Assembly (NCBI GenBank): GCA_024679065.1 | Contig: JAGIQG010000009.1 | Span: 92,008,001-92,072,000 of the forward strand | From: Sphyrna mokarran | Taxonomy: Eukaryota | DNA length: 64,000 nucleotides | Direction: 5' to 3' | In this document: positions 1 through 64,000 of the stretch, one piece after another | How the letters are laid out: the number at the start of each line of letters is the position of its first letter | Position numbering within the stretch: position 1 is the stretch's first letter | Translations under genes and position numbers: made by a program | The notes under the pieces: model-generated | The model's database searches: none | Seen by the model: the letters and a program-made list of their open reading frames with translations, nothing else | What the model was told of the DNA's origin: nothing

Positions 1-13
1 GCTGCGACCAGGA
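1..13 (-). CDS. possible start of the PRY-SPRY exon (exon 6) of TRIM gene A, truncated by the window edge
   Basis: The minus strand reads ...aactgattcccacag|TC CTG GTC GCA GC. This is a phase-1 acceptor matching the phase-1 donor of exon 5 and resembling the paralogous acceptor cccccag|TC CCA at 17687. Only 13 nt are visible. Confidence 0.3.
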
Positions 14-849
14 CTGTGGGAATCAGTTTTATTTGTGGAATATAAAATTCTTCCCAATGTCTTTTAACCATCTTTCTTAACTCACTCAGTCTTCACCCAC
101 ATAAAGGGTGGAACCTCTGATTAAATATATAATGGTTGGCAACAAGTGTGATTTCTGATCATGGGTGGAGTAGCTAGTTCCTCTTGATAGACTTGAATAA
201 TTAGGTAGATTGGCTGTGCTAAATTGCCCCTTAATATCCAAAGATGTGCAGGCTAGATGGATTCGTCTTGGCAAATGCTAGTGGTAATGGGCATATAGAG
301 ACAGGGGAGGGGGCCTGGGTAAGATGCTCTGTCAGAAAGTTGGTGCAGAATTGATGGGCCAAATGGCTTCCTGCTGCATGGTAGGGATTCTATTGACCTG
401 GTGCTGCTCACCTCAATGTAAATCTCAGAACAGAGACCACATTACACCCACCCCCACTTTCCCCCCCACCCCCAACACCAAGCTTCAATCTACTTGTGTT
501 AAATGCTGATAAGCACTCTATTCTCTGCCCCTCAGACTCTTCAGCCTCCCCCACATGTACACCCCACTATGTCCCCATCATTTTTTCAGTGCTTGTCCTG
601 TCGTCTTGATGCACCTTCACTGCCCCCTTCCACTCACCTAGTGATGTGCTATTTTTTGAACTAACTAAATTGCAGAGTGGGTTGAGGTGGGTGAGGACTA
701 GGAGATGCCTATCCTACCTCCCACCCCCACAACACTTCCCCTCCACCTGAATTGGACCCTGCCTCCTCAGGAGTGTGTGGTGAACTCTTGTAACTTGCAC
801 TTTTGTGTCATGCCAGTGAAAATTGCCAGTGCCAGGAATGGGACTGGGA

Positions 850-1850
850 ATGCTGAAACCAGGTCCCAGCCTTCACTTTGAAAGGTGCCCAAAATGGACC
901 TGACTTCACAAATAAAATCTGGGCCAAAGATGTAAAGGTAAGGAAGGTATGATGAAAGTTTATACAACACAGTTTATAAAACATCCAAAAATTGTATGAC
1001 ATTCCGGCTAAGCTACATTTGGACTTCTGGAAGGACAATTTAGAAAGGATGTGAGTGTTTTAGGGTTGGGTGCATGAAAATATTTCCGAGAATGGTTCAA
1101 GGGATGAAAGACTCTGGTTCTGTGGATTGACAGGAGAGGCCAGGCTGGATCTCCTCAGGGAAGATAAAATTAAGGGGTATGAGTTATAGGACGGATATCA
1201 GAGGTAGGTTCTTTACTCAAAGAGTGATTAGGGAGTGGAATGCCCTGCCTGCAGCTGTTGTAGATGCGCCAAGTTTGGTGGCGTTTAAGAGGTTAATTGA
1301 TAAGTATATGGAAGAGAAGGGAATGGTTTAGTTTGGAGGGGCATTGCTTTTTATTTTGGTCGGCACAACATCGAAGGCCGAAGGGCCTGTTCTGTGCTGT
1401 ATTGTTCTATGTTCTAAGATAAGCTGAGGAGGAGATTTAATGGAGATTGTAAAATTATGAGAGAATTGAGACAGAGAAAATGAAGAAAAGTGGTTCCATT
1501 TCTGGTGGAGTGGAGAATCAGTGGGCACTGATCCAAGGTGACTGGGAATTGGAATGTAGAGCACTTTTTTTATGCAGCAGGTGGCTCGGATCAGGAATGT
1601 AATATCTAAATTTAGTCAATTCCATTATGGTTTTCTAAAGTGAATTGGGGTAAGTACCTGTAGGGCTGTTTGCTGGACATAGCAGAGGAGATGTGATTGG
1701 GAGGGATAGGTGTGGTGTTGCAGGTTGTTGTGATGGGGTTAAGGACAATGGTCATGACACCAGAAGAGTTGTCCTTTCAGAGATCTGGCACAATTACAAT
1801 GAGTTGAATGGCCTTCTCTATGTTGTGTTCATTCATTGACTCCCAAGATT
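850..1850 (+). mobile_element. old CR1 LINE 3' fragment with a younger CR1 3' end nested at 1168-1415
   Basis: Degenerate CR1 ORF2 C-terminal motifs are present. The nested piece is near-identical to 45028-45276, ends in (GTTCTAT)n and is flanked by a 7-bp direct repeat AAGATAA (1161-1167, 1416-1422). Confidence 0.8.
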
Positions 1851-1946
1851 CTAGACACAGCTATAGGCTGCACCTTCAGGAAAGGAGGGGAAAAGAGCAG
1901 GAGACAATTCAGACAATGGATCACATACATCTGTGGACTTTCCTAC

Positions 1947-2095
1947 CTGGAGAGATGACCTGTTTCATTCCCTTCCACACTGTGTAGAGTAATGGGCCTT
2001 GAAATTCTGTGTATTTCTGTCTTTGAAGCAATAGTATTGTCTCATCTTCTTCACCTTTCTCTGCATCTTCCCCATTCTCTCCTTTGTCCAGGTAG
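1947..2095 (-). CDS. TRIM gene A exon 5 (acidic linker preceding PRY-SPRY)
   Basis: cacag|...|gtagg boundaries, 149 bp, phase 2 to 1. Encodes (S)YLDKGENGEDAEKGEEDETILLLQRQKYTEFQGPLLYTVWKGMKQVISP, including the typical pre-PRY motif F.GPL.Y.VWK.M...I.P. Confidence 0.9.
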
Positions 2096-2187
2096 CTGTG
2101 TGAATGGGATTGATTTAATCACTTTCTGTTGGATATAGACAGTGGTCACAATGTAAAACCCTGAGTGAGTTTGGATTAGAGACTTAC

Positions 2188-2210
2188 CTTTCTCTCAATC
2201 TTTTCAGTTC
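2188..2210 (-). CDS. TRIM gene A exon 4 (23-bp mini-exon)
   Basis: tgtcccacag|GAACTGAAAAGATTGAGAGAAAG|gtaagt encodes ELKRLRE. A 23-bp exon is characteristic of class IV (B30.2) TRIM genes. Confidence 0.9.
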
Positions 2211-2671
2211 CTGTGGGACAGAGAATCAGAAATGTTTCAATAAGTGTGTATGGTGCTGTTTACATTGTAATTTTCAATGATGCAGAATCAGTGATTTTAA
2301 TAAAATTTGGAGGGAGCTCGATGAAGTTATCATTGATGGGTTCCATTGACGTGAAACCAGGTCAGTTATCCCCCTAGCCACAAAGTACATGGGACAGAGT
2401 TTTCTCTGCTGCAGAACACTTTGAAGGTTCACTGATCAGTTCCCCTTATTTCTGATCTTAATTTTCCCAATAAGAAAATAAGCTTTCTCAGCATTGTTCC
2501 CTTATCCCTGACTCACATTCTTTGACCTTATTCATTAATCTGATATGAGGGATTTCTTATTCTAGTTTCAGTTATCCTGCACTTAGTGTGAGCTGCTGTC
2601 AATGTGGAACTGTTTACTCATCATTCCTGAACTCAATTCTGACTCACACTTGTCTTCAGTTAGACTGCATA

Positions 2672-3070
2672 TTTTTCTTTTATTCATTTGTGGAACATAG
2701 ACATTACTAACTAGTCAAAACTTATTGCCCATCTCTTATTGCCTTTGAGAAAGTGGCGGTGAGCTGCCTTCTTGAATTACTTCAGTTCACGTGCTGTGGG
2801 TTGATGCACAATGGTGTTAGAGAGGGAATTTCAGGATTTTAGGTCCAGCGACTGCAAAGGAACTATGATATATTGTCAAGTCAGGATGATGAGTGGCTTG
2901 GCGGGGAACTTGCGGATGATGGCGTTCCCATGTATCTGTTACCCTTGTCCTTATAGATGGAAGTGGTCACGGATTTGGAAGACAGTTTCTAAGGATCTTT
3001 GATGAATTGCTGTATTATATCCTGTAGATAGTACCCACTGCGGCTACTGAGTGTCATTGGCAGAGAGTGT
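2672..3070 (-). mobile_element. 3' fragment of the LINE family seen at 42850-45862
   Basis: Reverse complement of the tail ...ccttctcaagggca...gatgggcaataa...gaataaaaa. Similar copies lie at 9290-9400 and 46815-47160. Confidence 0.7.
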
Positions 3071-3082
3071 GTATGTTTGCGA

Positions 3083-4067
3083 TATGGAATTGTGCATAGA
3101 CAATCTGGAGGAGGGGCAGACTGTAGGGTAACAAAGTTTGCTGATAACACGAAGATGAGTGGAAAAGCGAATTGCGTGGAGGATGCGGAAAGTCTGCAGA
3201 GAGATTTGGAAAGGCTGAGTGGGTGGGTGAGGACCTGGCAGATGGAGTATAACATTGGCAAATGCGAGGTTATCCACTTTGGAAGAAATAAAAGTAGGAT
3301 GGAATATTATTTAAATGGTGAAAAGTTGCAGCATACCATTGTGCAGAAGGATCTGGGGGTCCTTGTGCATGAATCACAAAAACTCAGTCTGCAGGTGCAG
3401 CAGGTGATCAAGAAGACAAATGGATTATTGGCCTTTATTGTGGGGGTGATAGAATATAAAAGCAGGGAGGTCTTGCTGCAACTGTACAAGGCACTGGTAA
3501 GGCCGCAACTGGAGTACTGTGTGCAATTTTGGTCCTCTTATTTGCGAAAGGATATATTGGCCTTGGAGGGAGTACAGAGAACATTCATCAGGTTAATACC
3601 AGAGCTGAGGGGGTTAGCTTATGAGGAGAGATTGAGTAGATTGGACCTCTATTCATTTGACTTTAGAAGGTTGAGTGGGGATCTTATAGAGACATATAAG
3701 ACAATGAAAGGGCTAGATAGGATAGAGATAGAGAAATTCTTTCCACTTAGAAAGGAAATTGGAACTAGAGGGCACAGCCTCAAAATAAGGGGTGATCAGT
3801 TTAGAACAGAGTTGAGGAGGAACTTCTTCTCTCAAAGGTAGTTAATCTCTGGAATTCTCTGCCCGTTGAAGTAGTGGAGGCTACCTCATTGAATATGTTT
3901 TAGTCACGGGTAGATAGATTTCTGATCGATAAGGGAATTAAGGGTTATGGGGAGCAGGCGGGTAGGTGGAACTGATCCACTTCAGATCAGCCATGATCTT
4001 ATTGAATGGCGGGGCAGGCTCGAAGGGCTAGATGGCCTACTCCTGCCCCTATTTCTTATGTTCTTAT
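3083..4067 (+). mobile_element. CR1 LINE, 5'-truncated, relatively young (RT C-terminal half plus 3' UTR)
   Basis: ORF 3077-3841 reads KFADNTK..LQRDLERL..WQMEYN..KC..LYKALVRPQLEYCVQFWS..RGHSLKI. The 3' end is (TTCTTATG)n. Confidence 0.92.
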
Positions 4068-4155
4068 GTAATTGCTGTGATGTGGTACGAATCCTATTAC
4101 AAAATGCAGTTTACAATCACACCAATAATTTGAGGATCGAGTTATAAAGGGTCAC

Positions 4156-4389
4156 CTTGAGAAAAGAGATACTGTCTTGCTGCTCGATATCAGAATGAAG
4201 GTTGGTTGTGTTCGCCTTTAGGGACGTTTGTCCGTCTTCGATTCTTTTCAGATTCTCCTCCAACAGTCGTTTATCTTCCCCCTTTTGTTTCCTCAACTCT
4301 TCGATTAAATGTTTCTCTTTATCTTCAAGATATTGATGGATTTTGGCAAATTGTGCGGAGATGTCTTGCTCTAGGGATCCAGTGAGTTG
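4156..4389 (-). CDS. TRIM gene A exon 3 (coiled coil)
   Basis: catag|...|gtgac boundaries, 234 bp, phase 0/0, open reading: QLTGSLEQDISAQFAKIHQYLEDKEKHLIEELRKQKGEDKRLLEENLKRIEDGQTSLKANTTNLHSDIEQQDSISFLK. Confidence 0.92.
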
Positions 4390-4469
4390 CTATGACAGTG
4401 AGAGAGATTGTTTAAACTGCAAGTTGTTAAAGGGCTGTAGTGTTGAAAGGAAGCTGAAGTCATACTCAC

Positions 4470-4565
4470 CTCCAGTTCTGAAATCTCCCTCTCCTGCTGC
4501 TGTTTGAATTCACTTTTGCTTTGATTTTTATTCTCCATGGAATCCAAGGATAATTTAATCTCATC
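4470..4565 (-). CDS. TRIM gene A exon 2 (96-bp coiled-coil exon)
   Basis: ttttag|...|gtgagt boundaries, 96 bp, phase 0/0, encoding DEIKLSLDSMENKNQSKSEFKQQQEREISELE. This is the canonical TRIM exon size; an 80-bp intron separates it from exon 3. Confidence 0.92.
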
Positions 4566-4769
4566 CTAAAAATGGAATCAGACCTCAGCATGATCCATTG
4601 TAACGTCTACTGTTATATCATAAACTGTAGGACAGAGCTTTTAACCAGACCATGGTTTAATGGTGTGCATTAAATTTGCCCATGTGTAAATATCGTAATG
4701 AAAAGGAGTCCCTATAGTTAATACAACCTATTGTTGGACCTATGGGTTGAAAAACACCAAATTCCTGAT

Positions 4770-6560
4770 AGAGTTTATCATAGAGCCTTAAAAGAAATGG
4801 CTAGTGAGTTAGTTGATGTGATGGTTTTAATACTCCAAAATTCACTCGATTCAGGAAAAGTTCCATTAGATTGGGAAATAGAGAATGCAACTCCTTTTTT
4901 CAAAAAGGGAAGAATCTAGACCAATTTACTTAATATCTATCATAGGGAAAATGTTAGAAGGTATTATTAAAGAAATTAAAGCAAGGCACTTAGACGCATT
5001 CAAGGTAATCTGGCAGAGTCAATATGGTTCTGTGAACCATAACCAGTGGATGTATTGTATTTAGCTTTCCAGAAGATCTCTGTTAAGTGACACGTCAAAG
5101 GTTATTATGGAATATAAAAGCTCACGGCTCAGTGGTAACATAGTGGCTTAGATAGAAGATTGGCTGGCTACCAGGATATAGAGATGCGGGTATTGGACTG
5201 GGGGAAACACAGTAAGAAGTCTCACAATATCAAGTTAAAGTTCAACAGGTTTATTTGATAGCAAACACCACTAGTTTTCAGAAGGCTGCTTCTTTGTCAG
5301 GTGACAAGTACAAAGATTAGTTAAGTCAAAAGAGAAAGTTCTGGCAAATAGCATATCATATTGAAAATTGTGAAATTGTGAAATTTGACATGAAGAATTT
5401 AAAAGAAGTATATTCTCTAAATGGTGAAATATTGCAGATTGCTGAGATTCAGAGAGATCTGAGTGCCCTAGTGCATGATTCACAAAAGACTAGTATATAG
5501 GTACAGCAAGGAATTGGTAAAGCTATTAGAATGGTATCATTTACTGTGAGGGAAATTGATTACAAAAGTATAGATATTATGCTTCAGTTATAATGGATAT
5601 TGGTGAAAACACATTTGGAGTACTATATCGGTCACATTTAAGGAAGGATGTAAATGCATTGGAAACAATTCAGGAAAGGTTTACCAGACTAATACTATGA
5701 ATAATAAAAACGAATTACTGTGGATGTTGGAATCTGAAACCAAAACAGAGAATGTTGGACAATCTTGGCAGGTGCGACAGCATGCGTGGAGAGAGAATGG
5801 AGCTCATGTTTTGAGTCTGAATGCCTCTTCTTCAGAGCTACGAGGATTGGGAGATATGGCTGGACAGGCTAGGCTTGTATCCACTAGAGTTTAGAAGAGC
5901 AAGAGTCAGCTTTATTGAAACATGTAAGATCTTGAGGAAACTTGACAGGAACGTGGAGAGGATGTTTCCTCTTATGGAAGAATCTAGAAGTGAGGGTCAC
6001 TGTTTAAAAAGCGTCATCAGTTTAAGGCCTGAATTATGGAAAAAATAACTTCCCTCAGAGGGCTGTGAGTTTTTCAAATTCTCTTTCTCAAAAGGCAATA
6101 AACAATTACATTCTAATAGTTTTGCTAATTGCTTGCCATACTTGCATAACCACCTTTTGTGATTCATACACAGGACACCTAGATTACTCTAAACCTCAGA
6201 GCTCGGCAATGCCTCATCACTTAGCACTGCAATTGCTTCTCTTCAGATACATATCCAACGCTCTTTTGTAAACCTCAGTGAAATCTGCCTCCACCAAACT
6301 CTCCGGCAGTACATTCCTGATTCTAAGCACTCACTGTACAAAAATATTTTTCTCACACCACGATCGTTTCTTTGAATATTTTTAAGACAGATGTTGATAG
6401 ATTTTCAATAAATAAAAGGATTGGCAGGCTTTCCAGGATAGGCAGGAATGTGGGATTCAGATTAAAATCAGACCAAACATTTATTTATTGAATGGGGGAA
6501 CAGGCTTAAGGGGCCAAGTGGCTAACTCCTACTGCTAATTAATTACTCATATGTTTGTGT
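4770..6560 (+). mobile_element. degenerate CR1 LINE (RT) with nested Penelope-derived fragments (about 5185-5305 and 5705-5840)
   Basis: RT motifs LKEMASEL..QNSLDSGKVPLDW..NATPFFKKG and a CR1-type 3' tail at 6380-6560. Confidence 0.75.
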
Positions 6561-6582
6561 TGTGCTGCAACAACTTTCAAAT

Positions 6583-7030
6583 AGATATTAAATGTGAAAA
6601 TTGCAATGAAACTGGATTTCTACAGTTCTTTAATCTAGATATTGTAATGAAACTGGATCCTTACTGTTCTTCATTTTAATTATTGCAATGAAACTGAATC
6701 CCTACAGTTCTTTAATCTAGTTTTAGTAATGAAACTGAATTCCTACAGTTCTTTAATCTAGATATTGTAATGAAACTGAATTCTTACAATTCTTTAATCT
6801 AGTTATTGTAATGAAACTGAATTCCTACAGTTCTTTAATCCAGATATCATAACAAAACAGAATTCCTACAGTCCTTTAATGCAGATATTGCAATGAAACT
6901 GAATCTCAAAAGTTCTTTAATCTAGTTATTGTAATGAAACTGAATCCCAACAGTTCACTAATCTAGTATTATAATGAAACTGATTTCCAGTTATCGAATG
7001 TAAATATAGTAATGAAACTGATTGTCAATG
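6583..7030 (+). repeat. 41-bp minisatellite, about 11 copies, in TRIM intron 1
   Basis: Unit TAGATATTGTAATGAAACTGAATTCCTACAGTTCTTTAATC. AATGAAACT recurs at 6605, 6646, 6687, 6728, 6769 and 6810 (41-bp spacing). Confidence 0.92.
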
Positions 7031-7224
7031 ATCCAGTTCTCCTTTCTGTAAACAGCATTCCCTTACTTTATATTTTGGAACCATGTACTGAATTGGCAGA
7101 AACTAGTGGAGAAAGTACACAATGACATATCCTCCTCACAAGACAGGATCAACTTCTCCCTGTGTTTCTTACAGACAAACTGCTTCTGCTCTGTGTCCCC
7201 GTTCAGCTTTAGCGAGGCATAGAA

Positions 7225-7910
7225 AGATCTGGGTGTCTTAGTACATGAATCACAAAAAGCTAGCATGCAAGTGCAGCAATTAATTAGAAAAACTATTGGA
7301 ACATTATCATTTGTTTGGAGGGAACTGACTACAAAAGTAGGGAAGTTATGTTTCAGTTGTACAGGGCATTGGTTAGACCACATCAAGAGTATTGTGTGCA
7401 GCATTGACGTCCTTATTTAAGGAAAGATGTAAATGCATTAGAAGCAGTTCAGAGAAAGCTTATTAATGAATAGCAGGAATGAGTGAGTTGCCTAATGAGC
7501 AAAGGTTGGAGAGATACCCAATGGAATTTACAAATGTAAGAAATTGCAACATTTAGGATTCTGAGGAGTATTGACAGGGTGGATGCGGAGAGGATGTTTC
7601 CTCTTGTCAGGGAACCTTGAACTAGGGATCACTATTTAAAAATAAATTGTTGCTCATTTAAGGCAGTGATCAGTAGGATATTTTCTCTTAGAGGGTCAAA
7701 AGTCTCTAGATTTCCTTCCTCGACAGGCAGAGTCTTTGACAACTTTTAAGGCAGAGCTAGATAGTATTTTGATAAGTAAGGGGGTGAAAAGTTATCGGGG
7801 ATAGGTAGAAATGTGGAGTTGAGGTTACAATCAGATCAGCCATGATCTTATTGAGTGGTAGAGCAGGTTCGAGGGGCTGAGTGGCCTACTAATTCGTGTG
7901 CCTGTATGTT
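7225..7910 (+). mobile_element. CR1 LINE 3' fragment
   Basis: Degenerate DLGVLVHESQK..LYRALVRPH..YCVQ motifs and CR1 3' UTR (agatcagccatgatcttattga). Confidence 0.8.
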
Positions 7911-8076
7911 CTCTCTGAATGCCTCATAGCAACCTGGTTCTTTCAGGGAAACAGTGAAATAGTTTCAGAAAGGAATCCATCTGTTCCTCTGTGAGACAGC
8001 AACCATTTGGCACACAGTTCCACTCCACAAGTACCAGAGTGGTAGCTGCTGAGTGACCCCTCACCAGTCCTCTTAC

Positions 8077-8493
8077 CTTATATTTCTGCTCTGCACTCTG
8101 GAGTGACAGGAGCTCATGGTCTGAATGGGAGCTTGAATCTTTGCAATCGTCACAGAGGAGAATCAGATCCTCCTCACAGAACAGCACCAACTTCTTTCCA
8201 TGTTCCTCACAGTGAGTCTGCTCCTTTGCCCTCTTCAGGTTCACCTCCAGTTGCCGAGCTTCCGAGCAGAGATTAGCCAACACCCTGTTACTGGTCATAT
8301 TTCTTTGGGGGAGAAGCTGCTGACATTCTGGGCAGGATACAGTCTCATCCTTCTTCTCCCAACACTTCTGGATGCACGATTTACAGAAGTTGTGCTCACA
8401 GTCCAGCCGCACCGGCTCCACAAACAGAGACTGACAGATGGAGCAGGTTAAATCCTTGGTTAGGTTGAGGACCTGTTCTTTACTGACAGCCAT
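8077..8493 (-). CDS. TRIM gene A exon 1: RING (C3HC4) + B-box2 of a TRIM39/TRIM69/A33-like E3 ubiquitin ligase
   Basis: ATG at 8493 (MAVSKEQVLNLTKDLT). RING: CSICQSLFVEPVRLDCEHNFCKSCIQKCW..CPEC. B-box: CEEHGKKLVLFCEEDLILLCDDCKDSSSHSDH. Donor AAG|gtaag at 8077/8076; 417 bp, phase 0. Confidence 0.95.
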
Positions 8494-8591
8494 TTTCAGG
8501 TGAAATTCCTTGGTTAGACCGTACACATGAAGGTTCGTTTCTTTCCTCTCTGTCCTGGCTCACTGTGAAACTCGCTTTGCAATCTCTACCT

Positions 8592-8634
8592 TTTTATAGA
8601 GACACTTGTCAGCCAGCAGAATTGACTGACCAAT
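8592..8634 (-). promoter_or_regulatory. putative TRIM gene A core promoter (TATA box plus CCAAT box)
   Basis: TATAAAA on the minus strand at 8592-8598, about 100 bp upstream of the ATG. CCAAT at 8630-8634. An IRF-like GGAAAGAAACGAA lies on the minus strand at about 8534-8546. Confidence 0.55.
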
Positions 8635-9066
8635 CGTTATTCATTTAATGTTGAACTGCGAATCTCAAATCGCACCCAAAGTGTTCAAAGCCGGGTGGTG
8701 ACAAGTTTGTGGATGCACGTCAGGTGAGCGGGCTGGAATTTGAGCTCAAACGCAAATGGAATGTTAACCACCCCTGCTTCGACTAAAATTCCATTCATTC
8801 CACATTTGCTGCAGCCTCAAGGCAAGAGTTCTTGCAAGGTGTGGATGAGTCCTGGAGGCTTAAAGGTTAATAAACCAACTTCTCTTTAACTTGCTACAAC
8901 TCACCTGGCAGGGTCAAGTCAATGATCAGGCAGGGGACGAGGCTAGTCCATTGCACTTGGGGTGTACCACGTCTGCAATTGTGGTTTTACCCAAGTTACA
9001 GTAGAGTAAAGACTCAAAGTAGCCAATGAGGTTTAACCAAGGCTTTATCTGATGCAATTTTTCAAA

Positions 9067-9250
9067 GCCATCTTGGACTTCTGGCTAAGGTGAAGCATTA
9101 GATCAAGACCAGAAGCGGGTATAATGCCTCATCTGTCTGCTTAGATCTTGTTTCGTCGAGCCCAAGATGGGATGTAGATACTTGTCAGTTTGGATTTGAT
9201 TTGTGGAAATCATGATTGATTTAATTTGAATTGGCTTTTCTAATTAGAAG
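9067..9250 (+). mobile_element. U2 snRNA-headed short interspersed repeat (degenerate copy)
   Basis: GCCATCTTGGACTTCTGGCTAAG resembles the U2 5' end GCTTCTCGGCCTTTTGGCTAAG. The body is similar to 38283-38462 (minus). Confidence 0.5.
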
Positions 9251-9424
9251 TAAAATACCAAATGATTTAAAAGAAACAGACTTGCCAAGTCAGACAATAT
9301 TTGTTGCCCATCGCTAATTGCCCTTGAGAAGGTGGTGGTGAGCTGCCTTCTTGAACTGTTGCAGTCCTTGTGTTGCAGGTACACCCACGGTGCTCTTTGG
9401 GAGGGTGAAAACTGTAGCAAAAAG

Positions 9425-10000
9425 GGACTTGGATGGTCCTTATTCAAGAAACCCAGACAGCTAGCAATGCAGGTACAGAAGTTTATAGGGATGGTGAATG
9501 GAATGTTGGCTTTTATTTCAAGGAGGCTGGAGTATAAAATGAAGAGGTGTTGCTGCAACTCTACATAGTACTAGTGAGGCCACAGTTATGGTACTGTGTG
9601 AAGATTTGGTCCCTTATTTAAATAAATATATATTGTCATTGGAAGCAGTACAGAGGAGGTTTACTTGGATGATGCTGGAAATGAAGGGATTGCCATATAG
9701 GGACAGATTAATAAGTTGAGTCTGTGCTCCTTGGAGTTCAGATGAATGAGAGGTGGTTTAATTGAAACATATAAGATTCTTAGAGCGTTACACAGGGTAA
9801 ATGTTGGGACGGTGTTTTTACTCATGAGAGAGACTAGACCAGAGGACAGAGTTGCAGAATAAAGGGGTGATCATTTAACATAGATGTCAGGAAGAATTTA
9901 ATCCCTCATAGAGTGGTGGATTTTGGAATTCTTTGCACCAGGAAGCTGTGGAGGTCAAGTCCTTCAACATATTCAAAGCTTAGGTCAATAGGTTTTTAAT
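9425..10000 (+). mobile_element. CR1 LINE fragment
   Basis: NGMLAFISRRLEYK..LLQLY..LVRP..YCV.. motifs. Confidence 0.75.
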
Positions 10001-11489
10001 CATTTGACTTGGTGCCATGAGGTTTTATGAGGTCCAGAGTCAATGTTGAGGATTCCCAGGACAACTTTCCTCCACCTCCCCCACCATTCTCCCTCCCCAA
10101 ATGTATAACACTGGGACCTCTCCTGGGTCTGTCCTGCAAGTAAAACAGGACAAATCCAGGAACAATGATGGTGGTGTCTAGGACATTATTTGTAAGGTAC
10201 GATTCTGTGACTCTGACTATGTCAGGCTGTTACCTGAGTAGCCTGTAGAACAGCTTTCCCAATTTTGCCAAGGGTCAAAAAAGTTAAGCTTGTCATTGCT
10301 ATTTGTCATTATATAGTGAAAAGGTTGCAAGCTGCTGTTGTACTTTCAACTTTTACTCTTACTGGGAAGAGTTTTGGCATAAGTTGTTGGCTGTTAGTTT
10401 GAATTTACATGTGCAAACCATGATTTTTTTCTTTTGTCTAAAACCTACAATCCCTAACAAAGCTAATACCTAGGTTGATGCTAGATTGTCCATCTATTTT
10501 CATTCCTGATAAACTTTCTAGAGATTGTGATTGAGTTGCAACACCTTCTCAGAGTGCATTTATGAGCCAAGCACGTTGTTGTGGGTCTGGAGTCATGTGT
10601 GGGCTAGAGGCCAGACAGATAAGGATGGCACATTTGTGAGCCAGTTGGGTTTCTATGACTACCAACAATGTTATTGCTGACACACTTTGAATTCCAATTC
10701 CACCATCGGATATAGTTATATTCGAACTCTGGGTCACCAGAGCATTACCCAGGGCTTCTGGAGCACTTGGCCGTGGCAGTACCACTATGCCACTGATTTA
10801 CTTTACGATTTTAATATTTCCTAGAAATAATTTGGACAGTCAATCCATAACAGGAATAATATTAACCATGTGGTATTGAAATGTAACTTTGGTGTTTAAT
10901 GTAATTAATAAAGCCAGGGGAATCCATTAACTGCTTGTAGAAAGATAAGCGGTTCATAAAACTACTCAAAAGATCATGAAGCCCTGTTTGAATGTCACTG
11001 AAGTAAGTAAATATGGATGAAATTTAACCTGTGCTTCCTAACCCACATGTAGCATGCTGGAAAGCTGGCAGATGTAAAATCAGATTGCAGAGCCAATTGA
11101 GGCACGTATGTTGTTTCCTTGGAAGGAACTCCTAAAAATACAGACAATAAAAAAAACAACCTAACTCCAACTTATAAACCAAAGAAACAGTTTAATAAAG
11201 AAACTTCATTTTTCCAAACTTGGAACCTCACCCTGGGCCAATCCAAATTCTCCACATTTTCCAACAGGATCTTTTTTATGGCGCGTCAACTTGTCAGCTG
11301 ACCATCACATCATTCTGTGATAGGTTCCATGGTTTACTGGGTCAGCTGATTCTTATAGCTTGTTACCATTGGTCACATTAATTTGATACAAAGATGTCAC
11401 TGGCTACATTCTTACATATGTGACGTTCAAGATGAATAGGAATCTAGTTAAAGGTGGTAGAGTGGCACTGCTAATCTAGGATGGTATTA

Positions 11490-11808
11490 GGATTCATAGA
11501 ATTCATACAGTGCAGATAGAGACCATTCAGCCCATTGAGCCTGCACTGACAACAATCCCACTCAGGCCCTATCCCTGTGACCCCATGTACTTTCCCTCTA
11601 GTACCCATGACACTAAGGACAATTTATGATGGCCAATTAATCTAACCTACATATCTTTGGAATGTGGGAGGAAACTGGAGCACTCAGAGGAAACTCAAGG
11701 AGATATGAGGAGAACATGCAAACTCCACACAGATCGTCACCCAAGGCCAGAATTAAACCTGGTCCCTGGTGCTGTGAGGCGGAAGTGCTAACCACCATAC
11801 CACCGTAC
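11490..11808 (-). mobile_element. tRNA-derived SINE (HE1/V-SINE-like)
   Basis: Reverse complement of GGTGGTTAGCAC..GCCTCACAGC.CCAGGGACC.GGTT..TGTGTGGAGTTTGCA.GTTCTC, followed by a CR1-like tail. Confidence 0.8.
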
Positions 11809-11829
11809 GGTCCCTCATTTTGAACTATT

Positions 11830-12890
11830 GATGCAATAGTCAGAGATGAGGTTGGTTCAAGATGTGGAATCAGTTTGGGTGGATGTGAGGAATGGTACAG
11901 GAAAGAAGTCACGAGTAGGAGTGGCCTATGACCCCTATCAGTAACCACAATTTAAGGTAAAGTGCACAAGAAAAGGTATTAGATGCTTGTGTTAAAAGAT
12001 TGACAATAATCATGGTGATTTTAATCTTCAGATAAACTTGAACAATCAGATTGGCGTAATAGCCTGGGTGAGGAGATCTTAAAAAGCTTTCGCAATAGTG
12101 TCTTAGCTACATGTTCTGGAACCAAATAGAGATCAAGTTATTTCTGAATTTGACCGGGATTTTCCAGCCCTTGCCATTGGCAGGATCGTTCTATTGACCA
12201 CCCCTGTGGTATTCACCCTAAGTGGCATGAACATTTACAGGACTGGAAGATCCTGTTGGCAGCCAGAGGTGAGCCATCTCTGCCACCAGAAAACATGCCA
12301 TGAGGGCAGAGGGGGGCAGAAAATCCTGTCCTTGGTTTTGCACAATGTAACAGGATTAATGACTGAGCTCAGAGTAAAAGAACCCTTAGGTACCAGCAAT
12401 CACAATATGATTGAATTTAGCATCCAGTTTGAAAAGGAGAAGAGTGAGTCTAAGACTAATATTTTAAACTTAAATAAGGACACTGTATGGTCATAGAAGC
12501 TGAGCTAACTGAAGTGACCTATCACACTGGGTTCAGGATTAAATCAATAGAGAAGCAATGGCAGACATTTAAATATAATCATTCAAAATACTCAGAATAA
12601 GAATATTTCTGCTGTAAAGAAAAGTTCCAATGGAAAATATACTCCACCCATAGTTAACTAAAGAAGTTAAGGAAAATATCAGACTTAAAGAAAAGACATG
12701 TAACTGTGCAAAGGTGAGTGGAAGGTTAGATAATCTATACAATATGAGGAACAGAAGAAAATGACTAAACAGTAACTCAGGAGAAAGAAATTAGAGTATA
12801 AGAGGAATCTGGCTGGGATATATGAAAACAGTTTCACAGAAGAGTTAAAATGTGGAGTTAATAGAAATAAGGAAATAACAGATGAAATGA
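11830..12890 (+). mobile_element. CR1 LINE endonuclease-region relic with a nested MITE of about 180 bp (about 12153-12331)
   Basis: VESVW..GV.Y.P, IMGDFN and EPLG.S.HNMIEF motifs. The MITE is bounded by inverted ends GACCGGGATTTTC / GAAAATCCTGTCC. Confidence 0.65.
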
Positions 12891-14099
12891 GTCTCTCCTG
12901 CTCTTACTGCCAGCCATTGGTGTGTTTGGAAGGATTTTGCAGGTTGACATACTCAACATGTCTGACTATGTTATGAATGCACAGTTCTTGGCCATGGGTG
13001 GGACACAAGCATGGACCCATTCAAAGGCAGCCGGACCTCACTTGGAAAGTCTGCCTTGAGTTCAGTAACAGGAATATTCTGTACATGTATAAAACACTGA
13101 CGTGGAGTGGAATCCATAAGCAGTATTTAAAAATAATCTGGAAAGCATTCATGTGAAATGGGAGAGAATAAAGCCCACACAATCACTAATATCAAGTAAG
13201 AACTTGCATATACACATTCTCTGCAATCTTACTTGTTTTCTGGTTCTGAGGGGGTTTTTTTTATACGAAGTGTTCTCCAGATGCTGTTTTCTGAATGTTC
13301 TTGGTAACTCTGTTACCTTTCTTCCCCACTCTGCAACCACTATATGACCTCAGTGTTGCTGTGTGGGTCATACAGCGCAGGTCCCATGTACTATGAGGCA
13401 GCAGTGCTAATCACCATGTCACCATTCTGTCCTCAATGAAGCACCTATGAAATGGGTATAGATATTCACCTTAAACAGTGTAAACATGTGTGTCATGTTG
13501 TAGCTGTTTAGTGAGTGCTAAGCTGCTGCACGTGGGCATGGCTGCACTGTAAGCAGCACCCGGGAATGGAACCATCAGTGTCCTCCAGAGTTCCAATGCC
13601 ATGTTCTGGAATATGAAGGTGGCCATTGTCATTCAGCCTCTCATCCAATCTGAGTGTGACCAGCCAAATGTGTGGGACTGGGCTGACAGCTCCTAAAGGA
13701 GAATGGGCTGGAATTTCCGAATAAAACCACTGAAACCCATTAGTTTCACACAATTCAAACAGGACAAGCTAATGAATAACCAATAAAAATGCAAATCAAA
13801 CTCAATTGTTTGTGCTGCATATACAGATTGCCAAGTTTTATGTCTTGTCCATAGTAAAAACTGGGCACCTCCATCAGATGCATCATGACCGTTCACTGCC
13901 TGCCCTCATTTGCTCCACTCTCCCTCTTGCCGTGCCTCTCTACAAGCTGCAATCCCACTCTCCCTTTCTCCTGTGTGTTGTGGGAGGGGAGTTGTTGGGT
14001 GAAATTCCCACCATGGCAGATGGTGAAATTTGAGTTCACTAAAAATCTAGAATTAAAAAGTCTAATGATGACCATGAAATAATTGGCGTAAAACCCTTC

Positions 14100-16090
14100 C
14101 TTGCTCAGGTCTCGCATGGGAGCCTGATCAAGAAGGTAAGAGCCCATGAAATCCACAGCAATTTGGCAAATTGGATCCAAAATTGGCTCACTGGGAGGAG
14201 GCAGTCAATGCAAAGGCAGAAAATGATGGAAAATCGCAGGTCTGGCAGCATCTATGTGGAGAGAATACAGCCAAGGTTTCGAGTCTAGATGACTCTCCAT
14301 TAGAGCTATGATGGTCAAAGGATTTTTTTTGTAACTGAAGGCCTGTGCTAGTGGTGTACTACAGGGATTGGTGTTGAGTCCTTATAGTTTGTGGGGTACA
14401 TTAATGTTCTGGATGTGAATATGGGTGTATGATCAGTAGGTTTGCAGATATCACAAAAATTGTCGTATGGTAAATAGTGAGGAGGAATACAGACAGACTA
14501 GTCAGATGGGCAGAACAGTGGCAAATGGAACTTAACTCTAAAATGTGTGAGCTGAAGCATTTTGAGAGACAAATAATGCAAGGGAATTTACAATAAACAG
14601 CAGGATGCTAGGAAGCACAGAGGACTAGAGGGAACTTGAGGTGCATGTCCAAAGATTCCTGGAGGTTCAGGGCAGATAGGAGAAGTGATTAAGAAAAATA
14701 TGCGACACTTGCCTTTATTAGCTGATGCATAGAATGTTACAGCAGGGACATGATTATGATGAAGCTATGTAAAAGGCTCTTAGGACATAGCTGGAGTACT
14801 TTGTGCAGTTCTGCTTGGCACATTATAGCAAGGATGTGATTGCACTAGAAAGTATGCAGAGGAGATTCACCAGGATATTTTTCATAGAGTGGGGAAGGTT
14901 GATCTGGGACTTGATATAAGAAACAGAGATAGATTAGATCAGAAAAACATGTCCCCTTAATAGAGGGGTCAATAGAATCTACAATACTTAGTAGAGTTGG
15001 CTGTGAGTGGGCATGGACCTGGCAGCTGGAGTATAATGTTACCAAATGTGAGGTTATCCACTTTGGTAGAAATAATAGTAGGAGAGAATATTATTTAAAG
15101 AGTGAAAAGCTGCAGCATGCTACTATGCAGAGGGACTAGGCGGTCTTTATGCACGAATCACAAAAACTCAGTCTGTAGGTGCAGTAGCTGATCAAGAAGG
15201 CGAATGGAATGTTGGCCTTTATAGCGAGGGGGATAGAATATAAAAGCAGGGACGTCTTGCTGCAACTGTACAGGGCACTGGTGAGGCCGCAACTGGAGTA
15301 CTTGTGCAATTTTGGTCCTCTTATTTGCGAAAGGATATATTGGCCTTGGAGGGAGTGCAGAGAAGGTTCACAGGCTGATGCCGGAGATCAGGGGTTAGCT
15401 TATGAGGAGAGATTAAATAGACTGGGTCGGCACTCGTTAGAGTTTAGAAGGCTGAGGGGGGATCTTATAGGGACTTACAAAATAATGAAGGGGCTAGTTA
15501 GGGTAGAGGTAGAGAGATTCTTTCTGCTTAGAAAGGAAAACAGAACAAGAGGGCACTGCTTCAAAATAAGGGATGGGTGGCAGTTTAGAACTGAATTGAG
15601 GAGGAGCTTCTTCACTCAAATGCTGGTGTTCACTGGAATTCACTGCCCATTGAAGTGGTGGAGGCTACCTTGCTGAATATATTTAAGTCACGGGTAGATA
15701 GATTTCTGATCGACAAGGGAATTAAGGGTTATGGGGAGAAAGCGGGAAAGTGGAACTTCAGAATGGCAGGGCAGGCTCAAAGGGATAAATGGCCTATTCC
15801 TGCTCCTGTTTCTTATGTTCTTATAACCAGGTGGATAGATTTATGGTAAGGCACAGGAGATTTAGAGGGGATTTGAGGAAAAACTTTTTCACTGCTTGAA
15901 AGGGTGGCAAAGGCAGGAACCTCCATAACATTTAAGAAGCATTTAGATGAACACTTGAAATGCCGTAGCACAAAAGACAATAGATCAAGTTCTGGAAACT
16001 GTGATTCAGATAGGTGCTTGATGGCCTATGGAGACACAATGGGACAAAGATCCTCTTTTGGTATTGTAAAACTCCATGACTGTCTGACAT
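14100..16090 (+). mobile_element. nested CR1 LINEs (younger copy at about 14990-15822 inside an older copy)
   Basis: ORF 15209-15676 reads MLAFIARGIEYKSRDVLLQLYRALVRPQLEY. The inner copy is the same subfamily as 3083-4067. Confidence 0.85.
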
Positions 16091-17170
16091 TGTGAAGGGA
16101 GTCATAAGTTGTTTCTTGTTTGTAATGTATCACTGTTGAGCTTGGTCTCATTTTTCCCTGCTTTTGCCCTAAGCTTTGACCACTTTGCAGTGATTTGAAT
16201 GGGAAAATGATGCCAAGCTTCACAAAGAACCTGCTTTTTTTAATATGGGTTTCTTGTAGATTTTACTGGTTAGATACTTCTTCCCAGACCAGTCTGCAGT
16301 ATATAGCTACAGTGATAATGAATCTTCCTGTCTGCGGAACCAACTTCAAGTGAACAGCCTGCAGTTTGCTGTTTAATTTCATCTCCTGTTTAAACCCTTC
16401 AGAATTTCTATTAATTAAGTTTTGCTAGATTTCAACATCTTCCTGGACCAAGATACAAAACCAAAATGAAGACTCGGTGTGTGTAGAATCACGATAAAGC
16501 CGCAGAATCTTTACATGTGGTGATACTACACGTACTTCACTTTCACACCGGCTGTTTTCTCAAGCTGGATGTAAAGTGGTTTAGGATTATGTCTTTCTCA
16601 GCCATGTCACTGAAACCATGCCATCATTAACTGCCACCATGTTCCTGCTTCTGTTGTTTAATGTAAATATATTAACATATCCAAGGATTGATGAAATAAT
16701 AATGTGTATTCTTTATCTGAAGATAAAATGATGGATGCAGTTTACATAGATATAGATTACAGATAGATTTGGAAAGATGCCAAATATAGTACCTGTTCCT
16801 GCTACAGTTTGGCCAAGTTCTCCATCCTTGTTTGTGCCAGCAGAGGGGCATGATCAGCTGAAGAATTCCCATCCTATTTTTACCTTGTTGCTTGATGACT
16901 GACTCACAGGGCTAATGCATCATGTCCTGTTGAGATATGCAATGATACACAGTAGTTTTGAGATGCACAACCTTAAAGGTATATGCACATCTTGTCACAA
17001 TCACAGTCCAAGATCTCAGAGCATGGAATACTTACAATTCACTCACCCAATACTCTCCACCATTTATTGCCAGGACTCTTCCCCAATTTTGTTTCCTGTC
17101 GTATGTTAATGTGTGACTTGTGCAACACTTATTCATCAGGGGACATACTTTGAAACAATAATTTATCAAT

Positions 17171-17687
17171 CTATGGTTCAGAATGATGCAGTTTAAGGGG
17201 GGAGGCATTTTCACCCTCATTGTGTAATCCAAGATGGGAAAAAGGAAAGAGTTTCTCAATGAATGTGTTAGTGAAATTGTGGAGAACGGACATATTGTCA
17301 GCATTCTAAAAATTAACTTGTCCTCCCTCATAATCCAGGAAATGGTCTTGGGCTTTATACTCAGAGTGAATTGAATGGTTGGGGTTTCTGCAGCTCCATA
17401 TTTATTCCCACTGCTACGAGCAGGTCCCATTTTTATTATCCCTTTCTTGTTAGCTGATTCTTTGGCCACACCCCCTATCCACCTAGTTTTGTCCCCGACC
17501 TCCATCTCCCAGTAGCGTTTCCCTAATGTGAAACCCTGTGACCCCAGGAGACTGGCTGTCATATTGAATCTCTTGGAGTTACCTGGAATCTGTAATTTTG
17601 TGTTGCTGCGTCTCACACTGGACAGGCCCTCAGACTGGATGAAGTTATGAGGTGCTGTGTTTGGGTCCAGGGCCAATGAGGCTGGGA
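17171..17687 (-). pseudogene. TRIM gene B PRY-SPRY (B30.2) exon, pseudogenised
   Basis: Acceptor cccccag|TC CCA GCC, then VPASLALDPNTA..LLGSQGFTLGKRYWEMEVGDKTRW. The GYW segment is missing. A frameshift follows KPKTI, and the shifted frame reads [33 protein letters not shown]..PLKL, with an in-frame stop. Confidence 0.9.
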
Positions 17688-18149
17688 CTGGGGGAAATAA
17701 AAAAAAGTTCATGTCAAATATTTTAGACAGAAGAAGTTGGATGAACACTAGTTAAGATCAAAATAATCAGGTAAAAGCAAAATACTACATATACCGGAAT
17801 CTGAAGCAAAAATAGAAAATGCTGGAAAATCTCAGCAAGTCTGACAGCATCAGTGGGGAGATTTGGAGCAGGTCTAGATGACCTTCATCATGATCAATCA
17901 AGATCAGTTGTCTGTATAACTGGACTCAATACACATCCAATAATTTATTTTTATTCTTTCAAGAGACCTTGATTGCTGGACCAACATTTATTACCTATCC
18001 CTAATTGCCCATGAGAAGGCGGCAGTGCTACTCTCTTGTTAAACTGAGACAATCTTTCTGTTGTATTTTTGTACAACTGGGTGGCTTGTTAACCCATTTG
18101 AAAGTGCAATTATGAGGCAACAAGATTGCTGTGGGTGTCACATGGAGTG

Positions 18150-18340
18150 TTGATGTGGAGATGTCGGCATTGGACTGGGGTAAGCACAATAAGAAGTCTC
18201 ACAACACCAGGTTAAAGTCCAGCAGGTTTATTCCAACAGGTGAGTCACCTGATGAAAGGACAAACCCTGAAAGCTAATGGTGTTTACTACCAAATAAACT
18301 TACTGGACTTTAACCTGGTGTTGTGAGACTTCTTACTGTG
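18150..18340. mobile_element. Penelope-derived fold-back (inverted pLTR) element with a hammerhead-like core
   Basis: Inverted arms AAGAAGTCTCACAACACCAGGTTAAAGTCCAG / CTGGACTTTAACCTGGTGTTGTGAGACTTCTT. The core CTGATGA-AAGG..CCT-GAAAGCTA lies at 18249-18276. Confidence 0.7.
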
Positions 18341-18974
18341 TCACATGTAGGCCAGACCAGGTAAGGATGGCAGATTTCCTTTCTGAAAGGATACTAGTGA
18401 CCAAGGTGGGTTTTATGATCGTGGCGAATGAGATTAACTTTCACCACAGTAATTTCATTATCACTTTTACTGAGGCTATCTTTTGGATTGCCCTCTTTTT
18501 GAATTTTAACACAAGGATACTTCATAGTTCATAATATTTCCTTCTTTTGTGTACTTGGCAAATTTTAAAATTGTGCCTTCTGCAACAAACCTTGGTGATT
18601 AATATATTTCAATGATAGCAGGGTCCTGGACAATGTTCTAATCCTGCTCACCAATTGGTCAAGGAATAAACCAGAGCCAATCATCACTTGTACCAGATTT
18701 ATTAACAGATTGAACGGTTACAGGTAAATACTTCCTGACTCCACTTCTGTACGGGTAAATGCCTTTTCCTATGTGTTCAAGTACCTTCCAATCAACTGTA
18801 TGACTTAACCTGGATTCCTTTACTTCTCTTTATATCAAACTTAATAGTTAACATGCACAAACAATACTTCATAACAAATCAAGGGAAAAAAAGTAATTTT
18901 TTCCACATTCTATGCAATATGGAGATTTGTTGAATGCATTCAACAATTTCTTAGTTTAAGCACTTGTAAGGCAG

Positions 18975-19265
18975 AAGGGTGGCACAGTGGTTAACACTGC
19001 TGCCTCATAGTTCCAGGGACCCAGATTCGATTCCAGCCTTGGTCACTGTCTGTGCAAAGTCTGCACATTCTCCCCATCTTTGCATGAGTCTCCTCCGGGT
19101 GCTCTGGTTTTCTCCCATAGTCTGAAAGACGGGTTGGTTAAATGCATTGATCATGCTAAATTCTCCCTCGGTGTACCCAAACAGGCACCAGACTGTGGTG
19201 ACCAGGGGATTTTCACAGTAACTTCTAATAAAGTTAGAATAACTTGTGGCACAAATAAATAATCT
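18975..19265 (+). mobile_element. tRNA-derived SINE (HE1/V-SINE-like)
   Basis: GGTGGCACAGTGGTTAACACTGCTGCCTCA..GATTCGATTCC A/B boxes followed by a V-domain-like body. Confidence 0.8.
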
Positions 19266-19284
19266 TCAACTTCTTTTTTGGAGC

Positions 19285-20880
19285 ATAGAAAATAGGAGCA
19301 TGAGAAAGCCATTCAGACCCTCACCCCACCTCCACCATTCAATTGGCTGAGTTTTTACCCCAATGTCATGTCCCTACACAGTGCTCCTATTCCTTGTTGT
19401 CTTTAATATCTAGAATCTATTCAAGTTTGTTTTGATAATCCTGAATGACTGATCCCCCACTGTCCTCTGGAGTAAAGAACTCCCAAGTTTTACCAAAGAA
19501 ATTAGAGTTGGATTAATTCAAAGCATAATCTCAGGACCATCTCTTATCCTGAGACTGTGTCCCCTGGTTCTAGACACCCCCAACCACATCCCCCCTGTAT
19601 CTACCTTGCCAAACCCTGTAAAAATGTTACATGTTTCAGTGAGATAGCCTCTCAAGCTTCTAAACTCAGGAGAATGCAAGCACAGTAGCTGTGATCTCTG
19701 TTTAAAGATCAATCCTGCCACCCCAAGTCAGATGAACCTTCATCTCGCTCTCTGTGGTGAGTCTATCCTTCCTTAGGTAAGGAGACCAAAATTCATGCGG
19801 TATTCCAAACGGGGTCTCACCAGGCATCTATACAATCACAGCAAGACACATTTACTCCTGTGCTCAGATCCTCTTCTAGTAAATATGAATATAGCAGTTG
19901 CTTTACTAATTGCAGCAATATTCCAGCTTTCAGTGACTCATGAACAAGGACACCCAGGTCCCTTTGGATAACAACACTTCTCAATTTCTCACCATTTAAG
20001 AAATACTGTGTTTCTCATTTTCCTATCAAAGTAAATAACTTCACATGTTTTTAACATTATATTCCCTCCATCAAATACTTGCCCAGTCCCTTAGCGTAAT
20101 GTAGATCTCTTTGCATTCTCCTCATAATTCACATTCCAATGTAATTTTCTGATTGCTACATTATCATTCCTGTTTGGAGGTTGATAATAACTCAAACAAA
20201 TGTTTTCTTCTCTTGTTGTGTCCTAGCTCCACCCAAATTAATTCTGCATCTCAATCTTCTGATATAAGATCCTTTCTCACTAAGGTACTGATCTCACCTT
20301 TATTAACAATGCAACCCATCACTTTTTTGTTTTTTGGATATCCTTCCTAAATGTTGAAATTTTGGTTCCTAGTGTTGATCACTCTGCAGTTGTGTATGGA
20401 TGATGGCAATTAGTTGATACCCGTTTACTTCTCTTTGTATCATCAATACATCTACCTTGTTATGAATGCAGTGTGCATTCAGATAGAGTGCCTATAATTT
20501 TGCCTTTTTAACATTTTTATGCATTTTGACCCAATATGATGTTTGCCCTTATTTGTGCTGTCTTCCAATTTCACCTATGAGTTTTTTTTCCTTCCATTAC
20601 CAGCTTTGCTTCTCTGCTATCTGAATCTCACTCTTGAGTTCCCATTCTTCTACCAAGCTAGTTCTAATACTCTCCAACAGCACTAGCAAATCATCTGACA
20701 AGGGTATTGGTCTCAGTCTCAGGTGTAATTGCTTTATTTTATACAGGCTTCAGTTGCCCTGAGCTGTGCCTCAGAAATCTAAAATCTTCCCTTTAGCAGT
20801 GCAATATTTCTCCAACCATGCATTCATTTGCTTTGTTTTCCTATTTCTGTATTCACTGGATTGCGGCACTAGGAGTAATG
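19285..20880 (-). mobile_element. degenerate CR1 LINE fragments
   Basis: Minus-strand ORF 19518-19721 reads EFRSLRGYLTETCNIF..SRTRGHSLRIR. A CR1 3' tail lies at about 19285. Confidence 0.7.
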
Positions 20881-22244
20881 GATGGAATTTTCTGGCTGTG
20901 CTCTAAAACTAGAAAAAACAGAAAATCCCACCTGAGGTCAAATGGCCATTGCATGGTCCATTTCTCCCCTACACACACCCCAACCACCTGTAACAAGTTC
21001 CATGGCAGGCGGGAGGCAAAAGTTACCCCGAGTGTTTTTATTATGCTTTCAGGGGATGTGTGTGTCACTGGCCAGCCAGCATTTGTTGTTTATCCCTAAT
21101 TGCCCTTGAATTGAATGGTTTTCCAAGCCATTTCAGAGGGCAGTTATGAGTCAACCACATTGCTGTGGCTCTGGAATCACATTTAAGGGTGGCAAATTTC
21201 ATTCCCAAAAGAACATTGGTGAACCAGTTATGTTCTGTTTTGTAACAACTGACAATGGTTTCATGGTCATCATCAGATTTTTAATTCCTGCGCTGGAATT
21301 CTCCAGTCTTGCACATCCTGCTAACAAGAATAGAGAATTTGGACTTTGGATCATTGGTTCTGTGCAGAGTGTATATTGGATGACCGGATATGAAAATTCC
21401 ATTGCTTTGTCTGGACAGTGTGAGGGGCCAACGGAGTGAATAATGGGGTATAGTTTGACATGGGGATATGAGAGGCCATCGGGTGGTGGATACTGGAGCA
21501 GACAATGACATGAGAGTCCGTGGGCTCTTGTGATCCTTGATCAGATCTCCAAGTTGTTGACAGGATCTGGTTAGTGACCGATGTTTTGTTCAAATTAGTT
21601 TAGTGAGTGACTGCTCAACTCAGTGAGTGCCTCATTTGAATCCTTCTTTTATCTATGACTTTTGTCTACATCTCATGGACTTCACAATAAAGGGGTGTAA
21701 ATTTACAGAATTATATGTGTGCCAGATTAAGGGAGATCCAATTTAGGGACAATTTATTAACACCAATCTGTGTAAAAGCACATTTTTGGGATGTGGAAGG
21801 AAACCGGAGCACCCACAGAAAACCCCAGCAAGTACAGGAAGAATGAGTAAACTCCCACAGACACCGATCCAGGACGGAGATCCAACCCAGGTCCCTATAA
21901 CTGCACAGCAAACAGTGATAGTCACTGAGCTGTCCTGTTGCCTGTCAATTGGTCCAGTTTAATCGTACACTGACGACTTGAAGTATTAGACAACTGTTCA
22001 AGCAACATCCAAGAGCAGCCCTTGCACGACCCACCGCGTGTAAGCCTCTTGTTGGCCAACAAGGCAGACTGAATCACCTGTGGATGTAAAAAAGAGACAT
22101 CAATAAACTTACAACAACCTATACAAATATTCGCAGAAGACCCCCAATAGCTCCAACATAAGAGACAGGTGAGCCACAAAATATGTTGGACGGCCCATAG
22201 GAATCTATTGATTCCCAGGAACATCCTGAGGCTCTTGATCCTTA

Positions 22245-22680
22245 ACTAGAACATTCTTTTGTATCTCTCCATCTCTAGTCTGCTCATGTGCCGATCTAGG
22301 TAAGCCTTAAACAACTCTAGCTTGCTTGTCTCCACCACCCTACTTGGCAGTGCATTCCGGGCCCCCAAACCCTCTGTGTGAAAAACCTCCCTCTAACATC
22401 TGAATTATGCTTCGCCCCTCTTATTTTAAGCCTGTGACCCCTCGTGATTTTTGCTTCCAACCTGGGAAAAAGTTTCCCATTGTTCACTCTATCTATAACT
22501 TTCATAATCTTAAATACCTCTATTAGGTCTCCCCTCATTCTCTGTCTTTCCAGGGGGAACAACCTAATTTCCCTAATCTCTTCTCATAGCTAAGACCTTC
22601 CATACCAGGCAGCATCCTGGTAAACCTCCTCTGCACTCTCTCCAAGGTTTCCACATCCTTCTAGTAGTGTGGCGACTAGG
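22245..22680 (-). mobile_element. CR1 LINE 3' fragment
   Basis: ORF 22317-22562 reads LERQRMRGDLIEVFKIMK..TRGHRLKIRG..RFFTQRV. Confidence 0.88.
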
Positions 22681-23399
22681 TTGTTATGGTGGGGGCATGC
22701 GTCAGACCTTCGAAATCGAGTGCCAAAAGGTTCCCTCATCTTGGCTATGGACCTGTCTGATCGGTTGTGAATTCTGTTATATTACAAAGCTGGTTCCACT
22801 TCATGAAAAATTCTCAGTGTTTGGAGATGCCTATTCCTTCAATGGAACCCAGCCAGATTAGAGTGCAGGGTGCCAGACTCGTGATGCGCATTAATCTTCA
22901 TCCTTATACCATCTTGATAAAAACTGATGGAGACCGCAATCCCAGAATCAGTTTCCTGCCCACCATACTTTACAATGCCATGGGATCTCACTGACCCTCT
23001 GATCATTAGTACATCCAAAGTTGAGATAGATAGATTTTCAATTCGGATAAAGGAGGAAAGAGAATTATTGTTTTGAATCAGTCATGACATAATTGAATGG
23101 GGTGGAGTAGACTCAATGAACCGCAAAGGCCTTCTTCTGACCCTACTTCTTATGGTCGCACAGTCTTATCATAGAAACATAGAATCCTTATAGTGCAGGA
23201 GGAAGCTATTCAGCCCATTGAGTCTGCAATGACTCTTTGAGAGTATATTGTCCAGGCCCTCTCTCCCCTCTATCGCTGTGAACACAAACATTTACCATGG
23301 CTAACCTACCTAATCTACATATCTTGACATCCAAAGGGGCAAGTTAACATGGCCAATCCACCTAACCTGCACATCTTTGCACTGTGAAAATCTAATGCT

Positions 23400-24580
23400 T
23401 AAACCTGCTTGCTAATGAAAGGCAGTAGGATGCGGTTGTACCCTTTGATACTGGTTACAAGTTTCACATTTTGCACTAATCTTTTCTATGAACTTTATGT
23501 ATTCATCATCAATCATACCTCCACATTTCAGCAACATTATTAATCTTTATTAATTATATTTAATAATTAATTCATTTAATTTAATTTAATAACTAATATA
23601 TTAAATTATTAATCAAACAAAAAGGTTTGGCAAATTGTTTCTGTAATTTTAAGACAATTTGTTTTTGTTTCTTTTTGACTCTTGTCATTTGATGTCACTA
23701 ATATTTCTGCAACACTTTGGTCAGATCAGCTAGTGTTGAGTGATGGTGGTGGTGGTGGTGGTGGTGGTGGGGTGGGGGGGTAGTATGTGGCCCTGATTGA
23801 ATAAACTGCAGATCCATTGACTTTACAAAAAAGAAGTGCCTTATTATGTTCCATGTCCAATTTAATTTGTGACATTTTTCATGGAAGGCTTACTCAACAG
23901 CAAGGATATCTTACAATAGACTGCATCAGTATTGATGAAGTGACCTACTCCAGCTACTTTGCATAGAATCACCACTCTTTTAGTGAGCTCAATGAGTTTC
24001 CATTGCCAAACCTAAAACAAGAGGAACTTTTATACTCCTTAACCTTGCATCGATACTCACTATTAAATGAACCCAGGCGACATTTTAACTAACGTGTTGC
24101 ACACGTTGTTAAGTAGTGCAGCGGTATCCAACAAAACATAATTAAATAAACCTGTAACTACAACAGTCATTACCGAATTAAAACTCCTTGTGATGAATAT
24201 AATTCCTTCCGGTAGATCATTATCATCTACTTCAGTCTCAGAATTCTCCGTGGGTTGTGTCATTTTAAGGATCCTGCTTGTTGCATAATAACATTTTGAG
24301 TCAGACTTGAAGCACCTGTTTCCCAGGCATTCCTGGTGTTCATTCACCTCTTATTGCTATGATATCCAGCTCTAATTTCATCCTCATTTTTCCTATACGT
24401 AACTCTTCAGTTCCACTAATGCCTGTGCCCAGCACAAAATGCCACGATTGTCAACTCCTTCATCAATTTGTGACACCACTAAATGTTGTTATTTGTTCAC
24501 AACAGGCTGCTGGAAAAAACTGTCTCCCCAGGAACACCATTGGCCAACGCTCAGTCAAATCTCCATTCACCACAGCCAGA
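23400..24580 (-). mobile_element. Ty1/copia LTR-retrotransposon relic (GalEa-like gag-protease-integrase N-terminus)
   Basis: Fragmented minus-strand reading: zinc-knuckle remnant NRCFKSDSKCYYA; protease VLLDTAA..VC..FRFGNGNSL..VVILCKVAG..LLLSKPSMK; integrase zinc-binding remnants KLQKQFAKP and KCETCNQY. Interrupted by (GGT)n and AT-rich tracts. Confidence 0.65.
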
Positions 24581-24839
24581 TTCCCAGGTACCGGTGAGGT
24601 TGGAAAATAGGGCAGAATTTTACCACTCTGCCTGCCATAGGAATCGTAGCAGGCTAGGGGCAGATGATGGAAAAGTCCATTGAATTTTGGGCGGGATTTT
24701 ACAGTTCCAGGATGAGTGAGGCCATAAAATCCTATCTTATTTATAATCACCCGACAATTACAAAAACAATGTGTGTCTTCCACAGGGTATCATAAAAACT
24801 GTGGATTTCTTCTGCATTTGTCAGCACTTTGCTGATACA

Positions 24840-26340
24840 TAGAGTCATAAAGATTTACAGCATGAAAATAGACTCTTTGGCCCAACTGGTCCATGCCGCC
24901 CAATTTTTACCACTGAGCTAGTCCAAATTGCCTGAATTTGGTCCAGATCTCTCTACACCCACCGTATCCATGTAAGTCTCTAAATGCTTTGTAAAAGATA
25001 AAATTCTACCTGCCCTACTACTGCCTCTGGTAGCTTGATCCAGATATTGACCACACTCTAAGTGAAAAAATTGCCCCTCTGGACTCTTTTATATCCCTCT
25101 TCTCTCACCTTAAACCTATGCCCTCCAATTTTAGACTCCCTATCTTTGGGAAAAGATATCTTATATATGTCCCTCATTATTTTAGGTTGTACAGTTGTGG
25201 TAATGTCAAAGAATTTTACAGCACACTAAGAGGCCCTTCAGCTCATCGCATCTGTTTCAGCCAGCAAGCACCTGTCTATTCTAATCCTATTTTCCAGCGC
25301 TTGGTCCATAGCCGAGTATGCTATGGCATTTCAAGTACTCATCTAAACGCTTCTTAAGTGTTGTGAGAGTTCCCACCTCTACTAACCTTTCAGGCAGTGA
25401 GTTCCACCTTCTGGGCAGAAAGGTTTTTTTCCTCAAAATTTCTCTGAATCATCTGCCCCTGAACTTAAATCTATGCCCCCTGCTTACTGATGCCTCTACT
25501 AAGAGGAGAAGTGTATTCCTATATATCCAATTTTTCTATAGATAGTTCCCAGAACGGTAGGGGATAAAATATTTTAATTTAGTTGGGCAGCTTGGTTGGT
25601 GCAGGCTTGGAGGGCTGAAGGTTTAGGCAACATTCCAGTGAACTTCCTCTGCGCTCTTTCTACTGCAATCACATGCTTCCTACAGCGTTGCAACCAGAAC
25701 TGCACATCATGCTCTAACTGTGGCCTTACGAGTGTTTTATATAGCTTCAGCATAACTTCCCAGCTCTTAAATTTTATTCCTTGCCTAATAAAGGCAAGTG
25801 TCCCATATATTTTCTTAAGCACATTATCTACCTGAACTTCATTCAGGGAGTTTTAAATTTATTTGTCTTTCCTTTCCCCCCTTGAGGCAATTTATCTTGA
25901 CTGGACTCAATCTGGCTCCTCTAAGAAGGCAACGTATTTTTCGGCAGTGGTATTGCCCATCAATCTACGAGTCCAATTTATCTGGGTCAAGTCTCTTCTC
26001 ATCTCATTGAAGTTGGCTTTCCCACAAAAAATTTCCCTTTTTCTGGGTTGTTCCTTGTCCTTTTCCACAGCCAACCTAATTCCTGTGATACAATGAATAA
26101 TGTCCTCTTCATGTTCACCCTTGATCCAATTGTCCCATCATTCCTAAGAAGAATCCAGAAATGCTTCTTTTCTCATGGGACTGGAAGCATCGAAAATTCT
26201 CCTGGACACGTTCTGAGAATTCTTGTCTTTTGCCTTAACACTATTTCTATCCCACTTTATATTTGGACTATTGAAGTTCACCATTCCAACTATTCTAATT
26301 ACTGCACTTCAGTGCAATTTCCATGAAAATTAGTTCCCCT
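24840..26340 (-). mobile_element. stacked CR1 LINE fragments
   Basis: ORF 25574-25822 reads YGTLAFIRQGIKFKSWEVMLKLYKTLVRPQLE. Several CR1 3' tails are present. Confidence 0.8.
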
Positions 26341-26356
26341 GCATCTTTCACTACTA

Positions 26357-26930
26357 AGTGATGGTTAATAGAATTCCACATTTGGAATACTGTAAACAAT
26401 ATTTGTTCCCTTATCTAAGGAAAGATATTGTGACATTGGAGGTAGTCCAGACAAGGTTCATTAGATTGACCCTGGATATGGAGAGATTTTCTTATGAGCA
26501 AAGGTTGAGTAGGTCGGATCTGTATTCTTGGAGTTTAAAAGAATGAAAGGCAAACTTATTGAGATGTATCAGATTTTCAGAGGACTTGACAGGGTAGATC
26601 TTGAGAGATTGTTTCCCCTCGTGGGAGAGTCTAAGACCAGAGGGCATAATCTAAGACTAAGGGATCACCCATTTCAGACAGAGGTGAGGAGGAATTTCTT
26701 CTCTCAGTGGATAGTGAACCTGTGGAATTCTTTGCCATATACGTTTGTAGAGGCTGGGTCATTAAGTATGTTCAAGGCTGAGATAGACAGATTGTTAATC
26801 AGTTAGAGAATCAAGGGTTATGGGGTTAAGGTGGGTAAGTGGATTTGAGGATTGTCACAACAGGATTAGTCATGAACTCATTGAATGTGGACCAAATGGC
26901 TTAATTCTGATCCTACATCTTGTGGCCTTA
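26357..26930 (+). mobile_element. CR1 LINE 3' fragment
   Basis: PHLEYC..PYLRKDI..ESKTRGHNLRLR..RRNFFSQ.IVNLWNSLP. Confidence 0.88.
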
Positions 26931-27665
26931 GAATGCACCAAGAAATGTAACGGTGGCAAGACTGTTTCTTAACACTTGACAAATAGTGTAAACAATTAAA
27001 CTGTTTCTGTTGCTTGCGCTATCCAAGGCTTGTGGGAATAGTATAAAAATAATGCCATAATTTACTGAATGAAATTAAGAAACACTCCACACAGAAGTGA
27101 TAATAGATGTTTGAACATCATTTCTGCAAAATGGCAAACAATTGGAACTCAAGTGTTAAATCAAAAACTGAGATTGATAGGTTTTTAATCAACAGTATTT
27201 CATAATATGGAGGAAAGACAAATATATGCAGTTGGGTTGGAGGTCAGCCATGGTCTCATTGAATTGACAATAGACTCTTGGCAGGCTCCATGGCCTTCTA
27301 CTATTCCCGTAATCACTGGTCAGTATTCCTGGAATGGAGAGGCACTCAATCAGTGAGGCATTGCAATCTGATCACTGTCCAGTGAGTCCAACTGGACAGT
27401 CCAAGGGCTGGGTGCCAAGTAAGATGTTCTGATCCCCTCATTCTTGGATCTTCTAATCTCAGCTCCCGAATAAAATAATGATCGTCCCTTCAGTGAGGTC
27501 CCAGATGTTATTCCTATATCCAGGAATAGGCACCACATTCAAGAAGGGCAGTTGAGGTTGGGGGAGAGGGGAGGGAGAGTGGAGATGGGGCGAGAGGAGG
27601 CAAACAGGGGATGGAGAAAGCAGAAAACTCTACAGAAGTGAACTCAAAGTTGTGGAGACTCTTAC

Positions 27666-27920
27666 CTGGAGAGATGATCTGTTTAATTTCCTTCCACACT
27701 GTGTAGAGCAATGGGCCTCGAAATCCAGTGTATTTCTGTCTTTGAAGCAAAAGTCTTCTCTTCTTCACCTCTCTCTGCATCTTCCCTATCTTCCCCTTTC
27801 TCCAGGTAGCTGCGTGAATAGGATTGATTTAAACGCTCTCTGCTGGAACAAACTGATCACTGTGTAAAACCTATGTGAGTTTGGATTAGATACTCACCTT
27901 TCTTTCAATCTTTTCAGTTC
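27666..27920 (-). pseudogene. TRIM gene B exon 4 (27898-27920) and exon 5 (27666-27809), frameshifted
   Basis: Paralogous to 1947-2210, including the intron. The 23-bp exon encodes ELKRLKE. Exon 5 is 144 bp versus 149 bp in gene A, so the conserved QRQKYTGFRGPLLYTVWKEIKQIISP is out of frame and the spliced frame reaches TAA. Confidence 0.88.
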
Positions 27921-29449
27921 CTGTGGAATAGAGAATCAGAAATATTTTAACAAATATACATGTTGCTGTTTAGATTGTAACTTTCAATGATGAAGAATCA
28001 ATGATTTTAGTTAAATGAAAAAGGATCTGGATGGAATTTTCACTGATGAGTTCCATTAATCTGTTATCACACCAGTTATCCTCAAAATAATTCAGAAATG
28101 TACCTAATCTGTTCACCCCTGAGCAGTGATGGAGATGTTACTGTAATCTCAGCAGCCCTTTAAGGAGACAATAGCCAGTCCCTAGCTCCTGGATTCTCCC
28201 AGGCAGCTCTGGGGCAACATGTATCTGTGTACACATCAGGTGTGAACAGGATTGGGCTCATTGTGATGCCCATACAGCCCAAAAGCTGGCTATTTTCACT
28301 GGTTACGGTATCAGGACGAGGAGAACCCCAACGACAAATCAGGGCCAGATCCTTCAGGATTGAAGTGAGGAACTACTTTGACAGGAAAATAGACATTTGG
28401 AACACTTTTTCAGAAATCATAATTGATTAACCGTGGGTAAAAAGTATCAGCCTCAGATTTGAAAGTAGAGAGGGATTAAGGAATATGGGGTATCTGTGTG
28501 GAGTTAGATCACAGATCAGCCACAATCTCAATGGTGAAACAGTCCTGAGGGAGTAAATGGCCAACTGGTCCTGTTACTGGGTGGAGTGCTTTGATTGTTT
28601 CTAAGTGTTGTCTCGGGTGGGAAAAGCAGGACAACCATATTTTTAAACAATGAACAAAAAAATAAGAGAGGCGAGTCTCATGATGTCATTCTGGCAGGGC
28701 TGGCTCAAGAAGCCTCATTGAAATAGATAAATTACCCTTCCCCGCTCCCTACCCCCCCGCCCCCCCAACCACCCCCTCCCCCTCCCCCCCACCAAAAGGT
28801 ATTACCAGATATATACTAGTCACTAGTATATATGCATTGGAGGGTGTTCAAAGACTGCTTGTTACCAGCCTGCTGGTATCTGCCTGTTGGTCTGTGCGAG
28901 TGTGTTTGTGTGTGTGTGCCTCTCTGCATATCTATGTATATCTGTATGTGTGTGTGTGTGTCGCAAGTAAACGCAGTTGGAAATTTTCCACACTTAAGGT
29001 GTGAGAGACAGAACCCAAAGCAAGTCCCCTGCAAAAGAAGTAATCTTTTGCAGAAATATGCGTACTCCGTGGGTGCAGTTGCTCTGCATCTCCACAGCAT
29101 GTCTGGAGGTGGTGGGAAGTGTTGTGCCATTCGCTGACAATGGAATCTTATGGTTCCAACATTGTCAACGGGGTTTCCTGTTGAACACATTCATTGTTGC
29201 TGGGAAACCCATAACATTGGATCACATGATCTCTCCGGCATGAGTGGCAGCAAGATTATAGCATTCATCTCTGTCACCAAAGGAATAGTAAGGGATCGTA
29301 AGGAAATAAAGGTTCACAGGGAAAGGGCAGAAAAGTCAATGTGATGAATGTTGGATGAGCCATGATCCTACTGAATGATGGAGCAACAACAAAGGGCAAA
29401 AGGGTCTACTACTGCTGCTTCTATTTCTTGTGGTCTTCACCTTGTACTG

Positions 29450-29850
29450 CTATTGAGGATAGATTGGAAAGGTTCAGACTGTTCTCTTTGGAGACAAGAA
29501 AGCTAAGAAAAGATTTGATTGGGATGTTCAAAATCATGAAGAGGCTAGATAGATTCTCCCACTCATAAAATGACTAAGAACAAGAAGGCAGGGATATAAA
29601 GTGATTTGCAAAAGAGGATATATGATGTTAGAAAAAACTTTATCACACAAATGGTCGAGGTCAGAAATGCACAGTCTGGAAGTGTGTTGGAGGCAGGTCT
29701 TCTTGAGGTATTCAAGAGGTTATTAGATGATTACTTGAATAGAAACAATGTACAAGGGCACAGAGTAAAGGTAGAGGATTGGCATTGTCTTAATGCTCAT
29801 TTGGAGAACTGGAGCTGGCTCAGATGGCCTACTTCTACACCTTCATAAAG
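29450..29850 (+). mobile_element. old CR1 LINE 3' fragment
   Basis: EDRLERFRLFSLETRKLRKDLIGMFKIMK. Confidence 0.75.
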
Positions 29851-30964
29851 GAAATTTAAAGGAAATTGGATATAGGTTTGTAAAGGGGAAAACTACATTG
29901 ATGTGGGAATAAATGCATTTTTTTAAAGAGCCATCCCTGAACACAAAGGGCCGAATGGCCCTTCTCATTATTTTATGATTTCAATTGAAAAGTTGCTCCA
30001 ACTTGTTCCACTTGCACCCTGAGTCCATACACTTTTGCCACTGCCTCACTTGTCCAATGTAACCGTCGCTTGTCATATACTCTGATAGAACTTCATAAAT
30101 GGCTGAAGTTCAATAATAAAGGAGCTTCAGGTCTTTCCAATATTCTTTGCACAGTGTTCAGCATTGATTCACAATCTTCATTGGAGTCTGGCTTGTCCTT
30201 TTCCCTCTGTCTGATGCATATGTACTTGTTAATTGTTGCCTCGGAGTGAATCGGTGTTCAGTTTTGACTGATTGGAACACAGCGAGTTGATGTCCCAACA
30301 CTACCTTGTGAAGATCTCCATTAATACCCAAGGGCAATGAAGCAGGTTCTGCTCCTGATTAGTGCCTCGGGGATTAATTCCAGTGGGGCAGGAAAAGGCT
30401 TGGAAGACAATTAATAGAACTAAAAATGATTACTGTGACCAGGGTAAGCTCATTTCCGTACAAGTCAGACATGATCCTTCTATCCCTCAGAGAGAGAGAG
30501 AGAGAGAGAAAGAGATAAATTAAACAAGAACAGATGTTACTTTCCCCAGAGAGAAGTGAGATGAATAAAAAAAAACAAAGAGTTTTGAGAAGTCTTTAGA
30601 GACAATGACAATTAATCGCAGTTGGTCCCTCTGAAATCAGAAGAGGTTCTGAAGCCAAGAGCTTTCAGGAAGGCAGATTGAGATAACTGTAAAGGGATAT
30701 GGACCATTCTCCAATGCTTGGAAGCAGTTTGAAAGCAGAATTACCAAGTCTTATGGTTGTATTTAGTTGAACAAAGGCAAAGAATGAGATAGCAAAATGG
30801 AAGAGGCACTTTCAACACTGGGTTAGATAAAGTTAGAAAAGGATTGATGCAGATGACATTAACTATGAATGACAATCTGCTCCAGGATGCCCAGAATAGA
30901 GACTGAGCAGTCTGGGAGGAAGGTGGGAATGGTCCAATATCCCAACAGCTACCATAGATTCCAT

Positions 30965-31570
30965 GGTGGGACAGCTCACAGCGTCAGGGACCAGGGTTCA
31001 ATTGCCGGTTTGGATCACTTTCTATGTGGAGTCTGCACATTCTCCTCATATCTACATGGGTTTCCTCCAGGTGTTCTGGTTTCCTGCCACAATCCAAAGA
31101 CATACGAAATCCACCTTAGTTTCAGGGGGATTAGCAGGATAAATATATGGGGTTTCGGGGATAGATTAGGATTGTTGTCAGTGTAGGCTCGAAGGGCCGA
31201 ATAGCCTTCTTCTGTATGTAAGGATTCTATCATTCTATAATACCTCCAGTGCAGATGGAGGCTTTTTGGTCCATGATAGAAACATAGAAAATAGCAGCAG
31301 GAGGAGGCCATTTAGCCTTTGAGTCTGCACTGACTCTCCAAATGCGGCACTCTACCTAGGCTCACTGTCCTGCCCTATATCCATAATTGTGCACATTTAC
31401 CATGGTCAATCCATCTTTGGATTGTGGGAGGAAACTGGAGCACCTGGGGGAACACATGCAGAACCAGGACGATGTACAAACTCCACTCAGACAATCACCC
31501 ATGGTTGGAATCGAACCTGCATCTGTGTCACTGAGTTAGCAGTGCTCACCGCTGTGCCACCGTGCTGCCT
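30965..31570. mobile_element. two tRNA-derived SINEs, tail to tail (about 30965-31240 plus, about 31275-31570 minus)
   Basis: HE1/V-SINE-like head and body on each strand. Confidence 0.75.
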
Positions 31571-32579
31571 TACCATTCTCCCCACAAAGAAACAAGTTGT
31601 TGGATTTTATTTTCTCTATTCTCACATTGGATGTGAACATCTCTGGCAAAGTTAGGGTTTGCTGCCCATCCCTAACTGCCAGTGAACTGCAAGGGGCTAG
31701 CTCATTCATTTAGGAGGGTAAGTAAGAGTTCAACCATATTGGTCTGGAGTGACATGTAGGCCAGACTGGGTAAGGATGGTTGATTAGTGAACTAAAATTT
31801 CTTTAAGACCATCAATAACTGACTAGCTTTCAATTCCAGGTTGATTAATTGATATTACTACTATGCCACTGCCTCCTCTGTATGCTGAAAGGACAGTGAA
31901 ATTGCCAGAAACTGAGCAGCAAATATAGTGTCATTTTGGCCTTGCCAAATCTTCAATCTACACTATTACAATTGCGGCAATTCCTTTGAACCATATTGTC
32001 TGTAACACTATGCAGCATCCATATTTCTTAGTTACCTCTCAGCTCTATTCTGAATCCACACTCTTTCTAATATGTGTACATTTCACTACATGTTCAACCC
32101 TCTCTTTTTCTGAATATGTCAAATGTTAGGATTGCTGCTCTTTCTGACCCTATTAATTACCTCAACTTAGTGTAAGACACTATTTTGGAAGGACAGAGGT
32201 TGGTGAAATTGGATGGGGTAGGTACGGATGGGGTGGGTGCGGAAGTAGCAATGAAATTTAATGCAGAGAAATGTGAAGATTGATTGGAAGAACAGGGAAA
32301 AGCAAGATAAAATTAAGCACCTAACTCTGAAGGAGGTGTAAGACCTGGTGATACGTGGGCACAGATCATCAAAGGTGATGGGTTGGGACAGTGATTAACT
32401 GTTGTGCTTTGAGTAATGCTGGGCTGTAACCATTCTATAATGCATTTTTTTGTCACTTACAAACTGTACCATTTAATAAAGTTTTGTTGGCCTGCATGGA
32501 CTCAATCAATCACTGAGAATCACTGTCTTTGTGAATTTGTGAATGTGTCACAAATGGGCTTACATTAACACAGCAATGA

Positions 32580-32835
32580 AGTCACTGTAAAAATCTCCTA
32601 GTCGCCACACTCTCAGTGTTGGGATTCACTGAGGAAGAATTTAACATGGCAAAAGCATCTAACTAGCATGTCTTTTGCTCTCTTGGAAGAAAGCAGAGCA
32701 TCTGGTGGAAACCCAGGCAGACACAGGGAGAATGTGCAAACTCCATACAGACAATGACCCAATCAGCCAGAATTGAACTGGGTTCCTGGCCTTATGAGGC
32801 AGCAATGCTAACAACTGTGCAACTGTGCTGCCCCC
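32580..32835 (-). mobile_element. tRNA-derived SINE
   Basis: Reverse complement of GGGGGCAGCACAGTTGCACAGTTGTTAGCATTGCTGCCTCA. Confidence 0.75.
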
Positions 32836-32959
32836 TTTTGGAGTCCTTAGTTCTAATTGTTCGCATACACCATTGTCTCCATTACAACAAACCATCATCT
32901 CCACTGAGGGAACCATAGCAAAGAGGCCATGCAATGGGACAAAAGAGAGCCAGAATCTG

Positions 32960-33290
32960 TTTTTTTTTCAAAAATGTACTTTGTTCATTAAATATCTAAA
33001 AAAATGACATTACAAACCTTTCATAATGGCTATCCCACACATTGCAATAGTATTCAAGTTCTCTACATAGATCATGTTACACTCTGAGGTGCTTCAATGC
33101 AATCAAAATACATCACAGACATTCCAAAATAGCCATTGAGATGGTGCAATCGTTTTTAAATTGATTACAAAGATCAAGTTGCATTCTGAGGTGCTTCAGT
33201 ATAATTGATATGTGTATTCATTGTTTATATCCATTGTGAGTCATACAGCCTGAAGGCATTCTCTACAGTTCCCCTCCTCTCAGTTCACTG
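32960..33290 (-). mobile_element. probable Tx1/L1 3' UTR fragment
   Basis: Begins with a poly-T tract followed by CAAAAATGTACTTTGTTCAT, similar to the 3' end of the Tx1 element at about 38613-38650. Confidence 0.45.
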
Positions 33291-34535
33291 TATTGAAAGT
33301 ATTATGATGTGGAGATGCCGGTGTTGGACTGGGATAGACATAGTAAGAAGTCTCACAACACCAGGTTAAAGTAAACAAAATAAACCTGTTGAAAAGTATT
33401 AGACAGCAAAAGCTAATCTTTTCCTGACATGTGTCCCCGTGCAGTTCCTGTATCATCCTTCTAGATTTCTGCTCTCTCTCTCTCTCTCTCTCCAGTGCCT
33501 GTATCATTTTTATAACATAGTGACCAGAACTGAAAGCAGAGGTTTTGATTTTAAGTTCATTTTTCTTTCTGTAAGCTTGCTACAATTTATCAAGTTAGAT
33601 TCAATAAACTGAAGTTTGTGTCGGTTGACCTGCACAAACATGGTAATTGAAACATGAATGTCCCTGCAGAGGAAGGATGTGTGTTGCCCTTGTAACATGA
33701 CTCACTGGGGATGAAAGTAATTAACTGTTAAACCGTGGTAAACAGCATCTGTTGACAATGTTTGAGGCGAAGACAAAACAGACCTTGGCTTGCTAAAACA
33801 GGTTTAAAGGGCAATGAGGAGAGTTCAGAAAAAGATTGAAAAGCATCAATGGTTAAAATGCGTTGCAAAACAACAGGGTAATAAAAGTTGAAATTAAGAG
33901 ACGTGACATTGACACAGGTCAAAGCCTGCCTAACGATAGGGCTGAATGACTGTTCTTGGAGGAAGAGACAGACCTTTCGGGTTATTTGGAGGACAATGGG
34001 AAAGGGACATAGGTATAATATGTAACTCAATTCCGCAGTAAATGAAATTCTAATCACTGGCTTCTCTCTCTGCATTGAAATCCAAACTAGACACTGACAG
34101 AAGTGGTTCAACTGGTCCAGTAACTCAGTTTCTAGGGACTGTTGACTTTGCTTTTTGTTGTTAGTCTGATGGAACAGCTTCAAATCAAATTCCAGAGGGG
34201 ATAAAAATGCAGAACATCAATGATTCACACAAGAATAGTGTGATGTGATCAACTGTAGAAACATTAAGAAAATTAAGGATAGATTTTCATTCAGATATAT
34301 CGTATTCCCAAATCTATTCTTGAATTCAACAGAATTAGATATATTAGGAGAGGCTTAATCTGTAATTTTGGATATCTCAAAATAACATTTGAGGGGCAGA
34401 TATAGCAAATTCATTGCAAAGTCCCACTCAGTCCCTATTTAATGTGCTGCTCTCTCTACATAGCCCTGGACCCAAACTAACTCAGTAAAGTTTTACAACA
34501 CCAATTTTAAATCCAACCAATTTATTTGATAGTAA

Positions 34536-34575
34536 ATTCGCGAGCTTTCGACTTTACAGCCTTCGTCAGGCAAAT
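34536..34575 (-). ncRNA. minimal type I hammerhead ribozyme (sense pLTR of the Penelope element)
   Basis: AUUUGC-CUGACGA-A-GGCU-GUAA-AGUC-GAAA-GCUC-GCGAAU. This gives stem I (6 bp with one G-U), the conserved core, a 4-bp stem II, a palindromic AGCU stem III and the NUH triplet CUC. Confidence 0.8.
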
Positions 34576-35330
34576 GCAGTGTTCTGATCTGCAGAAGCAC
34601 TCATACCAACACAGACAGTTACAGATTGCTGATTAGAATGCAAATCCTTACATCTAACCTGCCATTCAAGTGTTAAAGTGGCTAACAATGTGTGTGAAGG
34701 GAATCCTGAGCATTGGTTAGAGAATTGTGTATTTTCTCCAGACAGCACAGTAAGTGAGGTTTTTTGCTAACCCAGGCAAGTTACGGGGGTTACAGATAGT
34801 GTGTCATGAAGCCAAGATCCCTGTTAAGACAATCCTCATGTGTGCGGAGCTTGGCTATCAGTCTCTGCTCAGCGACTCTGCGCTGTTGTGTGTCACGAAA
34901 GCCCCCTTGAAGAACATTTACCCGCAGGTCGGAGGCCGAATGCCCATGACTGCTGAAGTGTTCGCCCACAGGAAGGGAACTGTTTTGACTGGTGATTGTT
35001 GAGCGATGCTCATTCATCCACTGTCGTAGTGTCTGCATGGTCTCCCCAATGTACCATGCTTTGGGACATCCTTTCTTGCAACGTATCTGGAGAAAATACA
35101 CAATTCTCTAACCAATGCTCAGGATTCCCTTCACACACATTGTTAGCCACTTTAACACATGTCATTCAAGTGTTAAAGTGGCTAACAATGTGTGTGAAGG
35201 GAATCCTGAGCATTGGTTAGAGAATTGTGTATTTTCTCCAGATACGGGTTAGATGTAAGGATTTGCATTCTAATCAGCAATCTGTAACTGTCTGTGTTGG
35301 TATGAGTGCTTCTGCAGATCAGAACACTGC

Positions 35331-35370
35331 ATTTGCCTGACGAAGGCTGTAAAGTCGAAAGCTTGCAAAT
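35331..35370 (+). ncRNA. minimal type I hammerhead ribozyme (inverted pLTR copy)
   Basis: AUUUGC-CUGACGA-A-GGCU-GUAA-AGUC-GAAA-GCUU-GCAAAU. Stem I is a perfect 6 bp and the triplet is CUU. Confidence 0.8.
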
Positions 35371-35492
35371 TTACTATCAAATAAATTGGTTGGATTTAAA
35401 ATTGGTGTTGTAAAACTTTACTGAGTTTACCCCAGTCCAACGCCGGCATCTTTACACCCAAACTAACCCCAGAGCTAACAATCCTGCACTAT

Positions 35493-35860
35493 GGGGAGGC
35501 AATGGCTTAGTGATATTATCACAAGACTATTAAACCAGAAACTCAGTTAATGTTCTGGGGACCCAGGTTCAAATCCTGCCACGGCATATGGGTAGAATCT
35601 TAATTCGTTAAACAAATCTGGAGTTAAGGATCTACTGATGACCATGAAACCTTTGCCAATTGCCAGAAAAAACCCCATCTGGCTCACTAATATCCTTTAG
35701 GGAAGGAAATCTGCTGTCCTTATCCAGTCTAATTTCCAAGTGACTCCAGAGCCACAGCAATGTGGTTGACTCTCAACTGCCCTCCAACGGCAGCTGGGGA
35801 TGGGCAATAAATGCTGGCCAGCTACTGATGCCCACGTCCCACAAATAAACAAAATAATCC
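35493..35860 (+). mobile_element. tRNA-derived SINE sharing its 3' tail with the LINE at 42850-45862
   Basis: Head GGGGAGGCAATGGCTTAGTG..GGTTCAAATCC; tail GGGATGGGCAATAAATGCTGGCCAGC..GCCCACGTCCC. Other copies (minus) at about 37090-37445, 47940-48295 and 50415-50780. Confidence 0.8.
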
Positions 35861-35894
35861 CACTGCTGTGCTGTCTTCCCAAAACATTTCCTCA

Positions 35895-36680
35895 TTAAGG
35901 AAAGTTAGCATGGCTTTGTAGGAGCAGGTCATGTCTTACCAATTTTTTTCGAGGAGGTGATGAAGGTGATCGATGATGGTAGTGGATGTTTTCCACATGG
36001 ATTTTAGTAAGGCTTTCGACAAGGTCTGTCATGGCGGGCTCATCCAGAAGATTAAGATGTATAGGATCCATGGTGACGTGGCAGCTTGTATTCAGAATTG
36101 ACATGCCCATAGAAGTTAGAGAGTAGATGTGGAAGGGTATTTTTCTGGCTGTAAGTCTGTCACTAGTGCAGTTTCACAGGGAATCTGTACTGGATCTCTC
36201 CTGTTTGTGATTATGTATAAATGACTTAGATAAAAGCATGGATGGGTGGGTTAGTGAGTGTGCAGATGACACAGTTGCGTACAGTGTAGAAGTTTGTCAG
36301 AGGATATAGCGGGATATAGATCAGCTGCAGATATGGTGTAAAAATGGCAGAGGGAGTTTAATTCGGGCAAGTGAAAAGTGCTGCACTTTGGGAGATCAAA
36401 TGTAAAGGGTAAGTATACAGTTAATGGCAGGAGTCTGGACAGCATTAATGTCCATAGCTCCCTGAAAGTGACCACACAAGTAGATAGGTTGGTAAGGAAG
36501 GCATATGGCATGCTTGATTTTATTGGTTGGTGCATTTAAGGGACTTTTAGACAAGCACATGTTTATGCAAAGATTAGAGGGATATGGACCAAGGGCAGGC
36601 AAAAGAGATTAGGTGTCATGGTCAGCACAACATTGTGGGCTGCAGAGCCTGTTCCTGTGCTGTACTGTTCTATGCTCTAA
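35895..36680 (+). mobile_element. degenerate CR1 LINE (RT) with internal deletions
   Basis: QHGFV.RSCLTN..VDV..MDFSKAFDKV motifs; tail CTGTGCTGTACTGTTCTATG. Confidence 0.8.
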
Positions 36681-38282
36681 ATTCAGAGTCCTATATCTAT
36701 GCCTAACTAATCACACAGCATCACTCTATTTCCATAGATCTGTATGAGTTGCAAACTAATCCCACTGCCCCACCCTGCCTCCATAGCCTTGTATCAATCC
36801 CAGACTAACCCCAAAGCTCTTCTATTTTTTGGCCCCTCTCTCCCATATACACCCCCTCCCCATAGCTTTGTATCAATCCCAGATTAATCCTATGGCTATT
36901 CTATTGAATCCCTGAAATGCGGCCAGGAGTTCAGGTCAGAGTTTCCAGATCACACCATTCCCTCAGCTCATTGTAATGATGCTGTGGTGAGGAAACAGGA
37001 TCTGTTCATGCAGCAGCTGTCTACTTTAGCCATCTTTATAGCAGAGATCTTTATATCAAACCATCAAACAAACCATCTGTACTTTTTAAATTTATTTTTT
37101 CATGGGATGTGAAGGAGTGCATTTGTTGCCTATCCCTAATTGACCTTGAACTGAGTGGCTTGCTAAGGGCATTTCAGAGACTAGTTAAGAGTCAGTCCAA
37201 TTGCTATGGGTCTGGAATCACAGGTAGGGCAGACCAGGTAAGGATAGCAGTTTTCCTTCCCTAAAGAGGCATGAGTGAACCAGATTACAACAATCAATGG
37301 TAGTTTCATGCTCACTATTACTGATACTGGCCTTCAATTCCAGATATTAATTAACTTTTAATTCTTGTTGCCTTTGATCCTTGTCCCAGTGCATTTTTGG
37401 GCCTCTAGATTACTAGCCTAGTGACATTACCATTAGACCAGTGTTTCCATAGTGTAGTAGAGCTGCCAAAGTATTCTCTAAGTACTTATTTGAAAACTGT
37501 AAGTTTGCCACACCCTCCAGTTCTGAAGAAATGTTAACTCTCTCTTTCTGCAACATGCTCGCTGGCTCACTGAGTATTCCAAGTTTTTCTGGGCAGATTT
37601 TTTACATTTCCCAGTTGACAGGTTTGTAGGTGGGGTAGAGTGAGTGATCATAACATTTCTGGGATGCTTGTTGGAGTGTAGCGTGATCTGTATGGAGGAA
37701 TTATACATCCTACCAACTGTCAAGGTGGTGCAAAGGGAAATAAAATAATTCTGGTAGTCAGATGTAAAGGGACAGTACTTCTTTGCACAAAATAAAGCAA
37801 AACCACAAATCTATGGTGAACACAAACAGGTTCCAACCGGGATTCAAAGACAATAGATGCACTCAGGAACCTTCCTTCTGCAGCCTCAGTATATGAGCTC
37901 AGTCTGGTGAATTAATTACCAATCTCCAGAGAGCTTGTATTCAACTGGTCCTACAGGGAAGCCAACCAGTGATTTCCCCACTCCTAGGGGTTACAGCAGG
38001 AAACCTCAGCATCCTGAAAATCCTGACCTCTATTTTTTATTCTAAGCTCTGATTTTGAGCACCCTCAAGTTTCCAGCGCACTCTGTTGGGTTGCAGAGCC
38101 GGCCTCACATATATGAAAAATACAGAGAAGTGACCAATGCACGCATCAGAAACAAAGCCTGGGGACTGCTGAAGGTAGAGGGGTAGATTCTGCACTGTGC
38201 TCTCAGTGTGGGTTTATTCAGTCAGAGGTTAGTGAAACACTGGCAGAAGTTAAAGCACTGGGTCAGTCTTTTTTTAGTTATA

Positions 38283-38462
38283 TCCAATCAAATCCAATCA
38301 GAATCCAATGCAAAGTCTCAACCAGTGAGATATTACGGATCCAACTTGACAAGACAGGCAAGCCTCTTCCTGTCTTGGGCTTGATTGACAGAAACCAAGC
38401 TGACAGGAGCAGGCATTGCATCCCCCTCCAGTGCTTGATTTCATTTGCATCTTAGCCAAAAG
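38283..38462 (-). mobile_element. U2 snRNA-headed short interspersed repeat
   Basis: The minus strand begins CTTTTGGCTAAGAT, a 14/14 match to vertebrate U2 nt 14-27. The body is shared with 9067-9250. Confidence 0.55.
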
Positions 38463-38612
38463 ATACCATTTCAAAAAATTGCTTCAAATGAAGCCTCAGT
38501 GTAACCTCATTGATTTCTATTAAGCCTCTAGAGTGAAGAGTTGATGACTTTTGATCTGCAACAAACAATCACAGTTCTTTTTGGTGTTATAAATACTCCA
38601 GGGAAGTGAATA

Positions 38613-41600
38613 TTTTTTAATTTCAAAATATACTTTATTTATAAAAATCTCAATTAAACTATTGCAAATCTACATGTCTAAAAATTGCAAACAGTGCAGA
38701 ATAAAAACTTTTTTACAGTTCTATACAAATTACAGTCATTACATTTCATAACTTAAAACTATGTACACGCCACAAATTTTACTGTGTGCCGTTATTTCTC
38801 AGATTGGCACACAGTTACGCAGGGCGAGGGTATTCTGCAGTTACCAGGCCCTCGGTCTGCCTTATAGTGTGGCCTTTCCTCATTGTGCCTTTGCGGCGGC
38901 TGCCCCAAGCTTCAGCGCGTCCCTCAGCACATAGTCCTGGACCTTGGAATGTGCCAGTCTGCAACACTCGGTTGAGGACAGTTCTTTCAACTGGAAGATC
39001 AGCAAGTTTCGGGTGGACCAAAGTGCGTCCTTCACTGAGTTGATGACCCTCCAGCAGCAGTTGATACTTGTCTCGGTGTGCATCCCCAGAAACAGTCCGT
39101 AGAGTCCTGTGTCACCGAGCTGCTCGGGATGAACCTCAACAAGTACCATTGCATCTCACTCCAGATCTTCTTTGCAAAGGCATATTCCACAAGGAGGTGT
39201 GCGACCGTCTCATCACCCCTCCCCCCTCCCCCCGCAGCCGCTTCGAGGGCAGCGTGCGGTGCTGTTGAGACCTTGAGCGTGCATAACGGATCTGACGGGC
39301 AGTGCCCTTCTCACCACCAGCCAAGCCAGGTCTTGGTACTTGTTTGTGAGTTCTGGTGATGAGGCATTCCGCCAGATGACACTGACAGTCTGCTCAGGGA
39401 ACCATCCGACAGGATCCGCCATCTCCTTTTCTCTCAGGGCCGCAAGAACATTACACGCTGACCACTGTTTACTCGCCATGTGGTCAAAGGTGTGTTCGTG
39501 GAAAAATTTCTCCACAAAGGACAGGTGCTGCGGTACGGTCTAACTACTCGGAGCGTTCCGCGGCAGTGTGGCCAGACCCATCCTTTGCAATGCTCGGGAC
39601 AAGTAGAACTTCAAAAAGTAGTGGCACTTGCTGTTAGTGTACTGAGGATCTATGCACAGCTTGATGCAGCCAGACACAAAGGTGGCCATCACGATGAGGG
39701 CACCGTTGGGAACGTTTTTCCCTCCGTTCTGTAGAGATTTGTGCATCGCCTCCCTCCAGACATGATCCACCTTTGATCTCCAGATAAACTTAAAGATGGC
39801 CTGCGTCACTGCTGCAGCGCAGGATCTGGGGATAGGCCACACCTGCACCACGTACAACAACACGGACAGCGCCTCGCACCGGATCACCAGGTTTTATCCT
39901 GTCGTGGAGAGGGAACATTGCTCCCACAAGCCCAGTTTCCGCCTGGATTTGCGATGCGCTTGTCCCAGTTTTTGGTGCCTGCCCCTGCCACTCCAAACCA
40001 TATCCCCAGCACCTTCAGGTAATCTGCTCTGACGGTGAAGGGGACAAAGGATTTGTCTGCCTAGTTCCCAAAGAACATGGCCTCGCTTTCACCCTGGTTT
40101 ATTTTGGCTCCCGAGGCCAGCTCGAACTGCTCGCAAACCTGGAGGAGCCTGCGAACAGACGAGGGTCCGAGCAGAAGACAGCCACGTCATCCACGTACAG
40201 AGAGGTTTTGACCTGCGTGCCTCCGCTGCCTGGGATTGTCATCCCTTTGATGCCTGGGTCACTTCTGAGGGCCTCGGCAAAGGGTTCAATGCAACAGACA
40301 AAAAGGACAGAGGAGAGAGGGCAGCCCTGTCTGACTCCAGACCTGATCTGAAATCTCTCTGATTCCCACCCGTTGATTGAAACTGCGCTACTGATGTCTG
40401 TGCAGAGCAGTCAGATCCAATTGCGGATTCCTTCCTCGAAGCCCATTTTGGAGAGCACATCCATCATGTAGCTGTGTGTTATTCTGTCAAACGCCTTCTC
40501 CTGGTCTAGGCTGATGAGGTAGTTATCTACTGCCTGTCCTGCACGTGGACGACCGCATCCCTGAGTAGCGTTAAGTTATCAGAGATCTTCCTGCCGGGTA
40601 CAGCACAGGTTTGATCAGAATGGATTACTGACCCCAGAACAGACTTGACCAGGTTGGCAATGATCTTGGCCAGAATTTTATAATCCATGCTCAATAGTGA
40701 AATGGGTCACCAATTTCTAATTTCTTCCCTTTCCCCTTTTACTTGTAGATGAGGGTAATGAATCCTCATGGATTCTGACATTGTGCCTTTCAGAAGCATA
40801 GCCTTGTATACAGGAGATCTGGTCCCATCAAGTGCCACAACGCCAAATAAAGCTCAGCCGGTAAGCCATTGCTTCCGGGAGTTTTAGCCTTCTGAAAGGA
40901 ATCGATGGCCTTTGCCAGTTCATCCAGAGATACCGGTCTGTCCAGGCTGTCCCACTCGCCGTCATCTAAGACCTGTGTGATAGACAACAGGAAAGACTAG
41001 GAGGCCGTGCTGTCTGTTGGCTTCAGGTCATACAGTCCGGCATAGAAGGATTTGCAGATTCTCAGAATGCCAGACTGTGATGACCTTATGAGCCATATTC
41101 TTCCTTCAAACTGCTGATCACAGAGGTTTCTCTGTGTACCTTCTGGAAGAAGAAATGCAAGCACTTTTCGTCCTGCTCTACGGAGCGGACCCTGGACCGG
41201 AAGATGACTTTGGCAGCCTCCAAGGCAAAGAGCGAGGCTTGCTGGCTCTTCACCTTCTGGAGATCCTCCCTGACATCCACCCCCATCGACTGCAGCTGGT
41301 GCAGTTCCTGCATGCTTTTCTGGAGTCGGGACATTTCCCTGGCCTTCTGAACCCCTTTGCGAATGAAGAACCTTTTGATATTGCCTTTGATAATTTCCCA
41401 CCAGACCGATGGAGACTCAAAGAAGTGTTTCACGGTCCTCCAACCATGGTAACCCTCCTGAGTTCCTTGAGGTTCTGTGGGGTCAACAGTTCTACAGCTT
41501 CCAGGACCTCCTGCCACTTTCTGGTTTCCCTCCAGCTGACACTTGGCCAGCAGAAAGCAGTGATCAGAAATGGACACCGGCTTGATGTCAGTGGGCCTGA

Positions 41601-42250
41601 CTGTGAGTGTGTGGGATACAAATATGAAGTTGGTCCTGGAGCGGATAGACCAGTCTGGCCGTGACCACGTGTACCTGGGCTGGCTTCCGTCTGCTGGGTT
41701 GTGAAGACGTCGAGCAGCTTGGCAACTTTGACCATCTCCAGCTGGGCTCTGGACATAGCGTCCAGTTTATTTTCAGCCCTGCTGGATCAGTTGGCCTTGT
41801 TGATGATGCAGTTGAAATCCCCACCCAGAATGATCAGCCTGGAGGTGGTGAGCAGCAGTGGCAGCTGCTCAAAAACCGCCAGCCGCTCGGTCTTGACAGC
41901 AGGGACATACACATTAATCAACCTGAGAGGGCGGTTTCTGTACGTGACATCTGCTATGAGGAGGAGACCCCCCCCCCAATCACCATAACCACCACCACCA
42001 CCACCTCCCTAACTTCGGAGATGGTTAAGCCACCTCTCCGCAGCAGGTTGCCTAGGCCCGAGGAACGGCAGTCGTTCCCACCTGACCAGATAGATAGTCT
42101 GTGGGACCACACACTCGACCAACGTCTGTAGCTGCTGAGGTGAGGTATCTCACACTCCTGCAGGAAAAGCAGGTCGGCCTTGACATTGGCCAGGCAGGAC
42201 AATGTGGTCACACATCTCAACCCCGTCTTTTACACTTTTTACATTAACTG
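38613..42250 (-). mobile_element. Tx1-type L1 non-LTR retrotransposon ORF2 (APE endonuclease, RT, C-terminal zinc-binding region), frameshifted
   Basis: NVKADLLFLQECEIPH; ILGGDFNCI; ISDHCFL; KTPGSNGLPAELY; GVRQGCPLSP; LYVDDV; DLAWLVVRRALP; C-terminal VQDYVLRDALKLGAAAAKAQ. An A-rich 3' end lies at about 38613. Confidence 0.92.
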
Positions 42251-42400
42251 AAGCAAACTTTACTATCTATTCTGAATCACACACCTAGGATAATGAAATA
42301 CTCCTGGCCAGGGAACTCTCAACATTGTCTCGTGATACTGTCAATCTGATACTCTCAGTGGATATAAAGTGAGACTGAGGGTACATAGTAAACATTCATT

Positions 42401-42619
42401 AAAGTAACAAGCAGCATGTTGTAACACAGGATAGCACATTAATCAGGAGGAAGCTATTATAATAGTAATATAATTCCTCTGCGTCCAGACACGACACTGG
42501 GGAGAAGCAGCTTATCACGTGCAGCAGACCAGGTAACCGGATCCAGTGAGACTGACTGGATGGTTCTGGTCACTGGTTTAGCAAGGAATAGGAAATCTGA
42601 CATCTGCCTTTTGCCACAG
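42401..42619 (-). repeat. left arm of a diverged inverted repeat of about 220 bp (partner 46177-46401)
   Basis: The reverse complement aligns along its length with 46177-46401. The ORF track shows the same pseudo-peptide CGKRQM..KPVTRTI.SVSLD on opposite strands. Confidence 0.85.
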
Positions 42620-42849
42620 TCTATTGAACAGACCTTTAAACATTGGACTGAGGGACACGTGTCCCACAAAGGGCAACATGATCAGCTAATGTTGATTGAG
42701 GGATACGTTTTGACAAGACACGCAGGAGTATTGCCCTCACTGATGTCCAGCCCAGAGGGACACTCTATTGGTGGAGAGGAAATTCTGAGGGACCACTGCA
42801 CTGTTGGATGGCCAGCACAGGGAAACGCTACTTGGTGGAGAGAAGTGGA

Positions 42850-45800
42850 GAACCACAGCAATGACTCTTAACTACCCTCTGAAATAGCCTAGCAAACCAC
42901 TCAGTTGTATCAATTGCTACATAGCCTCAACAAAGAAATGGACCATTGGCCTAAGCACTGGAAAAGACAACAGCAAAACAAACAGCCCTGCCTACTTGTA
43001 AATTTCTCCTTACTAACATCTGGGAGCTAGTGTTAGGATTGGGAGAGTTGTCTCACAGACTAGTCAAGCAACAGCCTGATATAATCATTCTCATAGAATC
43101 ATCCCTTACAGATAACCCTCAGCATCCCAGGATATGTCCTGTCTCACCAGCAGGCAGATCCAGCAGAGGTGGTAGCACAGTTGGAAGTTGCCCTGGGAGT
43201 CCTTAACATTGTCTCTGGACCCCATGAAGTCTCATGGTTTCAAGTCTCATGGGCAAGGGAGCCTCTTACTGGTTACCATGTACTGTCCTCCATCAGCCGA
43301 CGGGTCAGTACTCTTCCATGTCGAACAACACGTGGAGGAAGCAGTAAGGATGGAAAGGGCGTAAAATATACTCTGGGTTGGAGATTTCAATGTCCACCAC
43401 CACGAGTGGCGTAGCAGCAGCACTACTGATCAAGCCGGTCTGATCCTAAAGGATAAAACTGCTGGACCGGGTCTGCAGTAGGTGGTGAAGGAATCAACAA
43501 GAGAAACAACATCCTTGACCTCACCCTTACCACTCTGCCAGCTGCAGATGTATCTGTCCACGATAGTACTGTTAAGAGTGACCACTGCATAGTGCTTGTG
43601 GAAACAAAGTCCCACTTACACATTGAGAATAACCTCCATTGTGTTGTGTGGCACTATCACCGTGCTAAATGGGACAGACTTCGAACCAATCCAGCAACTC
43701 AAGTCTGGGCATCCATGAGGCCCTGTGAACCATCAGCAGTGGTGGAATTGTACTCCACAATCTGCAACCTCATGGCCTGGCATATCCCCCGCTCAACCAT
43801 GACCATCAAACCAGGGGATCAACCTTGGTTCAATGGAGAATTTAGGAGGGCATGACAGGAGCCCCACCAGGCATACCTAAAAATGAAATGTTAATCTGCT
43901 GAAGCTACCAAACAGGACAATTTTCTTGCCAAATGGCAAAAACAGCCAGTAATAGACAGAGCTAGTTGAACCCACATCCAATGGATCAAATCTAAGCTCT
44001 GCAGCCCTTTCACATCCAGTCAGGATTGGTGGTGGACAATAAACAAATCACTGGAGGAGGAAGCTCCACAAATTTCCCCATCTTCAATGATAAAAAAGCT
44101 TAGCACATTGGTGCAAAAGATAGGTTGAACTATTTGCAGCAATCTTCAGCCTGAAGTGACGTGTGGATGATCCGTCTAGGCCTCCTCCAGTAGTGAGAAA
44201 AATCTCAGATGCCAGTCTCCAGCCAATGCAATTCACTCCATGTGATATGAAGAAACAGTTGGAGACACTGGATACTGCAAAGACGATGGGTCTTGATCAT
44301 TTTCTGACAACAGTACTGAAGTCTTGTGCTCCAGGTCTTGCTGTTTCCCTAGCCAAGCTCTTCCAGTACAGTTACAACACTGGCATTTACCTAACTATGT
44401 GGAAAATTGCCCAGGTATGTCCTGTACACAAAAAGCAGGACAAATCCCGCCTGGCCAATCATCAGTAAAGAGCAAAGAACAAAGAACAAAACAGCACAGG
44501 AAACAGGCCCTTCAGCCCAACGAGCCCGTGCCGTCACCTCAATGTTCCCACCTCTACCCATGATCCCTGTCTATGTTTATAGATCTATGGATTGAAACCA
44601 AATTTGAGACAATTTAGGGAGAATTTGTTCTGCCAATCTATCGATAAGGTTGTTAAGAAGGCATACGGAGTCTTAGCTTTTATTGGTAGGGGGACTGAAT
44701 TTCGGAGCCGCAACGTCATGTTGCAACTGTACAAAACTCTAGTGCGGCCGCACTTGGAGTATTGTGTACAGTTCTGGTCCCCGCATTATAAGAAAGATGT
44801 GGAGGCATTGGAGAGGGTACAGAGGAGGTTTACCAGGATGTTGCCTGGTATGGAGGGCAGGTCTTATGAAGAGAGGCTGAGGGATTTGAGGTTGTTTTTG
44901 TTAGAAAGAAGGCGGCTAAGAGGAGACCTTATTGAAACATATAAGATGATTAGAGGTTTAGATAGGGTGGACAGTGATAGCCTTTTTCCTAGGATGGAGA
45001 AAGCTAGCACGAGGGGACATAGCTTTAAATTAAGGGGTGATAGTTATAGGACGGATGTCAGAGGTAGGTTCTTTACCCAGAGGGTGGTTAGGGAGTGGAA
45101 TGCCCTGCCTGCAGCAGTTGTAGATGCGCCAAGTTTGGTGGCGTTTAAGAGGTTAGTTGATAAGTATATGGAAGAGAAGGGAATGGTTTAGTTTGGAGGG
45201 GCATTGCTTTTTATATTGGTCGGCGCAACATCGAAGGCCGAAGGGCCTGTTCTGTGCTGTAATGTTCTATGTTCTATGTTCTATCTCTGTAGGAGAGTAA
45301 CTCACCTTCTGACTCCCTGGAGCCTATTTACCATCTACTAGGCACAAGTCAGGAGTGTGATGGAATACTCCCCACTTGCCTGGATGGGTGCAACTCCCAC
45401 AACACTCAAGGAACTTGACACCGTCAGGACAAAGCAGCCTGCTTGATTGGCATCACACCTACAAGCATTCAATCCCTCCACTACCGACACTCAATAGCAG
45501 CAGTGTGTTCTATTTACAAGGTGCACTGCAGCAATTCACCAAAGATCCTGAGACAGAACCTTCCAAACTCATGACCACTTCCATCAAGAAGTTCAAAGGC
45601 AACAAATAAATGAGAACACACCAACTGCAAATTCCCTTCCAAGCCATTCACCATCCTGACTTGGAAATGTAGCGTCTTTCCTTTGCAGTCGCTGGGTCAA
45701 AATCCTGAAATTCCTCACTAACGGCATTGTGAGTCACCCACAGAATATGGACTGCATGTTCAAGAAGGCAACTCACCACCACCTTCTCAAGGGTAGTTAG

Positions 45801-45862
45801 GGATGGGCAATAAATGTTGGTCAGCCAGCAATGCCCATGTTCCAAGAATGAATTTTAAAAAA
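42850..45862 (+). mobile_element. degenerate CR1/L2/jockey-group LINE (APE plus partial RT) with CR1 insertions replacing the RT core
   Basis: VKQQPDIIILIES..IPGYVLS; WVGDFNVHH; SDHCIVLVETKS; LAKLFQYSYNTGIY.TMWKIAQVCPVHKK; AQVRSVMEYSP. An A-rich tail lies at about 45860. Confidence 0.8.
44640..45283 (+). mobile_element. young CR1 LINE 3' fragment
   Basis: Uninterrupted ORF KVVKKAYGVLAFIGRGTEFRS..LYKTLVRPHLEYCVQFWSPHY..; ends in (GTTCTAT)n. Confidence 0.92.
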
Positions 45863-46150
45863 GTACTGAGGCGGTGCTGCAATGTTGGATAGCCAGTGCA
45901 GAGAAAATGCTGCATTAGTGGAGAGGAAGGACTGAGGGAATGCTGCACATTTGGAGGTGCTGTATTTTCAGCAAGATTGTTACACTAAGATTACATCTGT
46001 CCCCTCTGTCAAAGCTCCCTTGCACTATTAAAGAAGAACAGTGTAGTTGTCCGCAGTGTTTCACCAATATTTATCCCTCACCTGATCATGTTGCCCTTTG
46101 TGGAAGCTTGCTGTGCACAAAATGGCTACTGCATATCCCTCATTGCAACT
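45863..46150 (+). mobile_element. Deu-domain SINE (SacSINE1/AmnSINE1-like) fragment
   Basis: ACTGAGGGAATGCTGCAC..TGGAGGTGC; GAAGAACAG..CCAATATTTATCCCTCA; TTTGTGGAAGCTTGCTGTGCACAAAATGGCT. A matching tail fragment lies at about 48970-49075. Confidence 0.7.
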
Positions 46151-46176
46151 TTGATTAGGATTTTAATGTGTACGTT

Positions 46177-46401
46177 CTGCGGTAAAAGGCAGATGACACA
46201 TGCCCTGTTTCCTGATAAACCAGTGACGAGAACCATCCATTCAGTTTCACTGGATCTGGTTATCAGACCTGCTGCACATGATAAGTAGCTTCACTCCAGT
46301 TTAGTGCTCAGATGCAGAGGAGATTATATTACTGTTACAACAGCTTCTCTTCTGGTTAATCAGTGTCCTGTGCTTCTTTACAATATGCTGCTTGTTACTT
46401 T
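46177..46401 (+). repeat. right arm of the inverted repeat (partner 42401-42619)
   Basis: Aligns along its length with the reverse complement of 42401-42619. Confidence 0.85.
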
Positions 46402-47939
46402 CCTGAACATCTGCTGTGTTTCTATAGTCTGTTCTGGTAAGCCATTCAAACAGTATTTGCAAGGGGGTGGGTGGTCTATAGACCAAGTGCTCATGTGATG
46501 GTGGGCTATTAAAAGGCTCATATGGCAGAAGTGTGTGCGTTCTCTGTGGAGAATGAACAGAGTGGGAGCAGCCAAGAACTGCTCAGAGTGTTAAATAAAC
46601 TATCATTGTTTTAAGTCCTTAGTTGCTAGTATTTGGAACCCAGCACTTCTGCCAGGACCCTTTCCAGAGTTGACAGCATCGCAGGACAGCATGATCCCTG
46701 TAGGAGAGGGTTACTGTGATGAGTTGTATTGATTTTTTTTTTGCAGTGTTTTTGACCGGAGATGTTATTTCATGGGTTGGCTGCTATTATTGAAATGCAC
46801 AAACATATTATAATCATTTTTTATTCAATTGTGGGATATGGGCATTGCTGGTTAGCCAACATTTACTACCTATCCCTAGTTGCCCTTGAGAAAGCGGTGA
46901 TGAGTTGCCTTCTTAAAACGTTGCAGTCCCTGTGCTGTGCGTTGATCCGCAAGCCATCAGGGAGGAAGTTCCAGGATTTTGACTCAGCAGTTGCAAAGGA
47001 ATGATGATATATTTCCAAGTCAGGATGATGAGTGGCTTGGAGGGGAACTTGCAGGTGGTGGTGCTCCCATTTATTTGCTGCCCTTGTCCTTCTAAATGGA
47101 AATGGTCATGGTTGGAAGGTGCTGTCTAAGGCACTTTGGTGAATTTCCCACTGAGATGGGATGTCTTGGAACTGTAATTTGCAAGGGGAGAGAAAGGAAA
47201 GTGAGGGGAGGAGGAGAGGATTGGGAAAGGCAATGGGATTTAAAGTATGGAACAAAAATGAAAAGACGGTGGAATTGGGAATTGAATGCAAATGTAGAAA
47301 GGCAAGGAGAAAGATTTTGAACAATACAGGGGCCCTTTTCTGGGTGGATGTTTGTTTTAGTTTTCTTTTTCGTTTTATCATGTAATGAACCAGGTTTTAG
47401 CTTTGCCTCCTGGACATTAACGTCAACTTGGCTAAGGAACACAAAAGGAAACTTAGCTGAAGTGAGTTCTTTTTGTGCAGGTTGTTGTTTAATAACACAA
47501 GAAAATTACAGCAAGATTTTTTTTCCTGAATACTCTTCTCCTGCTCTCCTGCATGGGCTAGCACTTATTGCCAATCCTTAATTATCCTTGAGTGCACCTC
47601 AGAGGGCAGAGACCATTTGAAAAGTCAACTACATTGCTGTGGATCAGGAGTTACATGGAAGCTGGTCAGGTAGAGGACATAGGTGAATCAGGTGGGTTTT
47701 TATGACAATTGACAATAATTTCATGGTGCAGTGGTTAGCACTGCTGCCTCACAGCACCAGGGACCCGGGTTCGATTCCTATGTGGAGTTTACACATTTTC
47801 CTCGTGTCTGTGTGGGTGCCCTACAGGTGCTCCAGCTTCCTCCACGATAGAAAGACGTGCAGTTTATATGGATTAGCCATGCTAAATTTCCCTTAGTTTC
47901 CCAATATGTATAGGTGAGGAGGAATGGCCTTTATAATTT

Positions 47940-48295
47940 TTTTATCATTCATTCATGGGACATGGGTGTTGCTGGCTGGCCAACATTTATTACCCATTCA
48001 TAGTTGCCCAAGGACAGCTGAGCATCAACCACATTGCTGTGGTTCTGGAGTCACATGTAGATCAGACCAGGTAAGCTCAGCAGGTTCCTTTCCCTAGAAG
48101 ACATTATTGAACCAGATGGGTTTTTTGGACAATTGACAATAGTCTCATGGTCATCATGGATTCTTAATTCCAGACATTTTTCATTAAAATCACATTCCAT
48201 CAGCTGCTGTGGCATGATTCGAACCAAGATCAAGTATTAGCTGAATTTCTGGATTAACAATCTAGCGATAATACCACTAAGCCATTGCCTCCCCT
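47940..48295 (-). mobile_element. tRNA-derived SINE (same family as 35493-35860)
   Basis: The reverse complement starts GGGGAGGCAATGGCTTAGTGGTATTATCGCTAGA and has the shared tail. Confidence 0.82.
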
Positions 48296-48522
48296 TGTAG
48301 ATTACCCCTTAGTTTGTCTGTGCAAGAAAGTGAATGAGTGTGACTCTGTTTGATGCGATAAAATGCCCCTCAAATTAAAAGCATCTGGTGACAGATTAGC
48401 GAGCTGTCTTAGGAATAACATTTGCCGAAACAAATGAAGGTCTGACATATGCAGGTGCAGAAAGATTGAGAGAGAGAGAGAGACAGAGATGCAACATATC
48501 CTCATATTGAAAATTAGCATAT

Positions 48523-48594
48523 CGCAGAGTGGTGCAGCAGAAGCATGCTGGGCCCATAACCCAGAGGCTGATGAATCAAAACCGTTCCCTGCTA
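48523..48594 (+). pseudogene. initiator tRNA-Met (CAT) pseudogene
   Basis: 72-nt colinear match to vertebrate tRNA-iMet, with GCTGGGCCCATAACCCAGAGG intact. It carries about 10 substitutions, several of the CpG-decay type. A1 is lost, the acceptor stem is mispaired and the B-box is mutated (GAATCAAAACC). Confidence 0.85.
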
Positions 48595-48597
48595 TTA

Positions 48598-48920
48598 GGG
48601 GCAGCATGGTGGCACAGTGGTTAGCCCTGCTGCCTCACAGCACCAGGGACCCAGGGTTTGATTCCCAGCTTGGGTCACTGTCTGTGTGGAATCTACATGT
48701 TCTCCCTGTGTCTGTGTGGGTTTCCTCTGGGTGCTCCAGCCTCTCCCACACTCCTAAGATGTGCAGGTTAGGTAAATTGACCATGCTTAGTGTCACAGGG
48801 ACTGGCTAGGGTAGATGCATGATAGATTCATGGGATGTTGCAGGGATAGGGCCTGGATGGCATTGTGGTCAATGCAGACTCGATGGGCCAAATGGCCTCA
48901 TTCTGCACTATAGGATTCCA
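48598..48920 (+). mobile_element. full-length tRNA-derived SINE (HE1/V-SINE-like)
   Basis: GGGCAGCATGGTGGCACAGTGGTTAGCCCTGCTGCCTCACAGCACCAGGGACC, followed by a CR1-like tail. Further copies at about 47725, 55080-55400 (minus), 55900-56190, 57245-57440 (minus), 57700-57955, 60463-60740 and 61840-61995 (minus). Confidence 0.85.
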
Positions 48921-49459
48921 TGAAAGACATACTTTCAGCTCTGTGTTTAAACCACTCTGCACGATGAATGAAGTTTCCTACAAACCGGTAACCATGCACT
49001 TTCAGGAATACCCCATTTGCTGTGAAGCCTTCGGGACACTCAGAGGTTGTGACAGGCACAGTATAAATGTAAATTCCTCCTGAAACTCCTCCTGTTTCAC
49101 CGGTGGGGGTGACACTGCAGGCGGTGTGATCTCTAACCCTGCCCTCTGGCTCCACCTTTTTCTTGTAGAAATCACAGTGAACTTTGGCACTGCTCAATCT
49201 GTTGCTGTGGCCCAAGAATGACTTTTTGTTGTAAATTTCTAAACAAACTATAGAATTTATTGCGGTGCCTGAGTGAGTCAAGGCCGATGTGATATGGAGA
49301 GAATTAGCTGCAGACTCTGCAACAATTCAACTGATGCCAGAGCTTAGACAAGCTGATTGTGTTGTTAACTTGAATTTGGCATATTGGACAATGTCACCTA
49401 TGGTGGGAAAATGACAGGTGAGGAACTTTCAAATACAGACTCTTGGCATCCATTCACAG

Positions 49460-50360
49460 GATTACAGAGTCATAAGATGCACAAAAGACCCTTTGGCACA
49501 TCAAGTCTGCACCGACACGCGAGAAACACTTGACCTCTCAAATAATCCTATCTACCAGCAGTTGGCCCAAAGCCTTGAATACTATGATTACCAATTGCTC
49601 ATGCAAGTATTTTTAAAGGATATGAGGCAACCTACCTCTATTACCCTCCCAGACAGCACATTCCAGACCATTACCACTCCCTTACCCATCCTCATATCCC
49701 TCTTAAATCTCCTGCCACTCACCTTGAACTTCATAATCTTGTACACCTCGATTAGGTTGCCTCTCAGTCTTGTCTGCTCCAACGAAAACAACCCAAGCCT
49801 ATCCAATTGCTCTTTGTAGCTTAAACGTCCCAGCCCTGGTGAATCTCCTTTGCAGCCCCTCCAGTGCAATCACATCTTTCCGATAATGTGGTGACCAAAA
49901 CAGTACACATTATTCCAACTGTGGCCCCACCAAAGTTCCATACAACTGCAACATGACTTTTCTGCTTTTGTAATTTATATCTCGATTATTAAAGGCAAGT
50001 GTCCCATATGCCCTTTTCACTGCCCTACGGACTTCAGAGATCAATGGACAAACACAATAATGTCCTTTTGTTCCATAGAATGTCCTCATCTGATTGAATA
50101 CTTCCTTATTAAGTTACTCTTTCCAAAGATTATTATGCCACACTTTTCAGGGTTAAATTCCATCTGCCACTTACTGGCCATCAAACTATGCTTTCTATAT
50201 CAGCCTCACTGTTAACTACCTGGCCAATCTTTGTGTAATCCGCAAATTTACTAATCCTACCCCACATAAACCCATCTATGTTGCTTGTATAAATGAAGAA
50301 CAACAGGGGACCTAGCACAAATCTTTCAGATACACCACTGGACGAGGAGTCTGAAAACCC
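49460..50360 (-). mobile_element. CR1 LINE fragment
   Basis: SGVSERFVLGPLLFFIY..ISKFADYTKIG; LSYKEQLDRLGLFSLEQTRLRGNLIEVYKIM. Confidence 0.85.
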
Positions 50361-51838
50361 CAACTTCCATATCCCAAATGATTCAAAATTGTTTCCTTGA
50401 TTGTTAAAGTAATCTTTTATGGGATGTGGATGTAGCTGGTTAGGTCAACATTTACTACCCATCCCCGATTGCCTTTGAACTCAGTGGCTTGCTAAGCCAT
50501 TTCAGAGTCAACCACACTGCTGCGGCTATAGATTCACATGTAGACCAACAGGGTGTGGATGACAGATTTCATTCCCCTAAAGGCATATTAGTGAACCAGG
50601 TGAGATTTTACAACAATGGTTTCTTGATCATTATTAGGAAACTTTTTAATTCTAGATTTTTAGTGAATTCATATTTCACCATCTGCCGTATGTCAAGTTC
50701 AGACTGGGTTCCTGAAGCCTTACCCTGGGGTCACCAGATTAGTACATCAGAGAAAATATCACTGCGCCAACGTCTCTGCCATTTTGGTTCCCAACTCTCC
50801 AAACAACAAGAAGCATTGGTTCTTATTAATATAAATCCAAAATACTATAAATGCTGGAAAACTGAAATGAAAACAGAAAGCATTGGCTAAATTTAGCAAG
50901 TCAGACAGCCTCCGTAAAGATAGAAACAGAAGAATGTTTCAAATCCCTACAACTCTTCCCAGTCTGTTGCTAACCACCACCCCACTCCTAATAGATTTGG
51001 CTTCTTCATTGGATCTGTTAGTCCCTCTCTGTCCCAGAGAAAAGAATCTCAATTGGCCCTCATTGCTCCAGCCTCAGACCAAGGACTCAGGGAAAATCTT
51101 TTTCTCAACTTCTCCATGACTTTGATATGCTTCTGAATTGACAGGATCTGAACTTGGATACAGTGCCTGATTGGGGTCTTTGGAATTCTCCATCCTAGGG
51201 AGCTCTGGATGCTCAACAATGCATTCTCTCAGCAGTGAATGTGGCAGATTCCAGGGTAGGAACCGAATCGAAGCAGGGTATTGGGCTGGACACACAGTAT
51301 ATCAGAGCAGAAGTTGGCCATTTGATCCATCGAGTCTGCTCTGCAATGAGATCATGACTGATCTGATGTGATAATCCTCAACTTCACTTTCCCATCTTAT
51401 CCTGATAGCTCCCGATTCTTTTACTGATTAAGAATCGAACTATCTCAGCCTTGGACATTCTTAGTGATCCAACCTCTACAGCCCTCTGTGCTAAAGAATT
51501 CTACTTATTCACTATCCTCTGAGGATAGAAGTTCCTCCTCTTCTCTTTTAAATGCATGACCCCTTACTCTGAGATTATGACTTCTGTTCTGAGACTCTCT
51601 CACAAGAGAGAACGACCTCTCAGCATCTACTCTATTAAATCCTCAGCGAATCCTGTCACTGGAATTCCACTGTCCTGTCCACCATGTGAAGCAGAGTGAG
51701 CCAGTGGGGGGAAGAGAGGGGGTGTGGACTACTCCTGCTCCTATTTTTTATGCTGTAATGTAGCATTAACCATTGACATTCTTACCACCAGTTATTTATA
51801 ATTGTTTTTGAGATTGGTCCCTGCTTGTGATACCACAG

Positions 51839-52099
51839 ATTTTCACATCCTGGCATTTTACTACTTACTGAACCTTGGTCAGGCCGAGCTTCCCGAGTAC
51901 AGCTTGGTGGCGATGCTGGATGACTATCAGATAGTCTATTTCGATAGCACCCTGGACCGCATCGTGCCCAGACAGCAGTGGATGTCTGACTCCTTCCAGA
52001 GAGATCACTGGGTGGCCATGACAATCACGATGGCGGGATTCCATGGTCTGATCAGAGGGAACGCTGAGATATTTTACCAACAACACGGTGGAGCTGCAG
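51839..52099 (+). CDS. non-classical MHC class I heavy chain, alpha1 exon
   Basis: cacag|...G|gtaagt, 261 bp, phase 1/1: (D)FHILAFYYLLNLGQAELPEYSLVAMLDDYQIVYFDSTLDRIVPRQQWMSDSFQRDHWVAMTITMAGFHGLIRGNAEIFYQQHGGAA. Class I motifs H3, PE, DD, FDS, PR..W and W60 are present. Confidence 0.93.
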
Positions 52100-53154
52100 G
52101 TAAGTGGCCTCACAGAGAGAGTGCGGTGACAGTGTGTCCAGAGGAAAGAATTCAAGTACCTATTCATTCTAATTCCATTTTCCAGCACTTAGTCCATGGC
52201 CTCGTATGCTATAGCAGTTCAAGTGCTCATCCAAATAATTCTTAAGTGTTGAGGCGTCCTGCCTCTACACCCTTTCTGACCACCGTCTGAGTGAAAAAGA
52301 TTTTTCCTCAAATCCCCTCTAAATCTGTGGCCCTGATCTTAAACTGATGTCACTTGATTATTGACCCCTTTTATTAAAACGTTTCTTGCTAACCACACTA
52401 ACTTTATCCCTCCATTATTTTGTGCACCTCACTAATAACATTTCAAATTTGATATTATGTAAAGCATTCCAAAGATGTGCGGGTTTGGTGAAATGAAAAT
52501 TGTCCCTCAGTATCTAGAGAATGTGCAAGTTAGATGAATTGGCAATGCTAAATTATCCAAATGTTTCCCAAGATGTATGGGTTAAATAGATGATAAATAT
52601 GTGGGGTTACAGGGATAGGACAATGGACAGAGTCAGAGTATAATATTCTATCGGAGGGTTGGTGCAGAGCTGTTGCAGCCTTGGTGGGCTGAATGGCCTC
52701 TTCCACACTGTAGGGGTTATATGATTTGATGATTCTATAAAATGCAAAACTAGCTCTGTTTCTTTCAATACTGTGGTCCTCTGAGCTGCCTCTGTGCATT
52801 TACAATTGTAGGTTATATTCATACAACGTAGATTATCATGTCAAACACGTCACCCAATTTTAATGGAAGTAATTCCCTCCAATGGGAAATCAAGGACACA
52901 TCCAGGGATCCTGGAGTTTTTAGCCTCTCATTTTACAATAGTGGGAGAGTCTTTGGCAGTTGTCTTTCCCTATTGAGCTTTTGCAGGGGTCGCTCAAAAT
53001 GTTAGTGTGTCTCTCGGAACGTAGTCCATAGAATGTGCCAGCCTGTGACAGGTTCTCTTTGACAACTCTTGGTTCTGAAGACACACCATGTTTTAGGTAA
53101 GACAGAGGGCCACTTTCACCCCAGACCATGGTCCTCCAATAGGGTACCCAGACT

Positions 53155-54583
53155 TGCACTCAAATCCTATGGATCAACTGCTAGAGATATTCACAGAAAT
53201 CTTCAACCTCTCTTTACAACAATCTGAGGTCCCTATCTGCTTCAAGAAGATGACCATCATCTCAGTACCTAAGAAAAACCAAGCAGCGTGCCTTAATGAC
53301 TATTGGCCTGTCGCTCTGTCATCCAACATTATGAAGTGTTTCGAAAGGTTAGTTTTGACACAAATCAATTCCAATCTCCTGGACTACCTAGATCCACTAT
53401 AGTTCGCCTACTGCAGCAATAGACCCAGGATACCATTTTCATGGCCCCGCACTCAACTTTGGAACACCTAGATAACAAGGATACCTATGTCAGACTCCTA
53501 TTTATTGACTACAGCTCAGCCTTCAACACTATTTTTCTCACGAAACTCATCTCCAAACCCCTTGGCCTGTGCCTTGGCACCTCCTTCTGTGAATGGATCC
53601 TGAACTTCCTAAATCATAGATCACAATCAGTAAGGATAGGCAACAATACCTCCTCCATGATCATCCTCAACATCAGTGCCCACAAGACTGTGTTCTCAGT
53701 CCCCCACTATACTCTTTGTACACCTATGACTGTGAGGCCAAATTCCTCTCTAATTCATTTTTCATGTTTGCTGATGACACCATCGTAGTGGGTCGGATCT
53801 CAAACAATGGCGAGACAGAGATAGGAATGAGATAGAGAATCTGGTAAATTGGCACAGCAACAATAATCTCTCCCTCAATGTCAACAAAATGAAGGAGATT
53901 GCCATTGACTTCAGGAAGTGTAAAGGAGAACGTGCCTGTGCCTACATCAATAGGGACAAAGTAGAAAGGGTTTATGTGCCCAGAATACCAACAACTTGAT
54001 CCTAGTCCTCCCATGCCAACACTATAGATAAGAAAGCCACCAACACCTCTACTTTCTCAAAAAACTAATGAAATTTGACATGTCATCTACGACTCTCACC
54101 AACTTTGATAGATGCACCATAGAAAGCATTCTTTCTGGTTGTATCGCAGCTTGGTATGGCTCCTGCTTTGCCCAAGACTGCAAAGGGCTACAAAAGATCA
54201 TGAGTATAGCCCAATCCATCATGCAAACCAGCCTCCCATCCATTGATTCTGCCTACACTTCCCACTGCCTCGGCAAAGCAGCTAGCATAATTAAGGACCC
54301 CATGCACCCTGGACACTCTCTCTTCCACCTTCTTCCTTTGGGAAAAAGATACAAAAGTCTGAGGTCACATACAACTGACTCAAGAACAGTTTCTTCCCTA
54401 CTGCAGTCAGACTTTTGAATGGACTAACATTGCATTAAGTTGATCTTTCTTTACCCCCTAGCTATGACTGTAATACTACATTCTGCAGTCTCTCGTTTCC
54501 TTGTCTATGAATGGTAAGTTTTGTCTATATGACGTGCAAGAATGTGTATGTTCATATATGTGACAATAATAGATCAAATCAAA
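53155..54583 (+). mobile_element. Rex1/Babar non-LTR retrotransposon (RT to 3' end) in the class I alpha1-alpha2 intron
   Basis: DQLLEIFTEIFNLSL..CFKKMTIISVPKK..CLNDY.PVAL; [15 protein letters not shown]; CTIESILSGCIAAWYG. The tail is AATAGATCAAATCAAA. Confidence 0.9.
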
Positions 54584-55533
54584 GCAGGTGATGTTTAAGT
54601 TGGTATGTCCCTGGGAACAGTCTATAGAGCACTACGAGCCTCCTTGTGCAGCAGCTGAGAATGTAAAAAGGGTGCTTTGTAATTCTAGCGCTGCTGAGGA
54701 AAAGGAATCTTCCAGTTGGAGATGAGTGATGTGTCTTCCCCACTGCAGCCACCACAAGAGCAGTGTGCAGGCTCGGGGAGACCCCGGGCTCTTAGGAAGA
54801 ACCTGATCAATTGGGTCTTTTCCACCAAGTTATGTCTTGGTTCTTGTTTGTAAGTTCTGGCAATTTTTCCAGATGATTTTGACAGCCTGTTCATGGAATC
54901 ATTAAAGAATACAAAGCATTTGCTTCCTGCAGGATGGTGCTTCCCATACCCCAGCTGTTCTTGATTTCTTCCCAATAAAAGCATGAGCTTCCATGAAGCT
55001 GTTCACCCCCAATCATCTCCACCTCTCTCACTTTCTTTGAGATGCTACTCAAGACTTCAAAAGCTTTTGAATCCCTGTTCTAACATTGAATTCTTACAGT
55101 GCAATCTGGCCTACCGAGTCTGCACAAATTCTCCAAAAGACCATCCCACTCAGGCCCTCTCTCCACTCTATCCCTATAACCCTGTGCATCTACCATGGCT
55201 AATTTACCTAATCTATACATCCTTGGATATTTAAGTGTAATTTACCATGGCCAGTCTACCTAACCTGCACATCTCGGAATGTGGGAGGAAACCTACACCA
55301 CAAGGGGAAGAATGTACAAACTCCACATAGTCACCCAAGGCCAGAATTGAACCTGGGTTCATGGTGCTGTGCTAACCATTGTGCCACAGGGCTGCCCAAT
55401 CCTCCCATGTGGTTCCAAGTTAAATCTAACTCAATAATGCTCCTATGAGGAATGTTATGTGATGTTTAAATCACTGTATAAATACAAATTTTTGCCAATC
55501 TGACCAAATATTTTGCACATTGTGAATTTACAG

Positions 55534-55809
55534 GTATTTTCTTTATCCAGGGAATGTGCGGCTGTGAAATATACAGTGATAACACCACAAATGGATTTAT
55601 AAAGGTGGGATATGATGGGGAAGATGCATTTGTTTTTAATAAGGACAGAACCAGCTGGAGAGCACTCAATCCAGAGTTCCAGAGCTTAGCGAAAAGATGG
55701 AATGCCAACACCTTCATGAACAAGTACTTCAAGGCTCTGTTGGAAAAAGATTGCATGAAATGGCTGCTGATATACCTCGAGTATGGTCAAGGAATGCTGC
55801 AGAGGAGAG
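55534..55809 (+). CDS. non-classical MHC class I heavy chain, alpha2 exon
   Basis: tacag|...G|gtatgg, 276 bp, phase 1/1: GIFFIQGMCGCEIYSDNTTNGFIKVGYDGEDAFVFNKDRTSWRALNPEFQSLAKRWNANTFMNKYFKALLEKDCMKWLLIYLEYGQGMLQRR. C101/C164, YDGED and WL..YL are present. Confidence 0.95.
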
Positions 55810-56668
55810 GTATGGTGTCTAGAGGGAGTGCTCCCTGCGATTACCATGTGGCACAGACAGAAATTTTACAGCTCATTCGGCAGAAGGATTTTCCCTTCTT
55901 TTGCACTGCTGCCTCACAGCACTAGGGTCCCAGGTTCAATTCCATCCTCAGGTACGTGGGGAGTTTGCACATTCTCCCCCTGTCTGCGTGGGTTCCTCTG
56001 GGTGCTCCAGTTTCCTCTCACAGTCCAAAGATGAAGGGTTAGGTGGATTGGCTATGCTAAATTGAGCCTAATATCAGGGGATTACTAGAGTAGATGCGTG
56101 GCGTTGTGGGAATAGGGACTGCGTGGGATTGTGTCAGTTCAGAGACGATGGGCTGAATAGCCTCCTTCTGTAATATGGGGATTGTATGAAATCTGCCACC
56201 CTTATCCTATCTGACCTGCATGTGACTCCAGACCCAGGGGAAAGTAGCTGACTCTTAATTGCCCTCTGGAATCGAGGGCAGCCAGTGACATCCCGTGAAT
56301 GAATTTACAAAACAATTCATGCAAAAACAAACATCTGTCATGCTGGAAATCTGAAAGAGAAGGTGCAGGCAGGAAATTCTCAGCAGCTTCCGCTGAGAGA
56401 GAGGAAAAAGAGAGGGAGGAATTTTATGGTCTGGATGCGGCAGGTGAGATGTGGTTTGTGGGAGGTGTAGGGCCTTTCCAAAGGCTTCAAGGGGATTGGA
56501 AAACTAGTTAGCATAGTTAAGTATGTGGGTTATGGGGATAGGATTGTTGTTGGGGCAGGTTCGAAGAGCCAAATATCCTTCTTCTGTACTGTAGGGATTC
56601 TATGAGCATAATACTTTTTGTCGAAACTCCATGTTCAGCGATTTTTTGTCTTTGTTCCATTTTCTCAG

Positions 56669-56941
56669 CCACTCCCGAGGTGTACATTACGAACAGGAGC
56701 GAGGGCGAGCGAGTGCTAAGACTCTCCTGCCTTGTGACAGCCTTTTACCCATGGCCTATCGATGTGATGTGGTTGCAGAACGGTGATGAGGTCCTCAGTG
56801 TTGAAACCAGCGGCACGCTCCCCAACCAGGATGGGACATATTGGGTGATGAAAACGATGGAGCTCAGTGAAGATGGTGGGGGGATATATTCCTGTCGCAT
56901 TGAGCATGCCAGCCTCCTACAGGACCTCGATGTATGCTGGG
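56669..56941 (+). CDS. non-classical MHC class I heavy chain, alpha3 (Ig C1-set) exon
   Basis: tttctcag|...G|gtaagt, 273 bp: ATPEVYIT..LSCLVTAFYPWPIDVMWLQNG..LPNQDGTY..YSCRIEHASL..VCW. Confidence 0.95.
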
Positions 56942-58664
56942 GTAAGTTACAAGTGACAGGGCAGCAGAGCCAGCCCCTGTATGTGCTCCCTCAGCCTGAT
57001 TATTCAAAACAGGAAGCTCCACTGAGGGTGAGACGGTTTCACTTCTCATGGTCAGTCATTCTACGCTTACTTTTTAAAAGGTGAGGATCTATTAAATATT
57101 GGGAATCAAAGGGATTGGGCATTCCATCAGACCGAGGAATTCAGAAATAAGAGTACACCCTCGAACCTGCTTCATTGTTCAGTGACCAATTAGTGACCCA
57201 ACTCCATTTACCCATCTTTGTCCTACTTCTTCCCCATCTCCATGCATTTAGCATGGCCAATCCACCTAACCTCCATGTCTTTGGAGTGTGGGAGAAAACC
57301 GGAGAACCCAGAGGAAACCCACGCAGACATGAGGAAAACATGTAAACTCCACACAGACAGTGACCCAAGGTTGGTCAGAACTTTTTGATCCCTTGAACCT
57401 GGCGCCTTGGTGCTGTGATGCAGCCGTGCTAACCACTGTGTCAATACTAATACTGTTTTGCATTGGGATTGATCTTACTGAACGACAGACAGATCAATTC
57501 TGTGAGACAATAGGGTTTACTTCTACTTCTCACGCTTACAACTTCCTTTACTGTTACAGTGTTGACTAGGCCAAGATGTTTCACTTGTCCCACAGCAGGA
57601 GCTGCAACTGTTTTTTAAAGCTGGGTGGGAGAGGGGTTTGGGGAAAAAGTTTAATAGAATATAACAGAAAAGAGTATTTCACTGAGTGAACAATCAAGCG
57701 GCACTGTAGTTAGTGCCAGGGACCCAGGTTCAAATCCTGGTTTGGGTCATTTTCTGTATGACATTGTCTCTGTGTTTGCTCCGGATGCTCTGGTTTTCTC
57801 CACAGTCTGAAAGATGTGTGGATTAGGTGCACTGGCCATGCTAAATTCTCCTTCAGTGTACCCAGACCCGTGCTGGAATGTGTCGACCTGACGATTTCCA
57901 CAGTGACTTAATGCAGTGTTAATGTAAGCCTATTTGTGACACAAATACGTAAAGATTTATGGCCTGAATTTTTTGACTGAAAGAGGCTTGAATCCCAGCA
58001 TGCGGAGAGAATCGGACAATCCTGCTGCCATTTTAACGCTGTAATGAGTATTGATGACAGCAGGCTGTACTTCTGTCCTCATTTAGAAATAAGACATGTC
58101 TTTGGACAGCAGACGTCTCGTCAAATTTGCCAATAGGCCTCCAGCAGGCACAGCGCTGCGTTGGTCGGAAGAGGTATTGCAGGTCAGGTCTGGGGTTAAG
58201 TGCAAGGAGCCAGTCTAAGTTATGTGGCAGAGGTTTTGGCATGGTGGGAATGGGTGTTTTTTGAGGACGCAGGTGGGGACTGGGCTATTGTGGATGGCCA
58301 GTGGAATGTGGAGAGCCAGAGGTGTCTGCTCCTCTGAGGGGAGGATGTTTCCCCTCCCCAAGGTGACATTTGAGGAAGATGCAGCCCTCGCCGCACCCAA
58401 CCCCCTCCATTATCCTCACCCTTCTCCCAAGTAACAAAGTTCTTAACTTTTTCTGTTTCCCACCTTGAGACATTCAGTAGCCACCAGCCAGAAAGTTGAG
58501 GATAGGGGGAAAAGGTCCTTAAGTGGTCACTTTAAGGCCTTACTTGGGCATAAGTGAACTTCTCATCTGAGACCGTTCTTTCTCCACTAGTTTGCAGATC
58601 AATGAAGCTCAGAATTATTAGGAGGTTTATCATATAATATTAATTAATCTCTATGTGCCAGCAG

Positions 58665-58828
58665 ACAGAGTGACACAAAAAGGTGTGGAGGTCAGGATTA
58701 TGATTGGAGCAACAGCCATCTCACTCACTCTCCTTGGCATCATCATTGGCATTGGTTTCTGGAGGAAGAGACAGAGCAGGAATACTGGCATCAACCAGCA
58801 GATAATGGCAGAGATTGGCAGCAGATAA
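58665..58828 (+). CDS. MHC class I connecting peptide + transmembrane + cytoplasmic tail (terminal exon)
   Basis: Phase-1 acceptor (tandem CAGCAG, start at 58662 or 58665): DRVTQKGVEVR-IMIGATAISLTLLGIIIGIGFW-RKRQSRNTGINQQIMAEIGSR*. A hydrophobic helix is followed by a basic stop-transfer; TAA at 58826-58828. Confidence 0.85.
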
Positions 58829-59157
58829 TGGCAGAGATTGGCAGAGCCTAGCAGAGGAATGATAGAGACCAGCAGGCAATAACAGAGGCTGACAGAGATC
58901 CTTGGAGGTTAATAAAGACCCAGTAGAAACTGGTTTGGCTGGTGGCGATGTGCAGAAACTGAGGGGAGCAGGCAATGGAGATCACCAAGTGCAGGCATGG
59001 TGCACAATGAGCAACAGAGACCAACAACCAAGACCAGCCGAGGATGACAGAGATGAGAGAGTCAAGCAGCAACCAGAGACTCACAGCGATCAGCAGACAG
59101 TAACAGATATGGGACAAAGATTGTGCATCTGCCTTTTAAATATTATTGCACATGTAA

Positions 59158-59163
59158 AATAAA
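59158..59163 (+). terminator. candidate polyadenylation signal of the class I gene
   Basis: AATAAA overlapping the end of the purine-rich terminal-exon sequence. A second AATAAA lies at 58911-58916. Confidence 0.45.
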
Positions 59164-59364
59164 TCTTAAAAAATATAAGCTGTGGAGGCTGATAAGTTCC
59201 TCACTGATCACTGACATTTCCAGCAGCCAGTACTCACAAATAATCCATTTTCTTTCATTCTCTTCCCACATTTTCCTGAAATTCTCAGCATTTGCCTGTG
59301 GATCATGACAACACCCTCCGAAATATATTCTGTGCACCTTCTTCAAATATTTGCGGGAACAATG

Positions 59365-60082
59365 TATCTATCAACCCTGTGTCTATCCTAGGAATATTTG
59401 ATGGGGACAGTATGGAGGGAGTTTTACTCTGTAACTAGCCTCTTGCTGTATCTGCCCTGGAAATGTTTGATGGGGACAGTGTAGAGGGATCTTACTCTGT
59501 ACCTAGCCCCATGCTGTACCTGTCCTGAGAGCATTTAATGGGTTCAGTATAGAGACACCATTACTCTGCATCTAACCGTATACTGTACCTGTTCTGAGTG
59601 TTTGGTGGGGACAGTATAGAGGGAGCTTTACTCTGTATCTAACTCTATGCTGTATCTGCCCTGGGAGTGTTTAGTGAGACTGTGTAGAGGAAGCTTTATT
59701 CTGTAATTTCACCCTGTGCTATATCTGACCTGGGAGTGTTTAATGAAGTAAGAAGTCTCACAACATCAGGTTAAAGTCCAATAGGTTCATTTGGTAGCAA
59801 AGGCCGCTAGTGGCATTTGCTACCAAATAAATCTGTTGAACTTCAACCTGGTGTTGTGAGACTTCTTACTGTGTTTACCCCAGTCCAACACCGACATCTC
59901 CACCTCAGTGATTAATGGAGACAACATAGAGTGAGTTTTACTCTGTTTCTAATACTGTGCTGTATTGCCCTGGAAGTGTTTGGTGGGAAAGTGTAGAGGA
60001 GGCTTTATTCTATATCTAACTCTGTGCTGGACCTGTCCTGGTAGAGTTTGATGGAGACAGTGTTGAGGGAACTTTACTCTGT
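59365..60082 (+). repeat. tandem minisatellite of about 69 bp, about 8 diverged units, interrupted by a Penelope fold-back
   Basis: Consensus CTGTATCTAACC..GTGCTGTACCTGTCCTGGGAGTGTTTGATGGGGACAGTGTAGAGGGAGCTTTACT. TTACTCT recurs at about 59423, 59492, 59561 and 59629. Confidence 0.88.
59747..59905. mobile_element. Penelope-derived fold-back element
   Basis: Near-perfect palindrome AGTAAGAAGTCTCACAACA..TTTGGTAGCAAA..GCTAGT..TTTGCTACCAAA..TGTTGTGAGACTTCTTACT, followed by the tail CCCCAGTCCAACACCG also seen at 35430. Confidence 0.8.
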
Positions 60083-60791
60083 AAGTAGCTGAGGCTCAGG
60101 CACTGATCCTGATGGCACTTTATTGGTTTTCCACTGTGAGTCCAAAAATCACACCTTTTTGCCTTTCTCCAGTTTTGGCCTATTAACCAGCATTCAGTCG
60201 CAACAGTCCCCTTCAGCCATAAACTTATGTAACAATCTCCAGTACTTCCTGCTCACAAGGCTTGTTGCTATGGCAAAAGAAAAACACAGCGGAAGCCAGG
60301 CTTTCTCTATTGTTTCTCCTTTTACTTGCTTGTTGCTATCGCAGGTGAAATCTGAAGTAACTCTGCTCTGCTGACTGGATGCTGCTTGATCACCATGAAC
60401 CATTCAGAGACAGGCAGCTTTGTAGTTGAATCTTTAATGTAGGTAAGAAGGGTAGGCTGTACAATGGCACAGTGGCGAGTGCTGCTCCTCACAGCGCCAA
60501 GGAGCCAGGTTCAATTCCAGCCTCGGGTGACTGTATGAAATTATCCCTGTGTCTGTGTGGGTTTTCTCCAGGTGCTCAGGATTCCTCCCAAAGATGTGTG
60601 GGTTAGGTGCATTGACCATGCTAAATTATCCCTTAGCATGTAAGATAGGGATTAGTAGGGCTGAGTGGGATTGTAGTTGGTGCAGGCTTGATGGGCCCAA
60701 TAACCTCTTCCTGAGCAGCAAATCTTCTAAGATTCCATGAGGACATACGAGACCAAGGGTTTATGTATTTTTTTAGTGCATTTGTGCAGTA

Positions 60792-61162
60792 TTACGTGGA
60801 GCTGGTGTACGTGGTCACAATCTTTGTTCGCTCCGACGCGGTGTGCTTGGCCAGTTCCCCGGGCATCAGCAGGCGTACGGCGGTCTGTATTTCTCGGGAG
60901 CTGATGGTGCTGTGCTTGTTGTAATGGGCCAGGCAGGAAGCCTCATCCATGAAGCGCTCGAAGATGTCGTTGATGAAAGAGTTCATGATGCTTGTGGTCT
61001 CGGAGGAGATGCATCTGCAGAAGATTTACATCTTCTGTAGATGTACAGAATGTAACTCTCCTTCCTGGTCTTCCTCTTCTTCTTGAGGCTCTTCGTTACG
61101 GCTTCTTCTGAGCCTTTTTGTCTCCCTTCTTAGAAGCTTGGAGTTTTTTTTTCCCCAGGCAT
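60792..61162 (-). pseudogene. H2B: histone H2B pseudogene
   Basis: ATG CCT at 61162. Reading across frames gives KKRKTRKESY..YIY and [54 protein letters not shown]. There are frameshifts, an early TAA, loss of KVLKQVHPDTG, and substitutions at invariant residues. Confidence 0.93.
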
Positions 61163-62414
61163 GGTGTATGCAGATTATAGACAGAGTTTGTGTAGCAGGG
61201 AAATCCTGACAATGATTGGGATGTGGTTGCCCTCTAGAGGCTGCTTTACCACCACCACTCGGTGCCCCTTTACCCAGTTGTACTCATATGGGATTTACAG
61301 CAATAGTTCAATAAAAATGAAACGTTGGCATTTTCTCAAACACCAAACCCTTGGAGTGCATGCAGAGGGAATGTACCAGACTGGCCATAGGGATGAGCGA
61401 CTCTAATTAGATGGAATATTTCTCTCAAGAGCAGAAATTGTAAAGAGGGAGATTTCATCGGGGAGTTGATAGAGCCAGTTGTTTCCACTGAGGGGTGTGG
61501 AGGGGAGGGAGGCTCAGCACCCACAGGACAGATTGGAGAGGTTTGGCAAATGAAATTTCAGTGAAGGAGATACAAACGCTCTCCCAAGTCATCCAGTTAC
61601 TATGCTCTGGAAAGGACTGGGTTGAATCTTCCGGGCCTGCCGATGGCTATCCCCACTGCTCAGCTACGCAGGGTTCCCTGGTGGTGCTGGGGGAAGTTGG
61701 GAGGAGGGAAGTGGCGAAGGACTGGGGAAAACGCCATTGACATCGACAGAACTGGAATAGCCCCCATCAATGACCCAACCTCCCATTCTTATGGAAAAAA
61801 CGCTGTGGGGGTGGAGAGGGTAGAAGATCCCACCCACTACATAGCCTGCACATTTTTGGACTGTGGGAGGAAACTGGAGCCCTCATAGAAAATTCACGCA
61901 GACATGGAAGGAATGAACCATTCCACACAGATAGTGACCCAAGGCTGGAGTTGAACCTGGGTCCCTAGTGCTGTGAGTACTAACCACTGTGCCACATTCA
62001 ATTATAACTTTTAAAAAGGGATACATGGAAGGGAAACATTGACAGAGGTTAAGGTGTGATGGACAGCTTGGGTAGCTCTTGCAAAGCACCAGCACAAGTG
62101 AGATGGGTTGAATGGCCATATTATGGGCTGTATCATTCCAAGATAATTATGTTCTGTTTGAATGTGTGTTAAGTAATAAACAGTGCAAAGGGAAGATTTA
62201 TCCCCCCCGCTCCCCCACACACCCTTATACCAGTTTTAAGTCATGATTAGGAAAATGACCGAATGTTTCAAGCCAGCATGTATTCTTATTTTTTTTTAAA
62301 AAAGATTTCTTTCATGTTTACAAATAACATTGAAGAAATTGATGCAGCAATCTTTGATTTTTTTAATTTGATTTATTATTGTTACATGTATTGGTATTCA
62401 GTGAAAAGTATGAG

Positions 62415-63354
62415 GGGCAATTCTCCAGACCACTCCGCTGCTCTAATTGTTCAATGAACTGGGAGACATAAACGGAAACAGTTTAATGGGATCTCTGTTG
62501 AGTGCCATGGTCTCTAAGTGTCTCTGGCCTCCGGAATTACTAGGCTTGGAACTGAAGTCTCCGCATTCCCCGTCCCTCATCAGTGGAGTTTACAACAGTT
62601 CCCCACTAATAGGGAACCGGTAGCCCGACCCTGCTGGAGCGAAGAGAGGCCATTGGAGGCCTCCCGGAAGCTTGGGGTAAGGAGGAGCCCCCCACCTAGA
62701 CATTGCCACACTGGCTCATGGTACTGCTCAAGGGGCAAAGCGCCAATGGATGAGGCCTATGTAGAAAGATCAGTGGTGTGGGGGAACCCGCTGCCACTCT
62801 GCAGTCAGGATCAGTGATAGAGGGAGGGAAGAGCTGAATGGGGCTAGCCTTACGGCTGTGGGGGGGAATGGTTTGGCCTGCTGGGAGGGTTTGGGACACT
62901 GGGATGTGGGGACGGTGTCAGGTCTATGGGAGGAAGGTGGAATTGGGAGATTGGCACTCCCAGGGGCATGGGGTGGGGGTGGGGGGGGGGAGTGGGAGAA
63001 GTGGGCATGGCGGGGAGTGGTCAGGGCTGGCCTGGGACCTTCTAGGAAGTCATTGAAAAGAGAGGGTCAGAGGGACAGCATTGCAGGCCGGGATGCTTAT
63101 ACTTCTCATACTGTTCATATCTTCCATCTGACAGTGTCGATGCATGCATGATGGCCCACTCAACACTAAGTTGCCAGCTTCTCCAGCAGGAATAGGCCCT
63201 GCCCATTGGTTCTTGGTATGATTCATGCTAGGGCACTCTGCAGTGCTCAGGGTGTGCAAGATTCATTTTGAAAAATCTACTAAAATACCAGCAGGATTTA
63301 CTCCAGTTTTTATGCAAATTCGGCACTCAGAATTTTTTTGAGAGAATCATGCCC
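62415..63354. mobile_element. non-autonomous DNA transposon (MITE-like)
   Basis: Imperfect terminal inverted repeats GGGCAATTCTCC / GAGAGAATCATGCCC around a GC-rich non-coding interior. Related GGGC..ATTTT-ended elements lie at about 12153, 24609 and 57960. Confidence 0.5.
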
Positions 63355-63359
63355 ATTGT

Positions 63360-63930
63360 TTTCGCACACTATAGTTACAAAGCATACTGTTCATAGAGTA
63401 TATAGGGCAGAATTCAAGGAGACAGTGCAGAATATAGTATTACAGTTACAGAAAGGAGCAGAGGAAGATCAGCTTAATTGATGGTAGATCCATTCAAAAG
63501 TTTGATGGCAGCAGGGAAGAAGCTGTTCTTGATATCAGACTATTGAATCTTTTTCCCGACAGAAGAACTTGGAAGACAATTGTCCAAGGTGCATGGGACC
63601 CTTGATGATGTTGGCTGCTTACTGAGACAGCTGGAAGTGAAGACAGAGTAAATGCATTGGAGACTGGTTTGTGTGATGGATTGGGTTACATTTACGATCC
63701 TTCGAAGTTCTTTGTGGTCTTGGTCAGAGCATGAGTCATACCAAGCTGTAACACATTCAGAAAGGATGCTTTCTATGGTGCATCTGCAGAAATTGGTCAG
63801 AGTCATAGCGCACATGCCAAATTTCCTCAGACTTCTGAGAAATTAGAGGTGTTGGCTAGTTTCTTAACTATAGCAATGGTATGGAGGGACCTGAACAGGT
63901 TGTCAATGATCTGCACCCTGGTGAACTTGA
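63360..63930 (-). mobile_element. Rex1/Babar 3' fragment
   Basis: ORF 63540-63815 reads TLTNFCRCTIESILSECVTAWY, the same family as 54068-54418. Confidence 0.85.
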
Positions 63931-64000
63931 CACCTCTTTACTCCCATTAATGTAATACTAACAAGTAATGGAAATACCTTCCTTTGTTACAGATCCCATG

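Follow-up and report, generated by a model that had tools for sequence, protein, structure and literature searches.

Presentation of lipids and metabolites by class I-like molecules, as exemplified by CD1 and MR1, has long been placed in tetrapods or mammals with respect to its origin. MR1 is the mammalian presenter of vitamin B metabolites and binds its ligand through a Schiff base at Lys43; CD1 presents lipids in tetrapods, holding them in deep hydrophobic pockets, and CD1b, CD1c and CD1d are sorted to endosomes by a tyrosine-based motif in the tail. Among the other class I lineages that are relevant here, UEA is reportedly multicopy and found only in sharks, UCA is said to be restricted to dogfish (Squaliformes), and in UDA, 8 of the 9 invariant residues for peptide binding are reportedly intact. 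Recently, UFA and UGA pushed the presenters of hydrophobic ligands back to sharks. In two articles, both are called CD1-like, and crystal and mass-spectrometry data are taken to suggest lipids (PMC12562908, PMC10751288); the former, a 2025 review, states from a personal communication that UGA binds lipids (PMC12562908). The claim that UGA and UFA bind lipids goes back to this personal communication. The gene described here would add a third such lineage, again in sharks and rays, apparently with a groove more hydrophobic than in the other two, and with traits of its own: an invariant Cys99, the loss of six anchors and an MR1-like alpha2 domain. Could it be, then, that several distinct non-peptide presenters already existed in the first jawed vertebrates?

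Structure of the gene

The window, that is, the whole 64-kb stretch of DNA that was analysed, contains a complete and intact MHC class I heavy-chain gene on the plus strand, the only class I gene that tblastn detects within it. The gene consists of five exons, one domain per exon, and every exon junction is GT-AG and in phase 1. The original prediction confined the feature to 51839-55809; the alpha1 and alpha2 exons do lie inside this span, and the rest of the gene, namely the leader, alpha3 and transmembrane/tail exons, lies outside it. Its description of the alpha1, alpha2, alpha3 and transmembrane exons as open, with canonical splice phases, holds for all four.

The leader (signal peptide) exon (46385-46436) encodes MLLVTFLNICCVSIVCS plus the first base of an Asp codon and ends at the phase 1 donor G|gtaagc. 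This exon, which the original prediction did not include, was located by tblastn with the leaders of the orthologues P0130 (E 5.8e-4) and P0132 (E 1e-3); the codon split between leader and alpha1, completed by the first two alpha1 bases, is GAT (Asp), and P0132 reads the same across this junction (VSS-D-FHILAFYY). Several automatic gene models lack this exon, and now that the true leader is known, a correct expression construct can be designed. The alpha1 exon (51839-52099; 86 whole codons, 51841-52098) is followed by intron 2 (52100-55533), which spans 3.4 kb and contains transposon debris with open reading frames that look reverse-transcriptase-like by eye; a Pfam search with two of the transposon-like frames gave no match, in the case of the frame at 53441-53788 none at E 1e-3. 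The alpha2 exon (55534-55809; 91 whole codons, 55536-55808) carries C99, the C101-C164 pair and an N-T-T sequon. An alternative alpha2 acceptor at 55549-50 was discarded because it breaks the frame; the true AG is at 55532-33, and the junction is backed by the Mustelus orthologue.

The alpha3 exon (56669-56941; 90 whole codons, 56671-56940) encodes a C1-set immunoglobulin domain, and the last exon (58665-58828) a connecting peptide, a transmembrane segment and a short cytoplasmic tail that terminates with TAA at 58826-58828. The start of this exon agrees with the orthologue junction W-E-R-V-T-Q, and its product is 78% identical to residues 298-355 of P0136 (tblastn). The tail, RKRQSRNTGINQQIMAEIGSR, has no tyrosine, nor do the tails of the orthologues. 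This region is repetitive, with a 23-bp tandem duplication (2.1 copies, 100% match) across the stop codon at 58796-58844, and further downstream two AATAAA hexamers were spotted by eye as candidate polyadenylation signals, at 59158-59163 and 58911-58916 (all of these features on the plus strand). In Pfam, alpha2 matches MHC_I with E 7.5e-19 and alpha3 matches C1-set with E 1.2e-15, and the match of alpha1 to MHC_I (E 2e-4) falls below the curated cut-off; the locus thus displays the class I heavy-chain plan, with MHC_I-type alpha1 and alpha2, a C1-set alpha3, a transmembrane segment and phase 1 domain exons. The sole candidate sequencing run for the locus gave a weak match, at 5% of the sampled words.

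A shark and ray lineage beside UGA

The gene belongs to a conserved single-copy lineage of sharks and rays that is the sister group of UGA. In the database, 9 species of shark and 4 of ray each contribute one gene to the orthogroup, Pristiophorus having in addition a second, partial protein cluster. All members carry automatic NCBI names of the form "MR1-like", under which the lineage has remained hidden in databases, and a literature search turned up no paper that names it. The protein XP_078075269.1 of Mustelus asterias is 92%, 93% and 90% identical to the product of our gene in alpha1, alpha2 and alpha3, respectively; the values of the other 12 species, in the same order, lie between 87/82/71% and 66/69/56%, and the best proteins outside the orthogroup reach no more than 46%. 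In single-exon trees, alpha1, alpha2 and alpha3 each fall inside the orthogroup beside Mustelus, with SH-aLRT support of 99, 99 and 96. The full-ectodomain tree of natural proteins recovers the orthogroup with 100/100 and its union with UGA-type proteins with 96/90, and in the alpha1 tree the sister relationship to UGA has a support of 95. The original prediction was sound in leaving the lineage unassigned pending a phylogeny; its comparison to UEA and UCA, however, did not hit upon the nearest relatives.

UGA is also the nearest solved relative of the gene. The best sequence match of alpha1 (E 2.8e-21) is to 9CH4, titled 'Crystal structure of shark nonclassical MHC CLASS I, UGA' and released on 2026-03-18, and the same entry is the best structural match of a predicted model of the Mustelus orthologue, not of the Sphyrna gene itself (pLDDT 82.4; TM 0.95, rmsd 1.7 A, VIA Z 29.1, with the next chain at 27.9 and class I chains at Z 27-29). 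The two lineages, both present in sharks and rays, have in common G97, A123, M152, Y155, F156, L159, L160, F70 and the alpha1 helix motif A-G-F-H-G-x-x-x-G, a glycine-rich stretch that is invariant in the orthogroup. Nevertheless, identity between UGA and the gene is only 35-46% per domain. UGA-type proteins have Y7, Y59, R84, K146, an N86 sequon and F99, where the gene has F7, H59, Q84, R146, no N86 sequon and C99; they also keep W147 and Y171 and retain more of the anchors than our gene does, so the ligand of UGA need not transfer to it. Membership in UGA was rejected, the orthogroup being a sister clade and not a part of the UGA clade; furthermore, S. torazame, Pristiophorus and Leucoraja each have both a member of the lineage and a UGA-type gene, which makes the gene a locus separate from UGA.

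UFA, represented by PDB entry 8GM8 (released on 2024-11-27) and recognized among our sequences via a model of P0032, resembles the gene in being non-classical, in its hydrophobic groove, in its presence in sharks and rays, and in G97, and its alpha1 matches UFA with E 2.4e-11. However, overall identity is about 27%, alpha2 of UFA-type proteins is rearranged, carrying additional cysteines and no W133, and these proteins group in a clade of their own (100/99), so that the gene was not accepted as a UFA member. UEA and UCA, too, are non-classical lineages of shark class I whose anchors are reportedly eroded. Judged by the reported definitions of these groups, copy number, presence in four rays and the anchor count may argue against identity with UEA, UCA or UDA; UDA in particular was rejected, two of eight anchors being kept in the gene. 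A large multicopy shark clade in our trees, which might be UEA, lacks C101 and C164 and is far from the gene.

The groove and its probable ligand

Groove residues were read from an alignment with 13 orthologues and classical-looking class I rows, in HLA numbering anchored by alignment to 6LUP and MR1. At the eight peptide-terminus anchors Y7, Y59, R/Y84, T143, K146, W147, Y159 and Y171, the gene has F, H, Q, L, R, W, L and Y, so that only W147 and Y171 are kept, exactly as had been predicted. This count supports the assignment to non-classical class I, and the classical peptide-presenting (UAA) type was rejected. Within the lineage, none of the six replacements varies (F7 in 11/11 rows; H59, Q84, L143, R146 and L159 in 14/14), nor do Y171 and the small floor residues G97, C99 and A123 (each 14/14); the unpaired cysteine at floor position 99 is a trait specific to this lineage. 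The alignment further agrees with the prediction on the hydrophobic positions, L24, M63, M67, F70, L73, I74, I80, F81, I95, I114, V116, M152, Y155, F156 and L159 (those from 152 to 159 valid only when counted back from C164, there being a one-residue insertion between 147 and 164), on the small floor, on the absence of the N86 glycan sequon, and on the retention of C101, C164 and the beta2-microglobulin contacts W60, Q96, D119, G120 and D122. Both disulfides are intact.

The 37 groove positions include 24 with an aliphatic residue, F, M or C and 2 with a charged one, compared with 13 and 5 in the classical-looking rows, which were chosen for carrying the eight-anchor pattern. The mean Kyte-Doolittle value, taken over alignment positions from a list of HLA contacts and not derived from a structure, is +1.39; the classical-looking rows have -0.09, UGA-type proteins +0.38 and UFA-type proteins +0.84. 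By this measure, the predicted hydrophobic groove is the most hydrophobic among the shark lineages sampled. In 40 shark-ray pairs, conservation is 65.8% in alpha1 and 73.4% in alpha2 versus 57.4% in alpha3, so the groove domains are held more tightly than the Ig domain; 36, 39 and 26 residues, respectively, are invariant across sharks and rays.

The loss of anchors, the hydrophobic lining and the small floor jointly make a hydrophobic non-peptide ligand the most likely one, and with a probability of roughly 0.6 we regard the locus as an MHC-linked, probably functional non-classical class I gene of a carcharhiniform-type shark whose product holds such a ligand in its groove. The heavy chain would be made with a signal peptide, pair with beta2-microglobulin and be anchored in the membrane; its alpha1/alpha2 groove, which has lost six of the eight clamping residues for peptide ends and is lined almost wholly by Leu, Ile, Val, Met and Phe over the floor of G97, C99 and A123, would take up the hydrophobic portion of a non-peptide ligand that is itself conserved, whether the tail of a lipid or a small hydrophobic metabolite, and this ligand may be displayed to a receptor of T cells or of the NK type. 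This proposed function equals that of CD1, whose groove is likewise hydrophobic and anchor-less. Nonetheless, CD1 is far in sequence, the one CD1b-like protein in the tree set being the longest branch; the alpha2 disulfide is of the class I type, unlike that of CD1; and the tyrosine-free tail has no YxxPhi motif for CD1-type endosomal sorting, which speaks against a CD1-like role. Among all PDB chains, the best match of alpha2 is MR1 (74.7 bits), ahead of UGA (60.8) and the classical carp chain 5H5Z (59.2), and the matches include HFE (56.6) and ZAG (51.5).

Could the groove bind peptides after all? W147, R146, W167 and Y171, which persist at the C-terminal end of the groove, could along with D163 hold a peptide C-terminus, alpha2 is closer to peptide-type and MR1-type chains than to CD1, and tight conservation of alpha1 and alpha2 would suit any monomorphic ligand. 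Presentation of hydrophobic or modified peptides from a narrow and conserved set, after the manner of HLA-E/Qa-1 or H2-M3, is nevertheless unlikely considering the invariant replacements in the N-terminal pocket (Y7, Y59, Y159) and at the C-terminal end (T143, R/Y84) and the scarcity of charged groove positions. We also consider it improbable that nothing is presented, with a groove that is closed or occupied by a structural filler and a protein that serves as an NK-type receptor ligand or in transport, similarly to HFE, FcRn, MIC and ZAG. Loss of anchors is typical of such proteins, too, HFE and ZAG are among the alpha2 matches, and the glycine-rich stretch could allow closer packing of the helices; on the other hand, the predicted orthologue model overlays the open-groove UGA structure, the inward residues stay hydrophobic or small across the lineage, showing no drift, and the transmembrane anchor, beta2-microglobulin contacts and both disulfides are retained. 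That the locus is a silent or decaying copy is hardly credible: transposon-swollen introns, a decayed inverted copy of the 5' end and the recent duplication at the stop codon might hint at this, but the five open exons, the splice sites, disulfides and transmembrane segment are intact, and both the 90-93% identity to Mustelus and the residues invariant across sharks and rays argue against decay.

The match to MR1 suggests a further scenario, a presenter of small metabolites of the MR1 type, with an alpha2 domain possibly of common ancestry with that of MR1. In the sawfish orthologue, too, alpha2 matches MR1 first (70.1 bits, with carp at 65.0 and UGA at 54.7), whereas UGA-type alpha2 scores merely 45.5 bits against MR1, under many classical chains; an invariant Tyr aligns with MR1 Y152, C99 is invariant, and the pattern of conservation, with groove domains above alpha3 and one gene per species, is MR1-like. 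Yet the margin over carp class I in the ray is about 5 bits, alpha1 (27 bits) and alpha3 are not MR1-like, and R94, I96 and W156 of MR1 are replaced by Gly, Cys and Leu. Moreover, the Lys43 position (residue 41 of the query, aligned with K43A in 4LCW) is Ile in the gene and I, T, C or A in the 14 lineage rows, never K, so that MR1 by way of a Schiff base was rejected and the scenario as a whole appears very improbable. A more specific version, to which we likewise give little credence, is that of a monomorphic, functional elasmobranch counterpart of MR1, in which the thiol of Cys99, in the middle of the groove floor, would replace the Lys43 Schiff base and capture a small hydrophobic, thiol-reactive metabolite, and whose alpha2 would descend from a presenter predating the split between cartilaginous and bony vertebrates.

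The upstream region

The promoter-proximal block upstream of the start codon (46177-46384, plus strand) is conserved relative to a decayed inverted copy of promoter and leader at 42350-42625 (minus strand), with an open reading frame beginning MLLVTLMNVYYVPSVS that has no splice donor. The arms of the inverted repeat pair 42475-42619 with 46177-46321 (79%) and 42372-42443 with 46359-46430 (71%). A second class I gene attached to the inverted leader was considered, and tblastn detected none in the window. Within the promoter-proximal block, a putative IRF-type half-site, AGTTTCACT, was read by eye at 46243-46251.

The gene model and its flanks

On its + strand, the window holds a single complete gene for an MHC class I molecule. 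The original prediction of a hydrophobic-groove class I molecule at 51839-55809 was right in its observation, and a full gene model can be built on it. The alpha1 (51839-52099, translation FHILAFYY...QQHGGAA) and alpha2 (55534-55809, translation IFFIQGMCGCEIY...GMLQRR) exons that it had claimed are real and open, with GT-AG junctions, and are followed on the same strand by alpha3 (56669-56941) and by a TM/tail exon (58665-58828) that ends in the stop codon TAA (58826-58828). GT-AG boundaries are found at all junctions, with codons split after the first base. When the exons were searched one by one, unjoined, alpha2 matched Pfam MHC_I (E 7.5e-19) and alpha3 matched C1-set (E 1.2e-15); alpha1 gave a sub-threshold MHC_I match only (E 2e-4) and is therefore divergent. 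With seven class I proteins as queries, local tblastn on the window minus one stretch detected no further class I exons.

The leader exon, absent from the original finding, is located at 46385-46436, of which 46385-46435 matches the leaders of orthologues P0130 and P0132 (E 5.8e-4 and 1e-3, respectively, in a 21.8-kb search space). It reads ATG ... TCT G/gtaagc and encodes MLLVTFLNICCVSIVCS; its last base and the first two bases of alpha1 make up an Asp codon, an arrangement that is identical in the sevengill shark orthologue. With the leader at 46385, the gene therefore spans 46385-58828, and candidate AATAAA signals were spotted by eye at 58911 and 59158 (+). A 23-bp exact tandem duplication (58796-58844; 2.1 copies, 100% match) extends across the stop codon; long repetitive Q-rich tails occur in orthologues such as P0130.

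Also by eye, a candidate IRF/ISRE-type half-site, AGTTTCACT, is seen at 46243-46251, about 135 bp upstream of the start codon. A decayed inverted copy of the promoter and leader (42350-42625, -, against 46170-46445, +) lies some 3.6 kb upstream, with arms of 145 nt (79%) and 72 nt (71%), and has AGTCTCACT for the half-site; the leader ORF of this copy lacks a splice donor and is followed by no class I exons in the window. The promoter and leader exon are flanked on both sides by inverted repeat pairs (45570-45853 and 46823-47110; 50-95 nt, 81-85%), probably two oppositely oriented copies of a single transposon. In the RefSeq model of the Mustelus asterias orthologue (P0136, XP_078075269.1), the first 25 residues resemble not a signal peptide but transposon reverse-transcriptase sequence, the counterpart of which in the window is at 50163-50089 (-); the true leader is also missing from several other galeomorph gene models. 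Elsewhere in the window, TRIM-type exons at 7927-8526 (-) and 17035-17748 (-) encode RING and B-box (E 7e-10, 2e-9) and PRY (3.8e-11) domains, and their strand order implies two different TRIM-type genes or fragments.

A shark and ray orthogroup beside UGA

With alpha1 as query, HMMER against 1.84 billion representatives returned 127 matches at E <=1e-3, 16 at 1e-10 and a single one at 1e-30, the skate protein P0001, which is 71% identical; searches with P0001 and later with P0136 recovered the same tight group. This orthogroup comprises one protein cluster per species in the sharks Mustelus, Scyliorhinus torazame, Cetorhinus, Pristiophorus (where there is a second, partial cluster), Heptranchias, Stegostoma, Hemiscyllium and Chiloscyllium plagiosum and in the rays Leucoraja, Pristis, Mobula and Hypanus, to which cluster-member look-up added P0213 of Chiloscyllium punctatum. 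All members bear the automatic NCBI name "MHC class I-related gene protein-like" (MR1-like) except P0213 (hypothetical protein), and none has an author-given name. Identity to the window for alpha1, alpha2 and alpha3 is 92, 93 and 90% in M. asterias, 87, 82 and 71% in S. torazame and 66-74, 69-76 and 49-60% in rays, against 46, 40 and 42% for the best protein outside the orthogroup. On these figures, the shark that the window derives from is a rather near relative of Mustelus.

The alpha1 sequence and the predicted fold of an orthologue both place UGA nearest. The best PDB match of alpha1 is 9CH4 (E 2.8e-21; "shark nonclassical MHC CLASS I, UGA" in its Foldseek entry title, released 2026-03-18), followed by 8GM8 (2.4e-11; "... 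UFA", released 2024-11-27), an entry identified as UFA by modelling P0032, a UFA-type protein of a ray. An AlphaFold2 model of P0136 from a 52-row alignment (pLDDT 82.4; alpha1/alpha2 block means at least 80, with 80 and 83 at the junction and at least 88 elsewhere) has 9CH4 as its best Foldseek match (E 8.3e-30, TM 0.95, rmsd 1.7 A, 39% identity). VIA-align puts 9CH4 first (Z 29.1), ahead of chicken BF2 (27.9); MR1 and classical chains of chicken, duck and shark trail the best match by at most about 2 Z units.

For the trees, 236 stored proteins were reduced to 123 of 280-440 aa and, at 80% identity, to 83, always retaining the orthogroup, the UGA-type (P0004, with an alpha2 scoring 145.5 bits against 9CH4, P0006, P0218, P0221, P0244) and the UFA-type (P0026, P0032, P0228) proteins. 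In quick IQ-TREE trees of domain pieces of 70-105 aa (78, 80 and 80 rows), each exon falls within the orthogroup (SH-aLRT 99, 99 and 96) and adjoins Mustelus (89, 98 and 97). A more careful tree of 47 natural ectodomains, in which P0136 represents the gene, recovers the orthogroup (100/100) as sister to the UGA-type proteins (100/100), the two together at 96/90; the UFA-type proteins (100/99) join more loosely, at 89/86, in a join that carries a long-branch warning. Sharks and rays are present in both the orthogroup and UGA, so the lineages split before the shark-ray split. The two lineages occupy separate loci and coexist in S. torazame (P0133 alongside P0244, the latter 69% identical to UGA-type P0004 and 41% to P0133), in Pristiophorus (P0130 and P0004) and in Leucoraja (P0001 and P0221, for both of which the longest contig given has 127,421 bases and is probably one and the same).

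One account (PMC10751288) maps all elasmobranch MHC-Ib genes to the MHC and mentions UFA as an unpublished CD1-like lineage; another (PMC12562908) names UBA, UEA, UDA, UFA and UGA, describes UFA and UGA as CD1-like, single- or low-copy and present in sharks and rays, and refers to a personal communication on crystal and mass-spectrometry data that suggest lipids for both. Our literature search turned up a primary paper for neither UFA nor UGA, and no paper describing an eighth lineage; possibly, specialists already count the lineage of the gene, perhaps as a second UGA-like gene.

The groove and its likely ligand

Residues were compared in per-exon alignments with 13 orthologues, 4 UGA-type, 3 UFA-type and 4 classical-looking rows (one protein of a sawshark, one sturgeon and two lungfish class I proteins, picked because of their anchor pattern) and 7 of a multicopy shark clade without C101/C164; position numbers and the groove contact list follow HLA. 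At the eight peptide-terminus anchors, the classical-looking rows have Y7 (4/4), Y59 (3/4), R84, T143, K146, W147 and Y159 (4/4 each) and Y171 (3/4); the corresponding residues of the gene are F, H, Q, L, R, W, L and Y. The alignment columns thus bear out the replacements originally claimed (F7, H59, Q84, L143, R146, L159, with W147 and Y171 kept), and likewise all the claimed groove residues, the beta2m contacts and C101/C164, and the absence of an N86 sequon. Across the lineage, F7 is found in 11/11 rows covering the region, H59, Q84, L143, R146, L159 and Y171 each in 14/14, and W147 in 10/14, the other four, all from carpet sharks, having Leu. Lineage-specific residues are M63, M67, I80, F81, A26, F36 and Cys99, which is invariant (14/14) and has no partner cysteine in alpha1 or alpha2 of the S. 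mokarran gene; in place of the N86 sequon, a loop of alpha2 carries an invariant D-N-x-T sequon. Common to the lineage and UGA are G97, A123, M152, Y155, F156, L159, L160, F70 and the helix motif A-G-F-H-G-x-x-x-G.

Over 37 groove positions, the mean hydropathy of the gene is +1.39 (24 aliphatic, F, M or C; 2 charged) and that of ten orthologues +1.41, compared with +0.38 for UGA-type, +0.84 for UFA-type, +0.33 for the no-disulfide clade and -0.09 for classical-looking rows; by this rough alignment-based measure, the groove of the gene is the oiliest among the groups compared. Mean shark-ray identity (40 pairs) is 65.8% in alpha1, 73.4% in alpha2 and 57.4% in alpha3, with 36/86, 39/91 and 26/90 residues, respectively, invariant in the orthogroup; the ligand domains are therefore held tighter than the Ig domain, a pattern familiar from MR1 that would fit a fixed ligand and receptor. 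Among the class I molecules of cartilaginous fish, the gene belongs with the non-classical ones that have hydrophobic grooves, and it has traits of its own. A role as a presenter of a putative hydrophobic ligand is a reasonable reading, which conservation throughout the lineage and the closest relative of solved structure both support.

MR1 likeness of alpha2

Against all PDB chains, alpha2 of the gene matches MR1 best (74.7 bits, ahead of UGA at 60.8 and carp class I at 59.2), as does that of the sawfish orthologue (70.1, versus 65.0 for carp and 54.7 for UGA), whereas UGA-type alpha2 scores 45.5 bits against MR1, beneath dozens of classical chains; the likeness therefore belongs to the lineage of the gene, with a small margin in the ray. 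Mammalian MR1 is the most similar solved structure to alpha2 (55536-55808), which is not so for the sister lineage UGA. Most working residues of MR1 are nevertheless gone: the gene has Ile opposite Lys43, Gly opposite R94, Cys opposite I96 and Leu opposite W156. Y152 aligns with an invariant Tyr of the lineage.
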